The position numbers were made by a program, and so were the translations under genes. Under the pieces are notes generated by a model. The model ran no database searches. It was not told the DNA's origin and saw nothing but the letters and a program-made list of their open reading frames with translations. A stretch of 63,706 nt of DNA, counting the filler, from Pelomyxa schiedti (taxonomy: Eukaryota; Protista; Evosea): assembly GCA_020536535.1 (NCBI GenBank). It is 6 parts of 6 records of this genome, joined end to end, with 100 filler letters (N's around TTAATTAATTAA, not from the genome) between each part and the next. Parts side by side here need not be neighbours in the genome. Positions count along the whole stretch, not along the records: positions 1 to 10,117 come from JAHLWZ010001276.1; 5 more parts are not named here. One strand, given 5' to 3'. Each line of letters begins with the position of its first letter. The stretch's first letter is position 1. Positions 1 through 63,706 of the stretch are shown here, one piece after another.

Positions 1-1727
1 TCGAAATCCCTATTTGTGGAATGAGTAATAGAAAAATAAGGCAAGTTTTACTACAGATATTGCAAGCACTAAAAGTGGCTGATATACCAACACTGTGGGT
101 CTCTAGTGATGGGTGGAATAAAGGAGCCTGTGACAATCTAATGGACCCACTGGTGCAAGCATTGCAGCAACCATTAGAATTCGTCGAGGATGTTTCTCAC
201 ATGGAGAAGCTCTTCCGGAATTACTTGCTAAATTACTTCATCAGAAAAGGAGAGAAGGGAGAGGTTTTTACAATGCGGTCTTTGCATATTGTGAGAGCAG
301 CAAACAAAGAAGCTTTTCTTGCAGAAAAGTGTACATCTTATGATATCCTTTTCCCTAGTGACCGCCAAGGCTCACATGAGATTGAGCTGATATACAAGAT
401 TTTATACCTCTTTCAGGAAAAAGCCTGTGCCTCTGAGTCTTTCTTAGCGATAGAGTATTTCAGTCACATGAGTAATCTGCACAACCTTTTTGTGCGGACT
501 CATGATCCTGTAAAAGAGCGCATTTGTGAATTCCACAAAGTTTTAGATTATTTTGAGGGGTTGACAATTACCAAAGTTTCCCAGGATAACCTCAAAGTAA
601 CCTAGCAGAAATTCTGCACAACTGCTGTGTGGAAACAATTAAGAATCTCAATTGATGGGTTTGAAAGACTTGCCAAAATTCTGGAGACTAAGTACTCAAT
701 TGTCCTATATGATTTGAAGCCATTGTCAACTCTGGCATTGGAGAATCACTTCAGTGGTATACGAAGAAAAATGAAGCGTTTTTCTGTTCGTGAATATCTT
801 TACACTTCACAATGAATGCAGATTGTCCAAGCACTGGCTCATTGCAAAGACAGCAACTTTCCAACACCAAGACACAACAGTAAGAATTATGCTGATAATA
901 CAAGCATACAACGAACTGTTATGGAGGTTGAGAAGGCATACAATCCTCCAAGCCATGGTCACAGGGCTATTCGGCAGAGTGTTTCCAATCAAGATGTCAA
1001 TGAATGTATGAAGTTGTGTCAGCAGTATTCTCTGGAAAATAGGAAAACTACACGCCAGCTTTATCATTCAGATAACAGCTGCTCTGGGGAACTGTTTTTC
1101 TGTCCTTGTGCCATTGACCCATATCTGTCCCCACACTGTGGAAGGATTGAGCCTTACAAAGCAAAACAATGTTATGATACTCACATGGCAATGCTCCATC
1201 CAAAGTTGAGAATTGATCCAGAGTTGAGAATTGAAGAGTCTCAGGAAATACCAGTAGAACCACCTAAAAAGAAAGCAAGAAGTTCACCAAAGGCACAGTG
1301 CAACGAATGTAAACCACCAAAAGGTGAGAAGAAGCTCTTTGCTCATTTTTTAACATATATAAATAGTATTCATATATATGGGCCGCCTAAAAACACACAT
1401 GGAGTCTGAACATCACAAACTGTTCTCCTACCCACCCCCAGCAGACCACTCATGGAGTTACATTGAGCTTGAGGGTCGATTGGCACTGACGGAACAACAC
1501 ACAACAAGCCTCTCTTACACTAGTGGAGCCACATTTCCCAACACGCAACCCTCTACAACCAGCCAAACGCCACCCAACCGCCGCACGGCTCGCCATCACC
1601 AGTGATTGGTTTTCTGTTTTGTTGGTGTTTGTTGATCAAACATGTGAAAAAGGTATCGAAGCTCCTGATGGAACGTTGGAAAACCAAAATGGGAGTAATA
1701 AAGGAAAAAGATATAGTGAGGGGTCCG
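1..1727 (+). mobile_element. Right part of a P-superfamily (THAP9/P-like) DNA transposon; left end lies outside the window
   Basis: Carries a transposase frame. Ends in AGTGAGGGGTCCG (1715-1727). The preceding ~50 bp align with the right end of the TSD-flanked element at 56025-56532. Confidence 0.75.
3..1409 (+). pseudogene. P-element-like DDE transposase interrupted by two in-frame stops (TAG 603-605, TGA 813-815)
   Basis: ORFs 21-605, 627-815 and 816-1409 share one frame, which is open back to the window start. Motifs: SSDGW (D at 108), DVSHMEKLFRNYL (D-x2-H-x2-K-x2-RN, 189), ALENHFSGIR (E at 741). Cys/His-rich C-terminus; no introns needed. Confidence 0.75.
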
Positions 1728-1791
1728 CGTAAAACTGGTGTTTTGAAGGAGGGTACACGCTCACGTTAAATGTTGAACAGATGGAGTCGAA

Positions 1792-4700
1792 TTAAAAGAG
1801 GCCAAACCCTTCACAGTTGGAGATGGCGAGGAGAAGACGTTCCCGTAGTTTCTCTTTTGAGGAGTACTCGGGAATAAGGAGGTAATTGAAGCATGTGCGC
1901 GCTGTGGGGAGGCTGTTGGTGTCTGGTCCTTCGCGTTGAATTACGAGTTCCATGGACTGTAGGCCACCAATAGGGACACGGTCACTGCCTGTTGTGAACG
2001 CAAGGAATTTCCGGCGGAGGTCAGTGGGAAGCTCTGACAATATTTCCCATAACCATCTGCATGCACTTCAATTCAATTTTCCTAACAAGGTCACATACTG
2101 GATGAGCTTGTGGGATTCACTGTAGCCACCGTCGTATGTTACTTTTTGTCGTAGGAGCAGCAAATCAACGTCATCAGATATTTCACCACACACAAGAGTT
2201 TCCAATTCTTCTGCACGAAATAGGGACAGGGCTGGACCACAGAAGGAGTCATTGGAGCCGCAGACTGCCGCAAAACCTTCCGAGAAAGCTTTGAACTGCT
2301 GCTGAATAGATTTGCGGCACATGAAATCAACATACAGTGCAACATATTCTGCAGAAAATAAGCAAGCTAATAGCACCTGGCTTGCAGACCTTTCCTGTTA
2401 TCCTCTGTGACGAAAATAAGGTCTCCATTCTCTTTCAAGTTAAACTTCGTTTCTTTCCCATACCTCTGTTGGAAAGTAAACTTTGTGCAGTTTTAAAGAA
2501 CCATACAATCAAGGACACTTCAAATGTAAGTCCAAAAGTTTCCTTGAAGTTATCCCCATCATATTTAAGCATTGCTCTGAGACTGCGGACAACAGTCTGC
2601 AAGAACGTGAGTACACCCTTAGCCATAGATACATGTTACTGGGTAAATCTCTTCCATTAGATCTAACGTGGGAGGTTCCCCTTTAAGCATTTTGTATATA
2701 AGCTAGATTGAAATGTTAGACGTGTCTAAGCCACTCTAAATACCAATGGAAAACGGACGTTTATAACAATTCTATTAAACGCAGCCAAACCCATGATCTA
2801 TGATCAGTTGTTAGCTCAATTCCGTAGAGATAAATAATACTTACTACACCAATTAGGCGATATTCATCAAAGGATTCGAGAGAAGCGTGATGGAACCACA
2901 AGTGAGTCCGCGGTTCTGATGGAACAAACATGCCAAAATTCACATCGAAAAGTGTCCGACACACAAGTTGAAAAAATTCCTTGGCTACTCCTCCTTCATC
3001 AAGACCTTGTTCACCAACAAAGGCCACCTTCATAGGCTTTCGCAAAGTGTGTTTGTTCTCTGGCTTGTGTCTTATTATTTGAGGAAAGGATCAAAGTGGA
3101 GAACCTTCAAGAGCTCCTTTAACTGCACAAGAGTATCTTGTAGTAAATTGCTTCGATTGACAGCAAGGGTGAAGAAAGGTTGTCCTACTTGCTAGGAGGT
3201 ATGAGAGAGGAAAATTGAAAAGGGTGGCAGCTTAGACCTTCATGGCAGATTCGAAGTAAAAGAATGTACTTTTAACAGTCGCATCTAAAATAAATGGATA
3301 GTTCAAAAAGCTGAAAACGCTTTTAGAGGTACTGGTAGGGTTTGGTTAATGAGGAAGTCAAGGATAATGGGCATACAGCCAAGAGTGATAGGCCTGAGGA
3401 ATATCAATAGTGCTCACGTGGAGGGAGTAAAATTGTTTGTAAGAAATTATGTGGCTTGTTTCATTTGCAATATCTGTAAAACATAATTCAGAAGAAAACT
3501 ACAAGGTGAATTCCATGTTTTACATAGTTCCTCGAGAACTCGTAAAGTATTCCAGTGTTGATCAGCAGTTGTTTGGATTTGTAGAAGATTAACAAGTAAT
3601 TTTACGAGACGGGAAAAATTCTCAGGTGGATATCTATATTGGTGTGACCTAATCACAAAACTTGGAAGGGCACACTGGCTCCACCAATTTCTGAGAACAA
3701 TTCTCATATCAGTATGCAGCCCACTAATACCGCGACAAAGTCTGTCCAAGAGGGGACGAATTTCTTCCGGATTAGTGTCCAACTCGTGCATAAGGGGATT
3801 TTCAAATAGTATTAAATACACTCGCAGTGCATCCGGAGTTGTAGTGTGTGGAGGGTGAGTAATGGCTGTTGACGTGGTGAGTACTTTCATCGCTGACAAC
3901 AAACATTTTTTCACGAGTGGCTTTGCAAATGTAAGAGTAATAGAAAATCAGAAAATATTAACCTCCTCGCTGAGAAGAGAATATGCCTTCTGAAGTGATA
4001 TTATATCTATGCCCGAGTGCATGAGACCCGTTTCATAATGGTCACCCTAAATGAGTGATGAACTAACAAAACCGCAGATTTGTTTAATGCAACTTACAGT
4101 CAGAAAGCTTGCATTAAGGGAGGAAGCAGAAGAAAAAATGTCGGTAACAGCTTGACACAAATCCGCTATTGGTTTTCCGGATTCCGATAGCTTATTAGTA
4201 GGTTAATTTCCACTACTATTACTGTAGAAGTACCCGACTGATTGCTGCTAGGTCAATGAATGGCTGTGAGATAGGTCTGAGATGCACTGGATAAATTTTA
4301 GTTGTACGGTGCAATGAACAAAACAAACTCTCGTTCAGGGTTTCAGCATTCCCCACAATAAATGTATGTTCTGTGCCACAGGAAATGTTGCTCGCAGTCT
4401 TCATAATGCCTCGTAGTGATTGGATCTGACAGGGATTTTCCTTTATAACGAAATCACCAGTACCCAACTGAGCACAAGAGTTGGCCCCCCAGCTCATGAA
4501 CTCCATGCAAGTACTATTTTCACGGACTCGGGCACACACAGTATGTGAACGACCAGAGCCCAAAGCTACAACAATATCACCTCTTAATTGTTCCACAACA
4601 CGAGGTATGACTTCGTTTTCTCGGTGACCATGGCCCAGCTTGCAGATAGAAGTTAGAGGAAAGAAACAACATTCTGGAGGCTACTTGTCCTTGTGAGCCT

Positions 4701-5791
4701 TTAAAAAGTGAGAAAACGTTATGTACTGATGTTATTATGAGGGTGAAAAAAACACCCACCAGCTCCAAAAGAGTACAGACTGCCAGTCACTGCAAAAAGA
4801 TTGAAATAAGAAAAGAATTAAAAAAAAGTAGGAGGAAAAAAAAATAATACCAGATAATGCTAATGTGTGAAATGCTCCACAGGCCACTGAACAAATCCTT
4901 TTTCCTCGCAAATAAGGATTTACCACCACTCCTTTTTTTGGAACATCATCACCTAATCCAAGCTGTCCAAACTAAATAAAATAATATTAGAATGAAAAGA
5001 AAAAGTTGGATGCGGGACACCTGATTTGAACCCCAGCAGAAGACACTACCTGAGACTGAAGACAATTCTTAGTCAATTGACCAAAAATGAGATACAAAAA
5101 CACACCTGAAACACATATGGAATGAGAATCACCAGTGGCACATTTGTGAATAGGGACTCCTACCAGTGCATCTATTGCCAGGGGGAAACATGATGAGGTT
5201 TGATCTTTCCCCAACTAAAATATTCCTTAGGGGATCTTTCTTAATGAATAAGAGAGTGATTACTTGACCAGACAATCCACTGCCCCAAGAAAAGAGTTCA
5301 CCTTTTCCTAGAAATATAAGACTCATATAAGATGATTGTCTGGTTGGAACTATATACTCGATAAAGCAAGGCAATGCTCCCTGCCACAGCAAACGTCGAT
5401 AATGAAGCTTCCTTTGAGTGAACGTGCCATTTTTGGTTTTGAGCTTGACACAAAATCTCCAGTGCCCAGTTGTCCGTGGTTGTTCTTACCCTATCACCGG
5501 GCAGACTTAGGGGTTCTGCTTAGTCTGGAGACTGAAGGGGCATACCCAAGCATAAACATCGCCAAGAGAGGTCACACAGGCGGTGTGTGCTTCTCCACAT
5601 GCAACAGATGCAATCACCAGGGATTCAAGGCTTGTAACAACCACGAAACTCATTTGCCTCCCAGTGCGTCCAAGTTGACCCTGTCTTTCAATTGGGACTT
5701 TATGAGTATAACCACAACAGAGTAAAAGAGTGAAGCAAAACGGTGGGATAGTTGCAAACTCGTTATTGCCACATGTGAAAAGTGCACCCAT
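1792..5791 (-). CDS. HERC-type E3 ubiquitin ligase (RCC1 repeats + HECT), multi-exon
   Basis: RCC1 repeats (VACGEAHT, GQLG, VACGAFHT). HECT motifs FVGEQGLDEGGVAKEFF, FTTGSDRVP, LPTARTCFNYL and C-terminal GFGLF. Confidence 0.92.
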
Positions 5792-6275
5792 TGAATCCAC
5801 AATCGCGGAGTGTTGCGCGCCACACGCGATCTACTCCATGTCAAAAACAAGATCTCGTTGTTGAGGCACCAAGCAAGCAATACACAGATCTGTTGGACTC
5901 ACCTTCTTTGGTGATGGTGCGTGCACAAGTGTGGGGTTTCTGATTTTATCGTCTTCTGTGCCACCAAGACCCAGCTGTAATTATGTCAAACCACAGCAGG
6001 GCATTAATGCCTCACAGAGAGGGGAAAAAACAAAACAAAAAATCGCCCGACCTGCCCGTAAAAATTGGATCCTAAAACGAGTAAAAAACATGGACGAGAA
6101 CAAAAAAAAGCACACCGAATCCGCACACAATGTCGGCCATTGTCGGTTATACAGTTAGAAAAGACTTAGACTTTTAGACCAGCTGCCTTTTCTAATAACA
6201 TCAGAGGGCCAATCGTTTCGTAAACCGGTAACTTAATTTAATTAAAAAAAAAAAAAGAGACATTGATTCGACATC

Positions 6276-9200
6276 ATGGCAGATCCGCTGATACAACAAG
6301 TAGTGTCGCAGTTGGCAGCAATGCACACGCAAACTGAGGGCAATTTTCCTGCTCAAAAGGCTGCCATAGCGTGCGTGATGCCCAACAAAAAACAACATCT
6401 ACACCTTGTCTTTGTGATTCACCTGTTTTGGTTCACTTCCTGGTACCTTGACCATAATTTTCAAATAGATGGGTTCAGGGGTTCCAAAACAAACCTGAGG
6501 CGTGGATGGTTTCAGACCAACTTCTCAGGACAAGCTTTCCTACCCGCGAGTATAGATTACACCTTAAGATTCCATTTCTTTACATTTGTGTAGCTCGGAG
6601 ATCCACCATTTCGCAGCAACCACATTACACACAAAAATACGGCGTGATTTTAAGGACCTTCCCAGAGAAGCTCACGCATCTCTGAGGGATTCGCTTCTCA
6701 GCCACATGATGAGGTTGAAGAATCACTTGTACCGTGAACTTGTGACGTTCTATAGGTATAAAGCAGATCAACTGTGGGTCTTAGAAAAAGTGTGCATGTG
6801 TATTGCAGCACTGTCCATCCGCATGGAGGGCTGGCCTGACCCAGTAAAGGACATCATTGCAACCTATGGTATCATATCCAATGGCGTCCACCTATCCCTC
6901 AAAGACGCTAGGTCGCCCAGAAACCATTATGCCTCTGATGGCACTGCTTGCAGTTCTCCCAGAAGAGTGTCATAGAGATAAGGAAAACCTAGAAAGAGTC
7001 AAGAGACGAGCATTTGAGGATCAACTCAACGCTAACGCCGAATCTGTTCTCCAAACTACATATGCCGCCTTGACACATTCAGGAAGTAACACAAAAATCC
7101 AAGAAGCAGTATGTGAACTGGGGGGAGATTACACATAAAAGAGATACGATTTTTCGAATTCAGGTTTTCAGATGCTTTGTGAGCTGGCTTCGACATGCAA
7201 AGATATCACCACTACTGCTAGTGAATAATCCTCTTGTTGTGGCCTCTTTCGATGCACTCCAGTGTCCGGACTTAGTTGAAACTGTGGTTGATGCCATTTG
7301 CGAGCTGATTAGGATAAATCCCACTGTTCTGACTCAAAAGGCTAAGCAACGAAACAGAAAGGAAGGGATTGTGAAGTTCAACACTGGCCGGTGTGAGAAG
7401 CACTACAGCAACGACTGTTCGAAACTCAAACACCACTAGATCTTCCCTAGAGACCAGGCAGAGCCAGGAACAACTTGTTCAACTCATATTTACCAAAGTA
7501 CTCCCATTGAAAGCAAAGTATTATAGAGAGTGCACATCCCTTCAATTCTCATTTTCCTTACAGGTACACTGAAGCTGTTGCAAATGACAATTGGACTCTT
7601 TCCCATGGAATATGTAGAATTTTTACAGAGCTTGCTGAAACCAATATTCCAATTTTTGAACAGGTATTTAGATTCTTTTGTTGTTATATTTTCTAACGAT
7701 TTATAATGTCCCACAGTTTGGAATAGAGGCACAAACAATATGTGCTACTCTTCTTGAATGCACAACACACCCGGATCCAGGGATATTCATTCTCACACTA
7801 AACTTCTGGCAGTCACTTGCCACTTCTCTTTTAACAATCCCAGAGGTGTCTTTCTCCCTGTTAACGCATATTACTGTTATCTGTGCACTTACTTTCTTGA
7901 AGGATAAGAAAACCCCCACTATGACTGCATATTCAGCAATTTTTGCCACCCTAGCCCAAATTGTAATGAAACACATGCTAATTCCATCTGGCTTTGAGCA
8001 GTGGGCAGCAGATGCCCAAGATGAGTTTAAAACCCTCAGGCAGTAAGTATCATGGAGAAACTCGATTTGAAGTCTTATCCGAGTGCAGTGAGGAGTTGAC
8101 CCCAACTTTGAGGTCGGCTTCGGCAATTGCTGGTCATGAGGAACTACTTGTCAAAATTCACTCTGATCTAGTTGTTTACTTGGGACAGTACCCACAGACC
8201 CAAGAATGGAAACCTATTGAAGCACTACTGTATGCAGTAAGGTCCATTGACCGTAACGTGGAGGACTCCGCAATTTTCCCCCAGGAAATTTCGTTTTTTA
8301 GTGCTGCTTTTCATGACACTTGGCTTGTAGGTATTGGCGCTTGTTAGAACTGTACCTGATGTACCCCTTGTGCAATATACAAGTTTACTTGTTGTTAGCC
8401 GTTTCTGTGAATGGCTGCAGTCACATCCCACTCTCTTATCCCCTTTGCTTGATTATGTTATATCAAAGTGTGTATGACTAGCTTCAGGGAATACCAAACT
8501 CTTATTTCCTTTTAGGATATCCGTACCCGATCTTGCGCCAGCAGCAGCGTTTTCCTTCAGGAACTTGTGTGACACATGTGCTACCCATCTCTGTACTTGC
8601 ATGGACTCCATCTTCCTCGTTATTGAGGCGTCAGCCAAGTTCAACCTCGAAATCAACGAACAGAAGGTTGTACCGCACTTTTCTGTATTTACTGATGCCG
8701 TTCTGCAGGATATTCTAGTCGGAGTTAGTTACGTAATCTCCGCCCTACAATCACCTCAACTGGTTGAAGCATTGCAACGGCTATGCCTACCAGTAGCCCA
8801 AGCCCTTCAGAATTTTGCCGTTGCACCGGTTGCCTCAAGTGCAGACACAAATGGCCTGTCAGATACCTTGTACAAGCTGGGAACAATTTTTCGGCATGTA
8901 AAACCACCTCAAGACTCTTCTCCGTGTTACATCGTTTTTGAAAAGGTACCTACCTATTTGCGAAAGTCAATATTAACTTTCGTTCAAAACCAAGATGTGG
9001 CCATTAATTGACCAGCTGTTTACTAAATACAACACCACTGATACTGTTGCACGAGCTCTGTGTAGTTGCTGCAAAGACGTCATCAGTACATGTGCCCACA
9101 ATATCCTGCCACTTCTTCCCACAATTTTTGATCGCCTTGTAACCGTTTTGGACTTGACTCGTAACACAGTACCAATGGCTGTTTTGCACAGCTGTATCAA

Positions 9201-9918
9201 AAAACTCCCTCCAGATTGCCTTCCTTCTGCATCTTCAACACTCACACAACTATACACAACTACACTTACGCGAGTCACGCAACGTGTCATGAGTCTCCTC
9301 CCCAACTCTGACGAATTCACACTCCACCCCGACATCGTGTGCAATTACTTCCTGTTAACACATCAATTCATCACCGACTGCCCCCATACACTCTGCTCCT
9401 GCGCCCCCTTACTGACCTCACTTTTATCTTGGTCAATGATGGGGCTACAACTTCAAGAACATGAGGGTGCAAAATCCCTCCTTCGATTCTATGAAGGATT
9501 ATTCGTGGCAGCACGAAAGATGCCATCATTCTTCTCAACACTGCAATCAATACTGGAGACAACACTTCCAAACAATGCACTCCCCATTGGACCTACACTT
9601 GTACAGGGATTGCTGCTCGCTGCAGCAGGCTGGCAGCCAATGAGCCAAATACCAATGCTGTGTGACATATTCATAGCCATGCGGGCTGCCAGTGTGCAGA
9701 TGTTTGTCTCAATGCTGCAGCGCGCATTGGTCAACTTCCCACTGGCCACCGTATCACAACAAACCAAGCAAGACTTGGCCACCTCCCTTAGTGTACAACC
9801 ACTCAAAGAAACCAACATGCGGCATGTACTAGAGGACTGGTACCAAGTCTGCACACACCCACAACCAGCACAACAAGTATCCCTCGTCGTCCCCCCCACT
9901 ACCTCCATGAGTTCCTAG
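6276..9918 (+). CDS. TNPO3: Transportin-3/Mtr10-like importin-beta (transportin-SR), multi-exon
   Basis: N-terminal importin-beta motifs (EAWMVSDQLL, FAATTLHTKIRRDF, SLRDSLL), LAVLPEE, long HEAT-repeat body. Importin-13 is not fully excluded. Confidence 0.8.
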
Positions 9919-9998
9919 CTCCCACCAACCCCAACCAATCCCCGCGGCACCACCCACACAAATTCGACGAAAATAAAGTAAAGAAGGAAAAGAAAATA

Positions 9999-10117
9999 CC
10001 GTATGTTGGGAAACCTTCGTTCCAGAAAACTTTCGTTGCCCAAAACTTTCGTTGTCAAAAACTTTTGTTGCCGAAAATGATTCGCGGCCAAAATGATCGT
10101 CCCCTCCGGAGGCCGAT
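9999..10117. mobile_element. End of a CCGTA-terminated (Tc2/pogo-like) element, truncated by the contig end
   Basis: TA + CCGTATGTTGGGAAACCTTC matches the TIR of the 40511-40652 element. 16-bp-period repeats AAAACTTTYGTTGYC at 10026, 10042 and 10058. Confidence 0.8.
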
Positions 10118-10217
10118 NNNNNNNNNNNNNNNNNNNNNNNNNNNNNNNNNNNNNNNNNNNNTTAATTAATTAANNNNNNNNNNNNNNNNNNNNNNNNNNN
10201 NNNNNNNNNNNNNNNNN
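10118..10217. other. Artificial contig linker N44-TTAATTAATTAA-N44 (also at 20849-20948, 31352-31451, 32944-33043, 61510-61609)
   Basis: Identical 12-mer with stops in all six frames, centred in 100-nt N runs; genes are truncated at the joins. Confidence 0.97.
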
Positions 10218-10520
10218 CGGGCGACGTTGACGCTCTCCAGGTACAGATCCGGGCCCAGCCACCGGGCCCTCCCGGGCGCGTCGCGCACCGCCTCGACGCC
10301 GCGCGTGACCCCCAGCGTCGTGCCCGACACCGCGAGGCCGAAGGCGCCGGGGGGCCGGAAGCCCTCGGGCTCGACCACCAGCACGAACGCGACGGCGCGG
10401 CCGGCGACCCACTCGGACCACAGGTGGCGGGCCAGCGGCGGCGCGAGGCTGCGCGCCGGGCTGAGCGCCCCGCACCGCGGGTGCGACGACGCCATCAACG
10501 CCGCGAACTGGCGCAACCAT
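10218..10520 (-). CDS. 5' fragment of a lineage-expanded hypothetical protein (QFAALMASSHPRCG family)
   Basis: Same N-terminal motif as the genes at 33044-33962 and 34128-35887; truncated by the linker. Confidence 0.55.
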
Positions 10521-11406
10521 TCTGGAATATGGTGAAAGCTGGCTTTGTCAGTGATATCACTGTTGCTTGTTAGTGGTTTGTGGTTGGGATGGTCAACAAA
10601 CGCACTATACTACAATATGGCCATTGCAACGCCAGTAATCTTGCAATGCAAAGCTAACATCAGGTAAATGTATTTGATTGTAAGAAAATGACATGATTTT
10701 GGTATGACTTGGGATCTGGTTATGGTGTTACCAAAATATGTAGCATGGAAAATAACCTTGCTTCTCCAGCCGGAGTATCCCACTTTGGTGGTGCGTCAGT
10801 AAATTCTCTCAAATGGAGGAAAAATGCCTACAATTTGTACTTTCAGTATCTTTGAATCCACTTGCACCGTCCTAATTTTCTTTCATTTTGTATGAGCATA
10901 AGGTGTATTAAAACAAAAGAAAATAGTGATGTAATTGCCAGTGTCACGCACGAAATCCACCCCAAGAGTCGTAATGAAACCTGGCCTGAAATCATCATCC
11001 TGTTGTCACATTACCAAGGGTTTCCTTTTCCGAAAAAGAGGAAAAAAACCACAAATCGCAGCCAGAAGGCAAGCTATTCGAAAAGAGAACGAACATTTAA
11101 CAGTTAGATAAAGGCATTGTAACAGATCAATATCGAAACCTACATTTCCCTGCTCCCTCGTCGCCAACAAGAACCAATTTCACCAAGTAGTCACTGTGTG
11201 ACAATATAAGCACGATTTTAGTTATTATGGGACATCCCACAACACCGATAAACACTCACAAGTCTCTCCGTGCCATTTTTTTTCACTTCGTTTCATTCTA
11301 TGAAATCAAACCATCATGGACTACGTAACGGTGGTGTCGCGCAAACAAAAAAAACAAAAACCGAAACACCACTTTTATTCTGTTCCTATTATTATTTCTG
11401 ACACAT

Positions 11407-12957
11407 ATGTATTTGAAAAAACTAATGCAGAGTCAATCAGGTGTATTGCATATCGTGAGCGTAGCCAGGATTGTGTGGGATAATGTAGTTGCTGGCGGGT
11501 GGTTGTGCCATCCGACACCGTCGGCATATTGCCCTGAGGTAATGCAGGTTCCCAGTACATATTTTTGGCTTGATTTAGGAACGGGCAATAGAGGTGGCTA
11601 AGTGGGTGATAGATAGGTTTAGAGTTAGAGAACCCTGGGAATTCATAATGCCATTTGAAGCAGCTATCATTGCAGGTCAACTGGAAGTTGCGTGGTGGCT
11701 ATCTACCTTACCATCTGCGGATTTGGTTCATAAGTTGCAGTCTGTCAGCCACTGGGTATGCCCACTCCTTGATGCTGCCTACAGTGGCTCACCCTGTGCT
11801 GCAAAGTGGTGCACTGAAATGTTTCCCTTTCAGAGAGGAGGTACACACAGCAAATCCTTCATATTTGAGAAAGCAATGAGATGCGATTCTGTTGAACACT
11901 GTCAGTGCTTTAGGGAAGGCCTTGAACTTGAGTTTCCACTTGAAACTAGTTGGTGTAACTACATCGAGAACTTAGATATATTCAAGTGGGTAAATTCAAC
12001 ATTTCCTGTACTTAGACCTACTGCTAAAAATCTAGAAGAATCTTGCCGCGAGATTGGGGACCTTGCCCTAGTCAAGTGGCTTGTAGAGGAACAACATGTT
12101 GCATAAGTTATGCTTTTTACGAGGCTTGTGCAAACAGGAAGGGTGACCCATCAGTAGCCAAGTGGCTATCAACAAAACTAAGCCTTACCCAAAAAGACAT
12201 CCAGCAGTCATTGTTGTTTTCACTGGCAAACAACAACACCAATAAGCATCTTGGTTGGAGGAAACTTTCCATGTTATGGAAGAGATTAACACCAAGCCGA
12301 ATTATCTAAGCTTCGTGCTACGAAAGATGTCTAAATTATCTCCCAGCACCTTACCTTCATCCTTCTCCTCCGGACAGTGCAAACAAGAGGACTTAATCAG
12401 GTAAAAAAGGTAATCTTCTTGGGCAACTTCTCCGATACCACTGTTGGGCACTGCTTAGTCAGAGACGCCGGAGTAAAATCCAGCAAAACAGTGAAGTGGC
12501 TAGTCACGCACTTCAACTTGGGTCATCTCCTCGTATCACTCAATGATAACATGCTGTTATACAACTTGATCACAAGCAACAAGATCAGCTGTGCCGAGTG
12601 GCTCATCACCCGGTTAATATAAGCCCACATGAGGTTTGTTTCCCCTGTTGACAAGAACTTACACTCACACAGGTTATTGGAATGATGCCCCGATGAACCC
12701 GGTTTCTAACTCCCGTGCCGATTTGAATATGTGGAAGCTGATACTGAGGCTGTACCCGGCAATCAACACACCGTCCATTGTACTGGAGCACTTTATGGTG
12801 ATGGTTACCCGGTCCGCTATGTGCGGAACTTACAGTGCGTAAGTTCGGCCTGACTCTGGATCAATTTACTCGTACTGCTCTAACGCTATCAAGTACTACC
12901 ATTTTCCTATCAAAACCCGCCTTTGGCTACAAGTAGCCCAGGAGCAGGTAAATCATG
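11407..12957 (+). pseudogene. Degenerate ankyrin-like repeat gene
   Basis: Fragments such as AKWVIDRFRVREPWEF, GQLEVAWWL and VKWLVTHF are paralogous to 13902-15455, but lie in different frames with stops. Confidence 0.65.
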
Positions 12958-12985
12958 AGCCCAAAAAGAAAGTAAAACAAAGAAA

Positions 12986-13067
12986 TGCAGGCAGTGGGGT
13001 TCGAACCCACGCATCTCACGATAGCTGAGCTTAAATCAGCCGCCTTAGACCTCTCGGCCATACCTGC
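12986..13067 (-). tRNA. tRNA-Leu(TAA)
   Basis: Reverse complement GCAGGTATGGCCGAGAGGTCTAAGGCG-GCTGA TT TAA GC TCAGC-long variable arm-GTGGGTTCGAACCCCAC-TGCCTGCA; complete cloverleaf. Confidence 0.96.
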
Positions 13068-13544
13068 TTGTGGGTTGTCACCTGGGAAAATGCACCAGAT
13101 ACTTCAACGCTCCTCCACATCTAAAACCAACTTTTCCTGCGGAAAGACAGAGAAAAAGTTGGTTTTGATCACAGAGGAGGGTTGTTGGTTGGGGTAACGA
13201 AAAAGTTCTTGCCAAGGCAATGTGTGTTGTGGTTGGGTGTTGGTGGTTGTCAATGCCTGGCTGCTTTTTGGTATTTGTAAAGCGGAGCTGGGTAGCGGAG
13301 CAGAGCCGGGGAAGTTGGCCCTGAATGAGTGAGTTGCGGGAACAGAAGTATGGTGACAACATACCAACGTGAAAGCCTCAAGGTGCAAAGAAGAAGAAAA
13401 GGGAAGTAGGCCTGTGATATTGTTGACCAGGCTACACAGGCTGGGAGCGCTATGATGGAGTGAGGAAAACACCGGAAACAAACAGAAACACGCTGTAGAG
13501 TTGGGCTCGTTAGTGGCAGACGCTGCTTCTGTTGTGTGCTGTGC

Positions 13545-13688
13545 TAATGTGATGTGAGAATATTGATAACAAAAAAGTAATTTTTTCGTTTCTTTATTTT
13601 ATTTATTATGTTTCTACATTTATTTTTATTATATTATATAATAAATAATAATATACTTTTTTGTTATCAATATTCTCACATCACATTA
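13545..13688. mobile_element. MITE/foldback element with 35-bp perfect inverted arms (33-bp TIR + TA)
   Basis: TAATGTGATGTGAGAATATTGATAACAAAAAAGTA (13545-13579) is the exact reverse complement of 13654-13688; very AT-rich interior. Confidence 0.75.
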
Positions 13689-13901
13689 ATTAATTTAAAA
13701 CAAAAGAGCGATCACAACCACCAACACCACACCAGTCCATCCTCAACGGGTCATCATCACCTGTAACCCTCCGTGCCGACGCACTCGACCTGGCCTTTTT
13801 TTTTTGATGTGATTGGGAATAAACAAAGGCTTCCACAGTAAGGCAATAAGCATGGTGGTTCTCGTTTGGGATGCTTCCCTGTGCTACGGGTGATAACAAT
13901 T

Positions 13902-15455
13902 TCAATCGAACAGTTCGGGGATATCAACACTTGATGACAGAGCGGCTTCGTCATCGTCATGGTCGTCGGTGCATTGTGGTACATCAGAAAGCCAGAACAT
14001 GACACTTTCTCTGGGGGTTGACATATGGGCCTTTGCAATGTCGGCAATGGTCATTTCAGAGAACACCCTCATTGTGTATTGTGCGATCACTGGTGACTGG
14101 CAAACAATACACATCAGCTTCTCCTTGATTGTTGACACTGTGATTTCCGGGAACACTCTCAGCATCATCTGCCATGTTGGAAGGTCAAAAAACCTGGTGG
14201 AAAAGATGTTCAGGTGCATGTCATTGCTCAAAACCTAACAAGTATTGAGGCTGAATGAAATGAAGTTGAATATTACCTCATCCAAAGAGAAGTGGAACAT
14301 GTTGATGAGCCACTCAGCACAGCTTCACCATGGCCAAAGGTTCCTCCCGCGCCTTTGCACAAATGTCCCCAAGGAGATCTTCTGAGAATCCAAAATCTGG
14401 GAATTCCAGTGCTGCCCACTGAAGCACTTCAAGGTTGTAAATTTCCATAAAAAATTCACACTGTCTAGAGTTGTCAGTGTTGTATTTGATGTATTGGCAT
14501 ATCTCTCTGTGATCTCTGGTTTTCCCATCCACTTCTTGAAACATGGTTGAACCATTGACATCACTGCTGTGTGGAAAGGTCTCAAAGCACCACTTTACAA
14601 CAGCCAATTTTCCACTGCGGACTGCCCCAGAGTGGAGCCAAGTATTGTAACTTAATACCAGAGGAGCCACACCAGGACACGTTGTTTTCACCCACTGAGC
14701 CACTTCCAAGTGGCCCCCATAGATAGCCTCAATCAGCGGCTGGACAAACTCCCAAGGCTCTGTGATGCCAAACCTCTCACACATCCACTGAGCCACCTCC
14801 AAGTGGCCGTTCCCACACGCACCCTTCAGTATCTCCGAGAATCTCACGTGGTCCCCAATGCCTTCGACTCCTCCTCCTAAGTCCCCACGCCCTCCCCCTC
14901 CCTCCCACTCCGCCAGCAGCCTCCGAGCCATGCCCAGGTGCCCACCCCTGCACAGCCCCGCCAGTGCACTCACAACATCCCTCTCCCTCTCTTTACCCCC
15001 GTCTTTGGCAGCATCGACATCATCATAATCATCATCAGTGCTGGTGGAGCTGCGGCGGGGGTGGTGGGCGTGGTGGCGGCGGTGGCGGAGCATCCAGCGC
15101 AGGCACGAGGGGGCGCCTGCCTCGGCCGCGGCCTCGAGGGCGTCGCGGGACCGGCGGGGGGAGCGCCCCAGGAGCAACCGGCAGGCGCGGGGCACGAGGG
15201 GGAACAGGGCCTCCCCGGCGCGGCACAGCGCCGTCGCCGCGCACGACCACGACGACCACCAGTGGGCGCGCGAGGAGGGCGAGTCCAATTTCGGGCGATA
15301 GAGGACGGTGGGGGGCGGCGGGGGGTGAGGGGGGAACACGACGAGCCACGGGATCACCAACTCCCACACGATCTGCGAGACACCCACAATGCGCTCGTGG
15401 TAGTTCTGCTCCCTTGTCGTACTATCGTCGTCCGTTGTAGTTACGTTACGTTTCA
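13902..15455 (-). pseudogene. Ankyrin-like repeat gene with an internal deletion/frameshift near 14314-14325
   Basis: ACGNGHLEVAQWM and YGGHLEVAQWV repeats. The frame stops at ...MVKLC* while homology (CAEWLINMF, then ORF 13902-14231) continues in another frame. Confidence 0.65.
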
Positions 15456-15583
15456 TTTTTTCGTGTTCTGTGTCAACGGGGGGATTCAAGGAAAGGCTGA
15501 TTTGATTACTCAAATACACACGAGGTGATTGATGTGTTTGACTACTGTTTAAAGCCTGAACCGAGTTCCTGTTTTATCTACAA

Positions 15584-15665
15584 GCGTCGGTGGCGGAGTT
15601 GGTCTAACGCGGTGCACTCAAGATGCATTTCCTTTGGAGCCTGGGTTCGAATCCCAGCCGGCGCA
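15584..15665 (+). tRNA. tRNA-Leu(CAA), intronless
   Basis: Acceptor GCGTCGG/CCGGCGC-A; anticodon arm GTGCA CT CAA GA TGCAT; T arm GGGTTCGAATCCC; followed by a T-run (Pol III terminator). Confidence 0.95.
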
Positions 15666-15793
15666 GTCTTTTTTACAACAAAGACCAGCCAGATTTTGCA
15701 CACAAAATGTTCGGCAAACTGGCAGCGAAGACAGCTGAAAAAAGGTTAGTTGCCCCACGTAAAAGACCAACAGGAGGTTGGCTCTTCGTGAAA

Positions 15794-15875
15794 GCAGGTA
15801 TGGCCGAGAGGTCTAAGGCGGCTGATTTAAGCTCAGCTATCGGAAGATGCGTGGGTTCGAACCCCACTGCCTGCA
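15794..15875 (+). tRNA. tRNA-Leu(TAA)
   Basis: Identical to 12986-13067 except the variable loop (GGAA vs GTGA). Confidence 0.96.
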
Positions 15876-15912
15876 TTTCTTTGTTTTACTTTCTCCCTAC
15901 TTTTTCCCGTTC

Positions 15913-17733
15913 TCAGTAGAATTGGAGCGGTGTCGGCATAGACAGCAGTGTCGACAAGTGATTCAAGCTGGTGAAGGTTGTGCCGTCATCGAGGTGACCC
16001 CCTGTGCGTGTGGCACCCGCGGCCTCCAGTAGTGCACACAGCTCTGGGTTGGCTTCTGATAGTGTAAGGGGTGTGATGTACACCTCCATGCTTTGGGGTG
16101 CAAGTGGGTCGACATCCTGCTGTTGTGGGGTGCTGCATGTTAGTAGTGCTGGCTCGTCTAGGTCAACCACTGTGAATTTGCAGTTGGAGAGCAGTAGTGC
16201 TAGTTTCTTTGGCTTGTGGATGGTGAATTCCGTGACAGAGAGCTGGGTTGTTGGTGTTAATATTTCAGAGGCTATAGGCAGAAGGAATTCATTCTCGTCT
16301 ACAGCTCCATCATCAACCCACACAAGAATGTGAGCTAATGATCGAGGATTCAAAGACTGCCTCCAGCTTGGGAAGGTCTTGAGGAAGAACAGTATAACTG
16401 GCCCACATGTAAAGTGCGATTTCCTTTCAAAGAACGTATTCAGTTCCTGTGCATAGTCAAAACACCTGAACTTCTCAGAGAGTACAAGGGCCTCAATGGC
16501 AGCAATCCAAGACTTACACTTCTTACTTTGTGAAAGCAAGGCGCCTGTTATAATACTGGACACGTCCTCATCGGTAAGACCAGCGAGGTGCATTGGGGTT
16601 AGTAAATACTGTACAATCGTTTCTCTCGGAACAGCTGTTTCATGTACCCTATCAAGTACACGTAGAATATCAAGCACCTGATATCGAGCTGCACAGGTTC
16701 CACAACACTTATAAAATTCGAGAGTGGAGCAAGCAGATAACACCTTTACAATAATTACTGTGATCTCTAAATTTGTGAACGGTATTCCGCTGCACATTCC
16801 TGACACTGTTGCCTCCAATACGTTTTGGTCAAAAGTAGCTCGTATTGTGAACACAGAAGCTAGGCTTGGGTCAGCAATCAGAGCCCGATGTACAACGTTA
16901 GGAAGGTTCAGCCTCATCCCTGCCTGCATGGTCTTCACGTTCACTATCTCCTTTGGTAATTCGACTGGCAGGTACTTCTCCAAGTCCACCAGCCCCTTTG
17001 TGAACTCCAGGCCTAGCTGCGGTGATGATACTAACAAATCCCATACCCTAGCAATGTTCCACCCAGTCCCGTGCACCAGTCCAGCTTTCCACAGTGAGTC
17101 AGCCATTCCGTGCCATATATCCTTGAACACGGACTCATCCAGACCCCTCAGCACCGGTCCAGCTTCCTCGTGACCCAGCACCCAGTTTAGAACCTCAGCC
17201 TCGTGGCACTGCACAGCCACCGGAACCACTGCCCTCAGTACATCCACAGGTGGATTCCCACAGGTCAGTATCTTCATAACCAATTCTCTGGTATTCCTGC
17301 TGTTCCCAATACCAGTTCTCAGAACCCCACATACACACTCCACATCACCAGCCACGATAACCGCGTGCCTAGGAGTTCCCACAATTGCGGTCTGCACCTT
17401 CCGCCACTCGGCGCATTCCCTCAGGAAAGCGGCGGTGTGCGTCGGGAGTGCCGGTTCGGAGCCGAGGAGGCGGTTCGCGGAAGCCGAGAGCAGGGCGCAG
17501 AGGAACCCGCGGGCGTGCGGGACGAGCCCCGCGGCGAGGGACGCGGCGCAGCGCGCGAGGGAGTCGGGCGACGCCCAGGCGAGCTCGGGGCGGCAGCGGC
17601 GGGCGAACGACGCGAGGACCGACGGCGACGCGGAGACGCGGCGGCACGAGAGCCGCAGGGAGCACAGCGCCGCCGCTGGCAACGATTCCGCCACGACCGC
17701 AAGGCAAACGTCCGGCAGTTCGCTGAGCAACAT
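15913..17733 (-). CDS. Intronless 606-aa protein with an N-terminal F-box-like motif
   Basis: LSELPDVCLAVVAESLPAAALCSLRLSCRRV; single long ORF. Confidence 0.7.
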   Translation of the reverse strand: MLLSELPDVCLAVVAESLPAAALCSLRLSCRRVSASPSVLASFARRCRPELAWASPDSLARCAASLAAGLVPHARGFLCALLSASANRLLGSEPALPTHTAAFLRECAEWRKVQTAIVGTPRHAVIVAGDVECVCGVLRTGIGNSRNTRELVMKILTCGNPPVDVLRAVVPVAVQCHEAEVLNWVLGHEEAGPVLRGLDESVFKDIWHGMADSLWKAGLVHGTGWNIARVWDLLVSSPQLGLEFTKGLVDLEKYLPVELPKEIVNVKTMQAGMRLNLPNVVHRALIADPSLASVFTIRATFDQNVLEATVSGMCSGIPFTNLEITVIIVKVLSACSTLEFYKCCGTCAARYQVLDILRVLDRVHETAVPRETIVQYLLTPMHLAGLTDEDVSSIITGALLSQSKKCKSWIAAIEALVLSEKFRCFDYAQELNTFFERKSHFTCGPVILFFLKTFPSWRQSLNPRSLAHILVWVDDGAVDENEFLLPIASEILTPTTQLSVTEFTIHKPKKLALLLSNCKFTVVDLDEPALLTCSTPQQQDVDPLAPQSMEVYITPLTLSEANPELCALLEAAGATRTGGHLDDGTTFTSLNHLSTLLSMPTPLQFY

Positions 17734-17887
17734 CTGTTCACTGAATCAAGAATTTCTTTTCTTGGTTTTCCTGGGGCTGTAAGCCCATCCTTACTCTCGG
17801 ATTCACTCCCTTCCCGTTGTTCGTTGCCCTGTCCCTATATTTTCTCCCAGAGAGGTCCCGCTTCACCACCAGATTGATTATTTGCTC

Positions 17888-19262
17888 ATGAGTGGTGCCG
17901 ATACACCGACGATTGCCCCCTCAGGCCCACCACCCTCGGGGTCCGACGACACCCACACAGCAGCCAGCAACAACAGGGAATCGTCGGCTCCGCATGACCC
18001 CCCACAAACCACCACAACCACAGCCAACGACTACGACAGCAACAAGCCGCTGCCAGATCCACCACCAATTACATCACCGACAACAACAACCACGACGGCA
18101 GTTGGTGCCGCGAATCCACCCGCCAGTGCTTGTGGCAGTGTCGGCGATAGTAGCTTGTGCAGCAACAACAAAACACCCACCGGGGCGGCGGAGGCAAGGG
18201 GGCTGAGCGAAGGGGGCCAGGCGGCCAGCGGGGAGAGGGCCAGCGAGGGGGGGCAGCACAACCCGGAGCAGGGGGGGAGGCAGCAGCAGGGTGGCGGGGT
18301 CGTCGGTGGTGTTGGCGGTGGTGGTGCCGCCGCCGCCGCCGCTGCTGCTGCTGCGACTGCGAGCGTCTGGGAGCCCCCGCTGCCGCCTGGGTGGGTGATG
18401 TGCACTGACTCAAAGACGAACCTGCCTTACTATTGGCACGAGGATACTGCTTCATTGATTTGGACACACCCTGCTTTGTGGTGTGTGTGTGTTTGTTGTT
18501 GTTGTTGTTGTTGGTGTTGTTTTTGTCTCGGCCTGGCTTCTTCTGTGTATGCCAGTGAGGTGTTTTCGTTTTGGTGTTGATACTGTATTGATGTTGAAAA
18601 TCAACAACCATACACAGTTACACGGAAGCTTCTAGCACCCCTCAACATGTACTTCTTCAATCCGCTTTTTTTGGAAGGCGCCTGCATTAACTGTACTTCA
18701 GATGCACGGAACGCAGCCGTATCAGACAAACCAACAGTATGAGTAAATAATTTGACTCCCTACATAGTAAACCTACAAACGCACAGGAAACAGAATAAAG
18801 GAAGAGGAGGAGGTAATGCTCCCGGAAGAGGCCGTGCGCCAGGAAGAGGCAGAGGGAAGAACGCATTACCGAATGACAGAATAGCACGGGCGAGAGAGCG
18901 AGCCCGCAGAGCAGATCAGGAAGAGGTAAAGCCACTCAATGTTCGAATTGCAGTAGAGTCATCAACTTTCACCAGTTTTTGGATCCCATGGACCCGGCCT
19001 CATACTCTGATGCTCCAATTGGAACCTGGACCAGAGGTTATTCATATTTATATTTCCAACTATTTATAATTATAATTAATTGTTTTGTCCGGCGTTAAAT
19101 ATATGATCAGGCCTTTCCACAAGTGATGACTCGCCAGCTGCTGACACTACCGCTGCAGGTTTTCTCATAATAATGCCGGCCTCACACCAACTAACAACAT
19201 ACAGGCCCACTGTTTCAGCAACGACCTCTACCAAGCCCTGGTGCAATCCTAAGACGCAATAA
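17888..19262 (+). CDS. WW-domain protein with an RG-rich segment, multi-exon (3' end approximate)
   Basis: PLPPGWVMCTDSKTNLPYYWHEDTASLIWTHP; downstream short exons including GRGRAPGRGRG. Confidence 0.7.
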
Positions 19263-19575
19263 TTCGAAGAAATCTTAAGGCTTTGACAGCCTTTAGTCCC
19301 TGTCAACTCCTTATAAACAACTTATATTGGGTAAGAAAAAAGGGGAAACCAAAAAAAAAAAACAAAACCAAGAGTTACTACTACTTGTAAAACCACAATC
19401 CCAACCAATTTGTTACATTTGTTGAATCAGCATCACCAAAGTCCCCTAAGCTATCTCCTACATTCGGTGAAGTCCCGAAAATCAAAAAAGCGAAAGTTGT
19501 TGAGCAACAACGATAATACTACCACCATTTCATTCCACCCACCCACACACACCCACAACGTACACACGCACCCAA

Positions 19576-20848
19576 ATGGCCATGGAGATGTCCACCTACG
19601 ACTCGCACTCTCCCTCCTCATCATCATCGTCACCAACAGCAACACCCACCACCACAACCACCACAACCACAGCGGCTTCTGGCACCGCCTCCTCGCACCA
19701 CGGGGGGGCACCCGGCAGCGCAGGGGGCGGGGGGAGCGTGACCTACCACCGGCAGACGCTGCCGCCCTACACCTCGCCCCCTACTCCCTTTGGCCTCGAC
19801 TGCGGGGGCTGCGTGGAGGTCGCCGGGGACGTGAGCGTGTCCCCGCCCCTGCCCCTGCCCGCGGTTGGCGTGGGCGTGGGCGTGGGCGGCGACGAGGGGG
19901 GGGCGGCGGCAGCGGGGGGCGGCGGGGGCAGGGCGTGGGTTGCTGGGTCGAGCAGCGTGGTGTGGTGCAGGGGGGCGGGGTGGTCTGGGCCGGACTACTG
20001 GAACGCGATAGGGTCGCTGGTGCTGCTGCTGATACCCGGCGTCGTGTTCTTGGCTCGCGTGTGTGTGTCCACTCACCCCACTCACGCGCTCTTTTATGTG
20101 CTCATGTGTGGGCTGTGTTTTGTAGTTGTGGGTGTTATGGTAATAATGAATATTCCGTTTTACGAGTTGGATTTATTGTACTGCTAATGTTTGTTTGTAT
20201 TAATTCCGTCAGTCTACTATTTTGAATTACTTATGCTGTGCTTAGAATCCCGTGGGTTGCAAGAGAAATACACCCAGTTTTGGCAGCTGTTTTTTGTTTT
20301 TCTTATCTTACCAACCTTGCCGCGTTACTTAAAACAACCTTTACTGATCCAGGTAGTATTTTCCAACTCCTTATCTTTGTGCCCAACTACAACCCAAGGG
20401 ATAATCCCTAAATCACCAGGCTGTCTCTCCACAAATATTGATCCCTTTAAAAGACCCCCAACTACAATTAGCAAGAATATTTGTGGCAGGGACTACCTGT
20501 CACTAAAATTTTGTGATACATGTTATGTACGTTGGCTCTCCTGCCGGTAAAATTTTACACCAACCGCCTTTTTTAGATTTATAAACCTCCACGAGCACAC
20601 CACTGTAGTACTTGTGGAAACTGTGTGGAAAATTTTGACCACCATTGCCCTTGGCTGGGTAATTGCATTGGTATTCTGGCTTTCCATCCATATTTTTTTC
20701 GTGATTTGCTTTGCAGGCAAGAGAAACTACAGATTCTTTGTTACTTTTCTGTCTCTCACTGTGTTCAATACCCTGTTTGCTGCAGCACTTTGCTGCACAC
20801 AGCTTTGCATTCTCACACTTGACTGTAAAAATAACCCTGAGTGCCAGT
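19576..20848 (+). CDS. DHHC palmitoyltransferase (Erf2/ZDHHC9-like), 3' truncated
   Basis: Spliced [46 protein letters not shown]; transmembrane segments; TDPG-IIP. Confidence 0.92.
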
Positions 20849-20949
20849 NNNNNNNNNNNNNNNNNNNNNNNNNNNNNNNNNNNNNNNNNNNNTTAATTAA
20901 TTAANNNNNNNNNNNNNNNNNNNNNNNNNNNNNNNNNNNNNNNNNNNNT

Positions 20950-21624
20950 ACATTTTCTTTTGTCATTTATTCAGCATTACACGAAATATACAATAGAATA
21001 GAGGGAAAAACCAACATGAAAGGACAGTTCCAGGACTGAGCCACACTTTCACCCTCTCCTCTTGTTACACATCGGCTTTCTTCCAAGTCACATTTGTTCC
21101 CACACAGTACCATTGGTACTCTGTCCCTGTCCTTGCTCCGAAAAGAAAGTATGTCCTTCCTACACCACAGCACATGGTTGCCGGAGTGTGTTTAGAAAAA
21201 GAAACTACCTGTATCCTGTCAGATAATCAAACGAAGGTCTGTCTGTGATGGAATACACAAACATAAACCCATCATACTGTGCATACCGTATTCTCACATT
21301 TGGGCTGAGGTCCTGTATTTCAGCTGCAAAAAAACCAACAAGTTCAATCAACTGAACAGTAAAACAAAAGGAGCAGCAGATAGAATACTTGTGTCCAGTA
21401 CAACGATTGTGTAGGTGACATCGTCCACCGTCACTGGTTGTTTTCTGTACTCATCCTCAACAGTTGGGTCATTCACAACTGTATTTGGGTTTGTTAATGC
21501 TGTAACGCGTTTTTTTTGGACCTGGTAAATTGCTAAAAACAAATTGCATGCACAGGGTGGTTTTGCCAACTGAACCATCCCCAAGTAGTGCTACTTTTAA
21601 TACTGGTTGATTGTTGGTGGCCGT
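20950..21624 (-). CDS. Atypical Ras-family small GTPase with no ATG of its own; 3' truncated
   Basis: LKVALLGDGSVGKTT, DPTVEDEYRK, GFMFVYSITD, MVLCGNKCDL; G3 reads DTTEI after splicing. Confidence 0.8.
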
Positions 21625-21668
21625 TTTTGAGGGTTTTTAATGTGGGGTGGATTTAATGTGAAATCAGA

Positions 21669-22758
21669 TCAGAGGTGCTTAGCTGGTGTAAAGAATAAGA
21701 TAAAATGAATGTAGTGATGATGGGGGATACATACACTCATAGAAGAGGATGATTTCTGAAACTAGTTGATTGAGCTGTGACCATGGTGGCTCTACTCCTT
21801 TGGCCTTTCCTCCAGTGCCTGTTTCTTTTGCTCTCCATTCTTCCATTGATACTCTGAGCCATTCGTCAACGTGAATGAGGTGATCATCGCTGTTGTGTGC
21901 AAGGACTCCAGCTCTTTTTTGAGCAATCAGTTCTTTGGTTGTCTGAGCAACCTCCGGGCTGATGTGAATGTGACCAAGCAGTTCATCAAGGGCCAGTGGT
22001 GGCAACCCAATGTCCGGGTTATCCATTATCCACCTGCAGTACAGTTGGAATGAAAATAGTAAGAGGAGTGGTGGTAACCTCATGCAAGCAACCGGCCTGA
22101 TTACATAAAGGTATGACTTGCGGACTGGCTCATGCTTCATCAAGCAAGCTTCCACATCATTTTTGGCATTGTTGTGGTAATGCCAACCAACTGCTCTTGG
22201 CACAGCAGTGCTTAATGCAAGCAGCCTAAGTTGGGATACAAAGTCCGGACTTGTAGTACTTGAAGTATTTCGGAAAGTGACTGGTGAGTGAAGCCATTCT
22301 AAGAGAGAAGCATTCGATTTCCCACATAATTCTACCGCTTTCTTTCAAGGTTTATTTGTAGCTAGCTCGATAGTGGGGGAAAAAAAGTACCTGAATGTCC
22401 CAGCCACTGAGCTCAACAGGAACTTTTCCAACTGTAGTAGAAACTTCAATCGTGGTCTTGCGTGGAGTCACGCCCAAGTACCAACGCAGCCGGTGAACGT
22501 CTGTAAAATATCAACAAAAACTAACAATAGAGTGGCACACACATAAGAACCTTACATCATAGTCACTGTCAGGCGATTCAATACCCCAAGCCCTGCTCCC
22601 TTCAGTTGCATTTCCGTTACTCCTTTTGAACCAAACAAGCAGGTGTTTATACCATACAACGCCGCGAAAAATATATCAACATCGTTGGCGCCCTCGATGT
22701 CGGTAAGCAACTTGCTGCCAATTTCGCGCTCAACGCACCCCACGTCGTTACCACTCAT
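21669..22758 (-). CDS. YcgL/RlaP-like Pol-beta-family nucleotidyltransferase, intron-containing
   Basis: Spliced YGSRAWGIESPDSDYD, LSGWDIQKA, KSNASLLEWLHSP, YLYVIRPVACMRWI. Confidence 0.85.
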
Positions 22759-22860
22759 AATCTAATCCGTCAATCAAAACACTGCTTGCTGAAGAATATT
22801 CTATTCCGCGCGGGAATTCCTGGAAGTGTCGGTTGGTTATTGATAAAATTAAGGGCAATC

Positions 22861-23919
22861 ATGAGTGGCGTTGCGCCGGCAGACGATCTTGACGCGTTAC
22901 TCGAGAGTGCCCTGCGCGAATACGAGAGCAACACTTCATCTACCACCTCAACCACTCATGCGCAACCACCACCACCAGCTCCAGATCAGCAGGCTGCACC
23001 ACAATCACAACAAGCAAATGGTCCCACAAGCACAACTACGGTGGTCACGGTTGCTGAGCCACAGCCCACAGCAGGGGTGGTCGACACCACGGCAATGAGC
23101 ACCGGCACTGGTACGTGCGTGCACACGTGTGTGCGTGTGTGCGTGTGTGTGTGTTGGTGGTCCGTGCGTTTTAACCTCGCATTTTGTAGCGGCACTGACG
23201 ATGTTGCGGTCACTGTCGGAGGAGATCAAAAAAATGGTATGTGAAAGCACACCATGCCAATACTGTATTGGAACCATCGTCTTCTTCTTAGGGCCAGAAT
23301 ATTGGTGGCATTCTAACAGAAGGTCTACAAACCGGCGATCAGGAATCTGAGGATTCTGAAGTTCAAGAAGAAGTTCAAGAGGCACTCATTAAGGTTATCA
23401 GTTTCCTCTGTTTTTTTTGGAGTGGTGTTCTGGAATAACGACGGATACAATATATGATACAGAATCCCAACTAATACTAAAGATCCCTTCACTCAGGTTT
23501 TAAAGCCATTAGTGTCAAAGCAACTATTGTATCCGTCAGTGTTACTAATGAAAGAGAAGGTACCTTGTTTTCCTCCTCTCCAAATAAATATTCATCAACC
23601 AGTAGATGCCAAGCTGGATTGAAAAAAATGCACCCAAGCTCAGCCCTGAGAATTTGCAAAAATGCAGGAGGCAGCAGCAGTGCATTAACGAGGCATTTTA
23701 TTTAAATCCATTAAATTCACAATACCAATTTTTCCCCACAAGATATGCACCATTTTTGAGAGCAAGGAGAACCCTGATGATGAAGACACATTATCCATTC
23801 TCCAACTTTTCCAAGAGGTACAACTTTTCCAACTACCACCCGAGTTTGCAGCATCACTCTTGGAACCGTTACCTCAAATACCTTCCACAAAATCCAGTGA
23901 CCCCTGTGCAATTATGTGA
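22861..23919 (+). CDS. PEX19: Peroxin 19, copy 1
   Basis: N-terminal DDLDALLESAL (PEX3-binding), LVSKQLLYPS...MKEKMPSWI, C-terminal CaaX CAIM*. Confidence 0.8.
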
Positions 23920-24312
23920 ATAAAACACATTTATAATTGGTACTGACAAAATATTCCTCAGTTGCCCAGTCTTCAAACTGGAAAGAGTTAACAAACAACA
24001 CCACAGTCATTAGTAGAGCAGTCATCTGTGATATATGTGGTCTTTGTGAGGGAGAGGGCTGAACAACGTTGTTGTTCTGTTATGTTTGCTAAAACCCCAC
24101 GAAGTCTCAACTATGTAATTAGTTGGACAACTTGGCCCAACCATCACGAGTGCCGTGAGAAACGCTTCACCATCACTCCTCACACATCAAAAAGCGCCAG
24201 GGTTTTTAATGAACTTTGAATTTCTGGGAACCATAAAAGTTGGTTGAATTCCTTGCTTCCATTGGGAAGTAGCTGTTGAGAGTCCCTTACTGGTATCAAA
24301 TTATCGGAAATC

Positions 24313-25499
24313 ATGTCCGGGGAGCCAGAGGACCTCGACGGGTTCCTCGAGAGTGCCCTGCGCGAATACGAGAGCAACACTTCGTCTACCACCCCAACCA
24401 CTCAAGCGCAACCGCCACCACCAACAGATCCAAATCCACCACAACAACCACCGCAAACAAATGTACCCGCAACCACAACCGCGAGTGTTGGCAGCACAAC
24501 CACGGTGGTCACGGTCACGGGAGGGGGGGTTGCTGAGCCACAGCCCACAGCAGGGGGCGGCGACACTACGCCAACGAGCACCGGCACTGGTACGTGCGTG
24601 CACACTGCGTGTGTGTGAGTTGGCGGTGTTGTTGGTGGTGTTGATTTTTTGTGTCCGTGTGTTTTCACCTCACATTTTTGTAGCAGCTACTAGTGATTTG
24701 CTGACGAGCTTGCAGTCACTGTCGGAGGAGATCAAAAGAATGGTATGTGAAAGCGCAACTTGCCTACTGTATTGCAAAATATTGATTATGAGTTTATTGG
24801 CCTATCGCTAGGATACCAACATACCGGTCCTAAGTGAGGACGATGGTTCCATTGATGAGTTTTTCAATCAGGAATTTGGAAGCGTTGAGGATCCTGAAGT
24901 TCAAGCGGCACTCGTTGAGGTTATCAGTTTTCCTGGTTTTTTTTTTTTTTTTTTGTGAGTGGCGTTCTGGAATAACGATGGACACAATATATGATGTAGA
25001 ATCCCAACTAATACTAAAGATTCCTTCACTCAGTTGTTCAAACCATTTGTGTCAAAGCAACTATTGTATCCGCCAATGTTACAACTGAAAGAGAAGGTAC
25101 CTTGTTTTCCTCCTCTCCAAATATATATTCGTCAACCAGTAGATGCCAAGCTGGATTGAAAAAAATGCATCCAAGCTCAGCCCTGAGAATTTGCAAAAAT
25201 ACAGGCGGCAGCAGCAGTGCATTAACGAGGCATTTATATTAATTTGACCACAATTTATACTAACATCACAAGATATGCACCATTTTTGAGAGCAAGGAGA
25301 ACCCTGATGGAGATGAGGACCTATTATCCATAGTACAACTTCTCCAAGAGGTACAACTTTTGTATTACCCATGGCCATTGTTTTATTGCCAAACCAGATG
25401 GGCCAACCACCAGCCGAGTTGGCAGCGTCCATATCCGACACAACCCCATTACCTCAACTACCCTCCACAAAATCCAGTGACCCTTGCGCAATGATGTGA
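24313..25499 (+). CDS. PEX19: Peroxin 19, copy 2
   Basis: EDLDGFLESAL, VSKQLLYPPMLQLKEK, QEMGQPP, CaaX CAMM*. Confidence 0.85.
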
Positions 25500-25676
25500 C
25501 ACTATTTTCTTGAACACATGTTCAAGAACAAGTGTTATGCTCTTTCATATTTTGAGAGTTAGTTTAGTGGAGTGAGAACCTGTTTTCTTACCTATTTTCC
25601 AACTCCCCAAAACAAGGAACCGTAGCATCACAACAAGGTCTTTGACGATAGCTGGATTCGCCGAACCATCACAAGC

Positions 25677-26100
25677 AATGCATCGATCACAACCACTCCC
25701 CACCAGTCCCAGCCCCAGCTGCGGCCCCGCAAGACCTCATGGACGACGGCGAGGGCACCTACACCGGCACGCTCCTCGGCGAGTGGAGGGAGAAAGACGG
25801 GGTTGGTTCGAGGGCCTGTGGCGGGACAACAACTGGAAGAGGGGGGCGTGGCATGACTCAAACGGCGTGGATGTGTACGAGGGCGAGTGGCACAGGAAGA
25901 TGAGTTTGACCATGACAAGAAGACAGGCACTGGGAGAATGAACTGACAAACACTTTCAAGAACTGTTTGGTGAAAGGTGTTTCTATGGGGAAAATGGTGG
26001 GAGCTACGTGGGGCAATGGCTGGATGATAAGAATTACTTCAACCTTATGAGTGACACAATCAAAAAAAAAAGGTAATGAAAGAGAAGGAAGCCCTGCAAC
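25677..26100 (+). pseudogene. Degenerate MORN-repeat gene remnant
   Basis: Fragments VDVYEGEW, GSYVGQWLDDK and GTYTG..GEW, with frameshifts and stops. Confidence 0.5.
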
Positions 26101-26740
26101 AGGAAAACATCACCAAAACAGGAGAGTGTGGACTGACTGAACACAGCCTTTGCACTTTCCAAACATAATAAACCAGGTGGTGTTGTGGATATAATGGAAG
26201 CATCGGTGGCGTTATGATCTCCAGCAGTTTGGCACCACTGGTGTGTCTATTTCTGTGTCAACAGCTGGTCATTTATTTTAAGAGTTGTGGTGTGTGTGGG
26301 TGGCCCAGAGAATATCATCCAAAAGAGAAGAACCAGAGAAGAACCTCACTTGGTGGGGATGGTGGACGTGATGGGATGCGGAGGTTTTGTCATGATGAAC
26401 AATGTCGCAGTTGCGATAGACCTCATGACACTCTGTGCACTGGTTCTTGGCTGCCCAGAAGAAACAAACATGCTTCCACTGGCCGTGTCAGAGATTGGGT
26501 TTGCAATGTATTGGCGTGGTACCTTGGTTGTGGCCTCAGGAAGTAACTCAAGGCATTTGTTCACTTTGTGCCTCACTGTTCCACTCCATTCTCGGCTTGA
26601 ATTGAAAAGTGCTCTCTGAAATTAATTAATATTAAAGAATAATATTAATATTATTATTATTAATATTTTAATTGTTTTAGTTAATCCCGTGGTACTTTTT
26701 GGTAGTAAATAGATTTACCATTTATTAATTACAATATTTT

Positions 26741-26953
26741 TTAAAGATGCATAATCAGGCACACACTTTCCAAAGAGAGTTGGTTCGCCCACACTGATAC
26801 CTGCCCCAAAAAAAGAAAGAGTGACCTGAGATGACAGAAGAGAGCATAATACCAAAACCGGGAAGTCTGCTGAACACGGCTAAGTGATTGAATGTCAAGG
26901 AACTCCATCACACCAGTGATTTCTGTGTTGTATTGAACCATCATCTGTGTCAT
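26741..26953 (-). pseudogene. Short F-box-like fragment
   Basis: VMEFLDIQSLSRVQQTSRFWY, then runs into an AT-rich block. Confidence 0.35.
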
Positions 26954-27166
26954 GTCAAATCTGCAAAGAAAATGTCAAACAGTTATCAACAAGGAAACTG
27001 TGCATACTGTGTCTCTGCACCGGGTGCGAATTCAGTTTGTGAATGAATGGGAGGAAGGTCAAAGGGAGTTGAACCCCGAAGTTCATAGTTCCACTTCACC
27101 GCTGGAAGGGATTTCCGGAAGGTCTGAATCGTGGCAATGTGTTTGTCCCAAGTTCCTTTTGAATTG

Positions 27167-28510
27167 TCAGTTTATAATTTGGGAATTCAACAAACCATCA
27201 ATGTAAGCCTCCAGAGAGAATGCAGAGTCCGCAATCCTGTTACAAAAGGCCAGAGGGAGAACACCACCGTGCCTGGCCATCTCCTTCACCACTTCCTTTT
27301 GCTCCGATGCAACTGCCATCACAATTGGAGTCCTCAGTTCTTCTGGAAAGTCACACCACGTTGGATTTCTCCTGCACTGAATGTTCGGATCGGCACCGAA
27401 GGAAAGAGCTTCCAGTGCACTCTCTGTGTCACCCTTGATTGTGGCCTTGTACAACACAGTGTCTCCTGTCTTTGGTGAAATCTCGTCAATTGACTGCACG
27501 AACTTTGGGTGCTTTGTGATTAGTGCTCTGCACTTCTTTGGTGCATGGAAGTATGCAGCAGCCAATCCACGGCTGAAAACCCCACAGAGGTGATTGAGAA
27601 CCTCCTCACTGTGCGCTGGCCAATACTTTTCGTTGGCAGAACGGACGAAATACAAAATGGGCCACCTGGAGTCCATTGCCTGAATGACACTCTCACCCCA
27701 TTTTGGGTTCGCCAGCATCTTCACCATTTGGCGATACACCTGCCGATGAGGATACTCGTACAACGCCAATTCAAGCGGAGTCCTGTGGAGCACCTCCATT
27801 CCCACAAGTTTCAACCTCACGGCCTCATCCACTCCGGACATAATCGCATCAACGCAGTCCACCACAGCACAGCTCACAGCCAAATGCAGAATATTGATAT
27901 TTATCTCTGGCGAAAAGCAGTAGCTCCACATGGGGCCCATCAAATTGACACCGCCAACCCCAGCGGCGCCCCACCTTCCCATAAGTCTCCTCACCACTTC
28001 GCCGTGGCCATTAGCAACAGCCAGCATCAACGGCGTCCTTTTCGACGAGCCAACCCCATAATTCACCATATAATCCGCCGCCGCGACTGTGCAGTGTTTC
28101 CCGGCCACGGTGCCGGAGATGGTGCCCCTTGGCACCCACGCCTCGAGCACCGCGTCCATCTCCTCCACGTGCCCCAGCACGGCGCACACGTGCACCACGG
28201 TGTACCAGTGGGTGTAGTAGCCGGGCCAGCCAGCGGGCGGGTACAGTGGGCGCAGATCGTTCCACTGGACTTGGTTGCAGTCGTCGAGCTCGTGGCCCGG
28301 GGGGACTGCGGCGGCGAGGCGGGCCACGTCGCGGGGGCGGCCCGACGCGGCGGCGCTCACGAGGCTGTGCTTGGCGGCGAGGTGCAGGAAGCGCTGCTGG
28401 AACAGGTGGTACATCACCGCCCTCTTTTCAGGGGGCGACTCTTTCTTCAAGTCGTCGGCCAATGTCAGAGGGCTGTACAAGTCCAGGTTAGCCGACGATC
28501 CTTGCCCCAT
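27167..28510 (-). CDS. Intronless ankyrin-repeat protein, possibly N-myristoylated
   Basis: TPLMLAVANGHGEVVRRLM, TPLELAL, GDTVLYKATIKGD..GADPN; starts MGQGSS. Confidence 0.88.
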   Translation of the reverse strand: MGQGSSANLDLYSPLTLADDLKKESPPEKRAVMYHLFQQRFLHLAAKHSLVSAAASGRPRDVARLAAAVPPGHELDDCNQVQWNDLRPLYPPAGWPGYYTHWYTVVHVCAVLGHVEEMDAVLEAWVPRGTISGTVAGKHCTVAAADYMVNYGVGSSKRTPLMLAVANGHGEVVRRLMGRWGAAGVGGVNLMGPMWSYCFSPEININILHLAVSCAVVDCVDAIMSGVDEAVRLKLVGMEVLHRTPLELALYEYPHRQVYRQMVKMLANPKWGESVIQAMDSRWPILYFVRSANEKYWPAHSEEVLNHLCGVFSRGLAAAYFHAPKKCRALITKHPKFVQSIDEISPKTGDTVLYKATIKGDTESALEALSFGADPNIQCRRNPTWCDFPEELRTPIVMAVASEQKEVVKEMARHGGVLPLAFCNRIADSAFSLEAYIDGLLNSQIIN

Positions 28511-28699
28511 TGTTAAACGATTTAGCCGAAAGGAGAAGATCAAGCCGATGCTCTTTTTGATCTAGATGCCTCAGGAGTAGATGGATCACCAATCCAACAC
28601 AAACACAGCCTATGATGTTTGCTCTGAGATGGCACACGTGTAAACAACAAACCAACCAGCGCTGAAGAGGGAGAGGGGGTTCTGAATGTGGGTTCTGGG

Positions 28700-30941
28700 A
28701 ATGTGAAAGGGGCCCTTGAAGCTACAAACGGTAACTAACACCACTTGGCAGAATAAAAAAAACACCAGACCGCCGATCCTCAGGAAATGAAGCACCATAA
28801 CTGGTCAATTTGGACAATTCTATTACAGAAGTGGGTGAGCACATCAAAGAAATCACAGCACACAACTCACTAATAACGCAGCACTTCCTCAGGTAGTGAG
28901 GAAGTGCCCACACTGCCGATCACCAATACAAAACAAACAGAACCTATACAGTTGAAACAATTACATTGAACCACAAAAAAAATTGAACACTTTCATCGTT
29001 GGATGTGGCTGCATCATCACCATCAAACAGCCCAAATTGGGTTTCATCAGCGATGATTCGAGGAAAAATAAAACACAGTAAGAGAGTCAACTCCCTCTTC
29101 TAGTATGTACACTACGAAATTGTTGGTTGCATTTATTTACAAAACTATAACAAAGGTTTGACATTGGCAGGGTAATGTCGAAATGTTTATTGAAGTACCA
29201 GAATTAAACCTCTGGCTTTCCAGAGATAATAAAGACTCATATTTTTAGGTTTCAGAGATAACGTTTAGCCCAAGAGGAGCAGACATAGGACTGTTCAATG
29301 TTGGAAAAAGAACTGGTAAAGTTTGGGAAAGGAACTGTGAGAACCTGTGATTGAGAAGATAAGAGTCATAGTTATTTGTGGTGTTTACCTCAGAAGGATA
29401 TAAAAAATAGGGGTTCACAATTGCTCCATCCTCACGTTCTTGGTGGTGAGAATGTTTACAGCCCGGTGTCCCCTTGTGGGTTTTATTTTAGGGTTATTCA
29501 GGTTACAATAGATGTTACCAGATACATTGGTGTGTTTGCCTGTTGAGAATACAAATAAATTTGAGCATACACAACTACAACAGAACTTACCCCACAACAA
29601 GACCAAGAAGAGCAGGAGTGACCATACCCATCATACTCCCCAGGGTGATTAAGGCAGCTCGATTCAGTGTTCCGTGATTGAAAGAAGAAAGCCTGCTGAA
29701 GAAGTCAAACCATCGTTGCCAAAAAACCAAAAAAAAAAAGAAAAATGTGACACATTGCAATTCCTGCATTGTTTCATTCCAGAAAATCTACCTCTCATCA
29801 AATTTAGATTGTCTAAATTGTTCGACGCACACCTTACTTCAGCTGCATCAGTTCGAAAGAAAAGAGATTTTACATATGGCATATTTTCCAGTGCACATGA
29901 AATCGAGTCCTGATGCGGTGTTAATAAAGCGAACTCCTTTAGGAAGAAGAACTTGGTCGATGTTCGGGGCTGAGTTTATTTGAACCACTTCAACATTGCG
30001 ACCATAGGAGGCAGAAAAAGCAATCAAACCACGTCCTGTGATATATTCTCCGTCAACGTGAAGCTCCTTTACAGCGGGAAACAATTGCCCAAAAGTACTT
30101 CAGAGAATAAACGATAGGAGTAACAGAGGGAATACAGACAGAAGGGCATTGTCAGTAAAAGCGTAGTTCGCAAGGAATACTCTTTTCACTTGGGAGAATC
30201 TACTCGGCGCGCGTTGCATGCCTGAGAGTAATTCCTGTAGTGCTGAACAGTTGTTACTAGGATGGTGAAATATACTACGGGAGTGTTCATCAGGAAAAAA
30301 AAAAGTGAAAGTAAGTGTTATTGGTCCCTGGACGCTGAGCTTCACACCTAGGGAACCTGAAAGTGACCACACGGTCTGTATCCTTATCACGAAGCTCATC
30401 GTCCTCCTCGGCGGCTAAAAATGCATTACTATTACACCACATATTACTCCTCCAACCTTCCAATTACTACTAATAACCAAGCATGCTAGTTAGTACAAGT
30501 ACCAGTCTCCAGTAAATCTACCATCTCACCGCCGGTAGATTCTATGGAACCAGACTCGGAACCATTGCTCCCATAATCCTCCGGCACCGGATCGCCCGCG
30601 CACAGCATCGCTCGCGCCCTCTTGATTTGCGACCACGCGGTCGTCCTGGCGGGTACCACCAGGGTGGTGGGCCACACGCAGGCCTCCCGCGACGCGGCCC
30701 ATGCGCCCCGGCACGTGGCCGCTGCCCGCGCCGTGTCCACCCACGACCACCACCACCCCCGCCGCCGGCGCCCTTCCTCCTGTGCCAGCGACAGCAGCAC
30801 CGACTCGGAGTCGTTCCTGGGGCGGCGCGGGGCACCACGAGGAGGGGACGCGGCCGCCTGACGCCCCAGGAATGACAGGATCAGACCAGCAAGGTGCCTG
30901 TCGCCAAAAACAACCCCCGCTGGGCTCGCTGCCGTAGCCAT
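28700..30941 (-). CDS. Multi-exon F-box-like/LRR-like protein (3' end uncertain)
   Basis: HLAGLILSFLG...ARAAATCRGAW N-terminus; FPAVKELHVDGEYITGRGL; many short GT-AG introns. Confidence 0.45.
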
Positions 30942-31451
30942 GACAAAATATTTCGATTTTGTGGAAAAAAGAAAAGTTGTCAGACAGCTTGTCCGGCTGG
31001 ACCGAGTCCCTTGTATGCAGCACTTTCACTGGAGATATCCAATGGGGAGTGCACTTCTAGACCCCCCCCCCTTCGAAAAATTCGAATGTAAATAAAGTTG
31101 TGTTGTTTAGCGGGTTAGGCTAGAAGACAGTGAGGAGGAGGATTCTTTGCTGGCAGTACAGAGATCCCAATTTCTGAGCACAGTGCCACCTGATATTGCA
31201 TTCCAAAGAGCACAGTGTAGCTTCTTTCCCATTCACAGGGTTTGTGCACTAGCCTCAACCAAAGAAAGCTTGCACCACATACAAGCTCGTTTCACCTTTG
31301 GCCAAGAACACCAAGCATCGTGGATGCATTCTTGGGATGTTGTATTGGCTTNNNNNNNNNNNNNNNNNNNNNNNNNNNNNNNNNNNNNNNNNNNNTTAAT
31401 TAATTAANNNNNNNNNNNNNNNNNNNNNNNNNNNNNNNNNNNNNNNNNNNN

Positions 31452-32943
31452 TGAACTTCCCTCTTAATCATTTAAGATCCAACTTCGTTACTTTCACAAG
31501 CTCATGTACCTACTGCTATTGAACTTGAAGCTCTGCAGCAAATTATATTCCATAATCGGACACATCCACTTGACGATGACCTCTCTTTGGAACAGAAGCA
31601 ACTAGTTTGGTCTTTACGGCGCCATATGAGGCACCACTACCCTTCTACTCTGCCCCTTGTTCTCCGCTGTGCAGATTGGCGCATTCCCTCATGTAGACAT
31701 GAGGCTCTGAAGTAAGGGCACTATCGTAAAAATTAATACCACTCTCACCAAAAAAAGTTTGCTGGAATCTTGGGGCAGTCTCCGACCAATGGATTCTTTG
31801 AATGTACTCTTTTATGCAAGACTATTCCCACCAGCTCATAATTGTTGTGCAGCTTCTGGATAGGACTTTCCCTGATCGTGGTATTCGAGAATATTCAGTT
31901 CGGTGTTTATCGGCACTATCTGATGATGAGTTAAGTGATGTTCTTTTACCTCTCGTCCAAGTGTGTAGTCAATGACTCAAGCATTAACTGATTGCCGTAG
32001 GCAATTAAATTTGAGCTGTACCATTACAATGCCCTTGTAAGGTTTTTGGTGATGCGTGGACTGAGAAATAAACTCATGATAGGGAGTGCACTTTTTTGGT
32101 ATTTGCAAGTAGCGTTTCTATCTTTTGAAACCCCAGAACTAACAAAAAACCAGTCCGAACTTCACTTAGACGAATTCCAAACTCGTTATGGCTTGATTGT
32201 ATCTGCTTATGTTTGGGGTAAAACTCCAACGTTCTTTTATTTTTTCTCACCAACTTAGGGTGTGGACAGGTTCTCTTGTATTCACCCTGTATTCAACTAA
32301 CTCTCAATTCAGGAAAAGACTGAATTGTCTTTGCAAGCCACCTTTGTTCACCAATTAGAGAAAGCGAAAGCAAAAATTAATGACAATCCCGAAAGAGATT
32401 TAGCTACACATTTGGCGAATCTCAAAGTTTTTGAACAAACTTTCTCTCTTCCAAGTTCACCCAAGTAACCCCCACTTAAACTTGTATGCCCGCTTTACTA
32501 ATGGTATGAAGGATAATAACACATGGAGCAGTTTTAGACAAATGTCATAGCATGAGTTCACATCAGGTTGTTTTTGTTCTTTTTGCCGCGTTGTAACTGT
32601 AATCTCAGGCCCCACTTTGGATCGTCTTGAAAAATGCAGATCCTTGCCCAGCCCCGAATGTCCCCGTCATCTTCAAGTCAGGTACTATGAAGTTACCGAC
32701 TTGATTTCGTTTTATTATTCAATAGGTGATGACTTGAGGCAGGATTGTTTAACACTTCATGCTCTCAACATAATGGACAAAGTACAAAATTCCTGCCGTT
32801 TATTCTTATTTCTCATTTGTTACTAGATATGGAAAGAAGCAGGGTTGGACCTTCGGCTCTCCATCTACAAAGTGATCCCTACAGGTATTCTTACTTCCCT
32901 TTTGATATCACTGAACGTTCGTCAGGTGCTTCTTCAGGATTCA
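31452..32943 (+). CDS. Phosphoinositide 3-kinase (helical + catalytic domains), partial
   Basis: FPDRGIREYSVRCL, LSDDELSDVLLPLVQ-AIKFE, LFWYL, GDDLRQDCLTL, IWKEAGLDLRL. Confidence 0.9.
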
Positions 32944-33043
32944 NNNNNNNNNNNNNNNNNNNNNNNNNNNNNNNNNNNNNNNNNNNNTTAATTAATTAAN
33001 NNNNNNNNNNNNNNNNNNNNNNNNNNNNNNNNNNNNNNNNNNN

Positions 33044-33962
33044 GATCCTCCATGCTGACTCCAAGCCAGAACAGTAACCCTGCCTGTAATCTCTTCAATT
33101 TGAGCAACAGAGGTATTGGCATCTGACTTGTAACACAGGATAAATGAATGGGCACCATCCTGCCGAGTGAGAAGCAGGCAACTTGACATGTGAAATCCAT
33201 TTTTAACAATCTGTTCAGCTGCAATCGTAGTGGAGCTAAATTCAGCAAATTGCGAAGTGCTCCATGACTGTTTGATATTGAATACACACCAGCGACCCTG
33301 TCATATGGGTGGGTGAGATAAGCTGTGTGAGAGTGCCCACCAATAAAAAGGGGTGTGAGAGACAAATGGGTCCACCAGTGTTCACGAACCAACCACTTGC
33401 CATTCACGAAGTAGCCACTGTCATTCAAAGGTACTCCTGATCCAAGAAGCTCGCCAGAAAATCCCCCAACTGCATAACTGCTGCTGTTGGTTGTAAGGAT
33501 AGTGCTTTTGTTGACACACAGCAGATGCCACTTGGGCCTTGGATGTTTCCAGCAGCACACATCCGACGTGATTGCCCCAGTCAGTTGTGACGCCTCGAAT
33601 GTGACCAAATTAGCTCTGCTGTGACTCTTCTTTGACACTCCCTTCATGAATATCTTGAGGCAGAAGAGCCTTATTGGAGTTTCATTCACCCAGTCCCAGA
33701 CCACTCTGATTGCCAAATCCCACAATGGTCCTGCTTCTGTTCTCACTGATGACAATGACGACGCTGTGAACAACTGTGGAGGACTGCATCTCAGACTACC
33801 ACAGCGAGGGTGGGATCCCATAATCAGTGCAGCGAACTGGTCTCGCAGGTGCACGCACTTAGTTATCACAAGGGGTATTCCAGGTACAATTGGGGGATTT
33901 TCTAATGCAACAATCAGTTGTCGTCGTAGTTGGGATGACGAGGGCAGGGAAGAACGCACCCA
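33044..33962 (-). CDS. Lineage-expanded hypothetical protein (RDQFAALIMGSHPRCG family), probably frameshifted and truncated
   Basis: Paralogous to the adjacent gene (TGAITS, YFVNGKWLV); C-terminal homology shifts frame near 33200. Confidence 0.55.
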
Positions 33963-34127
33963 TTATCGAGTTTGGATTTCTTCTGTAAGTACTTACCACC
34001 GATGTTGTCGACAACACCACACCGCCACTTGTATTTTTTTATTTGCTTTTGGGGAACGCGCCATTAATTAATTGTTGTCTTTTCCCCAATCAATAGATGA
34101 AACTTTTGAATTCTTAGCCACTAGGTT

Positions 34128-35887
34128 TCATGTCAGCAGTGAAAAGTGATAAACACTAGCCCTGTATGGGAGGGTGAAGCAGAGGATGGGTGGGCCTGAC
34201 GATGAGGGGTCAGTGACCTGAACTACATGGTTTCCAGAGAGTTGTGCAGTTCTGACAGTGAATAGGAGGCCACCTTCAGCAAATAAGCTCTCAACAGCAA
34301 TGGGTTGCTCTAACTCAATGGACCTAAGTGCCCCACTTGTGTTGTTGCAGTCCCAAATGTCACACCACATTGTGAGCGCACGCTCTTTCCTTCCACTTCT
34401 CCCACTAATTACACAAAACGTTGAACCACTCAGTTGGTGAATGCCATCAATTACCTCTCGAGGGTGGTGGTAGACCAGAGGAATAGCTGTGCCTGTTCCC
34501 TCTGCAATTATGGTAACAGAGGCATCTGGTCCTGTCTTCACACCCATGATAAAACAACGATCACCACTCTGCTGGGTGAGAAGCAATAAATCTGTATAGC
34601 GCCACTGCTGAGTGTGCCACTTAGTTGTGGTTGAACTCAGTTCAATGAATTGCCCTGAAGCCCACGACCGAGCAATGTCCAACACAATAAGCTTGGTTCC
34701 AAATCCAGAATTTAGACCAAAGAAGTACTGGAAGTTACCTACTACTGCTTCATCAGGCATTGCATGGTTGCTAGACAATCGAACATGAGAAAACCAAAAG
34801 GAATCGGTAACACGGAGGTGCTCACGTCTCTGCCCACCAATCCAAAGGGGTGTTATGTCCAGCACTCCTCGGTATTCAGTCACCAGCCACTTGCCATTCA
34901 CAAAGTAAGATCCTGTGTTTTTGTCCCAAGTGTGCAGTTCATCACCCGAGTTTGTTTTCCTGACTTCAAACTTGCGGGAGTTCTTGCTCAGGTCGGAGGC
35001 ATACAGAACTGTGCTGCTGTTGGCACACAGAACATGCCACCTTGGCCTTGGGTCTCTCCAGCACTGAACAGATGTGATTGCCCCAGTCAGTAGTGACACT
35101 CCAAACGTGATCAAAGTGGCTGGAGTCAGTGTGTTCTTTGGAGCACCCTTCTGGGTGAAATTGAGGAAGAACTGCCTTGTATGGGCTTCAGTCACCCAGT
35201 CCCACACCACTCTGATTGCCAATGGGCCTGTTTCCACCAATGACTGAGAACAATCGGTGCGATTCAACTTCTGCAACGTCCCACCACAACGAAGGTGGGT
35301 TCCCATAAGCAGGGCCACGAATTGGTCGCGCAGTATCACTTGCTGCGACAGCACCGCAACGTCAGGAATAGTTGCAGGCACACCCAGCTTTTTTGGTGGC
35401 TTTGCTGGGTGGCGTGAGGGTGCTGATGGTGGACACACTGAGTGTTGTGACTGAGAAGGCAGTGGAATTGGGGGTGAGCTCGAACTGCTTTTTGTTGTGT
35501 CACCCATGGGGAGTGCGGTAACTGNNNNNNNNNNNNNNNNNNNNNNNNNNNNNNNNNNNNNNNNNNNNNNNNNNNNNNNNNNNNNNNNNNNNNNNNNNNN
35601 NNNNNNNNNNNNNNNNNNNNNNNNGCTGGGTGGCGTGAGGGTGCTGATGGTGGACACACTGAGTGTTGTGACTGAGAAGGCAGTGGAATTGGGGGTGAGC
35701 TCGAACTGCTTTTTGTTGTGTCACCCATGGGGAGTGCGGTAACTGGTGTCGTTGACAACTGTGGGGAATGAGCTGCTTCAGGTGGGCCCGTTACTCTGTG
35801 TTCTTCTTGAGACACTTTTAGATGACCATTATTGCTGTTGCTACTTTGAGTGTCGCAACCGAGCGCAGTTGTGTTGAGCATCACCAA
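34128..35887 (-). CDS. Lineage-expanded intronless hypothetical protein (RDQFVALLMGTHLRCG family)
   Basis: Long ORF spanning the N100 gap at 35525-35624, whose flanks are duplicated. Confidence 0.7.
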
Positions 35888-36071
35888 ACGGAAGAATAAA
35901 TCTGACGAGAATGTGTTTTGCGAAGAGCGACCTGTGCACCTTTCACACCACGGAAATTCTGGCGCATTGGCGCATCGTGAGTGTCCCGTGTTTTAGACTG
36001 GCGACAGAAAATTCCCCAAGCTCCAGCTAGCTGGTCACCCAATCAGCACGAGGAAAATTACCAAAAAGGCG

Positions 36072-38434
36072 ATGAGCAACGCCAGGGATAGAGGCGACAC
36101 TTCGAGGTCCTCAGCCGCCGCCGCGAAACCAACAGCAAGGACCACACTCACCATCAAGCCCGCGTCCAACAGGCCAACACCGACGTCGACATCCACAACA
36201 CGCAGCACCACCTCGTCGTCCTCCTCGTCGCGACGTACCAGCGGCACCACCACCGCCACAACCCATAATCGCAGTCACGGCCACCGGTCATCTTCCGGCG
36301 GGGACGACGCGCCGAGCGAAGACGACGACGAGGAGGGCGAGGACGGGTGGACCAGGAGGAAGCGGCGCCCCGGGGACAGGGAGTACATCGTGTCGGTGAG
36401 CGGGGGCGACTGGCGGGCCGCCGGGGGCGCCTCCGCCGCGGCCGCCGAGCCCCTCGTGATCCCGCTGTCCGACCAGTGCGCCGTCCCCACCCACCCCTCC
36501 AAGCGAGGCGGGGGCGGCGCCGCCAGCAGCTGCGCAACAGCAACTGCGGCGCAGGCGAGGAGCGATGGAGGAGGAGGCGGGGAGGGGGGCGGAGACGGCC
36601 AGCAGCCGGGGGGAGGAGGAGGCGACGCGATGGTGGGGGTGGTGCGGGGTTCGCGGAAGCCGGGCTGGGTGCCCACCAATGGTGGCGGTGGTGGTGGAAC
36701 CACACAGAACGAGGATACACCTGTTGTTCTAGTTGATGGTGATGGAGAAGGACGTGGCGATGGTGGGGAAGCTAGGCCGGATGCTCCCTCTTCTTCTTCT
36801 ACTACTTCTTCTTCTTCTGAGTTGCTTACGGCGCACTACTCGCAGCTGCAACCGGAGCTTCCTGCGGAGCCTGTAGCGCACACTGAAACGGCAGTCCCGC
36901 TAAACATGGAAGCTGCTACAACGGTTGCGGCTGATTTGGCGGAGGGAGGACCTCATGCCACTGATGACACTCCGTCTTGCATCGTTGATAAAGCAATGGC
37001 TACAGAGAGGCCAACGGTTGGAGTTACCACCGGCTTACTTGCTGAGATGATGCATAACAGAATCGAGGGCTTGGATACTATCGAAAATGACGATGAGCGC
37101 TTCAGATATGACGTTGAGTGTCGGCCAGGTATGGAATCTCTTCTCTACGAGATGATTTTGTCTCACATCAGTGGAAGATGAGGACCCAGAGTCTTATGAC
37201 CGTGTACCGATAGAAGCATTTGGAGAAGCTGCTTTGCGTGGAATGGGTTGGAAACCCGGCACTGGATTAGGTAAAAATCATGACGGCCCCGTAGAACCCC
37301 CTGAACCTCACAAGCACGCTGGATACCGGCTTGGTTTGGGTTGCTCACCTGAAGTAGCTGAGAAAATAAAGAAGCTGAAGGCATTACAGAAACGAGAAGC
37401 TCAGATGGCTAAGAAGGGCAAAGGTGGAAGTGAAGAAGAGCTGGAGAGAGGAGTCCTTGTTGCTTTTCTGAATGGTGAGAAGATGGGAGAGTTTGCAGTA
37501 GTTAAAGAGAGTGGACTTGCTGGTCAAGTACTGGTGAGGCTCGACAACCTAGAGCAGGGCAAAAAGAAGGTAAAAAGTCTTGGTGCCACTGAAGTATGGG
37601 TGTCGAGGGATGATATCACAGTTGTAGATCTTCGACAACTGGCAGATGATCATCCAGCGCTCGCGTTTGTGCATAAAGTACGTGCAGAGAAGGCGTTCAT
37701 GAACGCACCATACATGAAGGAGCAACGGCAGCAACAACAGAAAAGAGAGCAACAAGAAGCGGAACAAGCCGCCCGTGCTGCTCCTGCTGCCACAAAGATT
37801 GCTATGGGCTATGCCGACACCAAGGTCGCGGTAACTACACCTGCTAGCGCGACAGCACCAAAGCCACCAGTAAAGACAAGAAAGCATAACACTAGATGGG
37901 TAAGACCGAACCTCACTGTCCGAGTAGTCAGCAAATCAAATGCAAAAGTTGGGAAGTACTATAAACAAAAGGTTATAATCCCCCTTCTGAACACCCAAAT
38001 CCGGCTGCACCTCACAAACACCAAAACAAAAACCAGCCCAACGACACGTTCAAGCCGATAACAATCGCCAAACCCAATTCACAAACTCACCAACAAAATA
38101 GCCTATTATTATTGTATGATCCCAACTAACCTTACTGCACAAATAGGCCCTTATTGTTGATGTTCCGGCGCCGAACTCTTGCGTTCTGCAGATAGCCGGG
38201 ATTGTCATTGAGGATGTTCACCCCAAGTTCCTGGAGACTGTGGTGCCGGCCGAGCCCGGAGCCCGCGTTATGATAGTTGCATCAGGGGACACTGACAGCG
38301 GCCGGATTGGGAGCCTAATCAGCCGTACCGCGGACTTTGCGCAAGTGAGGATTGACATGGACGTGAAGAAGTTTGACCTGGATGATGTGTGCCTATACTC
38401 CGACCCATCCTACAACGGTGCTGACTCTGAGTAA
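36072..38434 (+). CDS. GPKOW: G-patch + KOW splicing factor (GPKOW/MOS2/Spp2)
   Basis: YDRVPIEAFGEAALRGMGWKPGTGLGK, LGLG, WVRPNLTVRVVSK..GKYYKQK, LETVVP KOW region. Confidence 0.88.
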
Positions 38435-38605
38435 TTAAGAAAACCACATCCTCCCCCTTTCACCAACACAGAGAAAACCACAATACCCCCAAAAAAAGCT
38501 TGGGCCAACACAAAACAGAAACAGCAAACATAGAATACAAACACAAAAAACAATTCAAACACAACCCACAAGTACAGTTTCCACTGTGTCACTCAACATC
38601 GCATC

Positions 38606-40401
38606 ATGTCCAGCTCCTTCGCGTACGTTGCAGGGAAACTTCAACAGCGGAGAACCCCCAGATCGCCGCGAAATCCGCGAAATCAACCAAGTTTTTTCGT
38701 TGTTTTCTTTTGTTGCGTGACCCCGGCGGACGCGGACGCGAGCGGACAATAATATTCGGCACCGGCGTAGGCATTGGAATACAACGAGAACCCATAATCG
38801 TAGTGTCGCACCCGAGGTTTTGCCGTGCACTTGCAACAGGAGGAGGAGATGATAGAGGTGCCGACGGTGTTTATATCAACGTCACATATTGTACCACGTG
38901 CACTGGCAAAGGTATTGTTTATCACCTTTCATATTTCCTAGTGCCTTCTTATACTATTTTTTTTTATCTTTTTCGAACAAAATATATTCAAATAGTTTTC
39001 AAAACCCTGAATAACACTTTATGTTGATTTCACTGACATCATGCAATACAATAGTTGAATGTTGTTGTGCCAAGAGATTGGCGCTGTGTGAGTGGGAAAT
39101 CGTCTGCTGAGATTGAGGCATCGGTGATGCAGTGCCGGGTGGTTGTTCTTGATCCGAACTTCACTCTACTTCCACCTCGGTCAAGGGGCCCAGTTGATGA
39201 GAGCAGGGAGGGCTCCACTGAGGATCGTGAAGGCTCAAGGCTACATATATTACATCAAGGTACTTGGTCTCCCGTTCTTAATTTAATTGTTAAAAATTAT
39301 TTTATTGTTCATATCAAAGATTCATAATACCTTTAACATGCAATATCCTATTTTACTATTCCAAATTCAGAAATTATAGATAATCGTAACACGTTCAAGT
39401 ACAGAAGCAAAGTGTTGGAGCTGTAACAGGAAAAGTGGCTTTGTTGTTGAGATAAATCATGTTGGCATTGTTGAAGAACCCTCAACAGAAACAAAGAAAA
39501 CAGTCGAAAAATATTCATTCACTGTGCGGTCTTTATGTACATCCTCTGTGTATGCCAAACAATTATCTTTTTGGTTTACTTACCCCCACACAGAAAGCAT
39601 TTGGGGGGACCTGTTACACTTCTTATTTCCCTTACATCTGAATGTACGATTGCCACAGCCCCATTTCACCTTCACTCAAAACGCAAGAACGGCCGAGAAG
39701 ACTATTCATCTCGATCCGCTTCCCCTTCAGAAGATGATAGATCACCAAGACTCAACACCTCTCCTTCACCATCACCAACCCGCGCACTTAGATATCACGC
39801 CCAAAACCTCCAAATCAACATGCAATCACTACAAATAAGGTCGCCATCACCTCCGCACCTCCGCCGCACTTCCTCCAAATCACCTACACCCATGTCATAC
39901 CTCTCCCGGCACTCACATGATCTTTCCGAATCATATCCAATTCCTTGCACTTACACTCCTTGCACAAGCACTCCCTGTGCATACAGTCCTCCTTGCACAA
40001 ACACTCCCGGCACCTACAGTCCTCCGTGCACATACAGTGTTCCTTCTTGTACCGTTACTCCGGAACCTCTATTCCATGCCTCTGTGAACCTATTCCTCAC
40101 ACATGTACCACCCTGTTCACATGAAGTCATACAGCAATCCATTACCACCCTCAGCATACTTTACCACCACTCTCTCATTGCGAGCAACAGAGCCTCATTC
40201 CACAAAACTGTGATTCTCAGAGATACAATACTGGACAACCTAAGCACGACACTGTGGGCCAGCATCACACTGTACAAGGACAAGCAAACAGCATACCCGG
40301 ATGAGAGGGAATGGAAGTTGTACTTTGAACAAACAAATCCACTTGGGTTCAACTGGTTCAGTGTACTGACACATGTGGCTTATTTTACCAACTGGCAATA
40401 G
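38606..40401 (+). CDS. Unknown multi-exon gene with a Ser/Pro-rich region and C(T/A)xxP repeats
   Basis: 288-aa ORF 39535-40401 plus upstream exon-like blocks; no recognisable domain. Confidence 0.35.
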
Positions 40402-40510
40402 CGTCCACCAACCAATGTACAAAGTGAAAAAGAGAAAGAGAAGCCTTTCTTTTGTGATACAAGCAAGAGATAATTAATTCTCAGCATGAAATCACTCTGG
40501 GAGTGGTGTA

Positions 40511-40652
40511 CCGTATGTTGAGAAACCTTCTTTCGTTGCGGGACCAAAAACCACAACACTGGTCTGCGAAAATGATCTTCGCCGAAAACTTTCGGCGGGC
40601 TGAAAAAAAATTTGGGCAACAAAAGTTTTCTAGAAGGTTTCCCAACATACGG
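40511..40652. mobile_element. Complete 142-bp MITE, Tc1/mariner (Tc2/pogo-like)
   Basis: 21-bp TIRs CCGTATGTTGRGAAACCTTCT (1 mismatch); TA on both sides (40509-10, 40653-54). Confidence 0.9.
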
Positions 40653-40661
40653 TACTCCAAT

Positions 40662-43126
40662 TCAAAGCCCAGGTGAACAGATGATGTTGAGTTGTTCCAG
40701 TGCTTCAGGGAGTTCTTCAGCGGCAGCGAGTCTGAAGAACTTTGCTGCTGTTCTGATGTCCACACTCCCAACCCCACTGCCTTGTTGGTAGCACCTTCCC
40801 AGGTTGTACTTTGCATCAATGTCACCACACACTGTAGCAGCTGTGTAGAAAAGCCCAACAGCTTTCTTGGTGTCTTTTTCCACACCCAGACCATTGTTGT
40901 AGCATAGTCCAAGTGCCTCTGCAGAACGCCAAAGCCCAGTGTCAAGGGCCCTCTGAAAGAGAGCGGCAGCCTTGTGGAAGTCCTGCACAACGCCCTCACC
41001 AAGGTAGTAACAGCCACCCAGGTTGTGAATTGCATTAGGATTCCCAGCTTCGTTAGCACTCCTCTCGTACAAGGCAGCCGCTCTCGTGACATCCTTGTCA
41101 ACACCGTTGCCGTGGTAGTAGCAGAATGCAAGGTTAGGGGCTGAATTGATGTTGCCAGCATCCAGGGCTTGCTGGAAGAGAACAGCCGCCTTGTGAAAGT
41201 CTTGCCCAACACCTGTGCCAGAGTTGTAGCACTCGGCCAGTTGGTGCATGGCCTCAGGGTGCCCATCATCAGCAGCAGTTTGAAACAACTCTGCTGCTCT
41301 AGCGACGTCTTTGTCAACACCTTGGCCGCTCAAGTAGCAGTTCCCAAGATAGAAGGCGGACCTGGTTATTCCAGCATCAAGGGATTGATGGAAGAGAAGG
41401 GCAGCCTCATGGAAGTCCTGGCAAACACCTGTTCCAAAGAAGTAGCACTCACCCAGGTTGTGAATGGCACTGGGATTGCCTCCTGCCATGACGGCCATCT
41501 GATACAACTCTGCCGCTCTGGTTGTGTCCTTGTCAACACCATGCCCATTGAGGAAGCAATCTCCAAGCCCACACGCTGCTGCTGTGTAGCCGGCATCAAG
41601 GGCCTGCTGGAAAAGAATTGCAGCCTTGCGGAAGTCTTGCTTGGCACCTGTGCCGAAGTAGTAACAGTCAGCCAGTCTGTTCATGGCACCAGTGTGCCCA
41701 TCGTTGGCAGCCCTCTGAAACAACTCTGCTGCTCTGGTTGCGTCCTTGTCAACGCCTTGCCCATACAAGTAACACAATCCAAGGGAGAACGCTGCCTGAG
41801 TTACGCCAGAGTCCAGGGCCTGCTGGTAGAGCTCTGCGGCCTTGTGGAAGTTTTGCTCAACACCTGTGCCACTGTAGTAGAAGTAAGCCAGGCTAATGAG
41901 GTTCCCATAATTGGCACCCATATGAAACAACTCTTCTGCCTTGGTTGTGTCCTTGTCGACACCAAGGCCATTCTCATAGCAGCTGCCAAGGTGGACGAGA
42001 ACTTCGCAGTTGCCACAGTCAACTGCTTTCTGAAACAGTGAGGCTGCTTTCTTGTGGTCTTTTTCAATACCACCAGCTCCATCGAAATAACACAAGCCAA
42101 GGTTGGCCATTGCCAGGTTATTTCCAGCATCAGATGCCCTCTGCCAAAGTGCAACTGCTTTGGCAGTGTCCTTGTTGAAACCACATAGGGACTTATCACA
42201 ACAGTCCCCAAGGTAACCGATTGCACGTGGGTCACCACTGTCAGCAGCCCTCTGATAAAAGGCGACAGCCTTCTGGACATCTTTGGTGACACCGTAGCCC
42301 TGTTCATAGCAGGAACCCAACTCACACATTGCAGTTGTGTCACCCTGACTTGCAGAACTCTCCCACAGTGATATTGCCTTGTTGAGATCTCCCAGCTCAC
42401 CTCCCACTCCACACCAACACAATGAACCAAGCAGAGTAATGCAGGCGCGCTTCAGGAGGGCTTGTGGGTTAGGTGGCTGAGGTTGTGTTTGTGTTTGTGA
42501 TCCCTCAGGGGTGCCTTCAAAAAAAGGAAAACCTTTTGAAAGTTCAGTCAGAATCATTTGGCCCAGGCAGTCCTGCACGCAAAAGGTCATCCAGAGTGCT
42601 GCAAAGTATGCACACGACCAGGAGGAGTGCTGGTTGGTGCGAACTGTTGAGGGAGAATCTTGAGGGTTCCCACACAACAACCTCAGCAAGCTGCAAATTA
42701 CATTAGATGATGATGCTGAAACCAGCTCATTCCACTCTTCAATGGCATTCTTCATAATTCCTCTTCTGTTCTGTTCCAAAACTGCTTCACAGGTTCTTTT
42801 TAATTGTGGAGGTGCAGATGAGACTGCAACTGACAAATAAGCAAACAACGTGGGGGGAATGTGATTGCAATTTTGGGAAAGTATCCCAAAATTTTGTGTG
42901 ATTCTGATCAGACCCCAAACAAACAACAATCCTGGGAGGTAATGCGGCTGGTTGTTTGCTTCACAACAACCTGATGTTGGGTGTGTGTGGGTAGATATTG
43001 GGAACAGGTAAAGGAGAACCAACCGAAATCGGGATCAGATTTGAAGTGCAAACAAGCCTGTGAGACAAGTCCAAGTGCGGAATCGATGTTGCCGAGCTCC
43101 CACTGCAGCAGTGCCTCCATCATCAT
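40662..43126 (-). CDS. Sel1-like repeat protein with many repeats (5' end may extend to 43466)
   Basis: 36-aa repeats LGxCYxxGxGVxKDxxKAxxLF/YQxAxDxG. Confidence 0.9.
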
Positions 43127-44156
43127 TTTGTTCCGAGTGTTCTTCCCTCCTCCATCTTTGTTTGTTTTGAGTGAGAATGTGCGTTCGCGTTAGCGTTCGT
43201 GGTTTTGTTGGCTCACCCGAACGCGCAGCAGAAGCAGCAGTCTGAGGCAACGTTCCCAAATTCACATCTGATTGTTGAAGTTGTTGTGATTCAGATGATG
43301 TTGTTGCAGGAGTTGTTGTTGTTGTGGGCGTGACGGTGTTGTTGTAGTGGCTCGGTTGTACTTTGCCCCCACACTCGCAGTTGTGCTGTGGGGGATTACG
43401 CGCGATGACGTCACCGTTTGGGGTGCCTTGTTTGTGGGGCGTACTGTAGTCGGCGTTGTTGTCCATTTTATTGCATTTTCACAGAAACCAGCAACAAAAC
43501 CATCATGGGGCCTGCCTGTCCGTGGGGGTGTGGCAGCTTGCAGTTTTGTTGTTTGTGCGTGTGACTGTGCGTTGGGATCATGGCAGAAATATGTCTAAGT
43601 TATTGTTCTTTCTTTCAAAATGGGTGGTGAGGTGGGTGACACTTGGGACCGCAGATATATTGTTGAGCACAACAAGGGAGAGGGATGTACATTGAATTTC
43701 ATCTCCGCTGATGGCATAATTACAAGGCCCAAGAGTGGTGTTGCGTCGCGTTGCTTTGTGTTGCATTAGCCTTTGCCGTCATCGCTGAGGACCTTTCTGT
43801 GGTATTCCCTACCTCTCGCTTCAACTCTTTTTGACTTTTTGCAGGTGGGGAAAACTTTGCCATACACTCACCAAGGTAGAAGCTCATTACATTTTGTTTG
43901 CATTCCTCAACTCATCTTAGGCCGAAGCGGTCTGCAAGGCACCAGGAATAACATTTCACTGCCTCCGCACAGTTCCAGCCACATTGCCGGCGTAGCTGAA
44001 ACTCAGGCATGTGTCTTTTTCTTTTCTCAGTTATAAATATCTTGTGCGTCACTCCTGATACTCTAGGTGACCCAACCCTAGCCACAACATCCAAATCCAA
44101 CAAAAATTTGTTTTATTTTTTTGCTGTAGAACCTACACAACAATCACACCTTGGTG

Positions 44157-45212
44157 TCAGTCATCGCTATCATCACTTGAAAGCTGGTCGTCATCTCCAT
44201 CCTCACTGTCATCAATCATTTCATGTAATTCCTCCTGGGCATCATAGTCTCCTTCAGCAACAGCGAGTCTGAAGAACTTTGCTGCTGTTCTCATGTCCAC
44301 ACTCCCCACTCCTTCACCAGATTTATAGCACTTTCCAAGCATGTACCTTGCATTGTGGTCACCACACTCAGCACCACTGTAGAAAAGCCCAACAGCTTTC
44401 TTGGTGTCTTTTTCAACACCATCACCATTTAAGTAACAGTACCCAAGTGCATAGGCTGACATTGTGTTTCGACTCCCGTGATCAAGGGCCTGCTGATAAA
44501 GAATGGCTGCCTTGTGTAAGTTTCGCTCAACACCTGTTCCAGTGTAGTAGCAGTCACCCAGCCTTGTGAAAGCCTCAGGGTTGCCATTATTTGCAGCAGT
44601 CTGAAGCAACACTGCTGCTCTTGTGGTATTTTTCTCAACACCTTGCCCAAAAAAGTAGCACATCCCAAGAACAAAGGCTGAATCGGTATCTCCACCAGCC
44701 ATGGACTTTTGCCAGAGGTTGGCAGCCTTGTGGAAATCTTGTTCTACTCCCCTGCCATGGTAGTAAAACCCACCAAGTTCGTACATGGCATCAACGACCC
44801 CAGCGTCAGCAGCCCTCTGATACAACTCAGCAGCTCTTGTGGTGTCTGTGTCAACGCCCTTCCCTCTGTCATAACAGAAACCAAGGTCATAGGCTGCCTT
44901 GATAATTCCAGCATCAAGGGCCTTCTGGTAGAGAACAGCCGCTGTGCGGAAGTCATTCTCCTCATAGTAACAGCATGCAAGGCCATAAGTTGAAGCTGTA
45001 TGGCCACAATCAAGGGCCTTCTGGTAGAGCTGTGCTGCCTTGTGGCAGTCTTGATCAACACCTCTGCCGTAATAGTAACTTTCAGCCAGCATGTGGAGGG
45101 TATCCCCGTTTCCACCCCACAATGCGCGCTCCACGAGGTCGCCGAAGAACGTGGCTCGGTCGGTCATCGTTTGTTGTGTCAGTTCGATAGTTCTGAGAAG
45201 CAACCAGTTCAA
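44157..45212 (-). CDS. Sel1-like repeat protein with an acidic tail
   Basis: Sel1 repeats; 3' part nearly identical to 46710-46925. Confidence 0.85.
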   Translation of the reverse strand: MNWLLLRTIELTQQTMTDRATFFGDLVERALWGGNGDTLHMLAESYYYGRGVDQDCHKAAQLYQKALDCGHTASTYGLACCYYEENDFRTAAVLYQKALDAGIIKAAYDLGFCYDRGKGVDTDTTRAAELYQRAADAGVVDAMYELGGFYYHGRGVEQDFHKAANLWQKSMAGGDTDSAFVLGMCYFFGQGVEKNTTRAAVLLQTAANNGNPEAFTRLGDCYYTGTGVERNLHKAAILYQQALDHGSRNTMSAYALGYCYLNGDGVEKDTKKAVGLFYSGAECGDHNARYMLGKCYKSGEGVGSVDMRTAAKFFRLAVAEGDYDAQEELHEMIDDSEDGDDDQLSSDDSDD

Positions 45213-45279
45213 AGGAGTTCTGAAAGATCATTAGTTGACAACTCCTCTGTGAGCAGATGACGTTGAGTTGCTGTGTGTC

Positions 45280-46340
45280 GGGCTTATACAGACTCGAGGA
45301 ACGATCAGATAGCTTTCCGCGAACTTGATTTCCAGAGGTTGATTATTTTATTGGTAGTCCACTGCCGTGTAGAACAGCTCCACTGCTTTCCTGGAATCCT
45401 TCACAACACCTTCGCCGTCGCGGTAGCAAGTCCCAAGGTAGTAGGCTGAAGCTGTACAGCCGGCATCAACGGCGTGCTGGAAATCGATGCATCTTCCAAG
45501 GGAAAAGATACCCCTTGAGTCACCACAATCCACAGCCATCTGAAACAGAGAGGCAGCCTTGTTGGTATCTCTCAGTTCATACCACTGGCCTAGGCAACAC
45601 ATTTCCCATGTGCAGCCCTGACTTGCGGCACTCTCCCAGAGTGACCATGCTTTGCTTTTGTCGTGGGGAAACCATTTGCCCCAGAAACGAAGAACTTTGA
45701 GGATGTATGATTGGTTTCTGAACAATTCAGGGTGGCCATTCCCAATGCACTTCACTTCGAATTCAATCCCTGGAAGTTGATGTTATCACTCCACAATCAT
45801 ATCCATTAAGATAGCCGTCAGCCCCTTTATTATTATTTTCATCAGTTTGACCTCAAACCTGAAACAGCAGATGAGCACAGGACCCGGACGAAACTGAAGT
45901 TCCTTCCCACAATCCCAACACCGACACAGCTGGTGGCGGCATTACTATTACTGTTTGCACTTCTTCTCCTTTTCACCTCTGGTTGCTGTGGTTCTTGTCG
46001 TTCATCGCCTGCGATGACGATCGTCGACGGCAAGGCTGCCGAAGAACGCGGCCCGCTCGGCCTCGGCCCGGCCCACCGCGTCACTGTGCCCACAACACCA
46101 CCACCGGGGACTGCGTTCATCGTGATTATGGGACGACATTGGGTCGTCGTCGCCATTCGGTTTGTCATTTTTTTTTCACGGAATCTGCGCATATTTAACC
46201 AAGCAATCTTTGTCAACACCCCTTTGCAGTAACAGAAACCAAGGTCATAAGCTGCATCGGTATTTCCAGTGATTGTCAAGCTCAAGTGGGATTGTGTCCA
46301 ACCCTTGTGCAAGATTGTGTTCCTTGCCACAGTTCCCAAA
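45280..46340 (-). pseudogene. Mosaic of kinase and Sel1 fragments
   Basis: KCIGNGHPELFRNQSYILK fused directly to Sel1 pieces. NTDAAYDLGFCY is joined to a kinase piece (AAGCTCAAGTGGGATTGTGTCC, also at 48790). Confidence 0.6.
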
Positions 46341-46573
46341 CATGGTTTAGGAGAGAATGGAAATCGATGTCTAAACCTCTGTCTAAGCTAAAAATCGAGG
46401 CAGTGCCGGGTGTGACACCACAAGGAAGTGCGGCAGGAGGGTTTGGAAAGATGCCTTGTGTTTACAACAACGAGGTGGTTGGTGTGGTTGCCATGTTTTC
46501 GATGTGGCATGTGATTTTTTCCCGGTACATGCCACTCGGAGTACTTTTGGCAATGGGGACTCAAGTCTAGTAA

Positions 46574-49461
46574 CTATTTTCCATCCTCACCTTCACCTTC
46601 ACCTTCGTCTTCGTCTTCGTCTTCGTCTTCATCATTGTCATCATCTACGTCGCCATCACCATCGCTGCTGTCATTGTCGTCATTCACTGCACATATTTCA
46701 CCAAGCACCTTCTGGGCATCATAGTCTCCTTCAGCGGCAGCGAGTCTGAAGAACTTTGCTGCTGTTCTCATGTCCACACTCCCCACTCCTTCACCAGATT
46801 TATAGCACTTTCCAAGCATGTACCTTGCATTGTGGTCACCACACTCAGCACCACTGTAGAAAAGCCCAACAGCTTTCTTGGTGTCCTTTTCAACACCATC
46901 ACCATTTAAGTAACAGTACCCAAGGTCATAGGCTACCATTGCACCTCCCCTGCCGGAATCAAGGGCCCGCTGATAAAGAATGGCTGCCTTGTGTAAGTCT
47001 CGCTCAACACCCATTCCAGAGTAGTAACAGTCACCCAGCCTCGCACAGGCCTCAGGGAGGCCTTTATTTGCAGCAGTCTGAAACAACACTGCTGCTCTAG
47101 TGATGTCTTTGTCAACACCTCTTCCATTAAAGTAACACATCCCAAGCCTAAAGGCTGAACAAGTATTTCCAGCATCAAGGGACTTCTGAAGGAGCATTGC
47201 GGCCTTGTGGAAGTCCTGCTCAACGCCAGTGCCAAAGTAGTAAAAGTGACCCAGATTGTGAATGGCCTCAGGGTACCCAGCATCAGCAGCCCTCTGAAAC
47301 AATGCAGCCGCTGTTGTGGTGTCTTTGTCAACACCCTGTCCAGTGTAGTAACAGTTCCCAAGGAAAAAGGCTGCTTCATTACTTCCAGCATTAACGGCCA
47401 TCTGATACAACTCAGCAGCTCTTGTGGTGTCTTCGTCAACACCCTCCCCATGTTCGTAACAGAAACCAAGGTCATAAGCTGCATCGGTATTTCCAGCATC
47501 AAGGGCCTTCTGGTAGAGAACAGCTGCCTTGTGGAAGTCTTTCTCCACGCCTGTGCCTTCATAGTAACAGCATGCAAGGCCATAGGCCGAAGCTTTGTGG
47601 CCACAATCAAGGGCTTTCTGGTAGAGTTCTGCTGCCTTGTGGAAGTCTTGATCAACACCTGTGCCAAAGTAGTAACTCTCAGCCAGCTTGTGGATGGCGT
47701 TGCCGTTTTCAGAAGCCCCATCACGCAATGTTGTGTCCTTTTCAACACCTTGTTGGAGGGAAGCATGTGAGACAGGTTCAGTCAAGAGGTGATGTGTTTT
47801 AACAACCTGAGCAAGCAGAACTCTTGTTGTCCAACAGGCACATGTGAGCATCCACAAGGGGAGTCCTCTTTGAAGGATCACACTGGAACACACCTGCACC
47901 TGAACAAGCAGAAATCTTGTCCAACAGGGACATGTGAGCACCCACAAGGGGAGTCCTCTTCGAAGGGTCAAACTGGAGCAACCCACGAACGAGCTCACAG
48001 AACTTCTTTGGGAATGAAGGTGACTGAATTGGAAACGGTTGTTCGCTCTCAAATTCAAAGTGTATCAGTCCGTCACTATCATTGCGGAAGCTGTCAGGGT
48101 ATCCAGGGAGTGGGTGCTGGCCAACACCCATTGCAAGTTCAAACAGGATGCATCCAAGTCCAAATGATCCTTGCTGTGTTATTGTTTGTGTTGTTTAGTC
48201 AGAGAAGTATTCGCAAACGATGACACACCATTTCACAGTTCACAAAGCTGTTATGTTGTGAAGAGATTGCATTGAGAATCTCAGGTGCAATGTGGCTTGT
48301 GTTCTTCAAACAAGAAGGGGCCAACTCTGAAACATGTTTGGTGAATCGTGGTTCGTTCTCTTCATCAAACTTCAATGTGTGACCAATAAGGTCTGTCAGA
48401 ATCACTTGTTCTTTGTTCTTTTTTGGTGAGTTTCAATCAATTAAAATGTAATGAAGGAATGTAGAAGAAAGAAAAACACCCACAGAAGAGACAGCAATGT
48501 TGTCCAAAGTCAGATTGAAGTGAACAATTCCATTGTTGAAGAGGTGAACAAGAGCGTCACTGATGTCCCTTGAATACTTGTGAACAACGCTCCATGGTGT
48601 GGTTTCTGTTGTTGTTGGTTTGGTGGGGGATGTGTGAAGACTGGTTGTTGAACTGAGCAAGAAATTTCGCAGTGAGTCTGGGTGGTGCTCAAAAACAATC
48701 CAAGTCATCAACAACTGGCAGAGCCCCTGTTGCGCTGTGTGTTGTTGCGTGACAGTATCCTCCGTCACAGATGCGGGGAAGTGGTTGTAAAGCTCAAGTG
48801 GGATTGTGTCCTTGAACTGGCAGAAGTGTTGCGCAATGTTTGGGTGTGGATCAACCTGGAAGAGGGCACTTACACCTTCTGTTGCCTCTTCATGTGTCCC
48901 ACCATTTACTGGGGAATTGAGTGCTTTGAGGATGTATGATTGGTTGCTGAACAATTCAGGGTGTCCTTTCCCAATGCATTTCACTTCAAAATCAATCCCT
49001 GAACACACAATTCAAAGAGTTATTAACTTCTCCAAGAGAACAACAATTCACAAACCTCCAACACCAGACTGCAACACTTGTACAATCTTGAAGTTCCTTG
49101 CCACAACAGCACCATTGCCAACCCTCTGTTCCAAACTCACACCCCCTGTATTACTTGCCTCCTTTCTCCTCCTCTTCACTTGTGGTTGTTCCGCTTGTTG
49201 TTGTTGAACTTGTTGTGATTCCGTGTCCGTCGCGTGCCTCGATTGTGGTCTGTCGTGGTCGCAGTTGCATTGCGCAGGAGTGTGCGCGATGACGTCATCC
49301 ACAGAAAGTAGGTTAGCGTCGACACACCCGCGCGCAGAAGCTAGCTCGCGGAAGAACGCACGGCGGTCGGTCTCTGCCAGAGCCAGGACAGTATTGTGGG
49401 AACAACTGCCACGTGACATCGCGTTACAAGACGCTTCACGGACGCATTCCTGTAAAGACAT
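46574..49461 (-). CDS. Predicted pseudokinase + Sel1-like repeats + acidic tail, multi-exon
   Basis: HPNI, IVHFNLTLDNIAV, ILTDLIG, HIAPEIL, LLQFDPSKR, then Sel1 repeats. Confidence 0.8.
47805..47977. repeat. Tandem duplication (~93-bp period) of the kinase C-terminal segment
   Basis: QFDPSKRTPLVGAHMSLLDKISACSG / QCDPSKRTPLVDAHMCLLDNKSSACSG. Confidence 0.85.
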
Positions 49462-49655
49462 GTTTATTTGATGAGGCAAGTCCTCATCTGTGCAGGACAC
49501 CTGACACAGCTTGACACCAAATGTGTTTCTTGGTTCCTAAGACAGGGGCCGAAAAGGAAGAAAGACACTGCCAGAAAGCTAAGGGGAAGAAAAGACAAAA
49601 AAAAAGAAGATCCGAGCAGTTCGCTGTCGAGCCGGAAAAGCGACACAACGCGCAA

Positions 49656-51765
49656 ATGAGTCTTAAGCTGTTCGTCGGTCAAGTAGTATGTTATGCTTCT
49701 ATGTTTTTTTTTTCCACCCCCCGTTTTGTGTCAACGTTTGTGTTGCAAAGCCCAAGTCACTGAACGATGTCGATTTGAGACCTCTGTTCGAACCGCATGG
49801 GAAAGTGAACGAAATCGCCATAATACGAGACAGGGTCACAATGGAATCCAAAGGTGATTCGCGAAAGTGTTGTAATTCCTTACGCTTTATTTACGGAATA
49901 ATAGGGTGCGCATTTGTCACCTTCTCCACGCAGGAAGAGGCCGACTCGGCCATTGCTGCTCTTCATAACGTGAAGATACTTCCGGTGTGTTGTGTTTTAG
50001 TAATAGTCCCCACTCCGCAGTTTTTGCTAACGGACTATACGCGTATAGGGGGCAAACAAACCTCTGCAAGTCAAATACGCTGATTCTGGACAGGACAATG
50101 CCCAAGCTGCTCCACAAGCCCCACAGAACGAGTACAAGCTCTTCATCGGAAAAGTCCCCAATCAAGCCACCGAAGATGACCTACGGAGTTTATTTAACAA
50201 CTATGGCCACGTAACTGAGGTTTCACTTTCCATTGTTTTGTTGTTGCCGCACTTACTCAAGCAAAGGTCGTTATCCTTCGGGGATTTGATGGTCTTAGCA
50301 AGGGGTGTGGTTTCGTTAAATACAGCACCAAGGGGGAGGCTGAAACTGCAATTGAGGCCGTCAATGGGAAATACCGGATGGAAGTAAGCTTATCATTTGA
50401 TTAGAGACCCAAATAACTTTATTCAGGGTGGACCCTGCGAGTTGGTTGTAAAGTACGCCGATGTGAAGGTAAAAGCTGAAGAAAAGGGAAAAGCTACTAC
50501 TGCCTCTGCAGCAGCAGCTTCTTCTTCTCCACAAGCTGCAGTACGTATCTCCCCTCTGTCTCTATGCTATCCCTCACGTAAAACAGACTGATATTTTGAG
50601 TGCCTTGACCAATTTTGCTAGTCCTCATGACATAGTCCAGTTGGCACAAATACAGGCAGCACAACAGTTACAAGTACCCTATGACACATGACTACCGGAT
50701 TTTTCCACTTACAATCATTACAGGTGGCCCTGCAGCAAGCCCAGGCACAGTTGGCAGCTGCTTTGCAAGTACCATATGATTTTGGAGCTTGTATGTATTT
50801 CCTTTTATCGTCACATTACACTTTGCCTGTTTGCTTGCTTGCCTCTCTTCTCTTCTGCTCCCTTCTTTTTTCTTTTCGTGCGTGCAGTTGCTGTCACTGT
50901 TATGCATGAAAATGATTTCAGACGTGATGAAAGTCTTGCATGCTTGGTTTTTTCCGCTTGCCTTTTGCTTGATTGTAGTAGGAATTGTAAAGTGCACTTT
51001 AATGTTAATGGAGTGCTTGCCATGGCCTTTCCTTTATTCTTCACTAACTTTCTAACAAGGAGATTTACGAGCCAAGGTTTTGACTGATTTTGCATTTTCC
51101 ACTAACCTCTCTTCTTCTTCTTCTCTTTCTGTACACAACCGCACCGACTTACAACACAAACAACCTCTTGTCGTTCATTAACTTCAATGCCAGCTTCTCA
51201 AGCAATTCAAAACCTGGCAATGATTACAAATATTGCTCAAGTTGGACTTAGCAATATGTCTGGAGGACAATTTGCATATAACAACGGGAATGGAGCATCA
51301 CCAGGGGGAACGGCTACCCCAAACTTTTCTGGGTCAGCTTCAGCGGCAGCTGTAGCCGCGGCCCTTCCGATTGGCGCGCGTCAAGCAGAAGGTGTATACT
51401 TCTCACAATCAACAACAAACAATTAACATTGTAAATAGGGCCACCTGGTGCAAACTTGTTCATTTATCACTTGCCAAAGGAATTCCAAGATGCGGACTTG
51501 GCAAATGTGTTCGCACCGTTTGGAAATGTCATCAGTGCCAAAGTATTTGTCGACAAGGACACCGGAGTTAGCAAATGTTTCGGTGCACTCCCAATTACAC
51601 CACATTCATTTGAGCTAACACTACAATATAGGCTTTGTGTCCTATGACTCTGCTGAAGCCGCACAAGTTGCTATTGGGAGCATGAATGGATACCAAATAG
51701 GCCCCAAGAGACTCAAAGTACAACTCAAAAATGAACACAGCCGCACAACCGGCAAGCCATACTAA
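49656..51765 (+). CDS. CELF: CELF/Bruno-like RNA-binding protein (3 RRMs)
   Basis: [58 protein letters not shown]-terminal KPY*. Confidence 0.93.
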
Positions 51766-51986
51766 CCACCAATAAGCCTTCTTTGTACAAAGTACATTTA
51801 AAAAGTGGCTAAACACCCTTTTCGTTTTAATTAATTTTCATTTCTGAACCATCGCCCTCCTGCTTTGTAACACTCGTACATCCCCTGCATGGTCTGTTGT
51901 GTCCACTTTCAACGAAATCAACTTCTTCAGGGAAAAGTGAAAGAAAAATTGATCATACGAAAAAAAAACAAAGGACCAACAAGGAC

Positions 51987-52959
51987 ATGGGGCAGGCGGA
52001 GAGCCAAATTGGACTGGAAATATACGAGACCTACCATGGTACGCACAGGGCGCATAGATTTGTGCCGCAACTAAACACTAACGCCAAAAACCAAAAAAAC
52101 AACAACACACATTTCAGTTGAGATCCCAGACATAAAGAAATTCGTCAGGGAATTCAAGGAACGAGCGCCGAGTGGCAAAATGACACTCGAGGAATTCGTG
52201 GCACACTGGCAGCCTCAGGGGCTCCCGAGGGAGGCCAGCTCAAGGGTATGCAGCAATACACCTCAACTAAACTTATGGGCCCATTTATTTCATTATATAA
52301 AGAAGAAAATATAAGCATCCTATTCATTGTTCGTGGTTGTGTGTGTTTAGGTTTTCAATGCCTTTGACAAAGATCACTCAGGGTGTGTTTTAGGGGTTTT
52401 TCTGGGTGAAATTAAGCATTTGTAACTTACACCCAATTGCAGTACCCTGGAACTGCAGGAGTTCTTGACCTACGTTGCTATCAACAACAAGACCTCTACT
52501 GTTGGTATGGGTTTTTTTTTCTTACGGGATTTCCGAAACTTCCCTCACCCATATTTAAGAACAAAAGCTGGAGGCGTCATTCATGGTGTTTGATGCAAGT
52601 GGTGATGGGACACTCACTCGAGAAGAAGTCCGGTATGTGTAAAGAATGGTATTTACTTATTAACGGTTCAAAAGAGCAATGTTGGTTCTCATCGCCCAGC
52701 AGGTTAGCCCCATTTTCACGACAGTTTTGTTGATTTTTCCTCCAGCAAGGCGCTGCTGATGAAGGAGCAATAAGGTTCATTGAAAACGACGCCGTACCCA
52801 AGATCTTTGCTGCGGTTGACACAAACAAAGTAGGGACTCCGCATTTTTTGGAAAAAGACAACTAACTCCACACCACAGAACAACACCTTGGATATGGCCG
52901 AATTTATTCAGGGATTCAAAGAGCAACCAGCCTTGTGCAAGTTCTTCAAAATCTTCTAA
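51987..52959 (+). CDS. Myristoylated EF-hand protein (neuronal calcium sensor/frequenin-like)
   Basis: MGQAES; PSGKMTLEEF; FDKDHSGTLELQEF; EQKLEASFMVFDASGDGTLTREE. Confidence 0.85.
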
Positions 52960-52988
52960 AGAAGGAAGAGGAGTTCCCAATTTTTATT

Positions 52989-54180
52989 TTATTGGCTATC
53001 GAGCTTGATAATACAAAAGTGCCTTACACCTCCCTCCACATCTACAGTCAGAACAAGATGTATTTTGACTGGCTTCGTCACCAAAAGTGTGAAGGAGACT
53101 TTTTGCTTTTCTTTCTATAAAACCGGATGAGTTGGAACATTAGGAATAGAGAATGTACCTTTTTTATTATTGCGGCCTGTGGCGTAATTGTCAAAGCAAC
53201 GGCCTGTGGTGTCTCTGAAAAATGAGATATCTTGTACTTCACTTTCTCATGGCCGGTCTGAGATAGGATTTGTCCGAGGTTAGTATCAAAGGGAGTACGG
53301 AATTACATTGGTGATGGTGATTTCATCAATGAGGCCTCTTGTGAGAGGGCATTTGCACCCAATTCCCACACCGAAGTCGAGGTAACGTTTGTCCAGGTGA
53401 ATACTAGGAAGTGTTCCCTTGAATAGCTTCCGAACTAGAAAGGAATTTTGATTTAATGAAAGCGGAGATCCAAATACCTTTTGTGTTTTGTGAAAGTAAC
53501 TGCTGAGCTATTTCTGTCTGAACGTGCTCGATTGCACGCTCTACCTGCAGAACTGGTCGTTCAATGAACAGAGTTTTAAGTTGTTCCCTATCCGCAGCAC
53601 TTGCTTCATCTCTGCATGCCCTATGCACAACAAAGTGAGTGAAAGTATTGTTTACAATACTCCCAAACGTAACGAAACTAAAGCAAAAAGCAAAAAGCAA
53701 AAAGCAAAAAGCAAAAAGCAAAAAGCAAAAAGCAAAAAGCAAAAAGCAAAAAGCAAAAAGCAAAAAGCAAAAAGCAAAAAGCAAGAAGCAAGAAGCAAGA
53801 AGCAAGAAGCAAGAAGCAAGAAGCAAGAAGCAAGAAGCAAGAAGCAAGAAGCAAGAAGCAAGAAGCAAGAAGACAACCCATAATTGGCGTACAACCACAA
53901 ACACACCTTTCGAGCACGGCCAAATCGCCACCTACGAATCCAGTGTAGTTCTCGCCTGACGACGAATCCACCACGAACGACTCTGGGCCGCTGCCCCCTG
54001 ACGACACCCCGCACGTGCCCGTGCGCGGCTGCGGATGAATTATGGGTCAAAAAGACGGCCGTGGACGGCGAGAACACAACACATGGGGAGGGATGAGTGA
54101 GATGCCGGACGTTGGGGACGACGTACACACAGGGTCCGGGAACGACATCAACAACTTGGAAAGCGCAGCGTCCATCATCA
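52989..54180 (-). CDS. Hypothetical multi-exon protein with a possible Ig-like/MSP-like C-terminus (start uncertain)
   Basis: Exon-like blocks YLDFGVGIG..DEITITN, LTITPQAAIIKK, QKVSFTLLVTKPVKIHLVLTVDVEGG..SQ*. Confidence 0.45.
53680..53872 (+). repeat. Compound 7-bp tandem repeat (AAAAAGC)x14 then (AAGAAGC)x12
   Basis: Read directly from the sequence; probably intronic. Confidence 0.97.
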
Positions 54181-54279
54181 ATCAACCCAATGCTTTTTTA
54201 CTATCTTTTCTTCTTTTCTTTCTCTGTTCCTCCGAGGCAACTTCTCCCTGAAAACGGGGACAGCAGACAGGAACCCCTA

Positions 54280-55980
54280 ATGGAAGAACACCCTCATTCC
54301 CCAATGGGAAAAGAACACACAACTAACATCTATCACATACTTGACGGGGCATACAATAGCACGTGCCATGGACACTACAAGGTGGCCGCATTCGCTACCG
54401 TCGGGTGCCGCCCCTCCGTGGTGCCCCTACTGCGGTCGCAACCACCCCCCGCCGCACCGCCGGCCCCCCGCGCCCCCGGGCGAACCCGCCGAACCCCAGC
54501 CCGAGCCCCAGCCCGAGCCCCCGCCCCCATCCTCCTCCCCTTCGCCGCCGCCTCGGGCGCCCACGCCGCCGCCGCCGCCAGTTTTCCTTCGGATGTCTCC
54601 TCGTGCGCGAGTGCTTCTCTCGCCGTCGCCGCCACCCCCGCCACAACCCCCTACGCCGAGCCGCTCCCCTGGGGGTGTCTCGGAGGCCCCGGCGCTGCCG
54701 CCTGAAGGGTCCTCGGAGTGGCTACGGCTAGTGCAGCAGCAGAAGGCGCTGTGGGGTCGGATCGAGCGGGGGCGCCAGTTGGCCAATTGCAGTGTTGGTG
54801 GTGGTGGTGGTGTTGGTGGCAGCGGCAGTGGTCAATTGCAGCCGCAGACAGAATCGCGGTCACAGCCGTTGTCGCAATTGGAATCGCAGTTGCAACCACC
54901 CGAATCTCGAATGCAATTGCAAGCGGAATCGCATGGACGCCGACAAACCCAACGTGATATGCAACAGAAACAACTTGAAGCAAGGAAACAGCCGCGAGAG
55001 CATTTCCCATTTCATTACCCATCTCATGGTGACACAGCAGCTGTTGTGGGGTATTCTTCTTTTGATTCCATCATTCAATCAATGCAAGCAACAACATACC
55101 AAAGTTCCCCTGTCTCTGCCTTGTCAAATTCGTTTGGCTCACCCAGCACTCCCTCATATCCCTATCCCACTGAGGAATCAGATGGCACATCACTGGATTC
55201 GCCTTGGGATTCCCCAGAAACTCCACCTCCAAATTCCACAGAAACTCACACCTCAGTCAGTGATGAACCTGAAACCACAATCGACAATAGCAGCGACCAC
55301 AGTGGCAAGGACAATGGCTCATTTCGTGAACCCAATTGGTTTCTCCATGACAAGAATGAACCACTCGGAGGTGAAGTGCCAATGCAAAGAAACCCCAGTT
55401 GCCAGCACTTCTGTTCCAGCAGCCAACCAAGAAACCAATTCCAGGTCCATTAGACAGACAGCCAACACAAAACAAACGCAAAAAGAAAAAGCCACGAACT
55501 CAGCCGGACTTTTCCTCTCCCTCCCAGTTTCCAGAACCAAGACTCATCCCACTAAAGAGGCCCCCCACAATGGAATCATACACTCTGACAACCAATTCAT
55601 CAAAGCAAGTCAGGCCCAATTCATGGCAACCTCCACAACAAGTAGCTCCCTCACCTTCACTCACAACTTCACAAACAAAAGTTACCCCTTCACCACCAAC
55701 TGATGCTAATGTTGCCCAAGATGTTTGCCAGCTGTGCTTCTCCACCAAGGTAATATTTTCGTGCACACAATAGTATTACATAGCAGTGTGAAGTTTTAAG
55801 CCAGCCATTAAATCATCAACACACACACAGAGCAACTGCGTGATTGTTCCATGTGGACACCTTGGCTTGTGCTTTGAATGTGGGACACTCATCAAGAACA
55901 AGTCATCAGCTGAGTCGCCAGCCCTCTGCCCATTCTGCCGCAATCCAATCACACAACTCATCCAGACTTTCAGGGTCTGA
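54280..55980 (+). CDS. C-terminal C3HC4 RING (IAP/Neuralized-type) protein, copy 1 (start uncertain)
   Basis: CQLCF-CVIVPCGHLGLCFECG..CPFCRNPITQLIQTFRV*. Confidence 0.75.
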
Positions 55981-56024
55981 TCCACCTGATAATAATGATT
56001 TTTCACATCTGAACCCACAATCAA

Positions 56025-56532
56025 CGGACCCCCCTCACTTATTGTTTTTCTTTCGATTCAAATTCCAACGAGGCTCCATATAAAGAAGTCCCAAGGGGGG
56101 TCCAAACAGGGTAATAGGCTTAAGAGATCGAATTTAGAAGGTTAGATTGGACCATAGCCATACGATTAGACAATAGCATACTGGGCCACAGGTCAGAGGG
56201 GGTAACCAACAGAGAGGACCTGACCCTTACCAACTACCATGAGACCCACGAAGATAGGAATACTGCCTCCCAGCAGCATCAGTGCAGGACCCACACTGAC
56301 ACCATCTGTTAGCAGAAGGAAAGGTATTGTTTTTCCCTTATTGTGCATCCGGACTCACTAGCAACTCGGCTTCCCTCGCTGTTGCAAATCCCCAAGTCCA
56401 CTTAATTACTGTTTACCCCTGTTTTCTTGGTTATGCCTGTTGGTACCAACCCCTCATCCCTTGATGGCTGTTTTTGGCTTGGAAAATCAAAATCAGCGGG
56501 ATAAAGAAAAAAGAAATAGTGAGGGGGGCCCG
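56025..56532. mobile_element. 508-bp non-autonomous DNA transposon with an 8-bp TSD, related to the element at 1-1727
   Basis: ACAATCAA at 56017-56024 and 56533-56540. Ends CGGACCCCCCTCACT / AGTGAGGGGGGCCCG, extending imperfectly to ~28 bp. No ORF. Confidence 0.9.
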
Positions 56533-57096
56533 ACAATCAATGGTCAGAAATCGAAATCAGAGCAAATAACTCCCGAGTTTGTGCCCAAGTAGGGGGTGGT
56601 GTTCATTGGCATTTTGTTAGCTTCTGTGGGCTCGAGAATAAGTCCCACAGAGGAAGAAAACGAGTGAGAGTGAAGAGAATAAAGGGTTCTCTTGTTTGTT
56701 TGGTTGTTGTTGTAAGGGGATAAAAAGGGAGTGTGTAAAATCTCGCAGAGCGGTTGTGCGATTGGGTTAAAAGGCTGCGATGTTCAAATGGATTCTCGGA
56801 CAAGTGTGCATGTGATCAAAACCGCCTGCCGCGTTCTTATTGCTGTATTTGTGCGCCCAGCTGCGCAGTGCGCTGATCATTACCTTCGCTGTCTCATTCT
56901 GGTAATAGTCCAGATTCGGCTCAGTCCTCAGTCTCTCCAATCATCCCGCTAAAGTCCGCCAGACTTCAGAGCCTCGCGAGCAAGGCCGAGTTCGTGTACT
57001 TTGTGGAAGTACACAATTTCGAGCTGCGGTGCCAAACAAGAATTTTTTTTACTTTAGAGCTTCCCACCAAGATTTGATTTCGACCTGACGCGGACG

Positions 57097-58095
57097 ATGA
57101 TGCATGGTGACGCCGAGGGCACGCACCCGTGGTGGGCCGCGCTGGTGCGCCAGCAGGCCGAGCTGCTGTCCCACTACCACGGCGCCACACCACCCACCCC
57201 CACCGGAAAGATTACGACCCATCATGAAGATCGGCTGAAGCAACAGCAACAGCAACAGCAACAACCGGAGTTGATGTGCAGTGGTGGTTGTGGGGAAGTG
57301 GCTAATTGGGTTGGGGGAGGAGGAGCAGGAGGAGGAGGAGGGCGTAGTGCTGGTCGTGGTTGTGGTGGACACGATGGTTGCTGCTGTATTTGTATGCAGG
57401 CGGCAGCACCGCCACCACTACCATCATCATCATCAGTGTGTTCAAGGTACCAATGCCCCTCACTGACCGTGTGTAAGACTTGTCGAATTCACATGATTGT
57501 GCAGAGAGTCATCAGATGAAGTGACAGTGTTGGAACTCATTGACTTGACTGGGAGTGTTCCTGATGGGCCCGAAACAATCGATCTCTGCGATGCAGGTGA
57601 AAGTCCAACGTCGATTAGTTCCGAAAGTGGGGGCACACAGAGCTTCCAAAACCCACGGCGCCATCACAAGCAGGCTCTGCCGGCAAACTCCTCTCCTGTG
57701 GTTCCACCATCAACACATCGCTCACCACCGACAACAAATTCCACATGCACCACCCCAGCAACCAATTCATCAAAGCAACCAATTCCCAACTCTGCTCAAC
57801 ATCCTTCATTGCCTGGTGTTGATACTGCTGAAGACCTCTGTCAACTGTGTTTCTCGAACAAGGTTGATTCTTTGTCTTTCATTCACACAACAATGACAAT
57901 GGATAAACCACCAATGCCCAAAATCAACACACACAGAGCAACTGCGTTATTGTTCCATGTGGACACCTTGGCTTGTGCTTTGACTGTGGGGCACTCATCA
58001 AGAACAAGTCATCATCCACAACCAAGTCACCACCAACCCTCTGCCCATTCTGCCGCAATCCAATCACACAAGTCATTCAGACCTTCAAGCCCTGA
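57097..58095 (+). CDS. RING protein copy 2, with SIM-like motifs; frame discontinuity near 57500
   Basis: ELIDLT, ETIDLC; CQLCF-CVIVPCGHLGLCFDCG..CPFCR. Confidence 0.65.
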
Positions 58096-58168
58096 TTGCA
58101 CCTGAACGAGTTTAATCAAGAAGGAAATTCTATTTTATTTACTTGGAGTAAATTCATAAGGATCAGCA

Positions 58169-59044
58169 TCATTGAAGGTTACACTCACTTTTCTGGTGGG
58201 TCCGCTTAGTCGACTCTGTTGGAAAGCCAAAACGTATGGCTTCATCAAATACCTGTTTAAGGCCAATCTGTGTAACTGCAGAGCACTCTCTATACTTTGC
58301 ATTCATTTCTTTGGCTTTGGCAGCACCTTGGTCATATGTTATGTGTACCGGCTTCACACCAGCAGAGTGTGACTCCCAGTAGTCTCTAATGTCAGTTTTC
58401 GTTCCCACCAAGAGTATTTTGCTCCTTGGAAAATGGTGGGATATCTCAGGGTACCATGTGGCACTAACATTCTCAAACGATGGGGGGTTATCAACTGAGA
58501 ACAGAATGATGAAAACTTCTACAAAGTGTGAAATAATAGTAAGTACAAGCTGCGTTTGGTATAAAGAATATTGAAAAATCTGTGAGTAAGGTGTCACGTG
58601 AAAAGAAAGAGAATAAGATACTTTAAAGTTAAATCCACAAGCGTTCCTTGTGCTTACAAATAATACAATCACGTAGGGAAATGGAAAGGGATTGTGCCAT
58701 GGGAAAACAAAGAAACAAAAAATGAGGGTGTCAAGCAGTGTCGACACACCAGGGCATGAGTTCCCACCAGAGTAACTGCGAATGACATCGGCCGAGCAGC
58801 AGCCGTTCGTGTCGTACAGCGACATGCACACCGGGACGTTGTCCACCATGACGTTGGCCGTATAGCGGTCCATCACGTCGGGAATGCTGTCGAATGGTGG
58901 GTAGCAGTTTGGCACAGTGTAAGACAGCAGCATGCTTGTCTTGCCGGCTCCAGTGTCACCGACAACACTACAACATGATGATTTGATGAAACCTGATGGA
59001 TGCATTGCTGGGGCTGAGCTGGTGGATACGGCCTTAATCATCAT
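58169..59044 (-). CDS. Atypical Rac/Rho-family GTPase
   Basis: VVGDTGAGKTSMLLSYT, LYDTNG, SFENV..WYPEI, LVGTKTD, YRECSA..GLKQVFDEAIR, CaaX CNLQ*; one ~230-nt intron. Confidence 0.88.
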   Translation of the reverse strand: MMIKAVSTSSAPAMHPSGFIKSSCCSVVGDTGAGKTSMLLSYTVPNCYPPFDSIPDVMDRYTANVMVDNVPVCMSLYDTNGCCSADVIRSYSGGNSCPGVSTLLDTLIFCFFVFPWHNPFPFPYVIVLFVSTRNACGFNFKVSYSLSFHVTPYSQIFQYSLYQTQLVLTIISHFVEVFIILFSVDNPPSFENVSATWYPEISHHFPRSKILLVGTKTDIRDYWESHSAGVKPVHITYDQGAAKAKEMNAKYRECSAVTQIGLKQVFDEAIRFGFPTESTKRTHQKSECNLQ

Positions 59045-59084
59045 TGTCTTTTTCACTTGAAGGATTTATGAATGTGAAAAAAAA

Positions 59085-60293
59085 ATGGCTCTCCGTGTGC
59101 CGTTGGCCCACTATGGTCGATCCACTGCGCCTCTGCTCCCTGTGTCCCGCCGCGTACCCGCCCCAGCCACCACCTCCGCTACGCCCACGTTCTGCCCGTC
59201 ACCGACGGCGGCGCGACGCCGGCCACCAACACCACCAGCGTGGCCGCCCCAGCAACAACAAACAGCGGCAAAGCGGGCGTCTTCAGCGGACGTACATCGG
59301 ATCCGGATCCCACAAGTACAACACCCAGAACCACGCTTGCCTCTTGTACATCCACAAAGCAAGGTGTTTCAGGTAGAAAGGAATTCCACGGGCAGCCAAC
59401 CACGACCAGTGTGGTCGCTACAACAACAACAAACAACGCGGGCGTCTCCAATCTATCGCCAGATCCTTATCCCACAAGAGCAACACACAGGCCCACACTC
59501 ACAACCTCATTTCCATCCAAAAAGCAAGGTGTTGCCAGTAGTAGCATTGAATTCAGCGACTGACGATGAGGCCGATCGGTGGTGGCACCACCAAATCGGG
59601 GGATCCCACAATTGGAGCTCCGATTGCCGGAGTGAAGATATATGTGAAGCCCTTCGTGCCCGAATAGTATCGCAACCCAGCAGCAAGTACATTACAACAA
59701 CTAAGGAACCAGCTCTTCATCATCTCAACCACGGTCAGAAAACAGGTAAGGCGGCCAAAGATGAAGACTCATTTGATGAAACGCTGGCTGAAGTACAACA
59801 TGCCTTTATGGATTTGTCTAAAAGTTCCGCAAGACTAAGTGTAAAGCTATCTGAGTGGTCAGCAGCACGGAAGAAAGAAAGGCTCCTTGCCGCCCAAGAG
59901 GTTTCACCATCACCGGTTCTCCCACTGAGGAGGAGCCCCACAAATATAATTAACCGTGACACATTGGCACAATTTGCATCAAAGAAGCCACGGTACGACG
60001 CCGTACATCGTGCACAACCCACAGCAACGTCAAAACCAAAAGCAGCATCACCAGGTGCTGATGCCGTGGAGGACATTTGCCGACTGTGCTTCGCAAACAA
60101 GGTTATATCCACAACCGTCCAACCTTCTCAACTCCGCACACAGGGCAACTGCGTGATCGTGCCATGTGGACACCTTGGCTTGTGCTTTGACTGTGGGACA
60201 CTCCTCAACAAATCATCATCAGCTGAGTCGCCAGCCCTCTGCCCATTCTGCCGCAATCCAATCACACAACTCATCCAGACTTTCAGAGTCTGA
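59085..60293 (+). CDS. RING protein copy 3
   Basis: CRLCF-CVIVPCGHLGLCFDCG..CPFCRNPITQLIQTFRV*. Confidence 0.82.
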   Translation: MALRVPLAHYGRSTAPLLPVSRRVPAPATTSATPTFCPSPTAARRRPPTPPAWPPQQQQTAAKRASSADVHRIRIPQVQHPEPRLPLVHPQSKVFQVERNSTGSQPRPVWSLQQQQTTRASPIYRQILIPQEQHTGPHSQPHFHPKSKVLPVVALNSATDDEADRWWHHQIGGSHNWSSDCRSEDICEALRARIVSQPSSKYITTTKEPALHHLNHGQKTGKAAKDEDSFDETLAEVQHAFMDLSKSSARLSVKLSEWSAARKKERLLAAQEVSPSPVLPLRRSPTNIINRDTLAQFASKKPRYDAVHRAQPTATSKPKAASPGADAVEDICRLCFANKVISTTVQPSQLRTQGNCVIVPCGHLGLCFDCGTLLNKSSSAESPALCPFCRNPITQLIQTFRV

Positions 60294-60326
60294 TCCACCA
60301 GTGCCGTGTAGCAACACGGACGTGTA

Positions 60327-60640
60327 CCGTATGTTGAGAAACCTTCGTTCTGAAAAACTTTCGTCGCCGAAAACTTTCGTTGCTGAAAACTTTGGCGTCT
60401 CAGCACCAGGGACGAAAGTTTTGGCACCGGCATTTTCGCGGCGGATAGATCTGTGGATAGATCGAGACGGATAGAAAATCAAATTATGAGCACCTCCTTG
60501 GTTGTCCGTCGGCAACAGCGGTCCGGTCCGGTGCAGTCGGAAAGCTTTGCCGAAGTGTCTCTCGACACTCTTAAGAAATCGGCGGAGGTGTTTGGAATGG
60601 ACCAAAAAAAAGCGGCAATAATAATCTCCACAGCACAAGT
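60327..60640 (+). mobile_element. Longer member of the CCGTA-TIR family, truncated at the gap
   Basis: TA + CCGTATGTTGAGAAACCTTC. 16-bp-period repeats at 60354, 60370 and 60386. An ORF begins at ATG 60486. Confidence 0.8.
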
Positions 60641-60740
60641 NNNNNNNNNNNNNNNNNNNNNNNNNNNNNNNNNNNNNNNNNNNNNNNNNNNNNNNNNNNN
60701 NNNNNNNNNNNNNNNNNNNNNNNNNNNNNNNNNNNNNNNN

Positions 60741-61252
60741 TGGCTGAAGTACAACATGCCTTTATGGATTTGTCTAAAAGTTCCGCAAGACTAAGTGTAA
60801 AGCTATCTGAGTGGTCAGCAGCACGGAAGAAAGAAAGGCTCCTTGCCGCCCAAGAGGTTTCGCCATCACCGGTTCTCCCACTGAGGAGGAGCCCCACAAA
60901 TATAATTAACCGTGACACATTGGCACCATTTGCATCAAAGAAGCCACGGTACGACGCCGTACATCGTGCACAACCCACAGCAACGTCAAAACCAAAAGCA
61001 GCATCACCAGGTGCTGATGCCGTGGAGGACATTTGCCGGCTGTGCTTCGCAAACAAGGTTATATCCACAACCGTACAACCTTCTCAACTCCGCACACAGG
61101 GCAACTGCGTGATCGTGCCATGTGGACACCTTGGCTTGTGCTTTGACTGTGGGACACTCCTCAAGAACAAGTCATCATCAGCTGAGTCGCCAGCCCTCTG
61201 CCCATTCTGCCGCAATCCAATCACACAACTCATCCAGACCTTCAGGGTCTGA
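60741..61252 (+). CDS. Near-identical second copy of the 3' half of RING copy 3 (allele or recent duplicate)
   Basis: Matches 59785-60293 with a few substitutions and a 3-nt indel. Confidence 0.7.
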
Positions 61253-61609
61253 CACCAGTGCCGTGTAGCAACACAGACGTCCGTGTAACAAGCAAACAAA
61301 TCCCATCCGTTGTTCCATCATTTCGGCTAAAATGATGCAACACAACCACAAGCGCGACAGCGACGACTCGGACACGGACGAGGATCCGTCGCTGGTGTCT
61401 CGGTCCCAGCAGCAGTCGCCCCCTTCGTCTTCATCCGCAACACACACCAGCACCACCACCACCAACGGCACAGCCACTACTACCGCCGCCGCCACGACGA
61501 CTACTACGANNNNNNNNNNNNNNNNNNNNNNNNNNNNNNNNNNNNNNNNNNNNTTAATTAATTAANNNNNNNNNNNNNNNNNNNNNNNNNNNNNNNNNNN
61601 NNNNNNNNN

Positions 61610-63386
61610 AATGGACATTCAGCACGATCACCTTGAGAAGTTTGTTTTCATTGCAGAGGCTGCACTCAAGTCAGCATCAAAGGTGAGCCACACATCACAT
61701 GACTTTGGTGTGATCAGGTGCTTTGATTCCTTGAAATTTTTTCATTTGTTGTTGCTGGTTGGTTTTCCTTTCTCTTCATTTTCATCGTGCTCAAAGAGTA
61801 AAACAACAGAGATCAATGCAAATAAAACGAGAATTTCAGGGTGCTTGAATGGCACCGTTGGAAAACCATTCAAGATACACCTCACTGTGTGTATTTTGTT
61901 TTCAAATTCCCATTGTAAAAACAGAGCCGGCACACTCACACAATCAATCATCCAGATGAATCTTTCAGATGGAACGATCGTACCCACTGACGATGACACA
62001 AGACGAGGTTCCAGCGGCAGTGTTGGTGTTCTCACACCACAGGTGATTCAAACCAGATTCAGGGTTGTTTCCACTGCTGATGGACCCATTGATTCGGCTG
62101 CAAATCTCTCCTCCTCCACCACTTCCTATGCTCCTGCTGGTGATGGGTCAGCCAAAGGCCATAATTTCACCATGTGTGACAGGCCCGACGAAGTGGAGTT
62201 CACATTGCAACATGGTGGAAAATATCACTTGATCGTTGAGGCTGCTGTTTGGCCAAACATGGAATCGTGGGTTCCAATCCCCGGTTGCCCTTTCCTTGTC
62301 ACTGCAACCCAAGGTTTGTGTGTTTTGCCTTTCGTTCTCTTCTCCGTCTAAAACAAAGAAAGATCAAGTTGACATCAGCAAATCGAAAATTGAGAATCTC
62401 TCGACCACTTTGGTTCTTGGACAGAGACTTTCTCTCCCAATCAAGGTGTGGGTGGCCTTCTCCCTCCAATTTGAGTTAGTGTGGTTGTTGGTGAGAATTA
62501 CATGTCAACGCTCACTCACCCAACCACAGTTGATGAACACTGGTGGCCAGCCCGTTGCAGATGTTGACTTGGAGACATGTTCACAGCACGTCGAGTGGCG
62601 TGTGAGTGTCACACCACCAACTGCTGCAATCGTGTCAATTGGTTGTTCCTCTGCAAAAGACACAGAAACGGGAGGAGATTTGAGGGGTGTTGTTGTTGTG
62701 GATGTGCAACCAAAGGTTGTGATGGACCACGTGGTTGTGGCTGTTGAAGGTTCATTCTCATCACCACGAGCAGCATCACAACCAGGCAGTGTTGTGGAGA
62801 AAGGTTGCAGTTCTAACAACTACAACAACAAGGAGACGGTGTGGCAGCACATCTCAGGGTCACCTTTCACTCTCAGAGGTATTGTCTCGTTGCTCCTTTC
62901 TTCACACACACACCCACCTCCTAAATTCACACAAAAACAAAACAAAGTGTTACCACCACAAGCAAGGAAGATTGGGAGTGTGTTGGCATCATCTGCTGAA
63001 CGAGGCTTCCCACCTGAGAGGGTCATTGATTACTCCCACGATCACAACATACACTGGCTCTGCCAGTATAACAATACGACAGGGCAGTTCCTCGTGTTTG
63101 ACCTGACAGAGCCCTGTGTTGTGCCTGTTGTGTGCTTCAGGACTCATGGGAAGTACACGTGTGTTCCCAAGTGCATTGCTGTTAGTGGTGAGGTGTCACC
63201 ACAGGGCCATGGACAGCAGTCTCAACATTCACAGCAGCCAACACAAACGACTGGCAGAGGTTCCCTGTCAACACCGCACAGCAACAACAGGTACATCGAT
63301 GGGTGAGACTTGACTTTGAGAGTGTGCATGGCGCGGGTGGGGGAGCCTATGTTCTGGTCAGTGGTGTTAAATTCTGGGATAACTGA
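61610..63386 (+). CDS. Filamin/Ig-like repeat + F5/8 (discoidin)-like domain protein, 5' truncated
   Basis: IPGCPFLV and HISGSPFTL (filamin-type ends); FPPERVID..HWLC..FLVFDL..RWVRLDFESVHG..VKFW. Confidence 0.6.
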
Positions 63387-63410
63387 AATGAGACTGATCA
63401 GTCAGACTGA

Positions 63411-63706
63411 TCACGATCGTTTGAATAATAGTAATTCATCATCGTCGATGAGCGGGAACGCGAGCGGTGGTGGAGGGTCGTCGGGCAGCAGCAGCAAGGC
63501 ACCGCAGCAACAACAACCAGCGTCGTCCGCCACGGCGACGCCAGGTGCTGCGGTTGTTGTTGGTCCCGCCCCCCCTCCTTCCTCGTCCTCGTCTACTTCG
63601 TCGACGTTCGCGTCGTTCTTCCCCTTCTCGTTCAGCACGTCGCACCCCCGCACCCCACACTTCCTGTCCCGCACGTCCTCGTCCGCCTCGGTGCAGACCC
63701 CCTGCC
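63411..63706 (-). CDS. 3' end of an unidentified GC-rich gene
   Basis: Open GC-rich frames running off the window end. Confidence 0.3.
   Translation of the reverse strand, partial: QGVCTEADEDVRDRKCGVRGCDVLNEKGKNDANVDEVDEDEEGGGAGPTTTAAPGVAVADDAGCCCCGALLLLPDDPPPPLAFPLIDDDELLLFKRS

Follow-up and report, generated by a model that had tools for sequence, protein, structure and literature searches.

The window that we analysed is a stretch of 63,706 nucleotides (filler included) of DNA from Pelomyxa schiedti, assembly GCA_020536535.1, in which six parts are joined and positions 1 to 10,117 come from record JAHLWZ010001276.1. With high probability, its first 1727 nucleotides (1..1727, plus strand) derive from a cut-and-paste transposon in the P-element/THAP9 superfamily; they form the right part of a copy that is dead, and correspond to the 3' ~55% of an element of ~3.2 kb. 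The copy is cut on its left by the contig start: base 1 of the window is base 1 of contig C1276, so it is the assembly, and not the biology of the element, that accounts for the missing sequence upstream of the reading frame. Another contig, C4216, overlaps window 1-37 and extends the copy upstream. The first catalytic Asp, which an earlier note on this DNA had expected to lie upstream, was located on C4216, which itself carries a TAG. On the other side, 64 nt separate the right end of the copy from the stop codon of a HERC-like host gene; this gene is on the minus strand and encodes RCC1 repeats and a HECT domain.

Translation of window 3-1736 reproduced the frame described in the earlier note. 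It runs from base 3 and contains SSDGW, DVSHMEKLFRNYL and ALENHFSGIR, with two in-frame stops. The exon 1 part of this transposase remnant (3..1323, plus strand) corresponds to residues ~402-839 of the intact protein described below, with 86% amino-acid identity to the intact ORF, one TAG, one TGA and no frameshifts. It holds the second catalytic Asp (SSDGW, codon at 108..110, plus strand; D437 of the intact protein and D303 of the Drosophila P transposase), the D-x2-H-x2-K-x2-RN motif (DVSHMEKLFRN, 189..221, plus strand, aligned to DTPHLIKLVRN of 6p5a), the insertion domain and the catalytic Glu (ALENHF, codon at 741..743, plus strand; E649 of the intact protein and E531 of the Drosophila P transposase, aligned to VEHFFG of 6p5a). 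Further downstream lies a C-terminal, C2H2-type zinc-finger-like module (C..C..H..H; 1101..1199, plus strand), which follows 'LTIRE..CK' and is conserved in the clade. The disabling TAG is found at 603..605 (plus strand), where the intact copy has Gln, and the disabling TGA at 813..815 (plus strand), where the intact copy has Arg. Because of these two stop codons the window copy is unable to make transposase, and since its left end was also not recovered, it is a relic.

The frame had been thought to end at 1409. This end is actually the product of reading through an intron of 43 nt (1324..1366, plus strand, GT..AG). The homologous GT..AG segment of the full-length copy (positions 2772-2814 of L002, the copy on contig C1812), which has the sense orientation, is absent from RNA contig X3 record 14 and is therefore spliced out; both the GT and the AG are present at the window sites, 1324 and 1366. 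Coding then joins the last transposase exon (1367..1605, plus strand), which is open and conserved in the window and intact copies and ends with the stop TGA at 1603-1605. This exon completes a second CCHH-like motif (CNEC from window 1299, ...H..H). Once the 43-nt intron is removed, the intact transposase of the family is about 916 aa long. Note that the two exons were treated separately throughout, and that the protein searches with the intact copy used its 840-aa ORF as the query.

The window copy is not alone in this genome: window 1-1735 matches at least eight other contigs, as the earlier note had anticipated. Window 1-1727 is 84% identical to bases 1458-3163 of the C1812 copy, and a rearranged copy on C1129 is 96% identical to the window copy, which belongs to an older, decayed subfamily. 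The C1812 copy is 3169 bp long; it opens with CGGGCCCCCCTCACTA, closes with CGGACCCCCCTCACTA in reverse complement and is thus a whole element bounded by its two inverted ends. It has an uninterrupted frame of 840 codons (840 aa), so intact copies, for which the earlier note had suggested a search, do exist elsewhere in the genome. Ends that are 100% identical to those of C1812 abut at least two left and five right contig breaks, which argues that several identical copies of this type were collapsed in the assembly. Since the full-length copies are near-identical, the frame is open and the element is present in RNA libraries, the C1812 subfamily is probably still active. A second intact family, represented on C470, measures 3510 bp and has an open frame of 845 codons, with 44% identity over the aligned part; it has the same end core, and its match to the Pfam model PF21787 is sub-threshold (20.6 bits, for a cut-off of 24.6).

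The window element terminates in ...AGTGAGGGGTCCG at 1727 and is followed by CGTAAAAC. Its right terminal inverted repeat (1699..1727, minus strand) is imperfect, about 29 nt long, and has its core, CGGACCCCTCACT, at 1715-1727 on the minus strand. It corresponds to inverted repeat I1 of the full-length element and is supported by an alignment of nine ends, and a genome-wide search with the terminal core returned an exact match at C1276:1715-1727. The ends of the family are ~29-nt imperfect inverted repeats that start CGG(G/A)CCCC..TCACT; the two arms of C1812 are 29 nt long and 83% complementary, and a terminal core of 13-15 nt is conserved across families. The pattern CGGRCCCC(0-2 nt)TCACT occurred 45 times in the genome, compared to 12 times for the reversed control pattern. 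This excess, together with the presence of the same DNA on the other contigs, argues that what was observed in the window is not due to chance. Thus, the 5'-CGG(A/G)CCCC ends first proposed from the window are borne out by the C1812 element, which starts and ends with the inverted repeat, and by the 45 termini of this kind.

The family also generates target-site duplications of 8 bp. Four of them, GTTCTTTA, ACAATCAA, ACTTCAAG and AGAACAAG, are perfect and have both element ends in one contig, and a fifth perfect duplication, CTCAGGAT, is formed by the flanks of a full-length element at two contig ends (the end of C883 and the start of C1628). In one further insertion the duplication matches at 7 of 8 positions. 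Together, these cases show that the family makes an 8-bp duplication. Short elements of 286-680 bp have only the ends in common with the autonomous element and are therefore non-autonomous derivatives. For the window copy, CGTAAAAC at 1728..1735 (no strand assigned) is the presumed right copy of an 8-bp duplication, with its length taken from the five perfect duplications elsewhere. That CGTAAAAC is the target duplication of this copy is a prediction, since the left end is off the contig and was not found. A search of the genome for the pattern expected at the left junction (CGTAAAAC and then the end core, two mismatches allowed) gave 13 matches, of which none is a true element end with this flank, so the left junction, which the earlier note had proposed to look for upstream, did not emerge. 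Following the RNA contig L090 upstream did not lead to a left end; its first ~125 nt match other multi-copy sequence (C682, C231, C1732), and either the window copy is truncated there or L090 is chimeric.

The earlier note had classified the transposase as a member of the P superfamily and had held that a lack of profile matches to P-type transposases would speak against this. In direct scans that lack was real. Pfam scans detected no P, THAP or THAP9 family at E values up to 10, whether in the three ORF pieces of the window or in the intact ORF, and the Pfam P-transposase models PF21787/88/89, PF12017 and PF12596 had no match at E<=10 in either. Moreover, a word-based search for protein homologues returned no relatives, and phmmer with the single intact protein against the PDB gave nothing useful. 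The blank scan was overturned by a deeper profile and by fold comparison. With the intact ORF (840 aa) as the query, a full HMMER scan found 47 relatives at E<=1e-3, with a best full-length match of 3.9e-23, and the phmmer matches to these relatives extended over up to ~600 residues. The intact protein and 39 of the 47 relatives were combined in an alignment of 40 sequences.

These relatives (P0002-P0047) are uncharacterised metagenomic and eukaryotic TNP-like_RNaseH_N proteins. In the alignment of 40 sequences they are 19-25% identical to the intact transposase, and they have in common with it the motifs 'SSDG', 'DYxHLxKxxRN', 'PSDK', 'VENFFS' and 'LTIRE..CK + C2H2'. Residues D437, H461, D464, H467, K470, R473, P519 and D521 are near-invariant in the alignment. 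The model PF21787 (TNP-like_RNaseH_N) was found in 29 of the 39 aligned relatives, and the three in which the score was checked (P0002, P0004 and P0007) exceeded the gathering score with 35-45 bits, for PF21787 only. The profile built from the 40 sequences matched the Drosophila P transposase 6p5a_A with an E value of 1.4e-11. In this match, FD(E/G) is aligned with D230, SSDG with D303 and (V/L)ENFF(S), a column conserved in the clade as (V/L)ENFFS, with E531, which gives D324, D437 and E649 as the triad of the intact protein; the DxxHLxKxxRN of the profile is aligned with DTPHLIKLVRN of 6p5a_A. The roles of D230, D303 and E531 in the Drosophila P transposase have been described (PMC7776569). 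An independent embedding search, too, had nothing but P/THAP9-type clusters in its list.

In support of the profile match, the alignment-based AlphaFold model of the intact ORF (pLDDT 77, pTM 0.70) retrieved the P transposase structures 6pe2_A and 6p5a_A as the top Foldseek matches, with an E value of ~1e-12 (1.4e-12) and TM scores of 0.70-0.72. With VIA-align, residues 189-713 of the model superposed on 401 of the 442 residues of the P transposase with a Z score of 20.2 and an rmsd of 3.7, and the next fold scored Z 9.6. The superposition takes in the helix-turn-helix and insertion domains, and the model has the helix-turn-helix, the split RNase H and the helical insertion domain of the solved P transposase. 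Part of this picture would also be expected of an element of the hAT superfamily, since hAT elements likewise make 8-bp duplications, carry a C/DxxH motif and have an insertion domain in their RNase H fold. Indeed, the duplications of the family are of this length and Hermes is in the Foldseek list (E 7e-4). However, Hermes reached TM scores of just 0.16-0.24 with an rmsd of 12.8, compared to TM 0.70-0.72 and Z 20.2 for P, and the hAT dimerisation family and all other hAT families of Pfam were absent from the protein and its relatives. Moreover, hAT ends usually start with YARNG, and the ends of this family do not. We therefore regard a hAT origin as extremely improbable. The P-superfamily assignment is supported by PF21787 in the relatives, by the profile match to Drosophila P with the triad aligned and by the dominant structural match; to these, the embedding evidence, the length of the duplication (8 bp) and the inverted ends of ~30 nt can be added.

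Known members of the P superfamily have terminal inverted repeats of 13-31 nt, make target-site duplications of 7-8 bp and transpose in a GTP-dependent manner, with 17-nt staggered cuts at the donor site; the Drosophila P end starts with CA. Compared to these elements, the Pelomyxa family departs in several respects. The THAP domain that the earlier note had proposed to look for upstream was not detected: Pfam found no THAP domain (PF05485) in the intact protein or in the 39 relatives. The conserved N-terminal pattern, C51-x-G53 ..(C/H).. R113-C114-x2-C117, differs from the THAP pattern C-x2-4-C..C-x2-H. When residues 1-200 were modelled by themselves, a small domain was predicted with confidence (pLDDT 83-92 over residues 51-100), and a fold search with this model returned neither THAP nor a clear PDB match, the hit list being filled by the long helix 149-186. 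The result therefore means that no matching fold was found, and not that the fold is new. The predicted helix 149-186 matched coiled coils alone, with weak coiled-coil Pfam matches at 147-200, and its place in the model corresponds to that of the leucine zipper in P.

The helical insertion domain of the model superposes in VIA-align on the GTP-binding domain of P. The residues that contact GTP have been published (D528, K385, K400, V401, S409, F443, D444 and N447; PMC7776569), and at 14% identity they are not visibly kept in the HMM alignment: for example, D528 is replaced by Leu, D444 by Asn and N447 by Val. At the other end of the protein, the earlier note had reported an extra Cys/His module. 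This module, at window 1101-1199, is real: throughout the clade, 'LTIRE..CK' is conserved together with a C2H2-type finger after it, and the C-terminal region of the profile matched C2H2 fingers in the PDB with E values from 5e-4 to 6e-3.

Overall, the Pelomyxa transposase has the same order of domains as Drosophila melanogaster P (6P5A/6PE2), namely coiled coil, helix-turn-helix, RNase H core and helical insertion domain. The two also agree in the triad D230/D303/E531, in DxxHLxKxxRN and VExFF, in the 8-bp duplication and in inverted ends of ~30 nt (PMC7776569, PMC3698922), at an identity of 13-14%. Unlike Drosophila P, the Pelomyxa element has no detected THAP domain, does not visibly keep the GTP contacts, has extra conserved C2H2-type fingers at the C terminus and ends that start with CGG, and contains one intron of 43 nt instead of three introns. 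THAP9 and zebrafish Pdre resemble it in belonging to the same transposase superfamily, in making 8-bp duplications and in having internally deleted derivatives (PMC7776569), and THAP9 clusters are among the embedding neighbours of the Pelomyxa transposase. THAP9, however, has THAP, GTP-binding and C-terminal Pfam domains, none of which was detected in the Pelomyxa protein or its clade. A C-terminal domain of the RNase_T exonuclease type is present in 8 of the 39 relatives; the Pelomyxa element is without it.

These departures could indicate a separate, unnamed lineage of superfamily rank, which would have an ancestor in common with the P elements and differ from them in having no THAP domain, no use of GTP and other ends. 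The blank Pfam result for the intact protein would agree with this, as would the C-terminal fingers, the CGG ends and the missing THAP domain. The relatives, moreover, match the model of the N-terminal part of RNase H alone and never the others: the GTP-binding-domain model PF21788 and the C-terminal model were matched by none of the 39. On the other hand, 401 of the 442 residues of the solved P transposase can be superposed, its helix-turn-helix and insertion domains included, the lengths of target duplication and inverted repeats are those of P elements (8 bp and ~30 nt; PMC3698922, PMC7776569), and the relatives exceed the Pfam threshold for the TNP-like domain. We thus consider a separate lineage very unlikely, and treat the element as what it is: a new, divergent member of the known P superfamily, and no new kind of system.

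RNA from the locus appears to be spliced on the strand opposite to the transposase. The Logan contig L090 is an exact match to window 1-9 and to window 55-227, skipping a GT..AG segment at 10..54 (minus strand; the same site as L002 1467-1511). It also skips a second segment of 44 nt at 228..271 (minus strand; homologous to L002 1685-1728) and a third of 53 nt at 355..407 (minus strand; homologous to L002 1812-1864), whose boundary is ambiguous by 2-3 nt. All three are sites that are skipped in the active subfamily as well. The match of L090 to the window copy and to C4216 is exact, save for 3 nt that differ at window 293-295. Contigs from RNA libraries contained at least 13 joints across 40-69 nt, reading CT..AC on the transposase strand and hence GT..AG on the opposite one; the contigs from DNA runs were collinear. 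No long ORF was found in the spliced opposite-strand RNA.

As a candidate feature under selection, the opposite-strand introns were rejected. The sister family on C470 keeps CT..AC at just 1 of 12 homologous positions, and a crude filter for intron-like segments, which reported 9-10 opposite-strand loci in both transposase ORFs and none in sense, gave similar counts in shuffled sequences (6.3-9.0 +/- 2.2), which points to an effect of composition. Base composition thus appears to explain these introns; our reading is that antisense or read-through RNA, from an A-rich coding strand, is cryptically spliced. At the window locus, the opposite-strand RNA plausibly starts in the neighbouring minus-strand gene. 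Note that ORF overlaps and in-frame GT..AG candidates in two host genes suggested that host introns measure ~42-70 nt.

The proximity of a host gene and the presence of the window copy in contigs from RNA runs could also be taken as signs of domestication, that is, of a transposase gene that now serves the host. Two in-frame stops and an intact terminal inverted repeat at the end of the copy are hard to reconcile with such a gene, as are the multiple diverged and rearranged copies and the fact that the RNA is spliced on the opposite strand. A domesticated gene at this site is accordingly extremely improbable, and a decayed copy of a P-superfamily transposon remains our explanation.

By analogy with the Drosophila P transposase, the following mechanism can be proposed for the family. 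Its transposase is predicted to start with a small N-terminal domain that contains Cys, followed by a long coiled coil and a helix-turn-helix domain; next comes an RNase H-like core (D324, D437, E649), which is interrupted by a helical insertion domain, and the C-terminal C2H2-type fingers come last. As an oligomer, it would bind to the inverted ends (~29 nt, CGG(G/A)CCCC..TCACT), cut the element out and integrate it by a staggered cut of 8 bp, the duplication itself being observed. One could go further and speculate that the family represents a P branch that lacks THAP and is possibly independent of GTP, in which the CGG..TCACT ends are read by a new N-terminal Cys domain and the C2H2 fingers and, separately, that the densely spliced opposite-strand RNA is a regulated input to transposon silencing and not noise; taken as a whole, this is doubtful.

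P-like elements are already known from protists, according to PMC3698922, which cites Kapitonov and Jurka 2009. What Pelomyxa schiedti adds is a complete and apparently live protist transposon of the P type, with an intact gene, defined ends, a target duplication and small non-autonomous partners, in a lineage so divergent that standard domain scans miss it. Comparison of profiles and folds can classify open reading frames that are blank in Pfam but carry the motifs DxxHxxKxxRN and ENxF. The element itself could serve as a comparison for how universal the features of P elements are, including tethering by THAP, the GTP cofactor and the sequence of the ends.

The Pelomyxa schiedti genome (assembly G000) contains another intact P-type family, represented on contig C470 by a 3510-bp element with an 845-codon open frame (positions 7098-10607, minus strand; also extracted as L054). 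Where the transposases of this family and the first one can be aligned, 44% of the amino acids are identical, and the terminal core of the element is the same as that of the first family. Note that the flanks of the C470 element agree at only 5 of 8 positions. An RNase_T-type 3'-5' exonuclease domain, located C-terminally after the C2H2 finger, was found in 8 of the 39 transposase relatives aligned with the intact transposase in alignment A1 (P0002, P0004 and six others); this fusion is absent from the P. schiedti element.

The non-autonomous elements form two small families, of 286 bp and of approximately 500-680 bp, whose overlap with the autonomous elements is limited to the terminal 15-30 nt or so. 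They were located on contigs C1145 (L033 1501-1786), C792 (L027 1501-2180), C376 (L028 1501-2008), C101 (L062 1151-1774), C733 (L075 1501-1999) and C2183 (L085 123-755). A perfect 8-bp duplication flanks most of these copies, but not the one on C2183, which lacks a duplication.

The window copy lies beyond the stop of a gene for a HERC-like ubiquitin ligase with RCC1 repeats and a HECT domain (window 1795-5898, minus strand), 64 nt separating this stop from the transposon end. This gene is followed by one encoding an importin-13/transportin-3-like protein (window 6267-9915, plus strand). Overlaps between ORFs, together with in-frame GT..AG candidates, point to exons of about 200-900 nt and introns of about 42-70 nt in these host genes. 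At the upstream edge, positions 1-125 of L090, the RNA-run contig covering the window copy, are a different sequence, present in the genome as 3-4 diverged copies, each more than 2 kb long (matches at C682 8052-8183, C231 4401-4532 and C1732 3461-3549). Either this switch marks the truncation point of the window copy, or the contig is chimeric or spliced.

A 192-nt piece matching the full-length active element at 99% or more (L002 443-634) was observed in a 'bee metagenome' run contig from another study; this match hints that P. schiedti or a close relative is present in bee-associated samples.

Compared with the element DNA, RNA-library contigs lack at least 13 tiny segments of 40-69 nt, across which the DNA contigs are collinear; such removals occur in the active subfamily as well as in the old one. 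Read on the strand complementary to the transposase ORF, the removed segments run from GT to AG, apart from one with GC..AG. They map to window 10-54, 228-271 and 355-407 (minus strand) and, in the active element, to L002 396-439, 663-702, 749-792, 881-922, 1109/1135-1177, 1305-1348, 1467-1511, 1685-1728, 1812-1864, 1965-2028, 2085-2133 and 2192-2257. The spliced opposite-strand product contains no long ORF, the splice sites of the active element are not conserved in the sister family on C470, and the density of the segments is in line with composition-matched shuffles. These removals are interpreted as cryptic splicing events in RNA that is either antisense or read-through.
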